A program made the position numbers and the translations under genes. Under the pieces are notes generated by a model. The model ran no database searches. It had not been told where the DNA came from and was given only the letters and a program-made list of their open reading frames with translations. A stretch of 64,000 nt of DNA, taken from Mobula hypostoma (taxonomy: Eukaryota). Below, one piece after another: positions 1-64,000 of the stretch. The first letter of the stretch is position 1. Every line of letters begins with the position of its first letter. The stretch lies in assembly GCF_963921235.1 (NCBI RefSeq), contig NC_086108.1, positions 76,448,001-76,512,000 on the forward strand, given 5' to 3'.

Positions 1-889
1 GCACAAAATCAGACCAAGTTGCTTGGAAGGAGAATTCAATATGCAGTCAAAGTCAACTACCTGTAAAGATTAGAGCTTGGTAGCAAACCCCTCCAAACAA
101 CACAATGTCCATATTTTAATAGTCTATGTTTTTCAGTAATTCGTGAACTCAAATACTTCAAGAAAAATACATTCAAGTACTACTTAAAATAGAAGAGCGG
201 AAAGGTTAGCAAATATGCTACTGAACAGGTTGAACTGAGGTTCTGAACTAATAATTCAGAAATGTGAACTTAAATCCATGTATGACAGATACCAAATTAA
301 AAATGATAGGATCGGTAAAAAGTGATCATGAATAACTAGATGGTTACAAAAAAATCCACTTGTATTGCTAATAACCTTTAAAGATGAAAATTGAGTGTTA
401 TGCCACTGCACTCAGTGCCCCAAAGTCTGAACCTCAAGAAGTCTTGGAACTCTGCACTTGACTGTGTATGCACAGTAGTCCAACAATTCCTGGGGTGCAA
501 ATGCTAGACAATGACCGATTCCTCTGGAATCAGAATCTACCAGCCAGCATGATTAGGCCCATGACATCAGTAACCTCATTGCTAGGAACAGTGAATAGAA
601 CAAGGGGATTTGTTTCATTATTTGCTAAAGACATGTTTGTTCTTACTTACATTTACTTCTTTAAGTAATAAAAGACATTCATCCGGGTCTAGAGGTGTTC
701 AGTTAATGGTGGTTCCTGAAATTAGATTTTTTTGATAACATGTACAACTGAAGGGCCACCTTTATGTCTCTAAAGTGTAAACTACTTCTATGCATCTGAC
801 AGTGATGGCTGCACTTCACAAAAAAATTACTTGTTGCTGCGCATTAGGATGACCCAAGAACAAAGTATTAATTACTTCTTTTGATCTAA

Positions 890-2979
890 ATAAATATGAT
901 GGGGATGATGGCAGAGCAGGAGTGGCTGAAGTTGCTGGAAATTGTTCACAAGGTGCAGGATAGGTATGATCCAGAGAAGAGGTTGTTCTCAATTGGCAGG
1001 GATAGGCAACCATGGTTGACAATGGAAGTTAAGGACTTCATAAAAGCCAAGGAAAGAGCGTATAATATAGAAAAAGTGAGTGGGAAGTTGGATGATTGGG
1101 AAGCTTTTAAAATCCAACAAAAGGCAATTAAAAAAGCTACAAGAAGGGAAAAGATAAAATATGAGGACAAACTAGCCAATAATATAAAGCAGGAAACTAA
1201 AAGTTTTTTCAGTTATATATGAGTAAAAGGGAGGTGAGGGTTGATATTGAACCACTGAAAAATGATGCTGGTGAGGTAGTAATGGGGAACAAAGAAATGG
1301 CAGATGAACTTAGTGAGTACTTTGCATCAGTCATCACTGTGGAAGCCACTAGCAGTGTGCCAAAGGTTCGTGGGTGTCAGGGAAGAGGAGTGAGTGCCAT
1401 TGCTCTTACAAAGCAAAAAGTGCTCGGCAAACTCAAAAGTTACCTGGACCAGGTGGACCACATCCCAGAGTCCTAAGAGAGGTTTGCTGAAGAGATAACG
1501 GATGCATTGGTCATAGTCGTTCAATAATCACTTGATACTAGCATGGTCCCAGAGGACTGGAAGATTGCAAATGTCACTCCACTCTTTAAGAAGGGAGAAA
1601 GGTGCAAAAATAAAGGAAATTATAGGCCAGGTAGCCTAACCTCAGTGGTTGGGAAAGTGATGGAGTCTATTAATAAGGATGAGTTTTCGGGGTACTTGAA
1701 GACTAATTAAAAAAAAAGTCAAAGTCAGCATGGTTTCTGTAAAGATAAACCATGCCAACAAATCTGGAGCAGTTCTTCAAGGAAGTAACGAGCCGGGTAG
1801 CCAAAGGAGAGGCAGTAGATGTCATTTACTTGGACTCTGAGAAGGTATTTGATAAGGTGCCACACATGAGGCTGCATAACAAGATAAAATCCTATGGTGT
1901 TTCAGGAAATATACTGGCATGGATAGAGGACTGGCTGACAAGCAGGAGAGAATAATGGGGGCCTTTTCTGGTTGGCAGCCAATGACAAGTAGTGTTCCTC
2001 AGGGGTCAGTATTGGGACCGCTACTTTTCACATTGTTTGTCAATGATTTGGATAATGGAATTGATGGCTTCGTGGCAAAGTTTGCAGATGATACGAACAT
2101 AGGTGGAGGGGTAGGTAGTGCGGAGGAAGCAATGTGCTTGCAACAGGACCAAGACAAATTGGAAGAATGGGCAAAAACGTGGCAGATGGAATACAGTGTT
2201 GGGAAATGTATGATAATGCATTTTGGTAAAAGGAACAATATTCTGTGGACTATTATCTAAATGAGGAGAAGATTCAAAGATCAGGACTTAGGAGACCTCA
2301 TGTAAGACTCTCAGAAGGTTAATTTACAGGTTGAGTCTGAGGTAAAGAAGGCAAATGCAACGTTGGCATTTATTTCAAGGGGAACAGAATATAAAAGCAA
2401 AGAGATAATGCTGAGCCTTTATAAGACACCAGTCAGGCAGTATTGGCAACAGTTTTAGGGCCCATATCTTTGAAAGGATGCGTTGTCATTGGAGAGAGTC
2501 CAGAAGAGGTTCACAAAGATGATTCCAGGAATGAAGGGTTAAGATATGAGGAGAATTTGGCAGCTTTGACCCTGTACTCACTGCAATTTAGAAGAATGTG
2601 GGGGGAACCTCACTGAAACCCACTGAACATTGGAAGGACTAGATAGGGTGGATGTGGAAAGGATGTTTCCTATGGTGGGGTATCCAGAACTAAAAGGTAC
2701 AGCCTCAAAATTGAGGGATGATCTTTTAGAACAGAGGTAAGGAGGAAGCGAGTAGTGAATCTGTGGAATACTCTGCCGCAGACTGCAGTGGAGGCCAAGT
2801 CTGTGAGTATATTTAAGGCAGAAGTTGATAGTTTCCTGATTGGTCAGGGCATCAAAGGAGATGGTGAGAAGGCAGGTGTATGGGGTTGAGTGGGATCCAG
2901 GATCAACCATGATGGAATGGCAGAGCAGACTCAATTGGCTGAATAGCCTAATTCTGCTCCTATGTCTTATGGTCTTATG
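890..2979 (+). mobile_element. CR1-clade LINE, 5'-truncated and decayed (RT region plus 3' UTR)
   Basis: ORF pieces with PWLTMEVK, VDVIYLD.EKVFDKVPH, VPQGSVLGPLLF, KFADDT; 3' end attctgctcctatgtcttatggtcttatg. Confidence 0.92.
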
Positions 2980-3085
2980 TATAGTTCCTCCAGAAATAAA
3001 ATCTTTTGAAGGGAGAAACCTTGTACAGCAAGGTATATGCTGCTGTGGATTTTCCTGCAGCAAACACAATTTCAACACATTTCTT

Positions 3086-3866
3086 TAACACATCGGTACC
3101 AACACATCTTGACCCAATTAATTGGTTGCCCCAATTAGCCCAAGTTTCATGGAAACAGATAAAAAGGTGTAGGAAAGGCAAACTACCATATAATTGAGTA
3201 ACAAATTATGTTTTTAAATGAAATACAGAACAAATTAGAACTATCAATACTACTAAAATACTATAATACTGTGCATCAGTTCCTAATAGTTATCAACAGA
3301 GGAATTAAACTAGTGTACACCGCCATATTCTTTTGATTGACTGTAAATAAACAAAATCAGCGCAGACACCCAGTGCTTTCACACAATGTTCTTGATGATT
3401 GCATCTTTCGAAACTTTACTTTCATTATAATATACAAAATGATTGTTGACACCTTTAAATTCTTTGTAGTTTTTAACTTGTTGAAGTAGAGAAATCTGGC
3501 ATCTCTGAGCTTAAATACTCGAAACCACAGTGAGCAAAACACTCTGAATTATCTTACTGCTTATTTCTCACCAACTACCAGTGACAAAAATCACCGCTAT
3601 TTGAACACATACTCATACAATTGATGCTACTTAAAAACTGTTCACTTTAAGCATGGTACAGTGACTAACAGCCATCAAAGTGCACGTGACTGACGCTATT
3701 TAGAAACTGTTCAGCAACAGTCTCCTGTCCCAGTTAAGTGGCATAGTATCCCAAATAAACGAAGGAAATCCCACCTATTTTCTCTCAATTAGTTTCTGTT
3801 CTTTAGAAGTTGTCCGAAATAATCAGCTGTCCTGATTAACTAATGGCCCAATTAACTGGATTCCAT
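3086..3866. mobile_element. Tigger/pogo-like non-autonomous DNA transposon, left end eroded
   Basis: Both ends are similar to the element at 38363-38725 (e.g. tggcccaattaactggattcca). Confidence 0.6.
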
Positions 3867-3884
3867 ATATCCTTATGATAATCA

Positions 3885-4391
3885 GTCAGTCAGTCAGTGG
3901 GTACCGTCCCGAATCTGGGGTTGGTGGCCATGCACCTCCATCTTCTTTGATCTTGCGACAGCACCAAGTACAGCCTCTCCTCCAGTTTGTTCTCGCTGGC
4001 CACCTTGGCACCACCTGCCGCCGCCCCCACCGAACTCGAGCCCGAGGCCGTGTCTGCTTCCAGCCGCGGCCGCTTCTTCGAGCTCGGCCCTTCCTTAGGC
4101 GGAGGCCTTGGGCAGGTCCAGGCACACGGTGCAGCGCTCAAGTTCATCATGTCTCTTCTAACTAAGTGCATAGCATACGATTCGTAGATACGTGCTGAGG
4201 CTTTAATCTCTTCCACGGAAGATGGCCGTTGGCTCACAAGGAGCTCATCCGCCCTTTGTCAGGTCTTACTTATTTTTAATCCTGACGGGCTCCTCACACC
4301 CTCCTCACCAGACTAAGTCCGGTGGGAGAGCTGGCCCAAGTCGCCAACCACTCAACCACCACCCCCGGCCGAGCGCCGGCCCCCACTGAAT
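3885..4391 (-). mobile_element. Non-autonomous RTE-like retroelement (structured head plus RTE-type tail) with captured host gene fragment
   Basis: 13-bp TSD cttatgataatca (3872-3884, 4392-4404); (GACT)n tail; tail reads QDQRRWRCMATNP, like RTE ORF C-termini; GC/CpG-rich against AT-rich flanks. Confidence 0.8.
3958..4135 (-). pseudogene. ZFTRAF1: Circularly permuted fragment of ZFTRAF1/CYHR1 first coding exon
   Basis: Order in the element is [11 protein letters not shown](A) then EGPSSKKRPRLEA...ENKLEERLYLVL; the recalled gene order is KKR...[25 protein letters not shown]; joining the end GTGCTGT to the start GCTGCACC restores GTG CTG TGC TGC ACC (VLCCT). Confidence 0.82.
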
Positions 4392-4614
4392 CTTATGATA
4401 ATCACTCGTTTCTTTTTTGGCAATTGGAACTAATTGCTGTGCAGAAGGTTCTACTTGATAAATCCAATTTGTATGATGTTTTGTGTATTATTGGGTTCCA
4501 AGATGGAAGTTCAATGTTTTGATGCTACGGCTATGTCATCTGGGACTGACATTGCCACATTAACAGACACACCCTAAACAGTAATAACAGAATTATGAGA
4601 AAATATAGCAATAT

Positions 4615-4841
4615 CAGTCAGCTGGCTGGTGGCGTAGTGGCATCAGCGCTGGACTTTGGGGCGGAAGGTCCCGAGTTCGAATCCAGCTGGCTCCCGTGCA
4701 CTCTTTCCATCTGTGCTGGGTTGAGCTAGCAACTCGATCTCGTAAAAAAGAAATTGCCTGCTACAGAAACATCAACAGCAAAAAGTTCATGGCCTATGCT
4801 CTCTCGTGAGTTTGAAGGCAATTCCTCTCCTTTTTTCTCTC
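4615..4841 (+). mobile_element. tRNA-derived SINE
   Basis: A box tggcgtagtgg, B box gagttcgaatcc, non-tRNA body, imperfect TSD tatagcaatat/tataccaatat. Confidence 0.75.
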
Positions 4842-6174
4842 TATACCAATATAACTGGAAAGTAATTTAAATCCCCTCCCTCAAGTAACATTTACACTTG
4901 AAAAATCCATGATTAGCTCAATGGAACTATCCTCACAATCCTGATCTCATTGGAGTTTATTTCAAACTTTTACCCCAATGACGATGAATAAAGTAAGTTC
5001 TGCTAGCAAATAAAAGTAACAAATTAAATGCATTTTGCTCCTCTAACAGCAGCTGCTAATGAAAGAACACTGGGTTACAACAAAATGCATTAGTATCAAA
5101 TTTTGAATTTTTTTGTATTGTCGTAAGACAAAGGAACAAAAAGTAAACCAGATTTAATACTGACAGTTCAATATCATTCATAACCACACCTTAACATTGC
5201 AGCCAGAGTATAGCTATTTTAACCAGATATACTGTAAGCTCATGTAGATCTGACCTTGAGCAATAAAGCAAAAAAATTCACCAACCCAAATTATAATTCT
5301 TTATCATTCATTTTACACAGTCACTAAGTTCAAAGCAACCCCAGTCTAGTTTAGAGAGAAAAAGAGAAAAGGAAAAGAGGAAGAGCTCAAAATATGGTCC
5401 CATAAAATAATTCAAATCATTAGCTACACCAGAGAGAAAAAAACAATAAATCTATTCAGCATCACTATTTTTCAGCTTTGCCAGAAATAATGAGGTGGGA
5501 GGATGTGCTACAAGCCAGACAGAAAGGTTGATGAAACACTGGTGACTCTACAGAACAGATTCCAAAACTGCACACTGTATTCTAATTGGGCACTTTATTT
5601 ATTTTTCTGTAAAACGATAGGATTACTTCCCTTGATCTAGTCTTCATTCCTCTTTGTTAAACTTCACAAATTCTTTTTTGAATAGCTGCCAGATGCAGGA
5701 TGATGTCGGCATGATCTATTCACCCTGACCCCAAGATCCTTGGTCAATACTTTTCTATTAATTTTGTAATCCTCTGTCCGTTTCCTATCCCTCAATACGT
5801 TACTTTGCATTTATTTACATTACACTATGAGTCATTGGCTCAAGTACTAAGCCTCCAGTTTTGCTCCCTAACATATATTTTATCACTTTCTTCTTGCTCC
5901 TTCATATTCTATCGTTCCTCAATATATTTTTTAACAAAATGTTTGGTCATTGGTGTTACCTTTATAAATGTTACTGCATTAAATTTGATCCAATGATGCT
6001 CCTGTGAAGCAACATGTACTGATTTACAACATTAGAAACGTTATGTAAATATAAATACAAATTGGTGATCTTGGTGCTAACATGCACAAAAATAGTTCTT
6101 CTCTATTCTTCACCATGATAACTGCATCTTCCTATACTACACAATTTTTATTATGGATGTAGATTGGGGGGGGG

Positions 6175-6720
6175 TTGCTTTCGGTTTATCATTGTCACAT
6201 GTACTAAGATACAGTGAAAAGGTTGCCTTGCATACTGTCTGTACAGATAAAATCATTACACAGGAAAAACAATAACAATGCAGAATAAATGTAAAAGCTA
6301 TCAAAAAAGTGCCATGCAGATACAAGCTCTCCATGAGCTTGTCATACATGTTTTCAGCTTTTTGTGTCTCCTGCCTGATAGGAGAGGGGAGAAGAGAGAA
6401 TTTTTGGGGCAGATGGTTCTTTGTTTATGCTGGCTGCTTTACTGAGGCAGCAAGATGTACAGATAGAGTCCATAGAGGGGAGGCTAGTTCCTGTGATGTG
6501 TTGAGCTCTGTCCACAACTTGCAGTCACATGCAAAGCAGTTGCCATACTAAGACACCACATCCAGACAGAATGTTTTTCATCGTGCATCTATGAAAATTG
6601 GTGAAAGTTGATGGGTACATGCTGAATTTCTTTAGCGTCCTGAGGAAGTAGAGGTATTGGTGAGCTTTCTTAGCTGTGACATCAGTGATTAGACCAGGAC
6701 AAGCTATTGTTCGTATTCAC
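6175..6720 (-). mobile_element. Rex1/Babar-like LINE 3' fragment, decayed
   Basis: Tail tttatcattgtcacatg and ...cctgaggaagtagagg... resemble the reverse complement of the other Rex1-like copies. Confidence 0.6.
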
Positions 6721-7204
6721 ACATCTGTTACTCTTTTCTCATATGAATATGAAACCAAATATTTACACAAAAAGAAAATGGTCAGACACAGAACTGAGCC
6801 CAGCAATGCATGAAAGAACAAAATTCTGCATTGAGAGTACTTTCCATTCATACTGTTCACCCCAACTAACTATTTCATTCTCAGTGCATCTTTGAAGTAG
6901 ATCATTGTTGTTGGATGCACCTTAAATTGAGAATAATTGGGCAGCCTACTTCTGATCCAAGGAATAGTGAGGTAGAAGTTTATGGCTATAATTCTACACT
7001 CACCAATCATTGTGCAGAGAAGACACAATGGTACAATGTCACTTTCCCACAAGGAAAAAGAGAAAATCATCATGAAAATTATTTCTAATCTGATCTCATG
7101 AATTTTCCTGCATGTGATCTGTTACGCCGTTGACCTTAAAACAAGGCAGTTGCCTGCGCTATGATCATAAAGCATTACAGGTAATGAACAGATTACAAAA
7201 ATTT

Positions 7205-7455
7205 AAAAAGTTCAAAAGTAAATTTATTATCAAAGTATGTATATGTCACCATATACTACCCTGAGATTCATTTTTTTCAGGCATTTGCAATAGATACAGA
7301 GAAACAATACAATCAATGAAAAACTACGCACAAGGACAAACAACAAATGTGCATAAGACAAATCGTGCAATTACAAAATGTACAAATAATAATAAATAAG
7401 AAATAAATAATCTTGAGAACATGAGTTGTCGAGTCCTTGAAAGTGAGTCCATAGA
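7205..7455 (-). mobile_element. Rex1/Babar-like 3' UTR fragment
   Basis: aaagttcaaaagtaaatttattatcaaagt is the reverse complement of the tail at about 10870-10903. Confidence 0.65.
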
Positions 7456-9404
7456 CAGGATGAATGGTGCTAAGGAATTAGCAACTGTTTTACATCACTC
7501 TGCTACTGTTATTTTACAGAACTAATCTGACGTAAACCAGCTCAGTCGTTCTTAAGAAATTTTTAGGACATAAATTTTAAATGAATAAAATATTTTTAAA
7601 AAATCAGATGGTAAGGAGCTTTTCAAATAATAAAATGGTATCTTTTAAGCAAATATCAGAGTGTTGTGTGAAACAGAAGAGGTTTTATTTTCCTTGAAAT
7701 TTCTTTTAAAGATGCTGCTTTTTAGTTAGCTACACTCCCTGGAGGTGCTTTCGTTTGAATGAAATCTGGCCTCAGGCTACAATAAGTGTTTTTCAATTAG
7801 GACTGTCAAAATATAATGATATGATGATATATCATACAATATTAAGCCTATGATAATCATATCACTCACTTTTTCCATATTGCAGTAATCATGCAATAGC
7901 ATTATCATAATAGATAAACACGGGGTTTAGAATGCTAAGATTTTTTTCTCCAATAAGCCAAGTTACAATCATGTTCTATCTTTTCCATATTAAAGAATAA
8001 TTGCATGATTATTGAACGGCATATATTTGTATGATACAAATACATAACCGAAAAAAGGACAAAGAGCTTTCTTCATGAACACAATAGAAGTACAAGTTGG
8101 CTTATACAAAACTTCACAGAGTCTTTATTACAATAATGTCAAAGTCAAAGTGACAGATAGATGTCTATGCCACAATAAATAATGAATACATTTTAAAAAT
8201 TGAAATCAATATTCCTCATTCTACCCTGCATGAACTTGAGATCAGCCAAAACTCTAGTGCATATGCCCCTCACTAATCTCCTCCAGCTTTACAACATTGC
8301 CTTGCTTGAATCTTACTTCCTTGCTTGCTTACAAATTTAATTGCTTTGCAGCTGGCCAGCATGGCTTGACCTGTCAAGACCTCAAGCTCTGAAGTTACAT
8401 CCCTTAAACTTCTCCACCTCATTCTTCCATTAATACCAACCATTGACCAAGCATCTGAATATTTGCACTAACATGTTTCTAAGTGTCATATATATTGTTG
8501 TTATGAAGTACCTTGGGAACTTAAAACATGAACATTTATAGTTTAACCTTCCTAAATGAAAAATTGCCTGTGAAACTTAATACAAACAGTTTGTAAATTT
8601 CTGCTCACATCATCAAATGCTCAAAACATGTTGTTTAAATGTAAAATGTCAAACCAGGTATTTCAAAATTTAAAGATTTAGCAAACCGTTATGCCTGTTA
8701 ATTTTTCTCAGAAAATCTAATTAATCTGAATTGCAGTCCATTGGACATAAGGGGCTTTATGAGAAGTTGGTGTTTTTCATGTGATTCCTATAAAAAAAAT
8801 CCTTAGACAAGGAATCACATAAATTGCTAATGTTATGAAAAATATTTACTGTATCCACTGTGACTTCAGGTTCTATGGTAATTATTGAAAAATATATCCA
8901 TTCCTACAAGCTCATTCATTTAATGTCCTCTGTAGGTGTAATCCAAAAATCAAACTTGAAAATGTATCCAGTGTTTCACCCAATTTGAAGATGTCAAGCT
9001 GTGCTCAATTATCTCTAACAGATCAGGGAAAAATACGTTTTAAAAAGCCTAAATGAGCACAAATCATCATAATCCTTTGGGGCCCTGGAAACATCAAAGT
9101 CACACTAGTCCATTTCTTCTATCAATCCAAGAATTTAGATTTCAGCTCATTCAACAATCATTTTTGTAATTTAGGCAGTTTATGTTTAAGCATCTGCAAT
9201 AGGGCAAATTTCTCAATTTGTGATTTAACAAATACTTAGCAATTAAAACCTATTAAAAGGCACTGAAACTACAAAGTAGAATCCATGGGGGTATTTTTGT
9301 AAATCAACAAAAAATACAATTAAAATGGTCAGAAAAACAGACGTTCCTTGCTGCATTTAATATTCTTGGTGCATACAGTGTCAGATTCAATGAATGAAGG
9401 GCAA

Positions 9405-10905
9405 TTGGAGGACTGGCTGAAATGTTCACCAATATCTTTAACCTCTTGCATTGGTAGTCTGAGGTACTCACCTGCTTCAAGCATGCTTCATTTATACCAG
9501 TGCCTAAGTAAAATGTGGAAGGCTACTTCAATGACTATCATCCAATAGCACTTACATCCACAGTGACGGGGTGCTTTGAAAGATTGGTGATGAAACATAT
9601 CAACTCCTGCCTGAGAAGCAACTTGGATTGGCTTCAGTTTGCCTACTGGCACAACAGGTCAACAGCAGGTGCCATTTCATTGGCTCCTCAGTCAACCCAA
9701 GAACATCTAGACAGCAAAGGTGCATACATCATGATGTTCTTCATTGACTTTAGCTTGGCATTCACTATCATCCACTCAGAACTCAACAATAAGCTTGAAC
9801 ACCTAGGCCTTAATATCTCCTTGTTCAAGTGGACCCTCAATTTCCTCACCTCCAGACCCCAGTCAGTTCAGACTGGCGACAACACCTCTTCCACAATCTC
9901 CATCAGCACAGGTGCACAAGACTGTGTGCTTAGCTCCCTGCTCTACTCACTTTATACTTATGACCGTGAGGTTAAACACAGCTCCAACGCCATATTTAAG
10001 TGTGCTGACAACACCACTCATTTCCTAAATCAAAGGTGGTGATGAATTAGCATATAGGAGGGAGACTGAAAATCTGCCTGGGTGATTGCACAACAACCAC
10101 CTCTCAATCAATATCAGCAAGACCAAGGAGCTGATTATTGGCTTCAGGATAAGGAAACCGGACGAAAGGTGAAGAGGGTCAGTAACTTTAAGTTCCTCAG
10201 TGTTATCATTTCAAAGGATTTGTCCTGTTGTCAGCATGTAAGTGCCATTACGAAGAAAGCATGTTAGCATATCTACTTTCTTATAAATTTGCAAAGATTC
10301 AGCATGTGATCTAAAACTCTGATAAACTTCTATAGTTGTGTGGTGCAGAACATACTGACTGAATGCATCACAGCCTGGTTTGAGAACACCAATGCCGTTG
10401 AACGGAAAAACCTACAAAAAGTAGTAGATATGGCCCAAACCCCAGCACTGAGCATACCTACACAGTCAGCTGTCGCAGGAAAGCAGGATCCATCAATAAG
10501 GACTCGCACCATCCAGACCATGCTCTCTTCTCACTTCTGCCATTGGGAAGGAGAAGCCTCAGGTCCTGCACCACCAAGTTCAGAAGCAGTTATTACCTCT
10601 CATCCACCAGGCTCCTGAACCAGTGGGGATAGCTTCAGTCAACTTCACTCGCCTATAGATTCACTTGCAAGCACTCTTCATCTCATGTTCTTGATATTTA
10701 TTGCCTTCTTTTCTTTCTTTTCGCCTTTTGCACAGTTCGTTGTCTTTTGCACAGTGGCGGTTTGTCTGATCTGTTGGGTGTGGTCTATTATTGATTCTAT
10801 TGTGTTTCTTGTATTTACTGTGAATGCTAGCAAGAGTATGAATCTCAAGGTTATATATGGTGAGATACATGTACTTTTATAATAAATTTACTTTGAACTT
10901 TGAAT
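9405..10905 (+). mobile_element. Rex1/Babar-clade LINE, 5'-truncated
   Basis: NDYHPIALTS, LQFAYWHNRST, FIDFSLAF, QDCVLSSLLYSLYT, FKCAD; tail aataaatttactttgaactttga. Confidence 0.88.
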
Positions 10906-12529
10906 TCATATTTGAGGTTCTATAAAATTACAACCATTTTCATATAAAGAAATTTGTTAGCAATCATAGGTATAGAATGCATACCTTGTTCCCTCCTACA
11001 GAAATTAGAAAATTTAGAACAGTTTCAATTACGTCATAAAACATTTTGTTCTGGTTAAAAACTGCATACTTGCATTGTTTTACTATACATTTTGCTTTCC
11101 TGTGAGGCATTCAAAAAAGAAAAGGCAAACCATGAAATTTATTTGAAAATAATTTTTAAAATGTTTCCTCAATTTCACCTTAGGGATGTTTAAAATCACA
11201 GTTAAGCACTGAATCTCTATTAAGAAATTGACAAGCCTAATCAATCAATCAAGAATAATGCTATGTTGACCCACAGCCAATCAGACTGATGAGATACAAA
11301 ATTTATCAGGTGTTTTCCAGATGGCCTCTGCGATTTAAAAAGTTAATGCACACTCATAACACAAACAGAAACGTTTCTAATGCAATTTTCTTTTTCCTTT
11401 CACTTTTGTAGAGTTACAAGAGCTTGCTTGTTCCACAGAATGTTTATTTCAAATTTAGTTTATAAAAAGATTTTGTTTTAATAAGTTGAAAGGAGACTGT
11501 GCTTTAAATGAAACAGGGCAAATTTGTCCCTTATTTACCCTTGACTTTTGCTCTTGTTCAGGGAAGAATGGTGCTGGTCTCCTGTAAGATCTGAAAGCAC
11601 CATGCCCCAGCAATCAAAGCACAGCTTTTGGGAGAATATGAGAGTCAGTACCAAACGCTACACATTTATCAAACCCACGAACCTTACTGACGGAGCGAAT
11701 CCTTCCATCATTACAGCCTTTCAGTATAGGATACATATGACTAAGCCAGCCTTCATTTTTACAGATTAATATTCTCTCTTTCAACCTTCACACTGTGATA
11801 AATAGGTAAAAGAGACAAAAGAAGAAAACGAAGTGAAAGAAAGAGCAAAGGAGTGAAACACAATTCATAATAATTTAAATAAGGAAGTGTTAAGTTGAAT
11901 AATTTAAGGCTAAAGTAGGAATAAGTTAACATTTGGATGCTTTAAGGTGTAATTATTCTGGGCTTTTTCATGTTTGTTTATGTCCTTGACTAAAGTTGTT
12001 TAAGTCCTTGAATAAAGCATGAAAGAGATTGGCTTTTTGTAGATTTCAACTTGATATATCTGGCTAAATCAATAAAGAAAATTACAACAAATCATTGTAA
12101 CATTTGTCTAACATGTCATTATAATTACCTATTAGTAAAATAGTATAAACCATTATTTGTTTCAGAAATATCCATAGTTAGTCCGGTACATCATTGTGTT
12201 AGCAGATGATAATCCAAACAAGTAACCTGAAACATGGTATAAAAATGATATTTCGTGTACCACTGATGTCAGAAACATTGATGTGATTAGACACCAATCA
12301 TTTGCACTACTTTATCCTCAACTGAGTTCCCTGGTCATTATAGGTAAAATCTTATTAAGACATAAGTAAGAGCAAAAAGGTCCTGTAGGAAGAGTTTAGG
12401 ATGCTAGAAGAGGTTAAAAACAGGGCCTCAAAAAAGTAGAAATCTCTGGATTATTACTAGTACCAATGTGCTACCAGTACAGAATTTGTCTGTGCTATTG
12501 AGGAGGTTTTAAGATAGTTTGACACAGGG

Positions 12530-13290
12530 TGGAAACCCAAGAGTACAATTGAAGGAAAGAAAAGTTAAGCTGAAAATAGTGTAAAGCATTTGATAATCAG
12601 AATATACAAAGAAGGGGCAGGAAATGGGAAGTGGCAGAAATATACAGCAGGAGGAGGAAATATGCACAGAAATTACTGACAGGTGGAAACAGTACAAAGT
12701 AGTTCTGATGAAGGACTTAGTTATCCCAATATAATAATGATAGGAGGAAACATTTCTAAAATGTATCCAGGATAATTGTCTGAAGAGTAACCTGGGTCTG
12801 ATTGTGGTCAATGACTTGGGTCAAGTGCATCAAGTTTCAGCAGAGCAACATTTTGGAGATGATGATCATCATGAAATTAGGTTAACTCTAGGAATGAGGG
12901 AGGAAGAATCTAGCCTAAAAGTAATTGCAAACTGCAAACCTGCAGGTGGACGTTCATGCCATTCCTCGGGTACTAAATTAATATTTTGCATCTGTTTTCA
13001 CCAGGCAAAAAGATGTTTCCAAAGTAATAGTGAAGAACAGGATAGCTGGAATTTTGGATACATTAAAAATAGATAGCACAGTCCTATTAGAAAAACTTGG
13101 CAAAATATAAATCAGGGTGTCACCAGGACAGGATAGAGTTCTGAGAGAAGTACAAAAGGAAACTGCAAGAGATTTGATGATGATCTTCCAATGACCATTG
13201 GACAGGGGTAGAGGGGTGGATGGTGCCAGAGGACTGAAGAATATTGACTGTTACTCAAAAAAGGGAGTACGGGCAAGTTCAGCAATTGCG
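12530..13290 (+). mobile_element. Very old CR1 remnant (endonuclease to RT-proximal pieces)
   Basis: Degenerate similarity, e.g. gagcaacattttggagatgatgatcat and ggtgccagaggactgaaga. Confidence 0.45.
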
Positions 13291-14234
13291 GCTAACAGCA
13301 ACTTCTAAGAAGCTCTAGATCTGACAAAAACTATTTGTCGTATTTTGCTAGTCAAGGAGTGAACCTTTCTTCGTTATTCTGGTTCCTAGCTCACACCCGA
13401 TTATCAACTTAAAGGATACAGCTATCACCAAAGCACTTATTTTGCTAAATGTGTGTGCATGAAAATTCAGCAATTACTTCCTTTAAATTCCTACGCTCTG
13501 TTACTCTGCGCAACTAACCACCTTAAATATCAGCTAGATAAGTCAAATATGATATAGGCATCAGATATCCATGTTAACTTTCTTTGGTCAAAATATTATT
13601 CAAGTACTGAAGTTATTCTATCCCTAATGATAGATCACGGTGATTTCCAATACAGCTGGCAGGCATAACTGCAGTTTCTTCATTTCGTCCTCCTTCATTT
13701 CCTAACTGTTGACGTAACATTTGCAATGTACTATTCATTACTTTTGAGGATCATGCTGCTGCGTTTCTAGCTCTTAATTTTCCTTGAACAAAGTGGTTTG
13801 CTAGGCTATTTCAGTGAGGATCATTGGTGGATCTGGAGTATAGTAACACACTGGCCAAACCTAACTCCTCCCCCTGCGGGAAACTAATGAGCCAAAAAGG
13901 CTTTCAACCACAATCTAGTAGTTTTGAGGTCATCATTACTAATGCTAGTTTTTAACTTTAAAATCTGAATTTGAGAATCTGTAGCTAGGGAAGTTAGAAT
14001 CAGAATGATGCAATTTATAAATCTATATTCTTCATACTTTCAAATTATATCAATTGGACATGATATCCCACTGACCAGAAAACCTCCTGAGCTCACAGCT
14101 TACCTATTTTTGTGGTATACTCTTTCTTGTGTGGTCCTTTGAAGGGAAACCAACTCCTAGTTAATTGGAAAGGCCATGGAGCAAACAGGCTCTGGGCAAG
14201 AAGTCCAGACCATACAAATTTCACCCAGGTGGGT

Positions 14235-14930
14235 AAAAGTCAGCATATCTGAGCAGGTTGCTAGCTCTTGAATAGAGCCATAAAGTCATAGGCCCTTCAG
14301 CCCAACTCATTCATGCAGACTACGATGCTGATCAAAGGAAGCCCCATTTGCCTGTGTTTGGCTCATATCCCTCTAAAGTTTTCCTATCCATGTACCAGTC
14401 CAAATGTCTTTTAAGCATTGTTATTGTACCTGCCTGAACTCATTTCATATACTTATCACCCTGGCTGAAGAAGTTGACCCTTAGGTCCTTTTCAAATCTT
14501 TCCCCTCTCACCTTACACCCATCCATTCAGGATTTTATACACCTCATTAAGATCTTCCTTACATTACAAGGATGTTGCTGGGACTTAAGGACCTGACTTA
14601 TAGGGAAAGGTTGAATAGGTTAGAACTTTATTCCCTGGAGGACTGGGAAATGAGGGAACTAGAAATCCTGGGTTAAGGTTCATGGATGAAATGTTTAAGG
14701 GGAACATGAAGGGGATCATCTTCACTCAGAGGGTGGTGAGAGCGTGGAATGAGCAGCCAGTGGAGCAGTGGCTGTGGTTCGATTTCAATATTTAACAGAA
14801 ATTTGGGTAACCTGCATGGAAGGAGTGTGGAAGGTCTATTCCTGCAGGTCAATGGGACTAGGTAGAATAATAGTTTGGCATATACTAGATAGGCCGAATG
14901 GCCTGTTTCTGTGCCCTGACTCTATGACTT
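14235..14930. mobile_element. Two CR1 3' fragments in opposite orientation (minus ~14235-14555, plus ~14565-14930)
   Basis: ggcccttcagcccaactc (reverse tail) and ttcactcagagggtggtgagagcgtggaatg...ggcctgtttctgtg...ctctatgact. Confidence 0.7.
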
Positions 14931-16728
14931 TAAAACAATAAAACAGGTTTACTTTCAAACATTTACATTTTTTTCAAACTATATCTAACTCCCATTGCAG
15001 TAATTCCACTAATTGCCATAGCTGGACAAGATAGCTAAAAGTCACATTTAAGACAAAAGCAATTGTTTAAACTCAGCACAGCAAAGGGCCTTGTGACTTC
15101 TACTAATGTCCTGGTAAACCATGAAAGATTCAATAGCCGCCAAAATACAGAATGTCTTTAGAATTTGAACAAGTCTTCATCTGAAGAGCCGTAGTTGTAA
15201 AATTGTGTACCTTTTATTTTGACTCACCACTTACCCCTGTTATGAACCGTTTAATAACCTTTTATAAAATAAATCTGTTATGGCTATAGGACAAAAAAAC
15301 TAAAGCAGCAGATAATTGCAGAGTCCTTTAAATCAACTTGAAGTCAACCTACTCCAGCATGTCACCTTGTGCATCTTTGCAACAGCTATTTATAGAGAAT
15401 AGTTTTTAAAATAGCTCAGACTTCAATTATTAGATTATAGAATTTTATCATGGGTACGTCCATTTGACTTCTTAAACATCAGGTTGTTATACTATTTATT
15501 TTGTTTACATACTGCTATTATATGTAGCACTCTTTGATATATTAGCTATGATGTAAAAGTGTTCTAAATCTTAACAATTCATATCAATCACACTATTAGT
15601 GAAGAAGATAAGTAGATTATTTTGACATCAAACCATTAATTTTAATATTAAAAATTAGAAAACTAATGTTATCCACTGGAATTATAAAGTATGTAATCAC
15701 AATTCAGCTCCAGATTGCACACCTTTCAATTCTTATACATCATTAAAAAGATGTCATTCAAGTTCAAATTCAAGCTAGTGGTCAGTAGCAAAAGCACTCC
15801 ATTACTGTTGATAACACAGTGTTGGGAAGATCTGATGAACGACATTGTTACATTCAATTACTAAGGGTGATGAGAGAATATCCCCCAAAATGATCCTCAT
15901 TATTCTGAAGGGGTTTAAAAATACGGTGTCCAGCCACTTTTAATGATGCATATTGAAATACTGGTAAGTAAATTAAAATTAAAAGATGCAGGCTAGAACG
16001 TTGTATCATGGAATGGTTATGAAAAATTGTTCTAGGAATATGTAGGGTGAAACAACGAATGTCAAATGATCATTTCATCAATGGTGGGGAAAAATGCAAC
16101 CTTTGTCTGTGTCTTTGATTGAAATTGGCTTGCAGTCTCGGGAGTCAATAACAAAAAAAAGATAACTTTCAGAAAAAGGAAGACTAAATGATATGGGAAA
16201 TACAAATGAAATAATGGTGCTTTGACAGTGATTTATTTTAAGATTGGAATTAACACAATTGCAACAATTCACCATCAATGCTACAACCTCCAACTGTCCT
16301 GATTTATTTTCCTGATATTTTTTCCCAATCTCTCTCTGGTATGATCTTCTTTAAAATCTCCAGAAATACACTTTTGTTCCTATGTGGTAGATAATACTTC
16401 TCAAAGACAACCTCTCTTCAGTGAATGTTCCATGATGTGTTATAATGCCAAAAATAGTGCATAAAATATAAGGTGTTGCTGTCCCATGATGGAAAGATAC
16501 TTGTTGTCAGTGCTGAATGCTAAGTGTGAAAAATATTTTCTCCCATGCTGAGAGTTAGCATAGAACAAAACTCTAGATAATAGCTATATTCAAATGGGTA
16601 AAAATCTTTGCATTGAGAGAAATAATTAATAATATTGTAATTTAAGCAAATTTTAGATTTTACATGAAAATCACCTTAAACACCTGCTGAAGCGGCAGTA
16701 GGTGGCCATTTAAAGTCAATCAGGTTAT

Positions 16729-17256
16729 TTAGACAATAGACAATAGGCTCAGGAGTAGGCCATTCGGCCCTTCGAACCAGCACCGCCATTCACTGTGATC
16801 ATGGCTGATCATCCACTATCAGTATCCAGTTCTTGCCTTATCCCCATAACCTATGATTCCGCTATCTTTAGGAGCTCTATCCATCTCTTTGTTGAAAACA
16901 TCAGAGACTTGGCCTCCACTGCCTTCTGGGGCAGAGCATTCCACAGATCCACCACTCTCTGGGTGAAAAATGTTTTCCTCAACTCTGTTCTAAATGGCCT
17001 AGCCCTTGTTCTTAAACTGTGGCCTCTGGTACTGGACTCACCCATCAGCGGGAACATGCTTCCTGCTTTCAACGTGTCCAATCCCTTAATAATCTTATAT
17101 GTTTCAATCAGATCCCCTCTCATCCTTCTAAATTCCAGTGTATACAAGTCCAGTCGCTCCAATCTTTCAACATATGACAGTCCCACCATCCCGGGAATTA
17201 ACCTTGTGAACCTACGCTGCATTTCCTCAATAGCAAGAATGTCCTTCCTCAAATTT
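16729..17256 (-). mobile_element. CR1 3' fragment, well preserved
   Basis: NLRKDILAIEEMQRRFTRLIPG...FFTQRVVDLWNALP; plus-strand (tagacaa)n tail; same subfamily as 49561-53250. Confidence 0.92.
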
Positions 17257-17810
17257 ACTTGTAGGAAGGCCGCTAACATTAAACTGTTCAGCACTTTAAC
17301 ACACTCCACTGAGCATAGAACAAGAACAAATGTCCAAAGTTGTTTTTGTACATGTGTTCTTTCAAATGAGAATGGGATGAGAAGTTGTGTAGCAATTCTG
17401 GGTAAAAACGCAAGAGTTCCGGTCCACATTTTCATCAGAGGTGTAAGATTCCAACACCCTTTTTACTCCTCACCTTTTATTCATTTAACCAGAGTAACAA
17501 ACAAATGTATTTTCTTTTCCTTAAAAAAATACATCCTTAGTACTAGTCATATATTTTTATATAAGTGATTGCATTAATGAACAACAAACTTCTTGTATTC
17601 TAAAACAAATACTGAAGGAAAATACTACTCCATTCAGTAAAAGGGACAGAAGCAGATTTCAGCCAATAGTCAGAATATAAGAACACATACAATCATCTCT
17701 GATCTACTAAACTCAGTCCAATATTTAGTCTAACAAAAACAATGACAATGATGATAGGAGACAAATGTTTGGTAGATTTGTCATATAATCTGTTACTTAA
17801 AAATGAAGTC

Positions 17811-17860
17811 ACCTTTATATCTTTATATTATCTTTATATCATCTTTATATTATGTTATAT
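17811..17860. repeat. Short imperfect tandem repeat (atctttatat-like unit)
   Basis: acctttatatctttatattatctttatatcatctttatattatgttatat. Confidence 0.6.
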
Positions 17861-17990
17861 GGTATCTTGTTAGATTTCCAATCTTTTATTATCCTTAAAA
17901 TTTTACAATATTTAATATGTTACTGATATCTCCATCGGGTACCACTAATCTATCTCTCCTACCCGTGCCAACTTAGAAAGGGTTCATTTT

Positions 17991-18195
17991 CAAAATGCTG
18001 GAGGAATTCAGCAGGTCAGGAAGCATCGATGAAAATGAATGGTCAACATTTCAGACCAGGTTCTGAAGAAGGGTCTTGGCCTGAAATGTTGACTGTTTAT
18101 TCACTTCTAAAGATGCTGCCTAACCTTCTGAGTTCCTCCAGCATTTTGTGTCTGTTGCTCTGGATTTCCAACATCTGCAGAATCTCTTGTGTTTC
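17991..18195. mobile_element. Degenerate palindromic Penelope terminal-repeat insertion with decayed hammerhead motif
   Basis: caaaatgctggaggaattcagcagg...ccttctgagttcctccagcattttg inverted arms; core ctgaaga-agggtcttggcct-gaaa-tgtt-gactg. Confidence 0.75.
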
Positions 18196-20144
18196 AAATT
18201 TTCAATGTCTTAAAATGGAAAAACTCTCATTATTCTCCAAACTGGCAATCTCCTCTGGACCTATGACACCATCCATATCACTGCTTTCACAATCCACAAA
18301 CTTTTCATCCTTTGTTCCTCCTTTATTTATGTTTGGGCTCTTTTGATCCACCATTGTTAATCAAATTCATCTTCAATAATATTTCTTCTCAAGAAAACAT
18401 TATTGAGTGAATATTAATGATTTCATCATGATGGATTAAATCCACATTGACTAGTAGGTAGACGGAGAGGGAAAGCTAGAATGACAAAAGGAAAGCAAGA
18501 ACAAGTGAGAAAATGAGAGAGGGAGTGTGGGGATAAGATCTCTATAATCTGATGTGGTTAGGTAATTATACTTATTCACATTGTATGAATAAAAATGCTG
18601 TTCTACATGATTGCCATGCAATTTTTAATGTGAAGTCATTTTAAAAATAAACATGAACTACAACACTTTGATCAGCATTATACACGAAAACAAGCTGTAA
18701 GTGATTAACTTGGGATTTATATTGTGTTCTTTCAGGCGAGCTAGCTGTGTATGCAAGGAACATCAGGCTATTGACAAATCCTAGCCCTTGCCTAAGCAAT
18801 TCCTGGATCTCACCGTTACAAATGTGTAGTCAGAACAGATGCTTACCATCTGCAAAGTGACACATAAGCTCTTCCCTCTTATCTCCCTTGGCTGTATGTT
18901 AATTAGGACTCTGCTCCGTGCCTTCCTCATCTCAACGTTATTATGCAGCAGCTGACCCTTTCCGACAAAGTCAAGCTCCAGTCAATATTCAGGAAAGGTT
19001 GATGAGAAAGGACGAACATTGACGGGTTAAGGAGCGGGCACTTACTAATACAAAACACAGATACTTAGTAACAAGATGTGTTAAATACAACTAAATACAT
19101 AACAATATTTTTGTTTAGAAGTAGAAGATGGGAGTTATTCTTTACCAATTTTTAAGCATTCCAGTCTATGAAATCTTCAGCACAGAGATAGTTGGAGATG
19201 TTAAAGTGAACAAAAAAATCTCTTCCATGATACAATAGGAACTAACCTAGTTACTTTCAATTGCAGTACCAAAGACATGAAATACTAGAAGGTTTAGCAA
19301 AGCTGAAATTCACTTTAAATTTGCACCGGCTTACGAAATATTTTTTGCTCAAGGAAAGCCTAAAAGCACTTTTTCTCTCCTTCATGAATCCTAGACTGCC
19401 ACCTGGAATTTCAGATCAGAAAATAATACTTCTCAATAAGCTTCTGAGTTGCAAACAAATATCTCGCAGCATGTTATCAATTTCTTTAGTGCCATTAGTT
19501 CTACTATCCTGCAGGTCGATTCCCTTGACCAGATATTTTACAGTGATAGTATTGGGGAAGAAAGAAGTACCAATGTTGCTGATTATCTCTCAAAATGACA
19601 AACATCTCGATCACCTTGTCAAGCTTCTTCCCAGTTCTGTACATGAACTAAAAGGATACTGGGTCAGTGAGTCTGTGCAGAAAAACTAGAGTTATAGCTG
19701 CAATTATTTTATTCCTTGAAGGATTCTGCATTATTTTTGCTTTATTTAAACATTTCAAATAACTTCATTTTTGTGCAAACATTTCAGAAGTAGAACAAAT
19801 GAATTAAAAAATCAACAAATCGTTTTTGAATTAGATTATATTTTTGAATCAGATGCAGGAACAGAATGAAGCCTTTCAGTCCACTGAGTCCCTCTCAACC
19901 CCATTCTTCTGCCTTCTACCCCTAACCTTTGATGCTTTTACTGGTCAAGAACCTGTCAACGTCACCTTAAGTGTATCCAATGACTTGGCCCCACCGCCGT
20001 CTGTGGCAATGAACTACACAGATTCGCCCTCTAGCTGAAGAAATTCCTCCTCATCTCTGTACTAACAGGATGCCCTTCTAGTCTGAGACGGTGCCCACTG
20101 ATCCTAGACTCCCCAACTACAGGAAAGATCTAGGTCTTTCAACA

Positions 20145-20327
20145 TTTATTTATTTGTTTGTTTGTATTCAGTACCTCTTTGGACAGTGGGAGGAAACCAC
20201 CCTCGCATTCTATGGGGAGGCCATACTGAGGCTCCTTACAGAATGGCACCAGAATTGAACCCCAAACCCTGGAACACCCCGGGCTCTAATAATGTCATGC
20301 TAACCACTATGCTACCGTGGTGCCCAT
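20145..20327 (-). mobile_element. V-SINE-like tRNA-derived SINE
   Basis: Reverse of ggcaccacggtagcatagtggttagc...gggttcaattc; V-domain-like gtgggaggaaacc. Confidence 0.7.
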
Positions 20328-20473
20328 TCTGCAGGTTTCAATAAGATCCTCTTTCATTATTCTGAACTCCAGTGAGTTCAGGGCTAAAGCCATCAAACCT
20401 CACTTTGCATTAACCCTTTCATTCCTGGGTTCATTTTTGTAAACCTCTTCTGGACCCTCTCCAATGCCAGTAC

Positions 20474-20969
20474 CAGACATCCCACCCTGCAAAAACTCAT
20501 TTCAGGGAGGTAGCACCATCAATTTGCGGGAGACTCCCGGAACTTCCGGGAGAGGTGGGATGTCTGCAATAGAGTAGCTCCTTAGCAGCAAGCCAGCTAG
20601 TTTAAATAACGTTAGCTATGCTAATGAACGAATGACACCTGTTAAACTCACCTCAACATGTCTTTTACAGTCTTAACCCACCATGGGCAATAGAAAAGTC
20701 ACTGTTGCAAACAGTGCAGTGATCGACACTGTGATTATTTTTGACCCCTATTAGGCAGGAGTACACTTTAGAGTAATCTGGGGTGACGTAAGTTTTATAT
20801 TTTCTTTTTTTGGAACACTCTCCCATGGCACTCTCGCTCTCTCTCTCACGCTCTCTCTTGCTCATAAAAAAATTGATTTCCGGAATATTGTATATAATTT
20901 GCAGGCATCAGGGAGCCACTATTAATATGCGGGAGACTCCCAGAACTTCCGGGAGAGGTGGGACGTCTG
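20474..20969 (-). mobile_element. Non-autonomous hAT-like DNA transposon with 6-bp TSD
   Basis: TIR cagacatcccacc / ggtgggacgtctg; TSD cagtac (20468-20473, 20970-20975); minus-strand relic CTVCNSDFSIAHGG..DCKRHVE (BED-like zinc finger) followed by gtgagt. Confidence 0.8.
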
Positions 20970-22208
20970 CAGTACCTCCTTTCTTAGATATAGGGCCTAA
21001 AATTGTTCACAATACTCCAAATGTGATCTGAGCAATGCCTTTTGTTTTGAAATCTAGTTATGTGATCATCACAATGCTACTGTATGCATTATGGGGCATA
21101 CGTCTAAAAGACTACTTGGACTACCAAATGAAGTAAAAATAATTAGTTTCTCTAAATTGAGTACAGGTGATTTATTTCCTAGACTCAGCCGTATAGAATT
21201 CTGAACTGAACCAACGTAAGTCTATACATCGATAATAATTTAGTAAACCTTTTATAACAAAGTCTGAAGGAATTAATTTAAAAAGCAAATAAGAACTTAG
21301 ATCAGATTATAATATTGATCATTCTATGTAAGAACTACTAATTTGTTATTTTGATAAGACTCCACTGCTTCCCTTTTTAAATATGCAAAATGAAAATGAT
21401 GTACATTATAAGCAAAAGCAGCAGGGTCAAGTAAAAGGTCAAATGGTTGATATTGTATTATAAGCGCTGCAGTCTTTTCATGTCCTTAGAAACAAAACTG
21501 AAAATTGGGGATAAAATGATAGATGAAGAAAAAGAAAGTATTCAAGTTCGGGAGGAAAACTTAACAAAATAAAGTGCAAAAGTAGATAATTTAAGGGTTA
21601 ATGAAAGACCTATGTCTTTGTCCTCTTACTTTCAAGATTTTTTTTTATATTCCTCCCTGATTTAAGAGTTCTCCTTTCTACACTGACAGTAAGGTATTTC
21701 TCGCCAGCAGATTATAAGTCACTCTGGGCTATTATTCAAGTACAAAGTCCTGGCCTCTCTGCATTTAGACCAAATATAATATCCTTCATGCATACATTAT
21801 CTGTCTTCCTATTATCTGGTATGATTTCTGAATTAAATTTCAGCGATGTAATATTGGCTTGAAGAGAGAATTTCTTTATAGGCTAGTCAAAGGTTAAAAT
21901 ACCAATCAAAATAACACTGCATATGCACCAAGACATTTTAATATTCCTAAACCCTGTGATTGTAAGGACATAATATTTTTTCCTGATTACCCCAAAGGCA
22001 ACACATGCTTACAAGACAGCTATGAGAGAAACTTCGGAGTTCAGATTGTACATAATATCCTATTTAGCTGTGACACAAAAAGAAGATCCCAATATCAGAA
22101 TAAAGCCGGGCTTAGAGCCATCAGCTCCTCATTTCAATGTAAATAGGATTGGCTATTAAGCATCTCTAAAACCTCATCCTTGAAAACGATGTCTGCTACT
22201 CAAAGTAC

Positions 22209-22281
22209 CTTTTTGAGATTAATCCACTTCTTGAAGTAATCAGGGACTGGCAGACCCAAGTACTGGCATTGTCCTGGCAGC
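22209..22281 (-). CDS. ERI3: Internal coding exon of ERI1 exoribonuclease family member 3 (DEDDh 3'-5' exonuclease)
   Basis: Minus strand ctctttccttttttctcttag|G CTG CCA GGA...CTC AAA AAG|gtactt; 73 bp, reading (M)LPGQCQYLGLPVPDYFKKWINLKK, which matches the recalled vertebrate ERI3 segment MLPGQCQYLGLPVADYFKQWINLKK; strong polypyrimidine acceptor and GT donor. Confidence 0.93.
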
Positions 22282-24350
22282 CTAAGAGAAAAAAGGAAAG
22301 AGTTTGATTCTATTACAGTACAGGCCTTTTTATTAAGCTCTTATGACAGTGGTTAGATTATGGAGATAAGTTTCAACCAAGCCACCATCCAAACAGCTAA
22401 AGATCCACTGAATGGAAAATTGGTAATACTGCTTCCTGTTTTATAATCTTAACAGAAATAAACCTCACACTTCTCTGCAATAAACCATGTTGAGGACTTA
22501 AACACCAAATCCTTCAACAACATTGAATATTTACGTTATCATATATCTTCACAGGCAGACCTCAAAAATCCCTACGTACAGTAACTATTTTTCCAACAAT
22601 TTAGACCTAGTTATGGGACTCATGCACAATAATTAAATGAACTTTAAGACTTAGCATTTTGTAAAGTTTTGTAGCCTTCAGCTCAACAATGGACATGTAT
22701 TAAAAATCATTAAAACATAGAACAATTGCAGTAATTTTTAGAACTTTAAATATAACAGGTTTAAAACAGAGATGCAAAAAAGATTGCAGCTGTTGGAAAT
22801 CTGGAGCGACACAAAATATGTTGATAGAAATTTAAGTTATATATATAGATGTCATATATTTTATTTGTTACAGGGTTTTATAAAATGTGCAATAAATATA
22901 ATCTTACTATTAAACTCAACAAATCTGAATTTCATTCTGTTTGGTAAAAGTTGAAGTAAATTTAGATTATAAACTTGCTGCTGTTGTTAGACAGTATACC
23001 AGCAATTGAATTCTGAATCAGTAACATCTATGTATTCAGCAATTGAACTTTCCCTGTACTACATCAAGGAAATCAATATTTCTTAGAGGAGTTCAAGGCA
23101 GTCATCAAATAGGGAGTTCAAATGTTCTAAAATGCGGAACCAACTCATATTCACCGCGTAAAACCAGGTATCAAATAACCATCTTAAATACTGTTTTGCT
23201 ATGATAAATAGATGATAGCAAATGTATTTTTGAGTTGTTTTTCTAACTGCATCAGTGCAGTATTTATGTTACCAACTGATGTAGAACCAAAGGTATTTTA
23301 AACACACAGCATGTCTAGATTATTTGGTTTGAAAGACAAGATTGTCGGAACACACAAGCAGCCAACATATATTTTATATATATATGGAACAAATTCCTCC
23401 ATTGTTAAAGTTCTAGGGAACATTAAAATGAAACAATTTCTTCTACAATGAAAGCTATTAGCTCCGTGTCTCCTTACTTTTAAGATTTGCCAATAAAAAT
23501 ATATTTAGATCCAGATTTCTACAGACCATTTATTAAATGTGATCAATCTGTAATACTTGTAGTATCTCACCTCATTTGGTTATTCATGCTGCAACTGAAT
23601 CTAAATTAAAACACTTCATTATATGAAATATGATGTTTTACAAGAAGCTGAAACTGAACGAAAGATGACTGACAAAATTCAGTGTGCTGAGAAATGAAAA
23701 ACATGAATAATTGGCTAGTATTTTATGCTTGGACATCCAAATATTGTCTAGATAATGTGCTGAATGGGAAGTGATCTGGCCCATTTCAATTCTATGCTTG
23801 GATTAGGTATGGATTTATCTTGAGAGTGAGCTATGAATAGCGAATTCATTTAGAGGAAAAGGTATTTTTTTCTCCCAATCTCTATGTTCTATGTTCGATC
23901 TCAGTTACACGCACAAAATTGCTCCGTTCAAAGCAGCTGATAATACCCAAAGCTGTAAAGAAGCCCGCTTACTAATTGCTAATCAAATAATTTTGCACAT
24001 ATTTTTAAAAAAACGTAAGTTTCTTCCCTTTCAATTTGGCTGGCACCAAGTTTGATAACATACTATCAGCAATGCTGCATTTTTTTTAAAACATTCTAGA
24101 GGCGAGAAGTAACCAATCATAAAATGGATGGATTATAAAGTTGATTTAAATTTGGCAAACAAAGGTGGCTAACCTTTTTTACAATTTTTTGTAATTGAAA
24201 ACAATTGAGTATTTCTCACTGAGTTATCCTGTGCTCATACTGCAGATGGACACCATGCATATAAAAATGTAAAGCATAATACATTGTGTTTCCCTTCGAA
24301 AAAAGCCCAAATCCAGACTGAATCTTGCACAGTTAGTTAGATGACTGCAG

Positions 24351-24637
24351 AGTGGTGTCATGGTTAGCATGAAGCTTTACAGTAAGATCGAGGTTCAATT
24401 CCTGCCATTGTCTGTAAGAGTATGTACATTCTCCCCAACACCGTGCGGGTTTCCTCCAGGTGCACCAGTTATCTCCCACAATCCAGAGATGCACAGTTAC
24501 TGTTAGTAAGTTGAGGCATGCTATGTTCGCACTGAAAGCATGGCTTACTTGTGGGCTGCCCCCAGCACATCATCGACACAAATGACACATTTCACTGTTT
24601 CAATGCAAATGACAAATAAAGCTAAACTAATCTAATT
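24351..24637 (+). mobile_element. V-SINE-like element
   Basis: tggttagc...ggttcaattcc head; tgtacattctcccc..gtgcgggtttcctccaggtgc core; tgacaaataaagctaaactaatctaat tail. Confidence 0.75.
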
Positions 24638-24890
24638 TGTTTGGAATAGTACAATTTTTATAAAGTTCGAAGATGAGTGTCACTGCCAAGACTACGAAGA
24701 AAATGAACCATTGAAAGCATGATGGGACACAGTCAATGTGGCTTTCTTTCCTGAAGTGTTTACATAGGATACTATACTCAAGGGAAGGCAGAGGAAATGA
24801 TACACAGACTCATTAGCAGCCCTTGAGATGTTGACCATGAAGTTTCCCTCAGGTAAAGAACTGCATTATGGATATCATGCAAACTGACCA

Positions 24891-25195
24891 AGATGATGAT
24901 GATGACATCTGGCTGTCTCGAACGACAAATGATAGTGGCGCTGGAGTGAACTCTCCAGGGCACAAGCCTTGGCAGAAGGTAGAGATATCCTGGGATGCCT
25001 AGTCATCAAGGTCCACCCCTCGGTCTCACCAGTGTAGTTCAAAGGAAAGCGAAGCTATACATTTGGCACCAGCTGGTTGCAGGAGTTGCCAGAAGGATGT
25101 CAATGAAATCCAGCCACCTTAGGGGCTCCACTCCAAATTCTCTATCTGGGTTTACTCCCGTAGCCTTCGTCTCTCCCGAGGCAGCGGGGCTATTT
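24891..25195 (-). mobile_element. RTE-derived short non-autonomous element
   Basis: Minus strand gagacgaaggctacgggagtaaaccc...ggagtggagcccctaagg resembles RTE 5' regions; ends tcgttcgagac...(cat)n. Confidence 0.55.
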
Positions 25196-26649
25196 ACCCA
25201 TCGCCTCACTGCTTCACGAGCACCATCCAAACTGAGGTCATACAAAACCATGTAAAGTACAAACAAAGCTGCTGAGGTGCAAGAAGTCCTATAGCATGCA
25301 ATTTTACTAATACAAAATACTGAGAGTAAATATCAAAGAATCTGATGCTCAAAACAAAGTTTCAGCATAACGTCACAATGATTCCTACAGTGCCATAAAA
25401 ATCAATGTCAGGGCTTCCTAAATGAGGGTAATGCCATTTAATGTGATTGCAATGTCAAGTGACAAGAACACAAAAAAAGGCCTCGTCCTGCATGCTACCT
25501 TACCATGTCCATCGAACATCTTACCTTTTGGTTTGCCTTGTTGTTTTGATAGCCTGGGTTAATTTACAGGCAAAGATACAAAAGACACCTCCCCTCCGAT
25601 GACAAATAATTTGTCACATTACATCACTTCCGTACGTTGCTTTCCTATGATCAAAGGGGCAAGAAGAATTCCAGTGATGATAAGAGGGGAAAGAGGAGGA
25701 TAGTGGAAAGAAATTGTAGAGGAAGCAAGGAACAAGGGACAGGACAGAGATAAAGGAAAGAGAGGGAGATAAGGGACGATAAGGAAAGAAATTCAATGAA
25801 AGCATGAAAGCCATCCATCTGCTCTGAAAGTAAGAAGAACTCATGGGGAAAAGAGACAGATGGAAAGACACAGAGAAATGGTACACTGTGCTTTCTCTAC
25901 CTCAAGCCTATTGACTGGGAGCCCAGTGCCATTTTTAATGATCAAATGAAGGAGAAGAGCACTCATGGCATTCTCAGGAGTTGACTGCAACTGCTGAATA
26001 ATAGAGGGAGCTTGGCACTGTCAAAATTGTCACCTAAATAGGGATCTTTCATGCTGATGGTAAAGATTCTAAGGCACCATTTGAAAAGTAACTAGGAGTT
26101 CTTCCTTGGTATCCTGGCTAATATTTATCCAGCAAACAACAACAAGATAATGGTGAACCATCTAGTTACTGTGGCATTGCTCCACAACAGTTATACTGCT
26201 CCATCATATCCTCTTTTGAATAGCTTTTGGGGTTCTGTCACATTTCACATTTATTTAAAATTCCTAGTGTCTGCATTTTATTTTATTTTACACCCATTAA
26301 GGTTATTTAGTTATTAATACATTTATTTTTGTGAGATTTGTTGTTAGAAAAAAATAGCAGGCTCATTTGTTATATCACATATGTAACGAAACAAATACTT
26401 ATAGAGTATGTTGATGCCTTGAAAGGCATTATATTAATTCAATTTGAACTGGTAAAATTCAAGTACCACTGTCACTTCAACTCCCCCCACTATCCCACCC
26501 ACCTTCCTTAGCTCCAAGAATGAGATACTGAAATCCAATTTACGCAAACACCCAACATTCAGACATTACAATACTGAGACAAGATTATTCTGTGATTATT
26601 ATTCACCAGGGATACAAATAGTAGCCATAATCCCATGTACCCTACTTTA

Positions 26650-27930
26650 TCCTATTTTATATTAACTACATATGTAACTTATCACTGAAATCATCTCCAG
26701 TTCACTGACCGACTACAGTAGTAAATTCCATTGCCTCATAACCCCCTTGAGTAAAAGATTTCTCGTATTCTCTGTTCCCGATCATTTATCCTCCAACATA
26801 TCTCCTCTATCTCTCCTCCAACAATATATGCCATCCATTTTAATAAACACAACATTACTACGTATATTTCCAAGTGCTAATTCATAAATGAAACCCCGTA
26901 CCCTGATAAAAGTAAATGGAAGAGAGTTTGCGAAAGGAAAGTGGTTGATGGTATGTATCTGTATATTCAAAAAGTGCTTGACAAAGTAAGACCCTAGTGA
27001 GGTCTGTTAACAGAATTTAAATGCCCAGAATTAAAATAAAAGTCATTACGGTTACATCAATTGCGACAGAACAAAAAGCAGCAAGGATGAGCTATTTACT
27101 AAACAGAACAGGCATACTTCAGTGCCCCTCACTGGATGACCTAAGCTACACTACCATATATACCACAAAGTTCATGTGTGGTATTAAACTCAGAAACATG
27201 ATTACTTCTGAAGAGAGGCAGGCATCAAGAAAACATGAACCAAAGGACAAAGCAAACTGATAACTAGCAGAGGAAATTGGTGGAATTATTTGATCTAAGG
27301 AAAATCTTTGAGGTTGCAGGACATTTAAACAGTCCACTTTACTCCAGAATGTCACAATGCATGCATTGAATTACAGCAATTAGACTGATTCAAAAAATCT
27401 AGTAATCTATTTTTACAGTAAGACTCCACAAACAGCAAAGCAATAGTGATCAGATCACTTATTTAAGTAACGGTAGCTGAGAGATGAAGTTAAACAGAAC
27501 AGTGCTCTTCTCTAAATTGACCAATGGGACTTTGTTTTGTATCTACCAAAAGAACAGATGGGCCTTGACACAGTATTTAATCTAGAATATTACGACGAAG
27601 CCAGAATACCGTGGTCAGTTCTAGGCAGGTCACATTTATAAGAATGTCAAAGCCATGGAGAGATTGTTGATGAGATTTATTACAACGTCACAAGGAATGA
27701 AAGAATTCAGTTACTTACAGAGACAAAAGAAGCCAGAGCTGACCTTACTAGGGTTGTTTTTTGGGTTTGAGATAGAAATGATGAAAGGCAGATTTTATAG
27801 TGGTGCTTAAAAGCATGCAGACATTTAACAGAATAAAAAAGGACAAGATTGGTTACTACTGATTAAAGCTAATTAACACAACAGCCAACAGTTATGAAGA
27901 AAGAAATATGAAGGAATTTTATCATGGGAG
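26650..27930. mobile_element. Old CR1 fragments mixed with an ancient SINE-like remnant
   Basis: gtggttgatggtatgtatctgtatattcaaaaagtgcttgacaaagt (VDxxYLxFQKxxDKV-like); gtggtcagttctaggcaggtcacatttataagaatgtc. Confidence 0.45.
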
Positions 27931-28983
27931 TGCACTACCTGAAATTGAAATTGACATTGAATACAATAAAAGGAAATATATACGTGGCAACTGGACAAGG
28001 TAAAAGATAATTAATTCTTTCACTGGCACAAGAACAATGGGCCGATTGGTCTCTTTCAGTGCTGCACAGTGCTGTCAAAACACTCTGTAATTTCCTCTGC
28101 TCATCACTGTATGTTAATGTAATTCCTCAGACATTAACAGGCAATTATGACAGAATAAGCTTATAACAATTATTTCAACATTGTTAATTGTCCGGTATAA
28201 TCACAATACATGAATCACAAGAGCATCCTTCCAGTACCATCCAACTGCCCCAGAATTACATACTGTACAGCGCATTGTAAAAAGTAACCTGAATTTGTAT
28301 GTTGAAAAAAATTGCTTAGATACAATCTGGTAATTATTCTGAATTATTCTTTATCTGATACAAACATCTGTTAGCCCCGTCTTTATTAAAACTCTAGTGA
28401 TCTTTTGTTCTAGTACCAAACATACAGTATATTCTAATATAAATTTACTTTGTGTAATTAATACTCATTATAACTCCTTGACCCATTCATTGCTGAAAAT
28501 GCATTAGTATCTCCAGCATGTTCCTAAATTTTAGAGATACACTCACTTCCTTCTAGTAAGTACAATCTTTTAAATTCATTGTAGTTAACATCACATAACA
28601 TGGCCAATATATCCTTTGATTCTGCAAAAGTGTTTTTGTCCTCAGCTAAATCTAATCTTCTGTTCAATCCATATACAGTGCTCTTCAAAGTTCCTCCTCA
28701 TTGTCATGTATCTGGATATATAATCAAATACCATATATTCCATGATTTTAAAAATTAAAATTGTCAGTTCAAGTAATTTGCGTATCTAGCTCCCTTAAGA
28801 AAGAATTCCCAAATCACCCATTTTTAAATTTTCTTTTGTTGTGTCGCAGTAACTTTACAAGATAAACAGCAGAAACATCAGGTATGGTTACTGCAGAATG
28901 TCCAATGGACTTCTCATGCAAACTCTGAAGTTACATGGAATATGAAGTATAAATTACAAATTGTCTTAAACATAATATTAATT

Positions 28984-30682
28984 CCGTCTAGCGGAATTAG
29001 TCCTTACTCTTAATAATTTCTCCTTTGGCTCCTCCCACTTCCCTCAAACTAAAGGTGTAGCCATGGGCACCTGTATGGGTCCCAGCTATGCCTGTGTTTT
29101 TGTTAGCTTTGTGGAACAATCCACGTTCCAAGCCTATACAAGTCTGTCCCCCACTTTTCCTTTGCTACATTGACGACTGCATTGGCGCTGCTTCCTGCAC
29201 GCATGCTGAGCTCGTTGACTTCATTAACTTTGCCTCCAACTTTCACCCTGCCCTCAAGTTTACCTGGTCCATTTCCGACACCTCCCTCCCCCTTCTTGAT
29301 CTTTCTGTCTCTGTCTCTGGAGACAGCTTATCTACTGATGTCTACTATAAGCCTACGGACTCTCACAGCTACCTGGACTATTCCTTTTCCCACCCTGTCT
29401 CTTGCAAAAATGCACCCTTCTCGCAATTCCTCCATCTCCGCCGCAACTGCTCTCAGGATGAGGCTTTTCATTCCAGGACGAAGGAGCTGTCTTCCTTTTT
29501 TAAAGAAAGGGGCTTCCCTTCCTCCACCATCAACTCTGCTCTCAAACGCATCTCTCCCATTTCTCACACATCTGCTCTCACCCCATCCTCCCGCCAGCCC
29601 ACTAGGAATAGGGATCCCCTTGTCCTCACCTACCACCCCACCAGCCTCCGGGTCCAACAAATAATTCTCCGTAACTTCCACCATCTCCAACGGGATCCCA
29701 CCACCAAGCACATCTTTCCTTTCTCCCCTCTTTCTGCTTTCCGCAGGGGTCGCTCCCTATGCGACTCCATTCTCCATTCATCCCCCCCCATTTCCTTCCC
29801 ACCGATCTCCCTCCTGGCACTTATCCTTGTAAGCAGAACAAGTGCTACACATGCCCTTACACTTCCTCCCTCACCACCATTCAGGGCCTCAGACAGTCCT
29901 TCCAGGTGAGGCAACACTTCACCTGTGAGTCGGCTGGGGTGATATACTGCGTCCGGTGCTCCCGGTGCGGCCTTCTATATATTGACGAGACCCGACGCAG
30001 ACTGGGAGACCGCTTTGCTGAACACCTACGCTCTGTCCGCCAGAGAAAGCAGGATCTCCCAGTGGCCACACATTTTAATTCCATGTCCTATTCCCATTCT
30101 GATATGTCTATCCACGGCCTCCACTACTGTCAAGATGAAGCCACACTCAGGTTGGAGGAACAACACCTTATATTCCGTCTGGGTAGCCTCCAACCTGATG
30201 GTATGAACACTGACTTTCTAACTTCCGTTAACGCCCCTCCTCCCCTTCATACCCATCCCTAATTTATTTATTTATTTATCCCCCCCCTCCCCCCCGTCTC
30301 TCTTTTTTCTCCCTCTGTCCCTCTCACTATAACTCCTTGCCTACTCTCCATCTTCCTCTGGCGCTCCCCTCCCACTTTCTTTCTCCCTAGGCCTCCCGTC
30401 CCATGATCCTCTCCCTTCTCCAGCCTTGTATCCATTTTGCCAATCAACTTTCCAGCTCTCAGCTCCATCCCTCCCCTCCTGTCTTCTCCTATCATTTTGG
30501 ATCTCCCCCTCCCCCTTTCAAATCTCTTACTATCTCTTCTCTCAGTTAGTCCTGACGAAGGGTCTCGGCCTGAAACATCCACTGTGCCTCTTCCTGTAGA
30601 TGCTGCCTGGCCTGCTGCGTTCACCAGCATTTTTGTGTGTGTTGCTTAAATTTCCAGCATCTGCAGATTTCCTTGTGTTTGC
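28984..30682 (+). mobile_element. Penelope-like element (probably Neptune type), 5'-truncated: RT, Cys-rich linker, GIY-YIG endonuclease and terminal repeat
   Basis: KGVAMGT...YIDDC...LPLLDL...VYYKPTDSHSYL; CKQNKCYTC; VIYCVRCSRCGLLYIDETRRRLGDRFAEH; pyrimidine-rich 3' region ending in a hammerhead-bearing repeat. Confidence 0.93.
30548..30583 (+). ncRNA. Minimal type I hammerhead ribozyme motif of the Penelope terminal repeat, mutated
   Basis: agtc-CTGACGA-agggtctcggcct-GAAA-catc-cact versus cgtc-gact in better-preserved copies. Confidence 0.7.
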
Positions 30683-30708
30683 ATTTCTTCAGGCTGATTT
30701 GGATGTTA

Positions 30709-31546
30709 CAGTGGCATGCAAAAGTTTGGGCACTCCTGGTCAAAATTTCTGTTACTGTGAATAGCTAAGCAAGTAAAAGATGAATTGATTTCCAAAAGGC
30801 ACAAAGTTAAAGATAGCACGTTTCTTTAATATGCTAAGCAAGAAAACATTTTTATTTCTATCTTTTACAGTTTCAAAATAATAAAAAAGAAAAAGGCCCG
30901 AAGCAAAAGTTTGGGCACCCTGCATGGCAGTACTTAGTAACACCCCCTTTGGCAAGTATCACGGCTTGTAAACACTTTTTGTAGCCAGCTAAGAGTCTTT
31001 CAATTCATGTTTGGGGGATTTTCGCCCATTCTTCCTTGCAAAAGGCTTCTAGTTCTGTGAGATTTTTGGGCCGTCTTGCATGCACTGCTCTTTTGAGGTC
31101 TATCCACAGATTTTCGATGATGTTTAGGTCGGGGGACCGTGAGGGCCATGGCAAAACCTTCAGCTTGCGCCTCTTGAGGTAGGCCACTGTGGATTTTGAG
31201 GTGTGTGTGTAGGTTCATTATCCTGTTGTAGAAGCCATCCTCTTTTCATCTCTGGCTCTTTTACAGATGGTGTCATGTTTGCTTCCAGAATTTGCTGGTA
31301 TTTAATTGAATTCATTCTTCCCTCTACCAGTAAATGTTCCCCGTGCCACTGGCTGCAACACAAGCTCAAAGCATGATCGATCCACCCTCGTGCTTAACAG
31401 TTGGCGAGGGGTTCTTTTCATGAAATTCTGCACTCTCTTTTCTCCAAACATTCCTTTGCTCATTGCAGCCAAAAAGTTCTATTTTAACTTCATCAGTCCA
31501 CAGGACTTGTTTCCAAAATGCATCAGGCTTGTTTAGATGCTCCTTT
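30709..31546 (-). mobile_element. Tc1-like (IR/DR type) transposon, one end plus frameshifted transposase C-terminal half
   Basis: TA|cagtggcatgcaaaagtttgggcac with inner direct repeat gcaaaagtttgggcac at about 30903; motifs VLWTDE, LQQDN, WPSRSPDLNIIENLW. Confidence 0.92.
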
Positions 31547-32064
31547 GAACCTTTTGGCCGCAATGAGCAAAGGTACATGATTGACTACAATTGTGGCTAT
31601 AAGAATGCAGGAACATGGACTGAACCTCATATAGCCACTTGTTCATTGAGTTTACTTATAACCAGGAGGCTCTCTACTAACCTATTCCATGAGGTTGCAA
31701 AAAATCTCAAACATTCTAGCTTATTGGTGCAAATTAGTTAACCAAAGAATAGTTCAATATAATTACTGAGCACATACAAATCACCAGACAAAATGAGGAG
31801 AAAGGGTGAGAAGTGGAGTTCAGACAGATGCTTCTAAAATTGGGCGAGTTATTGATTTGGCAGCTGGCCAACTAGTCAGAGCATCAACTTGAAATGGATA
31901 TCTAGCTTCCTAACTACAGATGCTGGAACTCTAAAACAAAAGCAGAAAATGCTAGGCAAAATGACCTGCTAAGAATTTCAACCATTTTCAATTTATGTTC
32001 AGCTCCTGAACAGCCTGGGTCTTTATTGTTTACACAAAATAATCTGCAGATGCTGGCTTCTAAG

Positions 32065-32460
32065 CAAATGAACACTGAATTCTCCAACTTCCAGTGATTC
32101 CCTCCCCCTCCGTTCCCCCATCCCAGTTTCACTCTGCCCCTCCCCCAGCTGCCTATCACCTCCCTCATGGTTCTGCCTCCTTCTACTACCCATTGTGCTT
32201 TCCCCTATTCCTTCTTCATCTTTCCTGCCTATCCATCCCCTCCCTGCTTCCCCTCCCCCACCCCTTTATCTTTCCCCTTACTGGTTTTTCACCTGGAACC
32301 TACCAGCCTTCTCCTTCTCACCCTCCCCCCACCTTCTTTACAGGGCCCCTACCCCCTCCCTCTTCAGTCCTGATGAAGGGTTCCGGCCCAAAATGTTGAC
32401 TGTTCTTTTCCACGCATGCTGCTCGACCTGCTGAGTTCCTCCAGCGTGTTGTGAGTGCGT
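32065..32460 (+). mobile_element. Penelope-like 3' fragment with decayed hammerhead motif
   Basis: atgaacactgaattctccaacttcc matches the end of the 29-30 kb ORF; cagtc-ctgatga-agggttccggccc-aaaa-tgtt-gactg. Confidence 0.8.
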
Positions 32461-32461
32461 C

Positions 32462-32742
32462 TTTATTGTTTGTTCTCATACAGCTCAGAGTAGGCCCTTC
32501 CAGCACTTCAAGACACGCCGCCCAGCACTCCCCCAATTTACTCCTATTCTGATCACTGGACAATTTACAGTGACCAATTAATCTACTAACCAGTAGGTTG
32601 TTGGACTGTGGGAGCACCCAGAGCATCCAGAAGAAACCCACACAGTTACGGGGAGAACGTACAAACTCCTTACAGGCAGCAATGGGAATTGAACCTGGGT
32701 CACCTGTACTGTAGACAGCTGTGCTAACCACTACGCTACTGT
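32462..32742 (-). mobile_element. V-SINE-like element
   Basis: Reverse of gtagcgtagtggttagcac...ggttcaattcc...tgtacgttctccccgtaactgtgtgggtttc. Confidence 0.8.
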
Positions 32743-33402
32743 TTTACTGCCTTTGGTCGAATTGGATAAATGGATTTGAGCTTTTGCCACTTAACCCACT
32801 ATGAACAAAAGAAGCTTCAAAAATACAGTGCACGTGAAAAGTCAACATGAAGTCTGAAAAGGAATGGCCCATACTTAAACCTAGCAAATCTCTATTGACT
32901 CAGGCTCCACCAATTGCAATTAAGGACAGCTCCCTTAGCTAACAAGTCGCATGAAGCAGCCATAATGACCAGCTTCCCAAGTCAATAAAGATTAAGTCTA
33001 ATTGTCAGTGAATGTCAGTCACAAACCCACTTTTGTACTGCATTCTGCCACTGGATCAACATTTAGCTCCACAACACAAAAATCAGGCCAGTGTCTGTGC
33101 CAACATTTTTGCCCACTAATCCCACTTGCCCACAAGTCAGTATCTATCTGAGTATTGCCTATTCAAGTGCCTGTTTAAATACTTGTTAAACCGACTGGTT
33201 TGGATAAAATTCCATCACCTCTCCTGGCAGTGAAATCCAGAGATCAACTATTCTTTGTGCAAAAAAAAAATCCCCTCAAGTCTCTTTTAAATCTCCTTCT
33301 TAGTCCTCTTGTTTTAGATATGCTACAATGAGGAAAATTTCAGACCATCTAATCAGACTGTTTTTTTTTGTAATTTTATATAGCTCTATCACGTCACCTC
33401 AC

Positions 33403-34292
33403 AGAATCAGAATCAGGTTTAATATCACCAGCATGTGTCATGAAATTTGTTGTCTTAGTGGCAGCAGTACAATGCAATACATAATAATAGAGAAAAAAAA
33501 CAAGAATTGCAGTAAGTATATATATAAAACAGTTAAATTAAATAAGTAATGAAAAAATTAAAAAAAAATAAAAAGTAGTGAGGTAGCGTTCAGGGGTTCA
33601 ATGTCCATTCAGAAATCAGATGGCAGACGGGAAGAAGCTGTCCCTGAATCGTTGAGTGTGTGCCTTCAGGCTCCTGTACCTCCTCGCTGATGGTAGAACT
33701 GAGAGCAGGATATGTCCTGGGTGATAGGAATCCTTAATGATAGATGCTTCCTTTTGGGGCATCACTCCATGAAGATGTCCTGGATTCTACAAAGGCTAGT
33801 GCCCATGATGAAGTTAAGTTTACAACTCTCTGTCACTTACTTTAATCCTGTGCAGTAGCCCAGGATAGATCCGCAGAGATACTGACACGCAGGAACTTGA
33901 AATTGCTCACTCTTTCCACTTCTGATCCCTCTATGAGGACTGGTGTGTGTTTCCTCGTCCTATCCTTTTTGAAGTTCGCCATCAGTTCTTTGGTCTTACT
34001 GATGTTGAGTGCAAGGTTGTTGCTGCAGCACCACTCAACTAGCTGATATGTCTCACTCCTGTATGCCCTCTCATCACCATCTGAAATTCTGCCAACAATA
34101 ATTGGGTCATCAGCAAATTTAAAGATGGCATTTGAGCTGTGCTTAGCCATATATGTGCTTAGTCATGGGTATAGAGACAGTAGAGCAATGGGCTAAGCTG
34201 ACATCCCTGTGATGCACCAATGTTGATTATCAGTGAGGCGGAGATGTTATTTCCGATCTGCACAGACTGTGGTCTTCCGATGAGGAAGTCAA
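33403..34292 (-). mobile_element. Rex1/Babar-clade LINE fragment
   Basis: KHSSNAIFKFADD...NNLALNISKTKEL; plus-strand (agaatc)n tail. Confidence 0.88.
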
Positions 34293-34610
34293 GCCTCCAT
34301 TGCTTCCACTACTCCAGGCAAAACAAGACCAACCTATCCAACCTTTCCCCATAACTAAAGTCCTATAATTCTGACAACATCCTGATCCTCTGATTCTTTA
34401 CAGCACAATCACATCCTTCCTATGGTGTAGTGACCAGGAATTCACACAATACTCCAAGTGTGGTCTAATCTGTGTTTCATTAAGTTAAAACATAACATTC
34501 CAACTTTTATACTCTATATACCAACCTAACTACCCTTCCAAAGAACTATGAACTCCAAAGTCTCCCTGCTCATCAACATTCCCCACCATTTACTGTATAA
34601 ATGCTGTTTG

Positions 34611-36911
34611 CAATTAGAAGGGAGAACACGTTGGACCTTGTTTACACAAACATTCCCGACACGTAACGGGCGAAGCCCAGCCCCCACCACGGCTACTCAG
34701 ACCACATCTCTGTTTTGCTAATCCCAGCATACAGACTGCTCATCAGGCACTCCAGACCAGTTCAGAAGCAGGTGAAAACCTGGCCAGCAGGAGCCATCTC
34801 TGCTCTTCAAGACTGCTTTGAGCACACTGACTGGCACACGTTCAGGGAGGCTGCAACCGATGGCGACTCTACCAACTTAGAGGAGCACACAGCATCAGTG
34901 ACTAGCTACATCAGCAAGTGCATCAATGACGTCACTGTGGCCAAGACCATCACTACACGTGCTAACCAGAAGCCATTCATTACCGCGGAGGTGCGTGCAC
35001 TACAGAAGACCCGTGACTCCACCTTCAGAGCAGGTAACAAGGCAGCCCTAACAACAGCGAGTACCAAACTGTCCGGGGCCATCAGAGAGGGAAAGCGTGC
35101 ACATGCCCAGCGAATCCACAGCTACTTCCAGGACAGCGGCGACACACGGCACATGTGAAAGGACATTCAGGACATCACCAACTACAAGACAACACCACCT
35201 GCCTGTGCTGGTGATGCCTCCCTCCCAGATGCGTTGAATGACTTCTACGCTCGTTTTGAGGCGGAAAATTATGTGGTGGCGAGGAAGACCACCCCTCCTC
35301 CAAACGACCAGCTGCTGTGTCTTACTGTGGCCGATGTGAGGAGAACCCTGTGTAGGGTCAGCCCACTGAAGGCTGCTGGATCAGACAATATTCCTGGCAG
35401 AGTGCTTAGAGGATGTGCAGACCAGCTAGCTGAGATTCTCACTGACATCTTCAACATCTCCCTGAGCAGCGCCGTTGTTCCTACGTGCTTCAAGGCCGCC
35501 ACCATCGTCCCCGTGCCGAAGAAGTCTTCAGTGTCCTGCCTCAACGACTACCGTCTCGTCGCACTCACATCCATCATCATGAAGCATTTCGAGAGGCTCG
35601 TCATGAGGCCAAGACCCTGCTGCCCCCCTCACTGGACACCCTGCAGTTTGCGTATCGTCCCAACCGTTCAACAGATGAAGCCATTGCCATCACCCTCCAC
35701 CTGGCCCTAACCCACCTGGACAAAAAAGACACGTACATTCGAATGCTGTTCATAGATTTCAGTTCAGCATTCAACACAATCATTCCTCAGAAACTGATTG
35801 GAAAACTGAGCCTACTGGGCCTGAACACCTCCTTCTGCAACTGGATCCTAGACTTCCTGACTGGGAGACCTCAGTCAGCCCGGATTGGAAGCAGCATCTC
35901 CAACACCATCACACTGAGCACGGGGGCCCCCAGGGCTGTGTGCTCAGTCCACTGCTGTTCACTCTGCTGACCCACGACTGTGCAGCAATACACAGCTCGA
36001 ACCACATCATCAAGTTCGCCGATGACATGACCGTGGTGGGTCTCATCAACGAGAATGATGAGTCAGCATACAGAGAGGAGGTGCAGTGGCTAATGGACTG
36101 GTGCAGAGCCAACAACCTGTCTCTGAATGTGAACAAAATAAAAGAGATGGTTGTTGACTTCAGGAGGACGCGGAGTGACCACTCTCCGCTGAACATCGAT
36201 GACTCCTCCGTAGAGATCGTTAAGAGCACCAAATTTCTTGGTGTTCACCTGGCAGAGAATCTCACCTGGTCCCTCAACACCAGCTCCATAGCAAAGAAAG
36301 CCCAGCAGTACCTCTACTTTCTGCGAAGGCTGAGAAAAGTCCATCTCCCAACCCCCATCCTCACCACATTCTACAGAGGTTGTATTGAGAGCATCCTGAG
36401 CAGCTGCATCACTGCCTAGTTTGGAAATTGCACCATCTCGGATCGCAAGACCCTGCAGTGGATAGTGAGGTCATCTGAGAAGATTATCGGGGTCTCTCTT
36501 CCCACCATTACTGACATTTAAACCACACGCTGCATCCGTAAAGCAAGCAGCATTACGAAGGACCCCATGCACCCCTCATACAAACTCTTCTCCCTCCCGC
36601 CATCTGGCAAAAGGCACCAAAGTATTCAGGCTCTCACGACCAGACTATGTAACAGTTTCTTCCCCCAAGCCATCAGACTCCTCAATACCCAGAGCCTGGA
36701 CTGACACCAACCTACTGCCCTCTACTGTGCACATTGTCTTGTTTAGTATTTATCGTAAAGCCTGCACTGTTTTGTGCACTTTATGCAGTCCTGGGAACGT
36801 CTGTAGTCTAGTGTAGTTTTTGCACCATGGTCCTGAAAAACGTTGTCTCGTTTTTACCAGCAGTTATGGTCGAAATGACAATAAAAATTGACTTGACTTG
36901 ACTTGACTTGA
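34611..36911 (+). mobile_element. Rex1/Babar-clade LINE, long and relatively young copy
   Basis: [60 protein letters not shown]; tail aataaaaa(ttgac)5. Confidence 0.93.
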
Positions 36912-37590
36912 TAGGAGGGGAGGAGAAGATGGCGGCACGATGCAGCGCACACGGCTGCTCCGAAATGATATCGTATTTGTTAAATAGGGGCCGTGCACAA
37001 TCCTGATTTGATGGAGACAGACGTGAGAAGCACGGAGGAACATCTGGAGAAATTTCTGAAATGCCCGCTTCGCTGCCGCTGCTACTGTGCGATCGAGAAT
37101 CTCTGGAGGGGAAAGCCCCAAATCTTCCACTTTGCCTATTGTCTGTTGCCGGGGCTGGGGTCGAAGCACTCGGCAGAGATGGTGCTCGGTGTCGGAGGGC
37201 TGGTCGGAGGCTCGAAGTTTTCAGACGGACTCAAGAGTCGGCTGTGGTCGGGTGCTTCCAGGGTGCTGCATTGGCAAGTTTGCGGCGCTGGAGGTTCATG
37301 GCAGGAAGAGAGTTTCTCTTCCTTCTACCGTCTGCGTGAGATGATGGGACTTAGGAGAGACTTTGAGACTTCTTTTTTTACTGTGCCCATGGTCTGTTCT
37401 TATCAAATTACAGGATTGCTTTGCACTGTTGTAACTACATGTTATAATTATCTGGTCTTTGTCAGTTTTTCAGTCTTGTTTGTCTTGTGTTTCTGTGATA
37501 TCATTCTGGAGGAACATTGTATCATTTCTTAATGCATGCATTACTAAATGACAATAAAAGACTCTGTGTCCTCATAATCTAATAATCTAA
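36912..37590 (+). mobile_element. Non-autonomous element with GC-rich head and Rex1-like tail
   Basis: Starts ggagaagatggcggc; CpG-rich body without RT motifs; ends aaatgacaataaaa...(taatct)n, like the adjacent Rex1 tail. Confidence 0.6.
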
Positions 37591-38362
37591 AATTCTGCCT
37601 ATTTGACTTACCTTACATCTGTAGGAAGTAAGTTCCATTGCCAATGCTCTACTCCACTTTTCTATATTCCTACTCTAGTTTTAGATAATCTTCCGTGCTG
37701 TACACAATGCCTCCAATTTCTGTATCATCTGCAAACTTACTAACCACACTTCCTACATTCATGCCTATGTTGTTAATATACATCATAAACAACAAGGGCC
37801 CTAGCACCAATATTTGCAGTACACTAATAGTCACAGACTTCCAATGAGGAAAATGCCCTTATTTTGTTGGAGGAGGCAAGGATCTAATGATCTAATCAAC
37901 CATCTCACCTTCCATCCAATGTTTAACCTTCTGGATGAGTTCACAATATAGGACCTTGTCAAATGCCTCACTAAACTCCACTGAAGCATCCACTGCCCTA
38001 TCTTCATCAATCTTTTTAATTATCTCCTCAAAACAAAACTTCACCCATTTAGTGAGGTGGGATTTCCCCTGAACAAAGCCATGATTATCTCTGATCAGCC
38101 TCTGCCTTTCCAAATATACACAAATCCTAACCACTAGAATTTTCTCCACTGAGAAGAGACTCGCCAATTTCTTGCTACATTGCTTTTTACTGCTACCCTT
38201 CCTAAATACAGGAACAACTTTAGTTATCCTCCAGTCTAATGAAAATGCAAAAATTTCTATCAAGGCCATAGTTATTGCTTCCCTACATATGTAATTTTTA
38301 ATGTCAAAGAATAATGTTTATATTAAATTGCTAATTGTGTGTGTATAAAAGCATATAAAATG

Positions 38363-38725
38363 CAGTGGATTCCAGTTAACTGGGACACATCAGGATCAGT
38401 ACATTTTGGCCCAGTTAAACTACAGTTTAACTGAGTAACAAATTATGTATTTAAATGAAATACAGACAAATTATAACAGTAACAAAACTACTACAATACC
38501 ATAAAAATGTATATTAGCTCCTAATAGTAATTGATAGAGGAATTAATTCAATGTACGCTGCCGCGTTCTTTTGATTGAGTCTCCTGTCCTAATTAAACAG
38601 CATAGTGTCCCAAATAAATGAAGGGTATCCCTGTTATTTTCTCGATTTGTCTTTGTTCTTTAATAGATGTCCCAAATAAGTGGCTGTCCTAATTAACCGA
38701 TGGCCCAGTTAACCAGAACCCACTG
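38363..38725. mobile_element. Tigger/pogo-like MITE
   Basis: TIR cagtggattccagttaa / ttaaccagaacccactg followed by TA (left flank tg). Confidence 0.75.
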
Positions 38726-41077
38726 TACATACATATGAATAAATAGTTCTGTTTTCATGCTTGCTAGTTTACTGGGCTTTGAGCTTCTAAAGCTTTGCCT
38801 TGACAAAACACACACACGCAAGGTGTTTGTCTAAAATTACAGTCATAATCTACTGATGTAACTATTTTATAACTGAAACCCAGCCATAATGGTAGGACAG
38901 CACAACAATGCTGCAGATTTAAGGAAAATGGTTGATTTATTGAACTCAGTTTTATAACTTCTGGACCATTTCTCCCAGAAGGAACCTTCAAGTAATGCTG
39001 TCCTTTTACCAGTGAGGAAAGATCATCTAATCCTCAATCAAAATCTGTTTCATGATCATCCAGCAAAAACTGTAAATGTGACATCTCAAGTAGGACTCAA
39101 CCAATAATCCAGATGAAAACATGAAAACTGTTCTTTTTGTTAGCGAAATGATTCTAGTCATAGTTTGTCAATGAACTGAAACTTTCTGCTTCTGACCATT
39201 TGTTTACCCTACTTCTTGTATGTCACATGCAATAAGACCCTTTAATTTATTAGAATGTGGCACGCAAAAATAGCCCAAATTAATTTCCATAGTCCCTTAT
39301 AATGGGATAAAATAACTGAGGTTCCAGTTGCTTGTTGCGTTCATTTTTCATTGCATGTCTCTTCTAACTTTTGTCTTTGACCTTGCACACTTCCAGCTAA
39401 GCTTAACATATGCAAGGCACAGCACATCAGCTTCCAAGTCAACATATTTTAAGATGAGCAGTATATTCTACAGATAATCAGCCATTTCAGTAGCTAATCA
39501 GTATCGCACAATTCTATCATTCACTGTTCCTCTCACCTCTACCTCTTCTCTCTCTTCTGCAGCCATTTTCACTTTAAACTTTCAGAAGACACAACTGTTG
39601 TTCTTCAATAGCCTTTCCCAATCCCTTTCAATAGAACCCACCATCGCATCATCTCCTCCTTCACCACCATTCAGGGCCCCAAACAGTCCTTCAAGGTGAG
39701 GCAACACTTCACTATGAGTCTATTGGAGTCACCTATTGTATCTGGTGCTTCTGGTGCAGCCTCCTCTACATCGGTAAGACCTGATATATATATACACATA
39801 CATACATCAGGGTCAGTTTGTCAAGCACCTTTGCTCTGTCAGTCACAAAAGGCAAGATCTCCCAGTTCAATTTCAAATGACTTCCCATTCCCATTCTAAC
39901 ACTTCTGCTCATGGCCTCCTGTACTGTCATGATGAGACCAAACTTAAATTGGAGGAGAAACACCTCATACTCTGACTGGGTAGCCTCCAAATCAATGGCA
40001 TAAACATCAATTTCTTTAACTTCCAGTACCTTCTTGTCCCTCCTTCCTTTTTTCCATTTCCTATTCTAGTTATCCTCTCACTCCTCTTCTCCCATCATGG
40101 CCATCATCACTTTCTCTTGTTCTCCTCCTCCTTCCCTTTCCTTCCACGGTCCACTGAAGTTCCAAAAGAAGTTGGAGGCAAAATCAGATGCACGTCAACT
40201 CTGGCAGGATTTGCAGGCCATTAATTCCTACAAAGTGAAACTAACACAATGAATGGCAGTGGTGCTTCATTTCCAGATGAGCTCAATGCCTTTATGCTCG
40301 CTTTGAAAGGGAGAATAAAACTACAGATATGCGAATCCCTGCAGCACCAGTGACCCTGTGATCTCTGTCTCAGAGACAGATGTCAGGGTGTCTTTCAATA
40401 GGATGAACCATCACAAGGTGACATGCCCCAGTAGAGTACCTGGCAGCGTCTTAAAACCTGTGCCAGTCAACTGGCAAAGGTGTTCAAACACATTTTCAAT
40501 CTCGACTTGCTACAGCCCGAAGTTCCTACCTGCTTTAAAAGGGCAGCAATTATACTATTAGCCATGAAGAGCATGGTGAGCTGCCTTAATGACAATCATC
40601 CAGCCATACTTAAAACTACGGTAATGAAGTGCTTTGAGAGATTGTTTATAGCTAGAATTAACACCTATCTCAGCAAGGACCTGGACCCACTGCAATTCAA
40701 TTGAAAAAGAAGTGAATGCAGTTACTATTACTAGGGGAAAGGTGCTCAAAAAGCTGGAAGACCTAAGGGTACATAAGTCACCAAGAGCAGATGAACTGCA
40801 CCCTAGGATTCTGAAAGAGGTAGTGGTCGAGGTTGTGGAGGCATTAGTAATGAACATTCAAAAATCATTGGACTCTGGCATGGTGCCAGAGAACTCAAAC
40901 ATTGCAAATGTCACTCCACTCTTTAAGAAAGAAGGAAGGCAGCAGAAAGGAAATTATAGACCAGTTAGCCTGCAGAAAGGAAATTAAAGACCAGTTAGCT
41001 TGACCTCAGTGATTGGGAACATGTTGGAGTCAATTGTTAAGGATGAGGTTATGGAGCACTTGATAGGACAAAGTCAG

Positions 41078-41329
41078 GCAACAGACATCAAAGTTGCTGG
41101 TGAACGCAGCAGGCCAAGCAATGCCTCTAGGAAGAGGTACAGTTGACGTTTCGGGCTGAGACCCTTCGTCAGGACTAACTCTTCTTTCAGTTAGTCCTGA
41201 CGAAGGGTCTCGGCCCAAAACGTCGATTGTACCTCTTCCTAGAGATGCTGCCTGGCCTGCTGCGTTCACCAGCAACTTTGATGTGTGTTGCTTGAATTTC
41301 CAGCATCTGCAGAATTCCTTGTGTTTGTG
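41078..41329. mobile_element. Palindromic Penelope terminal-repeat insertion carrying two inverted hammerhead motifs
   Basis: 103-bp arms 41078-41180 / 41189-41291, 8-bp spacer, 38-bp unpaired right tail, 13-bp TSD aggacaaagtcag (41065-41077, 41330-41342). Confidence 0.92.
41141..41176 (-). ncRNA. Minimal hammerhead ribozyme motif (core intact, first helix I pair mismatched)
   Basis: agtc-CTGACGA-agggtctcagccc-GAAA-cGTC-aact; the plus-strand partner (41193-41228) has GAAA changed to AAAA. Confidence 0.75.
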
Positions 41330-44300
41330 AGGACAAAGTCAGCATGGCTTCCGTAATGAAAAATTTTGCCTGACAAACCTGTTGGAATTCTTTGAGAAGA
41401 TTACAAGCAGGTTGGATAAAGGGGATGCAGTGGATATTGTATATTTGGACTTTCAGAAGGCCTTTGACAAGGTGCCACACATGAGGCTGCTTACCAAGTT
41501 AAGAGCCCATGGTATTACAGGAAAGTTACTAGCACAGTTAGAGCATTGGCTGATTAGTAGAAGGCAGCAAGTGGGAATACAAGCATCCTTGTCTGATTGG
41601 CTGCCACTGACTAGGGGTATTCCGCAGTGATTGGCTTCTTAATATGTTGTATATCAATGATTTAGATGATGGAATAGATGGCTTTGTTGCCAAGTTTGCA
41701 GATGATACAAAGATTAGTGTCCGGGTAGGTAGTGTTGGGGAAACAGGTAGACTGCAGAAGGAGTTAGACAGATTAGGAGAATGGGCAAGAGAGCAAATGA
41801 AATACAAGGTTGGAAAATATATGGTCATGCACTTTGGTAGTAGAAATAAATATACAGGCTATTTTCTAAATGGTGAGAAAATCCAAAAATCTGAGATGCA
41901 AAGGGACTTGGGAGTCCTCATGCCGAACACCCTAAAGATTAACTTGCAGGTTGAGTCAGTGGTAAGGAAGGCTAATGTAATGTTAGCATTCATTTCAACA
42001 GGTCTTGAATATTGTGATCTGTTTTCGAGCTCCTCATCTCAAAAAAGATGTGCTGGCATTGGAGAAGGTCCAGAGGCAGTTCACAAGGGTAATTCCAGGA
42101 ATTGAAGGGTTATCATATGAAGAACATCTGGTGGTTCTGGGTTTGTGCTCGCTGGAATCTAGAAGGATGAGGGGGGATCTCATTGAAACCTTTTAAATGT
42201 TGAAAGGCCTAGACAGAGTAAATGTGGAAACAATCTTTCTGAAGGTGGGGGAGTCTAGGTCAAGACAGCACAGCCTCAGGATAGAGGGGAGTACATTTAA
42301 AACAGAAATGTGGAGAAATTTCTTTAGCCAGAGGGTAATGAATTTCTGGAATTTGTTACCACAGGCAGCTGTGTAGGCCAGGTTGTTCAGTGTATTTAAG
42401 GCAGAGGTTGATAGGTTCTTGATTGAACAAGCATCAAAGGTTACAGGGAGAAGGCCGAGGAATGGAGTTGAGGAGGGGGATAAAATGAACAGCCATGATT
42501 GAATGGCAGAGCAGACTAGATGGGCCAAATGGCCTAATTCTGATCCTGTGTCTTATGGTCTCAATTTGCCTATCACAATAGGTCTACAGCAGACTCAATC
42601 TCACTAGCTCTTCACATGGCCTTGGATCACCTGGACAATAGAATAACCTATGTTAGGATGCATGTTATTGACTATAACTCAGCATTTAACACAATTATTC
42701 CTCTAGTTCTGATCAAAAAGCTCCAGACCCTGGGCCTCTGTACCTCCGTCTGCAACTGGATCCTTGACTTCCTAACCGGTAGACCTCAATCTGTGAGGAT
42801 CATAAACAACATCCCCACCTTGCTGACAACCAAATCTGGTACACCTCAGGGATGTGTGCTTAATCCACTGCTCTACTCATTCTACACCCATGACTGTGTG
42901 GCTAGGCATAGCTCAAATGCCATCTGTAAATTTGCTGACGATGCAGCCATTGTTGGCAGAATTTCAGACAGCGGCAAGTGGGTTTACAGCAGTGAAATAT
43001 ACCAGATAGTTGAGTGGTGTTGTTGCAACAACCTTGCACTCAATGTCAGCAAGACCAAAGAACTGATTGTAGACTTTAGAAAGGATCAGCTGAGAGAACA
43101 CACACCAGTCCACGTAGAGGGATCAGAAGTGGAAAGACTGATGCATTTCAAAGTCCTGGATGTCAATATCTCTGACGATCTAACCTGGACCCAATATATT
43201 GAGGCAGTTACAAAGAAGACACAATAGCACCTATGTTCCATTAGGAGTATGAGAAGTTTTGGTATGTCTCCAAAAACACTTGAAAATTTCTACAAATGTA
43301 CCATGGACATCTGTACTGGCTGCATCACTCTCTGGTATAGGGTTGGGAGAGAGCTACTGCATAGGATTGAAATACGCTGCAGCGAGTTGTAAATTTAGTC
43401 AGCTCCATCATTGACGGCACCAGCCCCTGCGATCCAGGACATTTTCAAGAAGTGATGCCTCAAAAAGGCAGTGTCCATCATTAAGGACCCCCATCACCCA
43501 GGTAACTTGTTCTCATTGCTATCATCAGGAAGGAGATACAGAAGCATGAAGGCACACACTCAACGATTCAGGAACAGCTTCTTCCCCTCTGCCATCTGAT
43601 TTCTGAATGAACATTGAACCCATGAACACTACCTCACTACTGTTTTTATATTTTTATTTTTCCATTACTTATTTAATTCAACTTATTTTATACCTATCTA
43701 ACACCTGCCGCTTGTACCCCTTCTCTTCCTCCCTCATTATTTTACCGGCTTCTGCCCCCTTGCTTTCCAGTGCTGATGAAGAGTTTTCAGCCCAAAATGT
43801 TGACTGTTTATTCTCCTCCATAGATGCTGCCTGACCTGCTAAGTTCTTCCAGCATTTTGTGTGCTTTATTCAAGATCTCCAGCATTTACATAATCTCTTG
43901 TATTTAGTATTTGTCATTTGGTCTTGCTGCTCCCCGATCTGTCATAACCCTTCACCTTCATTCTTCCCTTCACCTTCATTCTTTCCATTCCTCCCCAGCA
44001 CACCTTCCATCATACCTTGCACTTTCCAGGTTTGATCAAGAATCACTGATCTAAAATGTTAAATTGGTTTACCTCCAGGGATACTGTCTGATTCACTAAG
44101 TATTTCCAATATGTTATGAGGAAAAGTGTAACCATGTTACCATTACCACTTGTTTTGTTCTTTGGCAAATTGCTTCAGAGTTCAGTATATTTTAATTTTG
44201 CCATATTCTGAATAGGAGCACCAATGTATAAACTAAGACCTGAAATACATCAAAAAAAGATTCCACTTATCTTCTAGCTACTTTAAATTCACCCAAGTTT

Positions 44301-45359
44301 CAAAGCAACATTAAACACTTTGAGTTATAGAAAATCACAGCTTATAAGAGAAACTATTCCAATAAAAATGCCAACATGATCAATAATGAAAGCAAGAGTG
44401 AAATAATCCAAAAATGCAAATATCTCCTGATGATAACTTTGAAGATAAAAAGGAGCAATTAATATCTACAGATGGGTAGTGTCTCTGTATGTTGCAGTGT
44501 GCTTGTCTGCACAGCACTGCTTCACAGTGTAGCCCCTGAAGCTCTTCATTTAATGTTATTCAGATATTGCAATTTTGGTAATTTTTGAAGACATTTTATG
44601 TGCCATCCATTGGCAATAATGAGGGTGATTTTGTGCTATTTTGTCATTGCTCATGGAAACTGGACAGAAGCTGCCAAATATATTTTCGTTAGAGCTATCA
44701 AGCCAAGAGTAAGGGTGAAGGGTGTGTGGGGGTAGTGGGATCATGTGGTGGTAGGATTTTGTCTGAGACTGCATCATTACATGACTTTTGAGTCTTACTG
44801 ATCTGAAATTAAAGTTTTAACACTCTTTGTTTTATCTGCATGATTTAAATGAGCAAATTATTGCTAACCTCTTATAATAATTGTACTTTAGCTACAGCAT
44901 TGATTTTCTCCATTTCTATTTATTAAAATATGATTGATATTCAGTTGATAAAATATTTGTTACCCCTTTGCTCTTGTCTGAATTTCTACCATTATTTTCA
45001 TACACTCCAAAGCTAGCCTACTTTCTGTGGAGATGATAATGAAAAAAACAAAAATTTCTAATTTCCATATTCTCACTTCTTTACTTTTTTGATCTACTTA
45101 ATGACTGGCAAGAGAAAAATTATCAATTTTCTTCTGAAAGTATTTCATATACAATTAGCAAATACATTTTGTAAAACATTTTTAGTTATCCATTCAACTG
45201 CAGGAATATCACATCCATATTTGATCTGCCTCATTTAATCTAGAAATATTGCATCTACAAAAGGATTTATAAGCTATTATTTGTTTACAAGACACATTTG
45301 ATGGTTTCTAAATATCCCAACATGTAAATTTACAATGCTGTAGATGCTGGATATCTACA

Positions 45360-46196
45360 ATATTCAACTGAGAAGTGGCAGATGGAGTTCAACCCATAGA
45401 GTTGAACTCTTTGGTTCATTTTGGTAGGTCAAATATGATGGCAGGATATAGTATTAATGGTAAGACTCTTGGTAGTGTGGAGGATCAGAGGGATCTTAGG
45501 TTCCGAGTCCTTAGGACACTCAAAGATGCTGCGCAGGTTGACTCTGTGGTTAAAAAGGCATACGGTACATTGACCTTCATCAACCATGGGATTGAGTTTA
45601 AGAGCCGAGAGGTAATGTTACAGCTATATAGGACCCTGGTCGGACCCCACTTGGGGTACTGTGCTCAGTTCTGGTCACCTCACTACAGGAAGGATGTGGA
45701 TACTATAGAAAGGGTGCAGAGGAGAGTTACAAGGATGTTGCCTGGATTGGAGAGCATGCCTTATGAGAATAGGTTGAGTGAACTTGGCCTTTTCTCCTTG
45801 GAGTGGCAGAGGATGAGAGGTGACCTGATACAGGTGGAAAAGATGATGAGAGGCATTGATCGTGTGGATAGTCAGAGGCTCTTTCCCAGGGCTTAAATGG
45901 CTAACCTGAGAGGGCATAGTTTTAAGGTGCTTGGAAGCAGATACAGAGGAGATGTCAGGGGTAAGTTTTTTTACACAGTGTGGTGAGTGTGTGGAATGGG
46001 CTGCCAGCAATGGTGATGGAGGCAGATATGATAGGGTCTTTTAAGAAACTCCTGGATAGGTACATGGAGCTTAGAAAAATAGAGGGCTATAGGTAACCCT
46101 AGGTAATTTCTAAAGTAAGTACATATTCGGCACAGCACTGTGGGCCGAAGGGCCTGTATTGTGCTATAGGTTTTCTATGTTTCTATGTTCCTATGT
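45360..46196 (+). mobile_element. CR1 3' fragment
   Basis: LYRTLVGPHLGYCAQFWSPHYRKDV...; (ttctatgt)n tail; flanks resemble a split minus-strand Penelope terminal remnant. Confidence 0.92.
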
Positions 46197-49100
46197 GAAA
46201 CATAACAGAAAATGTTAGAAATGCTCAAGAAATCTAACAGCATCTGCAAGAAAGCAAATATTTCAGATTACTGACATTTTACCTGAAACATTAACATTAT
46301 GTGGATCTCGGTAAGGATGGTTAGTTTCCAAAGAGCTTCACACAAGTTAAGCTTCAAATATCTGAATGGCTATTGTACAAAATTTAATCCTAATCCCAGA
46401 ATGAAGTATTACCTGGATTACTGTCACATGTCTATCTTCAAAGTAAATTTAAAAATTCAATCATTGAGTTCAGAAGGTGGTAAACAGAGAAGTACAGATT
46501 ATTAAGGAGAACCTAATCCATGTCTGTGGATAATACTGCAGAATGACAACATGTTGACAATAAGAAAAAATAATCTTGGTGCTTGTCAAAAGCTACAAGA
46601 TTTGATGCTTTGGTATACACCAAGCTAATTTATCTTAGCAAATGGCATTTAGCATACTACAATTGATCTTTGTGCCTGAGAGAGAGAAAAGCCAAGCAGG
46701 TTTCCCAAAATAAATTATAAATCAATTCTATTTACCTTATCAAAGGAACAACACTCAATGTGAGAACTGAAACACATGTATCTAATTGACTGGAAGAGCA
46801 GGCTCAAGGGGCTAAATGAGCAACTCCTGTTCTTTTGATGTATTGTGGTGAGCACACTTCCTTCTCTCCCCAATCACATTACACATATGCTGAAACTCAG
46901 GCTGGTTTGAAATACAACTTCCCAAAATATGACCTTACAGCAAGTTACGTCTCCAAGACAGTTGAAATTCACATCAAGTACCAAAAATGTGCTCAAGGTG
47001 ATTGTATAGACGTCTAATGTGAAGCTATTTTTACCTCAAGAAGGTAAAAGCCTTCTTTTGGCCTGTCAAATTTTAGGAAGTTTTAATCAGTCCATATTGA
47101 TCCAAATGAGCCTTTGGCTGAAAATATACCAGTTGTTACCACAGAGGTCAATAGTGAGCCTTCAAACAGGGTTAATGTCCGTGCAACTTGTCACCTTGTG
47201 GCCTTGTGGCCATTCTGGTTCATACTGATGTCTGAAGCAAAAGATATGACCTTTTTTCAATCTTACATGGAAGAATATAACAACTAGATATTGCCAGCAC
47301 ATTCAAATAACCATTATTTTACAAAATGCATAAATTATAGCCCAAATAACATTCCAGTGGAATGTTTGCTATCACCTGAAGAAAGATTATATGTAATAAG
47401 GCCAGGATGGTGAAACTGTGTTTATTTTTCTTTTCAACCACTAGGCTTGCAGTGGATTTCCTGGCTACTAGGAGGGAAAAGGCATTACACTGTGTTCATT
47501 TTAATTGGAACAAGCAGACCCTCAAAAAAAAATGAAGCAGAGAAAAATATCTAGAATAAATCAACAAAATGTAACATATCCAACCGCACTCCTCTACACT
47601 GTAAACATTTCCGATTCATCTGTCTGTCACTTGCATCTAACGCTTGTGTATGCAATTGTTGCTTAAGGTCATTCTCTGTGTGATGACTGAGTGCAGATTT
47701 TGTTGTGAAGCACTTATACATTTCTAAACAGTAGAGCATTTTTTGCCATTTCATCTGCAGTGTAACAAGTGTGTGAGCAGCACATCATTGCTAAATGTCA
47801 GTGCCCATGAAATGGAATTCTGGCATTAAGGACTCTGAAAATAGAAAATTTGACTCCATGGCAGCTGTCATCATGTGCTAATGAAATCTGGCATCAGGCT
47901 CTTTATTTTGAAAGGAGACATTGGTTTGAGCATTTAATGTCGTTTCTAAAGGCACTCTCTCAAAAGCATGTTACTCTGGTTACTAAAGGTGAAAACTGGT
48001 TGGACTCCAGTGGTTATAAAGTTGAAATCTCCAGCACACTGGACAAGTGATTCCATTAAAATCCAAGTGTGTGACAGTTAACCGAATGACCCAGGGGTCA
48101 CATGGACAACTTCCAGGCCTCAATAAATATTGTATGAGGCTGTCAATGGTACAGTCACCTCAGAGCTTCTGGGCACAGTTAGCTGTTACATGTGGTAACT
48201 TTTATTTACAGAACTGAAATGTAGGAAATTAAGTCTGTGAAATGTAAAGAATGAAATCTCACATTTACTCTCAGAAATATTACAGTTTGACTGAAATGGT
48301 TATTAAGATCTAAACATTAGCAGGAGCAAACATAACTTGCGTTTTTTTCACTCAGCTTGCTGTAAGAATGCAAGAAAGATATGTTTAACTACAGCAAAAC
48401 GAAGTGCCACTACCAATAATGTTGGGTCGAAGATGGAGTTGGCACAGAGGAAAATAAGTTTTAATGCTAAATAGAACACAGAAGACTTCAAAACATACTT
48501 GAAAGATTCCCTGCCAACAACAGTATTTATCCCATCTGTGTCTGTGAGTGAAACACAAACCTAATTACATTTTTGCCTTAGAGGGTTTCAGCCCAATCCA
48601 CTCATAACAGAAGACCTGATACAGCCCAGGGGAATATTAGGAGGGTATTAAGTTAGAAATGATTGTCAGTAGACTGATAGTCAAAGTTTTTTTTTCAGAA
48701 AAGTAACCCAAGAAAGTGAATTACTAGTTTTAGTTGAAGTTTAATCCATGACAGAAAATCATTGATCCTCATATATTCGTCCTCACATGCTTGACCTCCC
48801 TATTGGTTTGAATCTGTCACATGCTGACAGTTTAGTCACCTTCTTGTGACTGAAAATAAATGTTCCATCATCATTTCTCTATTCCTCCCCCCCCCCCATT
48901 ACATAAGTAGTGTCAATTTTGTTTTGGTCATAATTAAGCCCTGAATTAAATGGTTATTCTGTCCCATTTCAGTTTCCTATCAATATAAATATCGCATCAT
49001 AGTTGAATATACCACATAATTCTTGAATTTTTGGTTTTAGAAGATATTATTTCATTAAACCTATTTTCAAAAGCTTCATTAAACAAATTCAATTTACAGC

Positions 49101-49560
49101 ATCAATGTAGAAATCTTTTTGTAATACCAATACCTACTGAATTAATTTTCACCATTTGTTCTGGTAAGATTTGAGCTCACGTTTACCAGGTTGTTAACTG
49201 AGTACAATAACATTAAAGTTAGTAAGCCTATTTGGACTTGTTAGAGTTTGGATCTGAAGTGACACAACTGACCAGAAATTTCAATGTACCAATGAACATG
49301 GCAATAAAAGAAGAACAGATGTCATGTAATCTGTGTGATTAACTCATCTCTTGACCAGTCAAAGCAAATACACAACTTGCAATGCCCAAGTTAGGAGTAT
49401 CATAAAATTCTAGTTAAAATACCCATGAAGCTCAACACAATAAAGGGCCAAGCAGTTAACAATGTCATTCTTGGACCTGAACTAAACAGTGATCTTACAG
49501 TGGCTATTTTATGTACCACCTATCATGTAAAATTCATAATAGCAATTCACAAAATCTTCT

Positions 49561-52500
49561 ACAATAATAGACAATAGGTGCAGGAGTAGGCCATTTGACC
49601 CTTCGAGCCAGCACCACCATTCACTGTGATCATGGCTGATCATCAGCAATCAGTATCCAGTTCCTGCCTTCTCCCCATATCCCTTCACTCCACTATCTTT
49701 GAGCTCTACCTAACTCTTTCTTGAAAGCATCCAGAGAATTGGCCTCCACTGCCTTCTGAGGCAGAGCATTCCACAGATCCACAACTCTCTGGGTGAAAAA
49801 GTTTTTCCTCAGCTCCGTTCTAAATGGCCTACCCCTTATTCTTAAACTATGGCCTTTGGTTCTGGACTCCCCCAACATCGTGAACATGTTTCCTGCCTCT
49901 AATGTGTCCAATCCCTTAATAATCAGATCTCCTCTCATCCTTCTAAATTCCAGTGTATACAAGCCCAGTCGCTCCAATCTTTCAACATATGACAGTCCCG
50001 CCATCCTGGGAATTAACCTCATGAACCTATGCTGCACTCCCTCAATAGCAAGAATGTCCTTCCTCAAATTTGGAGACCAAAACTGCACACAAGGTGGGTC
50101 TCACCAGGGCCCTGTACAACTGCAGAAGGACCTCTTTGCTCCTATACTCAACTCCCCTTGTTATAAAGGCCAACATGCCATTAGCTTTCTTCACTGCCTG
50201 CTGTACCTGCATGCTTACTTTTCAGTGACTGATGAACAAGGACACCTAGATCTCATTGTACTTCCCCTTTTCCTAACTTGACACCATTCAGATAGTAATC
50301 TGCCTTCCTGTTCTTGCCACCAAAGTGGATAACCTCACATTATCCACATTAAACTGCATCTGCCATGTATCTGCCCACTCACCTAACCTGTCCAAGCCAC
50401 CCTGCATTCTCATAACATCCTCCTCACATTTCACACTGCCACCCAGCTTTGTGCCATCTGCAAATTTGCTAATGTTACTTTTAATGCCTTCATCTAAATC
50501 ATTAATGTACAAACGTTTGTATATTGTAAATACAAACGTAGCTGCGGTCCCAGCACTGAGCCTTGCCGTACCCCATAGTCACTGCCTGCCATTCTGAAAG
50601 GGACCCATTGATCCCTACTCTTTGTTTCCTGTCTGCCAACCAATTTTCCATCCATGTCAGTACCCTATCCCCAACACCATGTGCTCCAATTTTGCCCACT
50701 AATCTCCTATGTGGGACCTTTTCAAAGGCTTTCTGAAAGTCCAGGTACACTACATCCACTGGCTCTCCCTTGTCCATTTTCATAGTTACATCCTCAAAAA
50801 ATTCCAGAAGATTAGTCAAACATGATTTCCCCCTCGTAAATCCATGCTGATTCAGACCGATCCTGTTACTGCTATCCAAATGTACTGCTATTTCATCTTT
50901 TATAATTGACTCCAGCATCTTCCCCACCACTGATGTCAGGCTAACTGGTCTATAATTCCCTGTTTTCTCTCTCCTTCCTTTTTTAAAAAGTGGGATAACA
51001 TTAGCTACCCTCCAATCCGCAGGAACTGATCCTGAATCTATAGAACATCGGAAAATGATTACCAATGCATCCATGATTTCTAAAGCCACCTCCTTAAGTA
51101 CCCTGCGATGCAGACCATTAGGCCCTGGGGATTTATCAGCCTTCAATCCCATCAGTCTATCCAACACCATTTTCTGCCTAATGTGAATTTCCTTCAGTTC
51201 TTCCGTTACCCTAGGTCCTCTGGCCACTATTATATCTGGGAGATTGTTTGTGTCTTCCTTAGTGAAGACAGATCCAAAGTACCTGTTCATCTCGTCTGCC
51301 ATTTCTTTGTTCCCCATAATAAATTTCTGTCTTCTGTTTCTGTCTTCAAGGGCCCAACTTTGGTCTTAACTAATTTTTTCCTCTTCACATACCTAAAGAA
51401 GCTTTTACTATCCTCCTTTATATTCTTGGCTAGTTTACCTTCGTACCTCATCTTTTCTCCCCGTATTGCCTTTTTAGTTATCTTCTGTATCTCTTTAAAA
51501 GTTTCCCAATCCTCTGGCTTCCCGCTCATCTTTGCTATGTTATACTTCTTCTCTTTTACTGTCCTTGACTTCCCTTGTCAGCCACAGTCGCCCCTTTCTC
51601 CCCTTAGAATCTTTCTTCCTCTTTGGAATGAACTGATAGTCATAGTCATAGTCATACTTTATTGATCCTGGGGAAATTGGTTTTCGTTACAGTTGCACCA
51701 TAAATAACTAAATAGTAATAAAACCATAAATAGTTAAATAGTAATATGTAAATTATGCCAGGAAATAAGTCCAGGACCAGCCTATTGGCTGAGGGTGTCT
51801 GACCCTCCAAGGAAGGAGTTGCAAAGTTTGATGGCCACAGGCAGGAATGACTTCCTATGACGCTCTGTGTTGCATCTCGGTGGAATGAGTCTCTGGCTGA
51901 ATGTACTCCTGTGCCCAACCAGTACATTATGTAGTGGATGGGAGACATTGTCCAAGATGGCATGCAACTTGGACAGCATCCTCTTTTCAGACACCACCAT
52001 CAGAGAGTCCAGTTCCATCCCCACAACATCACTGGCCTTACGAATGAGTTTGTTGATTCTGTTGGTGTCTGTTATCCTCAGCCTGCTGCCCCAGCACACA
52101 ACAGCAAACATGATAGCACTGGCCACCACAGACTCGTAGAACATCCTCAGCATCATCCAGCAGATGTTAAAGGACCTCAGTCTCCTCAGGAAATAGAGAT
52201 GGCTCTGACCCTTCTTGTAGACAGCCTCACCTTCTGTATTATTCCCAGAAATACCTGCCATTGTTGTTCCACTGTCATCCCTGCTAGGGTATCTTTTCAG
52301 TCAACTTTGGCCAGCTCCTCCCTCATGGCTCCATAGTCCCCTTTGTTCAACTGTAATACTGACACTTCCAATTTTCCCTTCTCCCTCTCAAATTGTAGAT
52401 TAAAACTTATCATATTATGGTCACTACCTCCTAATGGCTACTTTACCTCAAGTTCCCTTATCAAATCCGGTTCATTACACAACACTACATCCAGAATTGC

Positions 52501-53250
52501 CTTCTCCCTGGCAGGCTCTAGTACAAGCTGCTCTAAGGATCCATCTCGGAGGCACTCCACTAACTCCCTTTCTTGGGGTCCAGTACCAACCTGATTTTCC
52601 CAGTCTACCTGCATGTTGAAATCCCCCATAACAACCGTAGCATTACCTTTGCAATATGCCAATTTTAACTCTTGATTCAACTTGCACCCCATATCCAGGC
52701 TACTGTTTGGGGGCCTGTAGATAACTCCCATTAGGGTCTTTTTGCCCTTACAATTTCTTAGTTCTATCCATACTGACTCTACATCTCCTGATTCTATGTC
52801 ACCCCTCGCAAGGGACTGAATTTCATTCCTCACCAACAAGCCACTCCACCCCCTCTGCCCACCTGTCTGTCCTTTTGATAGGACGTATACCCTTGAATAT
52901 TCAATTTCCCAGCCCTGGTCCTCTTGCAGCCATGTCTCTGTTATTCCTACAACATCATACTTGCCAATTTCCAACTGAGCCTCAAGCTCATCCACTTTAT
53001 TTCTTATACTTCGTGCATTCATATATAATACTTTTAATCCATTTCTCCCCTCACCTTTCACATCGATTCCTATTGCACTTGGCCATATTCTCCGATCCCT
53101 TCCTGAGCTTTCTGCCCCATTAATTGTGTTGTCTTTCTTAACTTTTCTTATTCTCTCTTTCCCTTTAACTCCATCCCTTATATTTCCAGTTCGTCTCCTT
53201 CCCCCAACTACTTAGTTTAAACACACCCGTGTAGCAGTGGCAAATCTGCC
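49561..53250 (-). mobile_element. CR1-clade LINE with nearly complete but frameshifted ORF2 (APE endonuclease plus RT)
   Basis: LYMNARSIRNK, GITETWL, IYRPP, VMGDFN; KSPGPNG, NYRPVSLTS, YLDFQKAF, KFADG, FFTQRVVDLWN; plus-strand tagacaat tail. Confidence 0.95.
51638..52227 (-). mobile_element. Rex1/Babar-like 3' fragment inserted in CR1
   Basis: [17 protein letters not shown]...HPLH...RHRKSFLPVAIKL; plus-strand (agtcat)n tail; CR1 sequence resumes on both sides. Confidence 0.88.
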
Positions 53251-54519
53251 AGCATGATGTATCACAGCCCTATATCCAATATCACCAAGAAGAACAAGAG
53301 CATCAATGTCAATTCCAACATCACGTAATTCTCACCATGTTCTTTTTTCCCCCAAATTTTGAGAATTAACTTTTTGGAATACCATTACAATTACTATAGT
53401 CGTTTCTGAATAAGGTCGTTTAACAACTTGTAATGTTGAGAGCATTGTTTAGAGATTTTAAGCCCAAAAATACTCCCGAAATGTTATCAGAGTAAAAGCT
53501 CAAACACCAGCACATTAAAAGGAGATGAAAACGGAACATTGTTTTTCAAACATTCACTGAAATTATAGTGTTTCTTTTCATTCAATGTGAAGGCATGATC
53601 AAGCTTAGTCAGAGATTCAAAACAGTCACTTCATCTAGCTATGACACTTCCCTGTATGATGAAATTGGGGATTAACGAATCCATACCATTGTGTATAGAG
53701 TTTCATACTTCAAGCAGCTGAAAGATTGACCTTTAGAGCCAGTTTGCAATTAGATGTTCTTGATTTCAGTATGATTCATATGGGAACCAGATAATGCATA
53801 GGTACTTAAAAATAATAAAACAAAAAGAGAAAAGTACAAAATGGATATTAAAACATGGTGCTATAGAAAACACATGACTTGATGTGGCACTTTGCAGCAT
53901 AAATCAGGATTGAGATTTATCTTAATCTTCACTGAAATAACTAATCTGGTTGCTATGGCAGAATATTGCAAATGTCCTCAATATCCACAACACATGTCCA
54001 TGCGTGCACTTCGGTAGGGGTACAGAGGAGGAAAATCATCTCAGGCACTGTTTCCATATGCTGATTTTTTTTTGGAAATTGTGGCTATTGCCCTTGGGAC
54101 TGTTGTTAATGTCTTCAAGAGGATGCAGATGGGAAAGAGAATGATGACTGGAAGATTATACTAAAAGAAAGTAAAACTTTTTTTTAAAAAAGAGGCAAAA
54201 GAACAAGATAAAATTCTAAATTCAATTCTTGAAATAGCTCTCTCACATTTCACTTTCTAAGTTAATGAATCCTCTGGGTTAGTAATTCATTGACAGTTAT
54301 TAACAATTAGCACATGGTTAAGAGGGTACAATAGTCATAAGAATCATTTACAATAGACAACCAAATAAAGAGTACTTATGCTGTTAATTTAACTAGTCTG
54401 TTTATTAAGGAATTATTCTATAAGTATTGTAAAACAATAAAAATTACAGGGAGGTTAAGAATGAGGTTCTCTTTTTATGAAGTTAACAGTGGACTGGTGA
54501 AAAGTAGACAGCCATCTAG

Positions 54520-54650
54520 GTACAAGAGGTACTGTAGATGTTGGAAATCTAGAGCAATACACACAATGTGCTGGAGGAGCTCAGCAGGTCAGGCAGCATC
54601 TATGGATGCGAATAAACAGTCGACGATTGGGGCCAAGACCTTTCATCGTG
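54520..54650 (-). mobile_element. Solo Penelope terminal repeat with decayed hammerhead
   Basis: Minus strand cgatga-aaggtcttggccc-caat-cgtc-gactg...gatgctgcctgacctgctgagctcctccagcac. Confidence 0.75.
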
Positions 54651-55284
54651 CCATCTGAGGTGACTTGTAATTCATCGTGCACTTACTTTTCCCCAAAGTT
54701 GTTGGCCTATTTGAATGTTAATAATGACATATGCAATTCATAAGCCTGTTAATTTTTTCAGTATAATTTTGGACTATACTGTTATTCTTGGCTATTTATG
54801 TCAGTCAAGTCTCTGACAATAACAGGCTTCATTAGAAAGCCAGCATGTGATCCCAAATTTATAACATTAACACATGCAATCATCCCATTTATTAGTAATA
54901 GATTGTGAAGCTCTGGGTGAAATGAAGTCTTTAGCCTAAAGTAATGAAACATTAACAAAATTAAGATTTGCATTATTAGAAGTCTAACAGTGTCATATCT
55001 CCACCAAATATTTCACCTCAGAAATCTCTTTCAGTAAATTTGTTGTCTTTCAACAATTGCAGTATGGAAAATATATGGACAGCAGCAATTCAAAAGGGCA
55101 TATAGGGATGGGTAATAAATGCTGGTCTTTTCATCCCTTATATATTAATTTAAAAAACATTTCTTATGTTAAGTCTAACTTTATCTCAAAAGTGAAACTT
55201 CACCGTTATCAAGTGGCAACGATTTGTTTCTAGGAGTTAATTACTTTGGGTTCATATTTATTTCATAAATTTTCCAGCACAAAT

Positions 55285-55602
55285 GAGTGGTGTAGCAGTT
55301 AGTGCGATGTGATTACAGCATGGGATATTCTGGAGTTTGGAGTTCAATTCTGGCACTGTTTTATAAGCAGTCTCTGTACGTCCTCCTGTGGAATGCGTGG
55401 GTTTTCCTTGGGTGCTCCAGTTTCCTCCCACAGTCCAAAAACATACCGGGAAGATTAATTGTTCAATGTAGATTAATTGTCCCATGATTAGGTTAGGGTG
55501 AATCTGGGTTGTGGGGTTGCTGGGTGAGGGTGGCTCGTATGGCTGGAAGAGCCTATTCCACGCTGCAGCTGTATACCTAAATAAATTAACAAATAAATAA
55601 AT
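55285..55602 (+). mobile_element. V-SINE-like element
   Basis: ggtgtagcagttagtgc...ggagttcaattc; tgtacgtcctcctgtggaatgcgtgggttttccttgggtgctccagtttcctccca; (aaat)n tail. Confidence 0.8.
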
Positions 55603-58600
55603 GAAATAGCAAATTCGTGCCAGAAAAGACAATCTTGTGAACCTTCATGTTATGATTAGATATCCATGAATCCATGTTACAGGTGTAAGAAAATCAAAAG
55701 CTGTCTTAAAGGCTATAGATTCATCTACTTTTTGGGTTACTCCTAGAGCCATGTTAAACTCTGGATTCACTTAAATGTTAAATTTATTGGGAAAGAAAAT
55801 TGATCCAAGGGTAAAAGGTCCGTTGATCACTTGAAGTCCATTGCTTCTAACTTATAAGGAAAGCTCAATTCTGACCCTGGGTACAATTTGGGAAAATCAA
55901 ATGTGCTACATTGCAACATTGATACAATTAACCTCAACAAACATAGCTTTTAATATTTTTATAAATGTGTAAATATTTCTGATACTAAAATAGATGCAGC
56001 ACACAGCCTCATGTCTCACACGTTTTAATAAAGTAAAAGCTGCATGGTAGCTATTTGTACTACAAAACAGATAAAAGGTTTCAAGATAAGGTTGAGAATT
56101 TACCAAGAGTTGAAGATTCACCAAGGCTCAATTAGAGCCAATTATTATTCTAACTACATGTCTGTTTTGTTTCTGAAGGGGAACTAAAAATTAATTATAC
56201 CACCAACAGAATAGCTTGACGATGCAGAATTATTAGTCTTTAATATGTCTATATTATATAATTAGTCAAATCTATGTTAATTTCCCAGTTGAATTATCAT
56301 AATTTAATTTTTGGTAATTTTTCTTCAGGAATTTATTTATATTGCATTGCAGTAATTTATTTACTAACATCTTAACTTCTAAATAAGAGAAGATATACAT
56401 GTTCTCTTTTATATTTTACAGGCTAATTCAGTTTTCTCCCCCTTGCTGCATGCAGCTGTTTGCTTTCTAATCTTGTACCAGCCCACCTGATCCACCTCCA
56501 CAATAGCTGCAACATTTAACAGTTTTTTCCTCCTTCAAATGCGTCGTTATTGACACTCTGCAAAAAAGTAAAAATCATTGCAAAGTACTCTCCAACCTCC
56601 ATTGCAATGGCTTCAAATTTGTTGCAGCCCCTCCAAAGTCATGAACATTTTTCATCAAACAACTGATGACATTTCATGCAATCAAGACTCCACCTTGCTT
56701 CAGTACACAAATGTTCCAGTACAAATTACTATTGTTATCCTATGTGATTGTGACAGAAGTAGTCTACTGCTTCTCATTTACTTGCCCAGCAGGCTTTGAC
56801 AAGAGTGTACATCTTCCAAAGTCTTCCCACCATCACCCACTGTACAGGACGAACTGGCTGAGTTTTATTCTTAATTCTCTTTACATTCCTATATAATCAC
56901 CAGTAATGAATTCTCTTCCTGTCCCATTATTGCTGGGGTATCCTATAAATAACCTTATGTTTTCACTTGTCCTTTCATTTCTGCCTTTTCCATCATCTAC
57001 GGACCAAAACAGTCCCTCCAGGTGAAGCAACAATTAATTCACTGGCACTTCTTCCTATCTATCAGAATCAGGTATCACCGCCATTTGCCTTGACAATTTG
57101 TTGTTCTGCGGCAGCAGTACATTGCAATACATAATAATCATTTAAAACTTTAAATTTCAAAAATACATATCTAAGAAAATTAAATTCAGCCGTGCAAAAA
57201 GAGAACAAAAAATGAGGTAGTGTTCATGGGTTCATTGTCCATTCAGAAATTTGATGGCAGATGGGAAGAAGCTGTCCCTGAAACACTGAGTGCGTGTCTT
57301 CTCCTCCTTGCTGGTAGCAAAGACAGTATGTCCTGGGTGATGGGCATCCATAGTGATTGATGCCACCTTCCTGAGCCATCACCTTTTAAAGATGTTTTTG
57401 ATGCTAGTGCCCACGATGAAGCTGGCTGTATTTACAACTTTCTGCAGTTTCTTCCAATCCTGTGCAGTGGCCCCCTCCATGGTATACCTGTAGAAATTTG
57501 CCAGTATCTTCAGTAACATACCAAGGCTCCTCAAACTCCAAATGAAATATAGCTGCTGTTATGCCTTCTTTATAATTGCACTAATATTTTGGACCCAGGA
57601 TAGAGCTTCAGTGATGTTGACACCTACGAACTTGAAACTGCTCACCCTATCCACTGCTGTTCCCATGATGAGGACTGGAGTGTGTTCCCTCAATCTCCCC
57701 TTCCTGAAGTCCACCATCAATTCCTTGGTCTTGGAGGCATTGCGTGCAAGGTTGTTTTAGTGACACCACTCAACCAGCTGATCTATCTATATGGGGAGCA
57801 AGGACATGGCAGACCAATTGAATAATTACTTTGGTTCTGTCTTCACTAAGGAGGACATAAATAATCTTCCAGAAATAGTAGGGGACAGAGGGTCCAGTGA
57901 GATGGAGGAACTGAGCGAAATACATGTTAGTAGGGAAGTGGTGTTGGGTAAATTGAAGGGATTAAAGGCAGATAAATCCCCAGGGCCAGATGGTCTGCAT
58001 CCCAGAGTGCTTAAGGAAGTAGCCCAAGAAATAGTGGATGCATTAGTGATAATTTTTCAAAACTCGTTAGATTCTGGACTAGTTCCTGAGGATTGGAGGG
58101 TGGCTAATGTAACCCCACTTTTTAAAAAAGGAGGGAGAGAAAAACCAGGGAATTATAGACTTGTTAGCCTAACGTCGGTGGTGGGGAAACTGCTGGAGTC
58201 AGTTATCAAAGATGTGATAACAGCACATTTGGAAAGCGGTGAAATCATCGGACAAAGTCAGCATGGCTTTGTGAAAGGAAAATCATGTCTGACGAATCTC
58301 ATAGAATTTTTTGAGGATGTAACTAATAGAGTGGATAGGGAAGAACCAGTGGATGTGGTATATTTGGATTTTCAAAAGGCTTTTGACAAGGTCCCACACA
58401 GGAGATTAGTGTGCAAACTTAAAGCACACGGTATTGGGGGTAAGGTATTGATGTGGATAGAGAATTGGTTAGCAGACAGGAAGCAAAGAGTGGGAATAAA
58501 CGGGACCTTTTCAGAATGGCAGGCAGTGACTAGTGGGGTACCGCAAGGCTCAGTGCTGGGACCCCAGTTGTTTACAATATATATTAATGACTTGAATGAG

Positions 58601-59442
58601 GGAATTAAATGCAGCATCTCCAAGTTTGCGGATGACACGAAACTGGGCGGCAGTGTTAGCTGTGAGGAGGATGCTAAGAGGATGCAGGGTGACTTGGATA
58701 GGTTGGGTGAGTGGGCAAATTCATGGCAGATGCAATTTAATGTGGATAAACGTGAAGTTATCCACTTTGGTGGCAAAAATAGGAAAACAGATTATTATCT
58801 GAATGGTGGCCAATTAGGAAAAGGGGAGGTGCAATGAGACCTGGGTGTCATTATACACCAGTCATTGAAAGTGGGCATGCAGGTACAGCAGGCGGTGAAA
58901 GAGGCGAATGCTATGCTGGCATTTATAGCGAGAGGATTCGAGTACAGGAGCAGGGAGGTACTACTGCAGTTGTACAAGGCCTTGGTGAGACCACACCTGG
59001 AGTATTGTGTGCAGTTTTGGTCCCCTAATCTGAGGAAAGACATCCTTGCCATAGAGGGAGTGCAAAGAAGGTTCACCAGATTGATTCCTGGGATGGCAGG
59101 ACTTTCATATGAAGAAAGACTGGATGAACTGGGCTTGTACTCGTTGGAATTTAGAAGATTGAGGGGGGATCAGATTGAAACGTATAAAATCCTAAAGGGA
59201 CTGGACAGGCTAGATGCAGGAAGATTGTTCCCGATGTTGGGGAAGTCCAGAACGAGGGGTCACAGTTTGAGGATAAAGGGGAAGCCTTTTAGGACCGAGA
59301 TTAGGAAAAACTTCTTCTCACAGAGAGTGGTGAATCTGTGGAATTCTCGGCCACAGGAAACAGTTGAGGCCAGTTCATTCAACACACATCAAAGTTGCTG
59401 GTGAACGCAGCAGGCCAAGCAGCATCTGTAGGAAGAGGTGCA

Positions 59443-59476
59443 GTCGACGTTTCAGGCCAAGACCCTTCGTCAGGAC
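59443..59476 (-). ncRNA. Minimal type I hammerhead ribozyme motif, core intact
   Basis: gtc-CTGACGA-agggtcttggcct-GAAA-cGTC-gac; helix I gtc/gac, palindromic ACGT in place of helix III. Confidence 0.8.
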
Positions 59477-59477
59477 C

Positions 59478-59511
59478 GTCCTGACGAAGGGTCTCGGCCT
59501 GAAACGTCGAC
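59478..59511 (+). ncRNA. Minimal type I hammerhead ribozyme motif, core intact
   Basis: gtc-CTGACGA-agggtctcggcct-GAAA-cGTC-gac; predicted cleavage 3' of C59508. Confidence 0.8.
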
Positions 59512-60857
59512 TGCACCTCTTCCTACAGATGCTGCTTGGCCTGCTGTGTTCACCAGCAACTTTGATGTGTGTTGCTTGAATTTCCAGCATCTGCAGAATT
59601 CCTGTTGTGAGGCCAGTTCATTGGCTATATTTAAGAGGGAGTTAGATATGGCCCTTGTGGCTACGGGGATCAGAGGGTATGGAGGGAAGGCTGGTGCAGG
59701 GTTCTGAGTTGGATGATCAGCCATGATCATAATAAATGGCGGTGCAGGCTCGAAGGGCCGAATAGCCTACTCCTGCACCTATTTTCTATGTTTCTACGTA
59801 TCTCAATTCTGCACACCTCCTCGTCACCATCTGAAATTCAGCCGACAGTAATTGTGTCACCAGCAAATTTATAGATGGCATTTAAGCTGTGCCTAACCAA
59901 GCAGTCATGGGTGTAGCTGGAGTAGAGCTGTGGGCTAAGCACACATCCTTGAGGTGTTGATTGTCAGCAAGATGGAGATGTTATTTCCAATCTGCAGTGA
60001 CTGGGGTCTCCCGATGAGGAAGTCAAAGATCTGGTTGCAGAGGAAGGTACAGAGGCCCAGGTTTTGCAGCTTGTTGATTAAAACAAGGGCCTGATTGTGT
60101 TGATTGCTGAGCTGTCATCAATAAACAGCAGCTTGACATAGATATTGCTATTGTCCAGATGATATAAGGCTGAGTAGACAGCCAGTGAGACTGCATCTGC
60201 TACAGACCTACTGTGGCGATAGGCAGATGGCAGTGTGTCCAGGTACTGAACTTGCTTAAGCAGGAGTTGATTCTGACCATGACCAACCTCTTAAATCACT
60301 TAGCACAGTAGATGGCAATGCAACTGGGTGATAGTCATTGAGGCAGCTCACCCTGCTCTTCTCGGGCACTGGTATGATTATCATCCTTTTGAAGCCGATG
60401 GGGCCCTCTGACTGGAGCAGTGAAAGATTGAAGATGTCCTTGAACACTCCTGCCAGTTGATTGGCACAGATTTTCAGTGCACTACCAGGTACACCATTAG
60501 GGTCTGACACCTTGTCATTGGCCTCTGAGACAGAGATCACAAGGTCAACAGATGCTGCAAGGATCTGCCCAGGTCGAGTTTTATTCTCCCTTTCAAAGCA
60601 TGCATAAAAGGCATTGAGCTCATCTTGGAGTGAAGCATCACAGCCATTGATGATGGTCAGTTTCACCTGCAAAGTGATGGTCTACAAATCTTGCCAGAGC
60701 TGACTCCCACTACTGCATTTGGTGCTCATGATGTGATCGCTTCCAGTACAACCTGACATACTGATCCTTAATTTGGGCTAGCAAAGGTTATAGCAATTTG
60801 TAGGGAAATCCCTATTCCCTCTCTGTTGCCCATCCATGAAAAATAATGCACAAAAAT

Positions 60858-60992
60858 TCCTGATGAAGGGTCTCAAACCAAAACATCGACTGTTTATTCG
60901 TTTCAATAGATGCCACCTGACCTTCTGAGTTCCTCCAGCATTTTGTGTGTGTTGCTCAGAACTTCCAGCACCTGCAGAGTCTCTTGTGTGCA
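60858..60992 (+). mobile_element. Solo Penelope terminal repeat with decayed hammerhead
   Basis: ctgatga-agggtctcaaacc-aaaa-catc-gactg...ttcctccagcattttgtgtgtgttgc...ctgcagagtctcttgtg. Confidence 0.78.
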
Positions 60993-61347
60993 CAAGAAAT
61001 GATTTTGTTTTTAATTTTAAATGTACAAAAAGAGAAATATTTAAATTATGCTTTTTTTTCTCTAGTCAAGTTTGGTATCAATAGAAAAATGCTGAAAGAT
61101 ATGACACAAAATTGCACAGTCCCTCCCTTCATCATTAAGTTCTTTCAGAATATCCTGCTATCCTTTCTCCCTTATGTCCTTAACAAGTTAAGTGCCATTT
61201 ACTTCATTTCCTCCAAGTGGAAGTAAATTCCCCTTTACTACCAATTTCAGAAAGGTAGTTTCTCATGAATTTTCTATCAATTTGGAAATGACATCAGTTA
61301 TGGTTCTTGTTCATAACTCCCACAAAATTGGAAGATTTTCTTTAGAT

Positions 61348-61426
61348 CAGGGGTTTGCAACCCGGGGTCCACGGACCCCTCGATAATGGTAGGGATCAAT
61401 GGTATAACAAAGGTTGAAAACCCCTG
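61348..61426. mobile_element. 79-bp hAT/Charlie-like MITE
   Basis: TIR caggggttt / aaacccctg; imperfect 8-bp TSD ctttagat / ctctaaat resembling the NTCTAGAN target. Confidence 0.75.
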
Positions 61427-61937
61427 CTCTAAATCAACTCAATCAAGTCACTTCATAACTTTAAATACTAAGAAAACATATGGCTTTAACTGTGAACTGG
61501 AAGTTAAAGAGGAGTATTAATAGATAATCTACCTTAAAATTCATAGTGATTTTCTTCCAATGGAATTCATTTCCAGAAAAATGGAACAGAGTTGAACTTT
61601 TAAGCAATAGAACATAGTGACTCAGGTTTCAATTCTGCACTGTTGTACGTTTTGTATGGCATCCTATTTAGCTTGTCTGTATTGGATCAGCACAATAGTA
61701 AGCAACTCCGAATCCACCCCAACCAGTGGGTACATCCTGGTATGAAGGCTGGGATAAAAGGACTGGGAATCTAGATTAAGATAGACATCAATACTTGTGT
61801 GGATTCCAGATGAGCCTTTTGCTATAATAATAGTATAACCAAAAACATTCTTAAGTGGCTATCCTTTAAGTATGCTGGATTGATTGCTTAATGCCAAGAA
61901 AAACAAGTATAGATCAACCAGTGCCCCTGAAAATTGT

Positions 61938-63245
61938 AAGTTCAAAGTTCAAAGCAAATTATATTATTAAAGTACATATATGTTACCATATTAAATCCTG
62001 AGAATCAATTTCCTGTGGGCATACTCAGCAAATCTATGGAGTAGTAACTATGGCAAGATCAATGAAAGAGCTACGAAAGATCAACTAGAGTGCAGAAGAC
62101 AACAAGTTTTGCAAATACCAGTATAAATAAATAGCAATAAATAATGAGAACATGAGATAACAAAATAAAGGATCCTTAAAGTGAGATCGTTGTTTGTGGA
62201 ACATCTCAATGGATGGGTAAGTGAGTGTAGTTATTGACTTTGTTCAACAGCCTGATGGTTTTGGGATACTAACTGTTCTTGACCTGCTGGTGTGAGTCCT
62301 GAGGTTCTTGTACATTCTACCTGATGGCAGCAGCGAGAAAAGAGCATGGCCTAGTGGTGGTGATCTCTGATTATGGATGCTGCTTTCCTATGACAGCATT
62401 GCATGTAGATGTGCTCAAAGGTTTAGAGGGCTTACTGGGACATACTGGGCCAAATCCACCATCATCTGTAAGATTTTCCATTCAAAGGCATTGGTGTTTT
62501 CATACCAGGCCTTGATGCAGCCAGTCAATACACTCTCTACTACATATCTATAGAAGTTTGTCAAAGTTTTAGATATCTGCTGAATCTGCACAGACTGCTA
62601 AGGAAGCAGAAGTGCTGCCATGCTTTCTTCGCAATTGCACTTAGAATTCCTCAGATAGGTCCTCAGAAATAGTAACACCCAAGAATTTAAAGCTACTAAC
62701 CCTCTCCACTTCTGATCCTCCAATGAGGATTGCTCATGAACCTCCGGTTTCCCTCTCTTGAAGTCTACAATCAGTTCCTTGGTCTTGCTGACATTGAGTA
62801 AGAGGTTGTTGTTATGACACCACTCCAACAAATTTTCACTCTCCCTCTGTCTGCTGATTCATCACCACCTTTGATTCGACCCAGAACAACAGTGTTTTCA
62901 GCAAACTTGAATATGGTATTGGAACTGTGTTTAGCCACACAGTCATGGGAGTAAAGTGGGTAAGGCAGGGGGCTAAGCACACAACCCTGTGGTGCACCTG
63001 TGTTGATGGAGATCTGATTCAGGTCTGCATGTAAGGAAATCTGGGATCCAATTGCACAAGGAGGAATTGAGGCCAAGGTCTTGGAGCTTATTGATTAGTT
63101 TTAAGGGATAATAGCTGTCATCAATAAAGAGCATCTCGATTTATATATCTTTGCTATCCAGATGTTGCAGGATTCAGCGAAGAGCCAGTGAAGTGGCATC
63201 TGCTGTGGACCAGTTGCCCCGAAAGGCAAATTGGAGCAGATCCTA
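61938..63245 (-). mobile_element. Rex1/Babar-clade LINE, decayed
   Basis: [45 protein letters not shown]; plus-strand (aagttca)n tail. Confidence 0.88.
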
Positions 63246-63354
63246 CATACAATGGAGCAATTCGATCCTACATACATTTAGAATCAATAACTTGCTCTAT
63301 CATTAATCAACTACCTAAAATAACTTCTTCAGAGCTATATATCCTCTGAAGTAT

Positions 63355-63606
63355 AGGCAACCTGGGTTCAATTCCCACCACTGCCTGTAAAGAGTTTGTA
63401 CGATTTCCCAATGACCACTTGGGTTTCCTCTGAGTGCTCCGGCTTCCACCCACAGTCCAAAGATGTACTGGTTGGTAAGTTAATTGGTAATTGTCCCATG
63501 ATTAGGCTCAGATTATATCACAGGGGATTGCTGGGCAGCAGAGCTCAAAGGGCCAGAAGGGCTTATTCCACGATGTATCTCAATAAATGAAAATAAATAA
63601 ATAAAA
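63355..63606 (+). mobile_element. V-SINE-like element, 5'-truncated
   Basis: ctgggttcaattccc...gagtttgtacg...gggtttcctctgagtgctccggcttcc; (aaat)n tail. Confidence 0.78.
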
Positions 63607-63669
63607 AGCATGGAGAAAACTGCCAGCAGATGTACAGTAGATGTGTGCTCATTTGTGATACTCAAGCAA

Positions 63670-63812
63670 AGTTTGTATGTTACATGGATGGAAGAGGTTT
63701 GAAGGGATATGACCCAAGTGCAGATAGAGAGGACTTGGCAGAAGATCAGGCTGGCAGGGGCTTGATGGGCCAAAGGGCCTGTTTCCATTCTGTAGTACTC
63801 TATGACTCTATA
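63670..63812 (+). mobile_element. CR1-type 3' tail fragment
   Basis: gatgggccaaagggcctgtttccattctgtagtactctatgactcta. Confidence 0.6.
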
Positions 63813-64000
63813 AGTAACCATTCTGCTGCCTATTGGAAGGCCTTTTAAAAACCACTGCAGCTAAAACATCACCATGATTATGCTGCTAGGTTTACCAATT
63901 GGTGAAGCAACTATCAATAATTAACATCAATATAGTCAATATAACATAAATATAGCTGTATTGCTATTTATTTTCTAAACTTTCACACTAAATTTTGCAT

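Follow-up and report, generated by a model that had tools for sequence, protein, structure and literature searches.

The window analysed here, a stretch of 64,000 nucleotides from Mobula hypostoma (contig NC_086108.1, positions 76,448,001 to 76,512,000), carries on its minus strand a 5'-truncated member of a non-autonomous family derived from an RTE-type LINE; this copy spans approximately 4391 to 3885 between 13-bp target-site duplications and holds in its middle a piece of the first exon of the host gene ZFTRAF1 (also CYHR1) in permuted order (Table 1).

Table 1 Features of the element and its target site in the window
Feature	Position	Strand	Remarks
3' copy of target-site duplication	3872..3884	-	13 bp; first 3 nt overlap the tail repeat
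Last ~72 nt of parent LINE	3885..3957	-	ORF end, (ACTG)n tail, stop codon at 3892-3890; joined bluntly to half A; six LINE copies match at 96-99%
Putative chimeric ORF	3890..4171	-	93 codons, opened by the start codon and closed by the stop codon of the LINE; ZFTRAF1 frame kept in half A and lost in half B
Half A	3958..4095	-	138 nt of ZFTRAF1 exon 1 (parent 1646-1783), which in the gene immediately precede half B; 129/138
Half B	4096..4135	-	40 nt of ZFTRAF1 exon 1 (parent 1784-1823), stops 4 nt short of splice donor; 39/40; initial 2 nt common with LINE
5' part of parent LINE	4136..4360	-	5' UTR, start codon and first codons, with 7-nt and 10-nt deletions; upstream boundary approximate; 89% to L078 and L079
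Leader remnant	4361..4391	-	GC-rich 5' leader of the family, truncated at its 5' side by ~95 nt in this copy; boundary approximate
5' copy of target-site duplication	4392..4404	-	13 bp

Window positions 3958-4135, read on the minus strand, hold 178 nt of ZFTRAF1 exon 1 in a gapless, circularly permuted order: the downstream 40 nt stand ahead of the upstream 138 nt. Aligned with the sense strand of exon 1 (reverse complement of locus L034, whose numbering gives the parent positions used here), bases 1-40 of the insert fall on half B and bases 41-178 on half A; the insert thus corresponds to parent 1646-1823 with the opening placed between 1783 and 1784. Its halves abut without gap or overlap, and the permuting join sits between window 4096 and 4095. 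An earlier note on this DNA had claimed this order, a join without gap or overlap, and a location within a retroelement; all three are confirmed, with LINE sequence found on both flanks. The same note took the insert for exactly one turn of a circle, which holds if the initial two nucleotides (GC), which are also the next two of the LINE, are assigned to ZFTRAF1; otherwise the insert is 176 nt long (range 176-178 nt) and falls short of a full turn. The 178 bp (71% GC, 20 CpG) come from the first exon and CpG island of the gene and lie in sense orientation relative to the LINE.

A genome search with a related protein placed ZFTRAF1 at a single locus of the 3.48-Gb genome (four exon matches on contig C5), and the named proteins nearest to the translated half A are those of batoid ZFTRAF1/CYHR1 (three of 80 candidates), in agreement with the gene assignment of the earlier note. 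The gene structure given there likewise stood: exon 1 ends at parent 1827 and is followed by a GT donor, which puts the permuting join 4 nt before the true donor; exon 2 opens at the Cys codon, that is, directly before CTNGH; and an AG precedes the upstream half in the genuine exon. Intron 1 measures approximately 91 kb (C5:227999891-228091002), and exons 2 and 3 are a further ~63 kb apart. A tandem duplication, which would give the permuted order linearly, is absent from 9.9 kb of the parent locus, where each half is found once.

The insert stands in for the ~2.9-kb interior of a 3.2-kb LINE, whose 5' ~215 nt (89%) and last 72 nt (96-99%) form its flanks, giving an element of about 590 nt at full length. 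The left flank had also been considered as the end of a second LINE, a candidate rejected as it matches the 5' end of the same LINE. Two nucleotides are common to LINE and ZFTRAF1 at the left junction and the right junction is blunt; two deletions relative to the LINE, of 7 and 10 nt, are fixed upstream of the insert within about 60 nt. Seven of the 30 loci fetched with the tail are copies of the LINE itself, two of them extending to a 5' end (~3.2 kb each). It carries endonuclease and reverse-transcriptase domains, and intact relatives of ~1010 aa show 66-68% identity. RTE elements are about 3.2 kb long and have one ORF of ~1000 aa with endonuclease and reverse transcriptase; by this architecture the parent LINE appears to be of RTE type, an assignment made with no named RTE among its homologues. 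The first ~115 nt of the family, a GC-rich leader (L003:1155-1270), differ from the leader of the LINE copy L078 (2050-2275) save for a match of 31 nt; an internal deletion in the leader is common to several family copies, and another LINE subfamily or a host promoter are candidate sources.

Copies of this chimera are numerous. The junction between insert and tail gave 507 exact pattern matches genome-wide, a lower bound on the number of family copies, and the same tail in the parent LINE gave 176 (controls 0 in both cases): by matched 3' junctions, the derivative outnumbers its parent approximately 3:1. A DNA search had given 923 first-look candidates. Sixty distinct copies, the top-scoring matches after removal of the duplicate loci L037 and L046, were aligned; their 5' ends are staggered while their 3' end is common, they carry (ACTG)n tails and show target-site duplications, and their mean distance from the majority sequence is 5.4%, in a sample biased to young copies. 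The family has spread by target-primed reverse transcription, and these hallmarks of insertion demonstrate that LINE machinery copied the product in trans. The majority sequence has three differences from the gene over 178 positions and one from the LINE tail over 72, a proximity which points to one recent founding event. An ancestral subfamily was looked for among the 60 copies and discarded, the gene-like letters at three diagnostic positions occurring in four, one and two copies, with no overlap. Individual copies have been rearranged: L011 is interrupted by ~640 nt of other DNA, L016 contains additional internal sequence, L047 has lost ~47 nt just past the permuting join, and L076 and L077, on different contigs, carry the same 6-nt duplication beside it.

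Pattern searches of the genome for possible intermediates were negative. An insert-free deletion derivative of the LINE gave no match; a second insert-free search gave 48 (control 7), which, judged by eye from the strings, were 45 mutated family copies and three unrelated sequences. No copy combining the LINE's 10 nt with the insert was found, and the search for another insert at the same tail junction gave one match and no second family. One family copy searched against Rfam gave a single match at chance level (E=1).

Most of the argument about origin turns on the permuting join, in which parent 1823 is followed by 1646. In an exact back-splice 1827 would be followed by 1648, for a product 2 nt longer. 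The earlier note had added these 2 nt to obtain a circle of 180 nt and expected a family consensus reading TACCAG joined to GAAGGG, an expectation which failed: the columns of the join are identical and free of insertions in 60/60 aligned copies, the fusion reads as blunt with nothing lost, and the two nucleotides are missing from every copy looked at. A gap pattern laid over the join found 238 matches genome-wide, and the 100 of them that were listed are all of the short type; a relaxed pattern for a longer gap had two, both 6-nt duplications; and a fixed pattern for the 180-nt join had 20, all with three mismatches and none a family junction (control 5). The position of the join is nevertheless not random. 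Among 130,901 random breakpoint pairs drawn in the CpG island, an end no more than 4 nt ahead of the donor is seen in 1.15%, a start with AG in 7.4% and the two together in 0.07%, and an end so close to the donor, being rare by chance, points to an end of an RNA. It should also be noted that both parent ends have a 3-nt AGG in common, by which an exact back-splice and a microhomology join would yield the same 180-nt product; this product alone would therefore not prove splicing.

The putative acceptor is a GAG with nine pyrimidines in the 20 nt upstream, a single T among them, and another AG within 20 nt; it ranks near the top third of the 36 AG sites of the exon. By eye, the three real acceptors of the gene are CAG with 14-15 of 20 pyrimidines, and a better candidate of the same kind (CAG, 15/20) lies 24 nt upstream of the GAG. 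RNA folding strongly predicts a hairpin (L034 sense 1600-1656, reverse complement) in which the AG of the breakpoint pairs with a pyrimidine-rich stretch; such a structure could act as a pause site for reverse transcriptase at the upstream breakpoint. A stem bringing together the two ends of the 178-nt loop was predicted at a pair probability of at most 0.007 in three mRNA contexts, and none closing the loop exceeded 0.05 in twelve folding contexts.

The chimeric frame is open in 35 of 59 copies, a count given without comparison to a neutral expectation, and the start methionines of the intact LINE relatives, by eye, match the start of the element. None of 13 candidates from protein databases scored against the chimeric peptide. 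If the LINE's 10 nt are restored, the LINE frame enters half B in the native frame of ZFTRAF1; combined with a 180-nt join, each of the three junctions between the LINE's start and its stop is then read in the native frame, whereas with the 178-nt join a stop codon falls at the join. The losses of the family, 10 + 2 nt, sum to 12, and the frame is open again from start to stop. These frames mildly favour a 180-nt ancestor, by about threefold at most and only if an open frame was selected. That the 60-codon circle has no stop, another point of the earlier note, is true and carries no weight, since all three frames of a 180-nt circle are stop-free.

How, then, was the founder made? The weights given below to the explanations are judgements and not computed values. 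The sense orientation, the replaced interior of the LINE, the lack of an empty derivative in the searches and the donor-proximal end jointly argue for capture during reverse transcription, which we consider probable; the first three bear out the proposal of the earlier note that the piece was captured by template switching. Our preferred explanation, which is tentative and would account for slightly under half of our expectation, is that the reverse transcriptase jumped between templates and that the join was not made by the spliceosome. The founder would have arisen in a single event of reverse transcription: the LINE enzyme would start at the 3' end of its own RNA and copy 72 nt, jump to ZFTRAF1 exon-1 RNA, copy half A, pass across the join onto half B, halt on reaching its entry point and return to the 5' end of the LINE via the 2-nt match. 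The join itself could mark a jump of the enzyme across the exon-1 piece, starting at one end and landing close to the end on the donor side; alternatively, a fragment of exon 1 that had been trimmed at its 3' end could have been ligated to a circle and opened once. One exact turn would fit such a once-opened circle, and it would also be expected if the enzyme moved downstream by a jump on linear RNA and came to a halt at the hybrid it had itself made. Having retained the promoter region and the 3' recognition tail of the LINE, the product was copied in trans, with the exon piece as a passenger.

Template jumping by this enzyme is suggested by likeness to the non-LTR enzyme R2, for which back-to-back jumps from blunt ends, end to end on RNA or DNA, are documented (PMC11789487), as are jumps in vivo (PMC3414825). 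Reverse transcription across open-ended RNA has been named as a route to such joins independent of circRNA (Dong et al. 2016, PMC4897178), and template-switch capture with the anatomy seen here is described for LTR elements (PMC5131818, PMC5408686). The account has its costs: the predicted lack of a stem bringing the ends together counts against it, the AG that opens half A has to be put down to coincidence (at the 7.4% given above) or to microhomology followed by a 2-nt skip, the self-jump variant requires three jumps rather than two, and the reading frames speak mildly against it.

Back-splicing of the exon-1 donor to the cryptic AG, as put forward in the earlier note, is the strongest competitor, although we regard it as rather doubtful. 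In this case a 180-nt circRNA, nicked or entered once, would have been captured by the LINE and the founder would have lost 2 nt. It accounts jointly for donor proximity and the AG, the combination met by so few random pairs; a once-opened circle needs two jumps only and yields exactly one turn; with two other small deletions fixed near the insert a third would not be far-fetched; the restored frames are native at every junction; and the long intron 1 would leave the donor unpaired for a long time. The claim stood as to the donor and the upstream AG and failed as to the exact join: no copy has the 180-nt join, none keeps the 10 nt together with the insert, the 2-nt deletion must fall on the join itself, and the acceptor is poor beside the real ones and the better CAG upstream, with its AG predicted to be paired.

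A circular DNA, the alternative named in the earlier note, is less probable still. A nucleosome-sized germline circle of ~180 bp from the ZFTRAF1 CpG island would, after a single opening, have been incorporated into the LINE while a break or a LINE integration was being repaired, or have served the enzyme as a template. Germline eccDNAs are mostly ~180 or ~360 bp long, GC-rich and enriched at 5' UTRs (PMC10581685), which the length, GC and CpG content and first-exon origin of the insert fit, and circular DNA intermediates have been reported for permuted duplications (PMC3245284, PMC7450558). The blunt 178-bp join would need no later deletion, and a 4-bp inverted repeat stands immediately outside both parent breakpoints (0.7% by chance). 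However, DNA gives no reason for an end within 4 nt of the donor or for the sense orientation, and no pre-existing deleted element that could have served as insertion site was found. Microhomology joining is reported as the main route to eccDNA (PMC10581685), whereas the 178-bp join has 0 nt of it; the AGG route has 3 nt for a 180-bp join, seen in no copy, and requires the same 2-nt loss as the splice model. Capture of two fragments of one broken exon-1 RNA in swapped order by end-to-end jumps, or copying of a since-lost tandem duplication, is the least likely reading: two of the three joins are blunt and R2 is known to make concatemers from separate templates (PMC11789487), but both sister fragments must meet at one enzyme, and a lost duplication has left nothing in the 9.9 kb of the parent locus and does not explain a stop at exactly one unit.

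Among known systems, the element is best described as a three-part variant of the bipartite non-autonomous RTE LINEs (Bov-A, RTESINE1/2, MAR4_MD; Kojima 2018, PMC5786205), in which LINE ends are joined with loss of the interior, a microsatellite tail is present and mobilisation occurs in trans; both ends of the present element come from one LINE, and 5' truncation, target-site duplications and the microsatellite tail are all found. The R2 SIDEs are comparable in joining both ends of one autonomous LINE, losing the interior and being mobilised in trans, and they include R2Dwi_SIDE, whose 197-bp middle has no known source, and a hybrid containing rDNA spacer (PMC3414825). What sets our element apart from both is the permuted 178-nt host coding exon between the two LINE parts. 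In LTR-mediated template-switch retroposition (Tan et al. 2016, PMC5131818), sense host sequence likewise replaces part of the ORF and the chimera keeps transposing non-autonomously; there the median similarity at switch points is 6 bp, in contrast to 2 nt and 0 nt here, where the host is moreover a non-LTR element and the order permuted.

The circRNA-derived pseudogenes (mouse circRFWD2; Dong et al. 2016, PMC4897178) are alike in being a non-colinear, multiplied piece of a host gene with retrotransposon flanks and no poly(A). They have the exon-exon back-splice junction of a known circRNA, LTR flanks and up to 33 copies; the present family has an intra-exon join 2 nt short of the splice join, a non-LTR host and at least 500 copies. 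As the test of the exact junction failed, we do not file the element among them. Germline eccDNA/microDNA (Hu et al. 2023, PMC10581685) resembles the insert in size (~180 bp), GC richness and location at the 5' end of a gene, and differs from it by the blunt join, the donor-proximal end and fixation in a retrotransposon. In the literature searched we found neither this family nor a permuted exon within such an element described; Repbase and Dfam lay outside the search, and the family may be catalogued there.

Elsewhere in the window, two near-perfect fold-backs (59361-59593 and 41070-41299, with arms of 116 and 111 nt set 1 and 8 nt apart) belong to one common repeat family, and long stretches of decayed repeats, which lie in both orientations and have many interrupted reading frames (29000-37500, 40400-43300, 49500-53200 and 57400-60500), are probably other LINE families.

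The hundreds of copies of ZFTRAF1 exon 1 can mislead annotation, read mapping and circRNA calling in this species. General caution is also warranted in reading a permuted, donor-proximal join as a back-splice, which it need not be. Dong et al. (PMC4897178) called the mechanism by which circRNAs are reverse-transcribed into genomes mysterious; with the three junctions and both parents, gene and LINE, known at nucleotide resolution, the present case makes a direct test possible. Were the family a true circRNA fossil, in which a first-exon circRNA was copied for one turn by a germline LINE enzyme and became the body of a SINE-like family some three times as abundant as its parent, a scenario to which we give distinctly less than even credence, it would be evidence that non-LTR enzymes can capture circular RNA between their own ends. 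Whatever made the join, a host coding exon has become the middle of a successful non-autonomous LINE derivative, and the case bears on the origin of those SINE bodies whose source is unknown.

Follow-up and report, generated by a model that had tools for sequence, protein, structure and literature searches.

The 507-bp retroelement described here carries a rearranged piece of a host gene. It lies on the minus strand of a 64-kb window (the whole stretch of DNA that was analysed), and its 178-base middle part is, at the level of protein comparison, an exact AB-to-BA rotation of a coding piece of ZFTRAF1, also known as CYHR1. The likely reading is that this is a copy of a non-autonomous RTE-type element, in which the rotated ZFTRAF1 fragment is enclosed by the 5' leader of a LINE and by the final ~70 bases at the 3' end of a LINE; a founder would have captured the fragment as a circle, and the family would then have been amplified. 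The element is probably one of many copies. Its parts, and a nearby exon of ERI3, are as follows.

3885..4391, minus strand: whole 507-bp non-autonomous retroelement, single copy in the window (blastn of the window).
3872..3884, no strand: target-site duplication, copy at the element's 3' end, exact 13-bp repeat.
4392..4404, no strand: target-site duplication, copy at the element's 5' end, exact 13-bp repeat.
3882..3897, minus strand: (GACT)n microsatellite tail, which shares 3 bases with the target duplication.
3885..3957, minus strand: LINE-like 3' end, comprising the last 21 codons, the stop and the tail; the likeness to RTE is putative.
3958..4108, minus strand: captured block A, ZFTRAF1 residues 60-112 of protein P0003 plus the first base of codon 113 (tblastn).
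4101..4135, minus strand: captured block B, the last two bases of codon 113 plus residues 114-124 (tblastn).
4101..4108, minus strand: 8-base overlap of the two block alignments, the predicted microhomology at which a circle would have closed.
4136..4391, minus strand: 256-bp head, a folded leader and presumed LINE 5' end, with an A-box-like motif and no B box.
3890..4237, minus strand: chimeric open frame with a GTG start, 93 codons from its first ATG, with no matching protein.
22209..22281, minus strand: 73-base coding exon of ERI3, matched to the human protein (E 9e-11 to chain 7k05_A).

The peptide encoded by 3956-4108 matched three of 84 candidate proteins, all of them ZFTRAF1/CYHR1, and the nearest protein relatives come from one sawfish and two skates, which makes a cartilaginous fish the probable source. 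Block A aligns at 4108-3959 (72% over 53 amino acids, E 8e-15 in the window). Block B aligns at 4133-4101 with 11 of 11 residues identical, in a different frame from block A, and represents the start of the RING finger, which begins at residue 114. In the element block B stands upstream of block A, so that the order is swapped relative to ZFTRAF1. Codon 113 is split between the two ends of the insert: its first base follows block A, and its other two bases precede block B. The insert (3958-4135, 178 bases) covers codons 60-124 without loss: set against the relatives' proteins, which are the only sequences with which it was compared, it is a cyclic shift of the source blocks with near-complete coverage. 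The proposal in the initial annotation that host coding sequence is carried is borne out.

The two blocks also suggest how the rotation arose. In block A's frame, the end of block B translates as R-P, the pair found at residues 60-61 of P0003 and at the same place in the skate proteins. In P0003 the first base of R60 and the second base of K122 delimit 187 bases, which a three-codon gap in the alignment brings down to 178. This spacing and the 8-base overlap predict a short direct repeat in the donor, exactly one insert length apart; the sawfish protein predicts a circle whose length is exactly 178 bases and whose ends joined through a short microhomology. At the borders with the rest of the element, 2-3 nt of gc/cgc microhomology had been proposed for both junctions. 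That suggestion is not confirmed: the insert is flanked by a 3-base direct repeat, but overlap with the captured sequence is confined to the head side (2 bases), the tail side having none. In Narcine bancroftii, two ZFTRAF1 models (P0012 and P0013) are missing residues 1-132, among them all of the captured region, for which an assembly gap or repeat masking of the exon could be responsible.

Three features support the view that the chimera was inserted in full by a single retrotransposition: the duplication around it, its tail, and a CpG retention that is the same for head and insert. The perfect 13-bp duplication is present as initially described; its occurrence by chance around 507 bases is estimated at ~2e-5 with 400 end offsets allowed. 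Further exact 13-mers at a spacing of 400-700 give 15 hits at four sites within the window. A 13-bp repeat alone is not unique here, but this one coincides with a sharp GC step and with the microsatellite tail. The (GACT)n tail is likewise real: on the plus strand it reads (TCAG)4, the sole run of three or more such units in the window. Poly(A) is absent from the element. The 3-base overlap between tail and duplication fits the established mode of priming in which the tail pairs with the target. With 507 bases and a longest stop-free frame of 122 codons, the element has no coding capacity for a LINE protein.

CpG content bears on both the unity and the age of the element. The many surviving CpGs reported earlier are confirmed, with 31 in the element and an observed/expected ratio of 0.72 versus 0.27 for the whole window; windows over the element rank second and third of 254. 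The ratios for head (0.73) and insert (0.72) are equal enough to suggest that these parts arrived together. The description of the element as young finds only loose support. CpG retention is high, but a neighbouring tRNA-type SINE reaches 0.76, so that the level in the element is not exceptional among local insertions, and the insert already carries an S110L change, within a stretch identical in all three relatives, which fits CpG decay. The copy is read as fairly recent, not as demonstrably polymorphic. The neighbouring SINE (4625-4760, plus strand) lies 220 bases from the element and has clear A and B boxes. The most CpG-rich stretch of the window, 36751-37507 (0.92), has 14-base direct repeats at 36873 and 37546 and is another fairly recent insertion.

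The window is ~39% GC, CpG-depleted and rich in LINE remnants. The element is on the same strand as the ERI3 exon, 17.8 kb downstream of it, which agrees with the sense orientation to ERI3 first proposed; a search with short motifs did not find other ERI3 exons in the window. The element presumably lies in the intron that follows this exon, and the locus is most likely that of an ordinary intronic copy. The window has other repeats. Two near-perfect fold-back pairs, at 41070-41299 and 59361-59593, belong to the same repeat family, with arms of 111-116 bp that are 89-91% complementary and 1-8 bases apart; they resemble inverted terminal repeats of Penelope-like elements. Broken reading frames at 29061-30262 (plus strand), similar in look to GIY-YIG and Penelope-type reverse transcriptase, gave nothing in a Pfam search at E 0.001. 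At 20525-20963 there is a CpG-containing direct repeat of ~36 bases, spaced 403, possibly the subterminal repeats of a small DNA transposon.

The ends of the element are LINE-like. An RTE origin is plausible on the basis of the microsatellite tail, the lack of poly(A) and a tail peptide of putative RTE C-terminal type. A 40-residue query containing the 21 tail codons matched none of one candidate at E 10 when longer protein lengths were allowed, and pattern scans detected no RTE-type motif elsewhere in the window. A single match of the head peptide to an IQ-repeat protein was rejected as spurious and unrelated. The 3' end itself (3885-3957) does not fold stably (z 0.6).

The head folds moderately well, its fold being equalled by three of 200 shuffles (z -2.3). 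Within it, 4210-4345 reaches z -3.1, a value inflated because the stretch was picked after the first fold had been seen. At 4215-4262 (minus strand), where the folded leader ends and the stop-free frame starts, there are competing pairings. Descriptor searches of the head for an HDV-like fold gave no match, and a motif search found no twister-like core. The A-box-like motif lies at 4358; no B box was found in the head with one mismatch allowed. Rfam and ARAGORN detected no small-RNA head, a weak negative since both also missed the tRNA-type SINE at 4625-4760; the six Rfam matches over 3000-6000 were all far below the gathering score. The name SINE, used in the initial annotation, therefore does not suit an element with no B box and no Pol III head found, which is better called a bipartite non-autonomous LINE. 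Its companion claim, that the flanks of the insert rejoin into an RTE-like C-terminus, also fails. It takes the insert to keep the peptides MNL and QDQRRWR in a common frame, since removal of 178 or 179 bases shifts them (1 or 2 modulo 3). This shift implies that part of the LINE is missing at the insert: it may have been lost during capture, or the head may be a LINE 5' region and the insert may mark a deletion junction.

A pathway consistent with these observations can be proposed. (i) The ZFTRAF1 piece has undergone an exact AB-to-BA rotation relative to its donor, as the protein comparison shows. (ii) The GC-rich 5' coding region of ZFTRAF1 would have released a 178-bp circle whose ends had joined through a short microhomology. 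After a single opening, the circle would have been used to patch a broken RTE copy, which lost LINE sequence in the process. (iii) The product, having kept leader and tail, would have been transcribed and copied into the ERI3 intron by the protein of a partner LINE acting in trans. This would have taken place by target-primed reverse transcription, the tail pairing with the target to prime synthesis. (iv) The element would have been copied many times, the fragment being a passive passenger of the family. The steps differ in strength. Mobilisation by a partner LINE protein is strongly indicated, and patching of a DNA circle into a broken RTE copy is held at about even confidence.

A DNA circle is favoured for step (ii) because of its agreement with circles of the germline in size, location and mode of closure, and because cyclic order marks circle insertion. 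In mouse, the available text of PMC10581685 describes germline extrachromosomal circular DNAs (eccDNAs) with a size peak near 180 bp, enriched at gene-rich and 5' regions and closed by microhomology. Cyclic block order is presented as the signature of circle insertion in the accessible part of 10.64898/2026.09.03.749254. The circles in the available part of 10.1101/2020.06.23.168138 are of kilobase size and arise at meiotic hotspots, and that work was set aside as a parallel.

The most serious competitor replaces step (ii) only and leaves the family in place. Capture may have occurred during reverse transcription, when the LINE enzyme would have left its RNA after ~70 bases, copied once round a small circular template, or two adjoining fragments of ZFTRAF1 mRNA with their order swapped, and returned to the leader. 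Such an origin is a real possibility, held with clearly less than even confidence. The insert has the same sense as the element, and the portion of PMC13174262 available reports this bias for template-switch or ligation chimeras. The orientation slightly favours an RNA template, but sense has a prior of 50%. The loss of LINE sequence implied by the frame shift also suits this route, and a stop after exactly one turn would be natural for an enzyme that meets its own cDNA. It needs two or three jumps, however, and the insert size and the predicted microhomology fit DNA circles.

The element is present once in the window by blastn. In a search of sequencing runs with words taken from 3500-4640, 20 of the 24 runs listed held some of the words, and none of those listed was an RNA run. 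Four runs of one organism, from one sample, held 0.61-0.63 of the words, and four runs of a second organism, also from one sample, held 0.41-0.42; 12 further runs, with shares of 0.09-0.20, were left out of account. The element makes up 0.43 of that stretch, and the share in the second organism is compatible with the chimera being present there without its flanks; an even divergence of ~2.8% over 3500-4640 explains the figure equally well. A 21-base tail motif gave six matches in metagenomes, none extending beyond 21-26 bases and all taken as chance, and a 22-base head motif gave none in viral and genome contigs. Neither these scans nor the protein searches turned up a second copy, an insert-free form or a partner LINE.

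These data leave some room for a one-off event. An ordinary bipartite RTE element could have inserted first, with the rotated fragment entering this copy alone, or the chimera could have formed during a single insertion. The single copy in 64 kb, the lack of a chimeric protein on record and the 3-base direct repeat around the insert would all suit such a history. It is nevertheless unlikely: CpG retention is equal in head and insert, the flanks do not rejoin cleanly, and a unique capture would hardly be expected to fall in a sampled window. A family is preferred because of the insertion as a unit, the equal CpG retention and that same low prior.

The 115-codon minus-strand frame noted earlier exists as a stop-free stretch (3893-4237) that runs through head, block A (which holds the basic KKR residues) and tail, but it starts with GTG and its length is within chance. 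The 122 stop-free codons in all are matched by 109 of 2000 dinucleotide shuffles on the sense strand and by 706 of 2000 on either strand, and the ATG-start length of 93 codons is reached by 108 of 2000. No solved structure matched the 115-residue translation, and the C-terminal 68 residues matched none of one candidate among proteins of near length. The frame is treated as a by-product. A functional frame or fragment, acting as a small basic protein or as an RNA that regulates ZFTRAF1 or helps the element to spread, is improbable. The continuous frame through head, block A and tail speaks for a protein; the missing ATG at the assigned start, the ease with which shuffles attain the length, the RING block out of frame and the lack of a matching protein speak against it.

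Least probable of all is an insert from a back-spliced circular RNA, as in circRNA-derived pseudogenes, since non-colinear order (their signature in the available text of PMC4897178) and a valine codon after block B in all three relatives, which places a GT after the block, are outweighed by a join between two points inside continuous coding sequence, by an AG acceptor that in register would need a residue 62 other than the relatives' Q or E, and by a block overlap explained by microhomology instead.

Amplification of a captured DNA circle leads to a more far-reaching proposal. One nucleosome-sized germline DNA circle, derived from the 5' coding region of a gene, may have become the middle body of a non-autonomous LINE whose copies then rose to hundreds or thousands, perhaps in several species; this extended form is advanced tentatively, at somewhat less than even confidence. 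Should the family prove real, an identifiable origin could be named for a short retroelement's middle body, and a circle of ~180 bp would have proved able to become heritable and then amplified. Small eccDNA would in this way be able to give rise to a lasting transposon module, and the element would preserve a single 178-bp circle as a dated fossil. With many copies, the age of the founder event could be estimated and the exact position of its junctions read. In practice, repeat masking could hide the first exon of the donor gene. What is unusual here, and can be tested, is the founder event; the present copy is probably an ordinary one.

None of the ingredients of the proposal is new: bipartite RTE elements, retroelements that capture exons and rotated insertions from circles have all been described. 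Their combination, or this element, was not found in the open-access literature with narrow sets of terms, subscription journals lying outside the scope of that search. The closest structural parallels are the bipartite, ORF-absent RTE LINEs Bov-A, WALLSI3, RTESINE2 and RTE-N2_Lch. In the available text of PMC5786205, RTE is one of four clades that make ORF-less bipartite elements, and Kojima (2018) calls the middle body of short retroelements enigmatic. As excerpted there, these LINEs are short and non-coding, combine a presumed LINE 5' part with the extreme 3' end, and have a microsatellite tail and no small-RNA head. The element is likewise short, with a microsatellite tail, a target-site duplication, no capacity to encode a LINE protein and no small-RNA head found; its LINE 5' part and 3' end are presumed. 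Unlike them, it holds a host coding fragment between its parts, an arrangement of which the available text gives no example, and its RTE homology is putative; six of its short motifs gave no informative match in the accessible part of the supplement to the same paper.

For the insert itself, the eccDNA-mediated AB-to-BA insertions of Zhang et al. 2026 (10.64898/2026.09.03.749254) show the same cyclic block order. Those are single insertions in mouse and human, and the string 'retrotranspos' is absent from the main text of that paper, whereas here the rotated piece lies inside a retrotransposed unit. Capture followed by amplification has its counterpart in SVA_F1 (MAST2) and in the chimpanzee STK40 SVA subfamily. 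In these, according to the available text of PMC6139936, a non-autonomous retroelement took up a piece of a host first exon on a single occasion and multiplied it afterwards, as amplification is proposed here. Those pieces are spliced and colinear; the ZFTRAF1 piece is internal and rotated. The circRNA-derived pseudogenes, as far as covered by the portion of PMC4897178 available, also reinsert non-colinear host exon sequence, sometimes in many copies (33 for circRFWD2). Their non-colinearity is shared with the present element, but their junction is an exon-exon back-splice, whereas the join in ZFTRAF1 links two points inside coding sequence and is enclosed by LINE-like ends.
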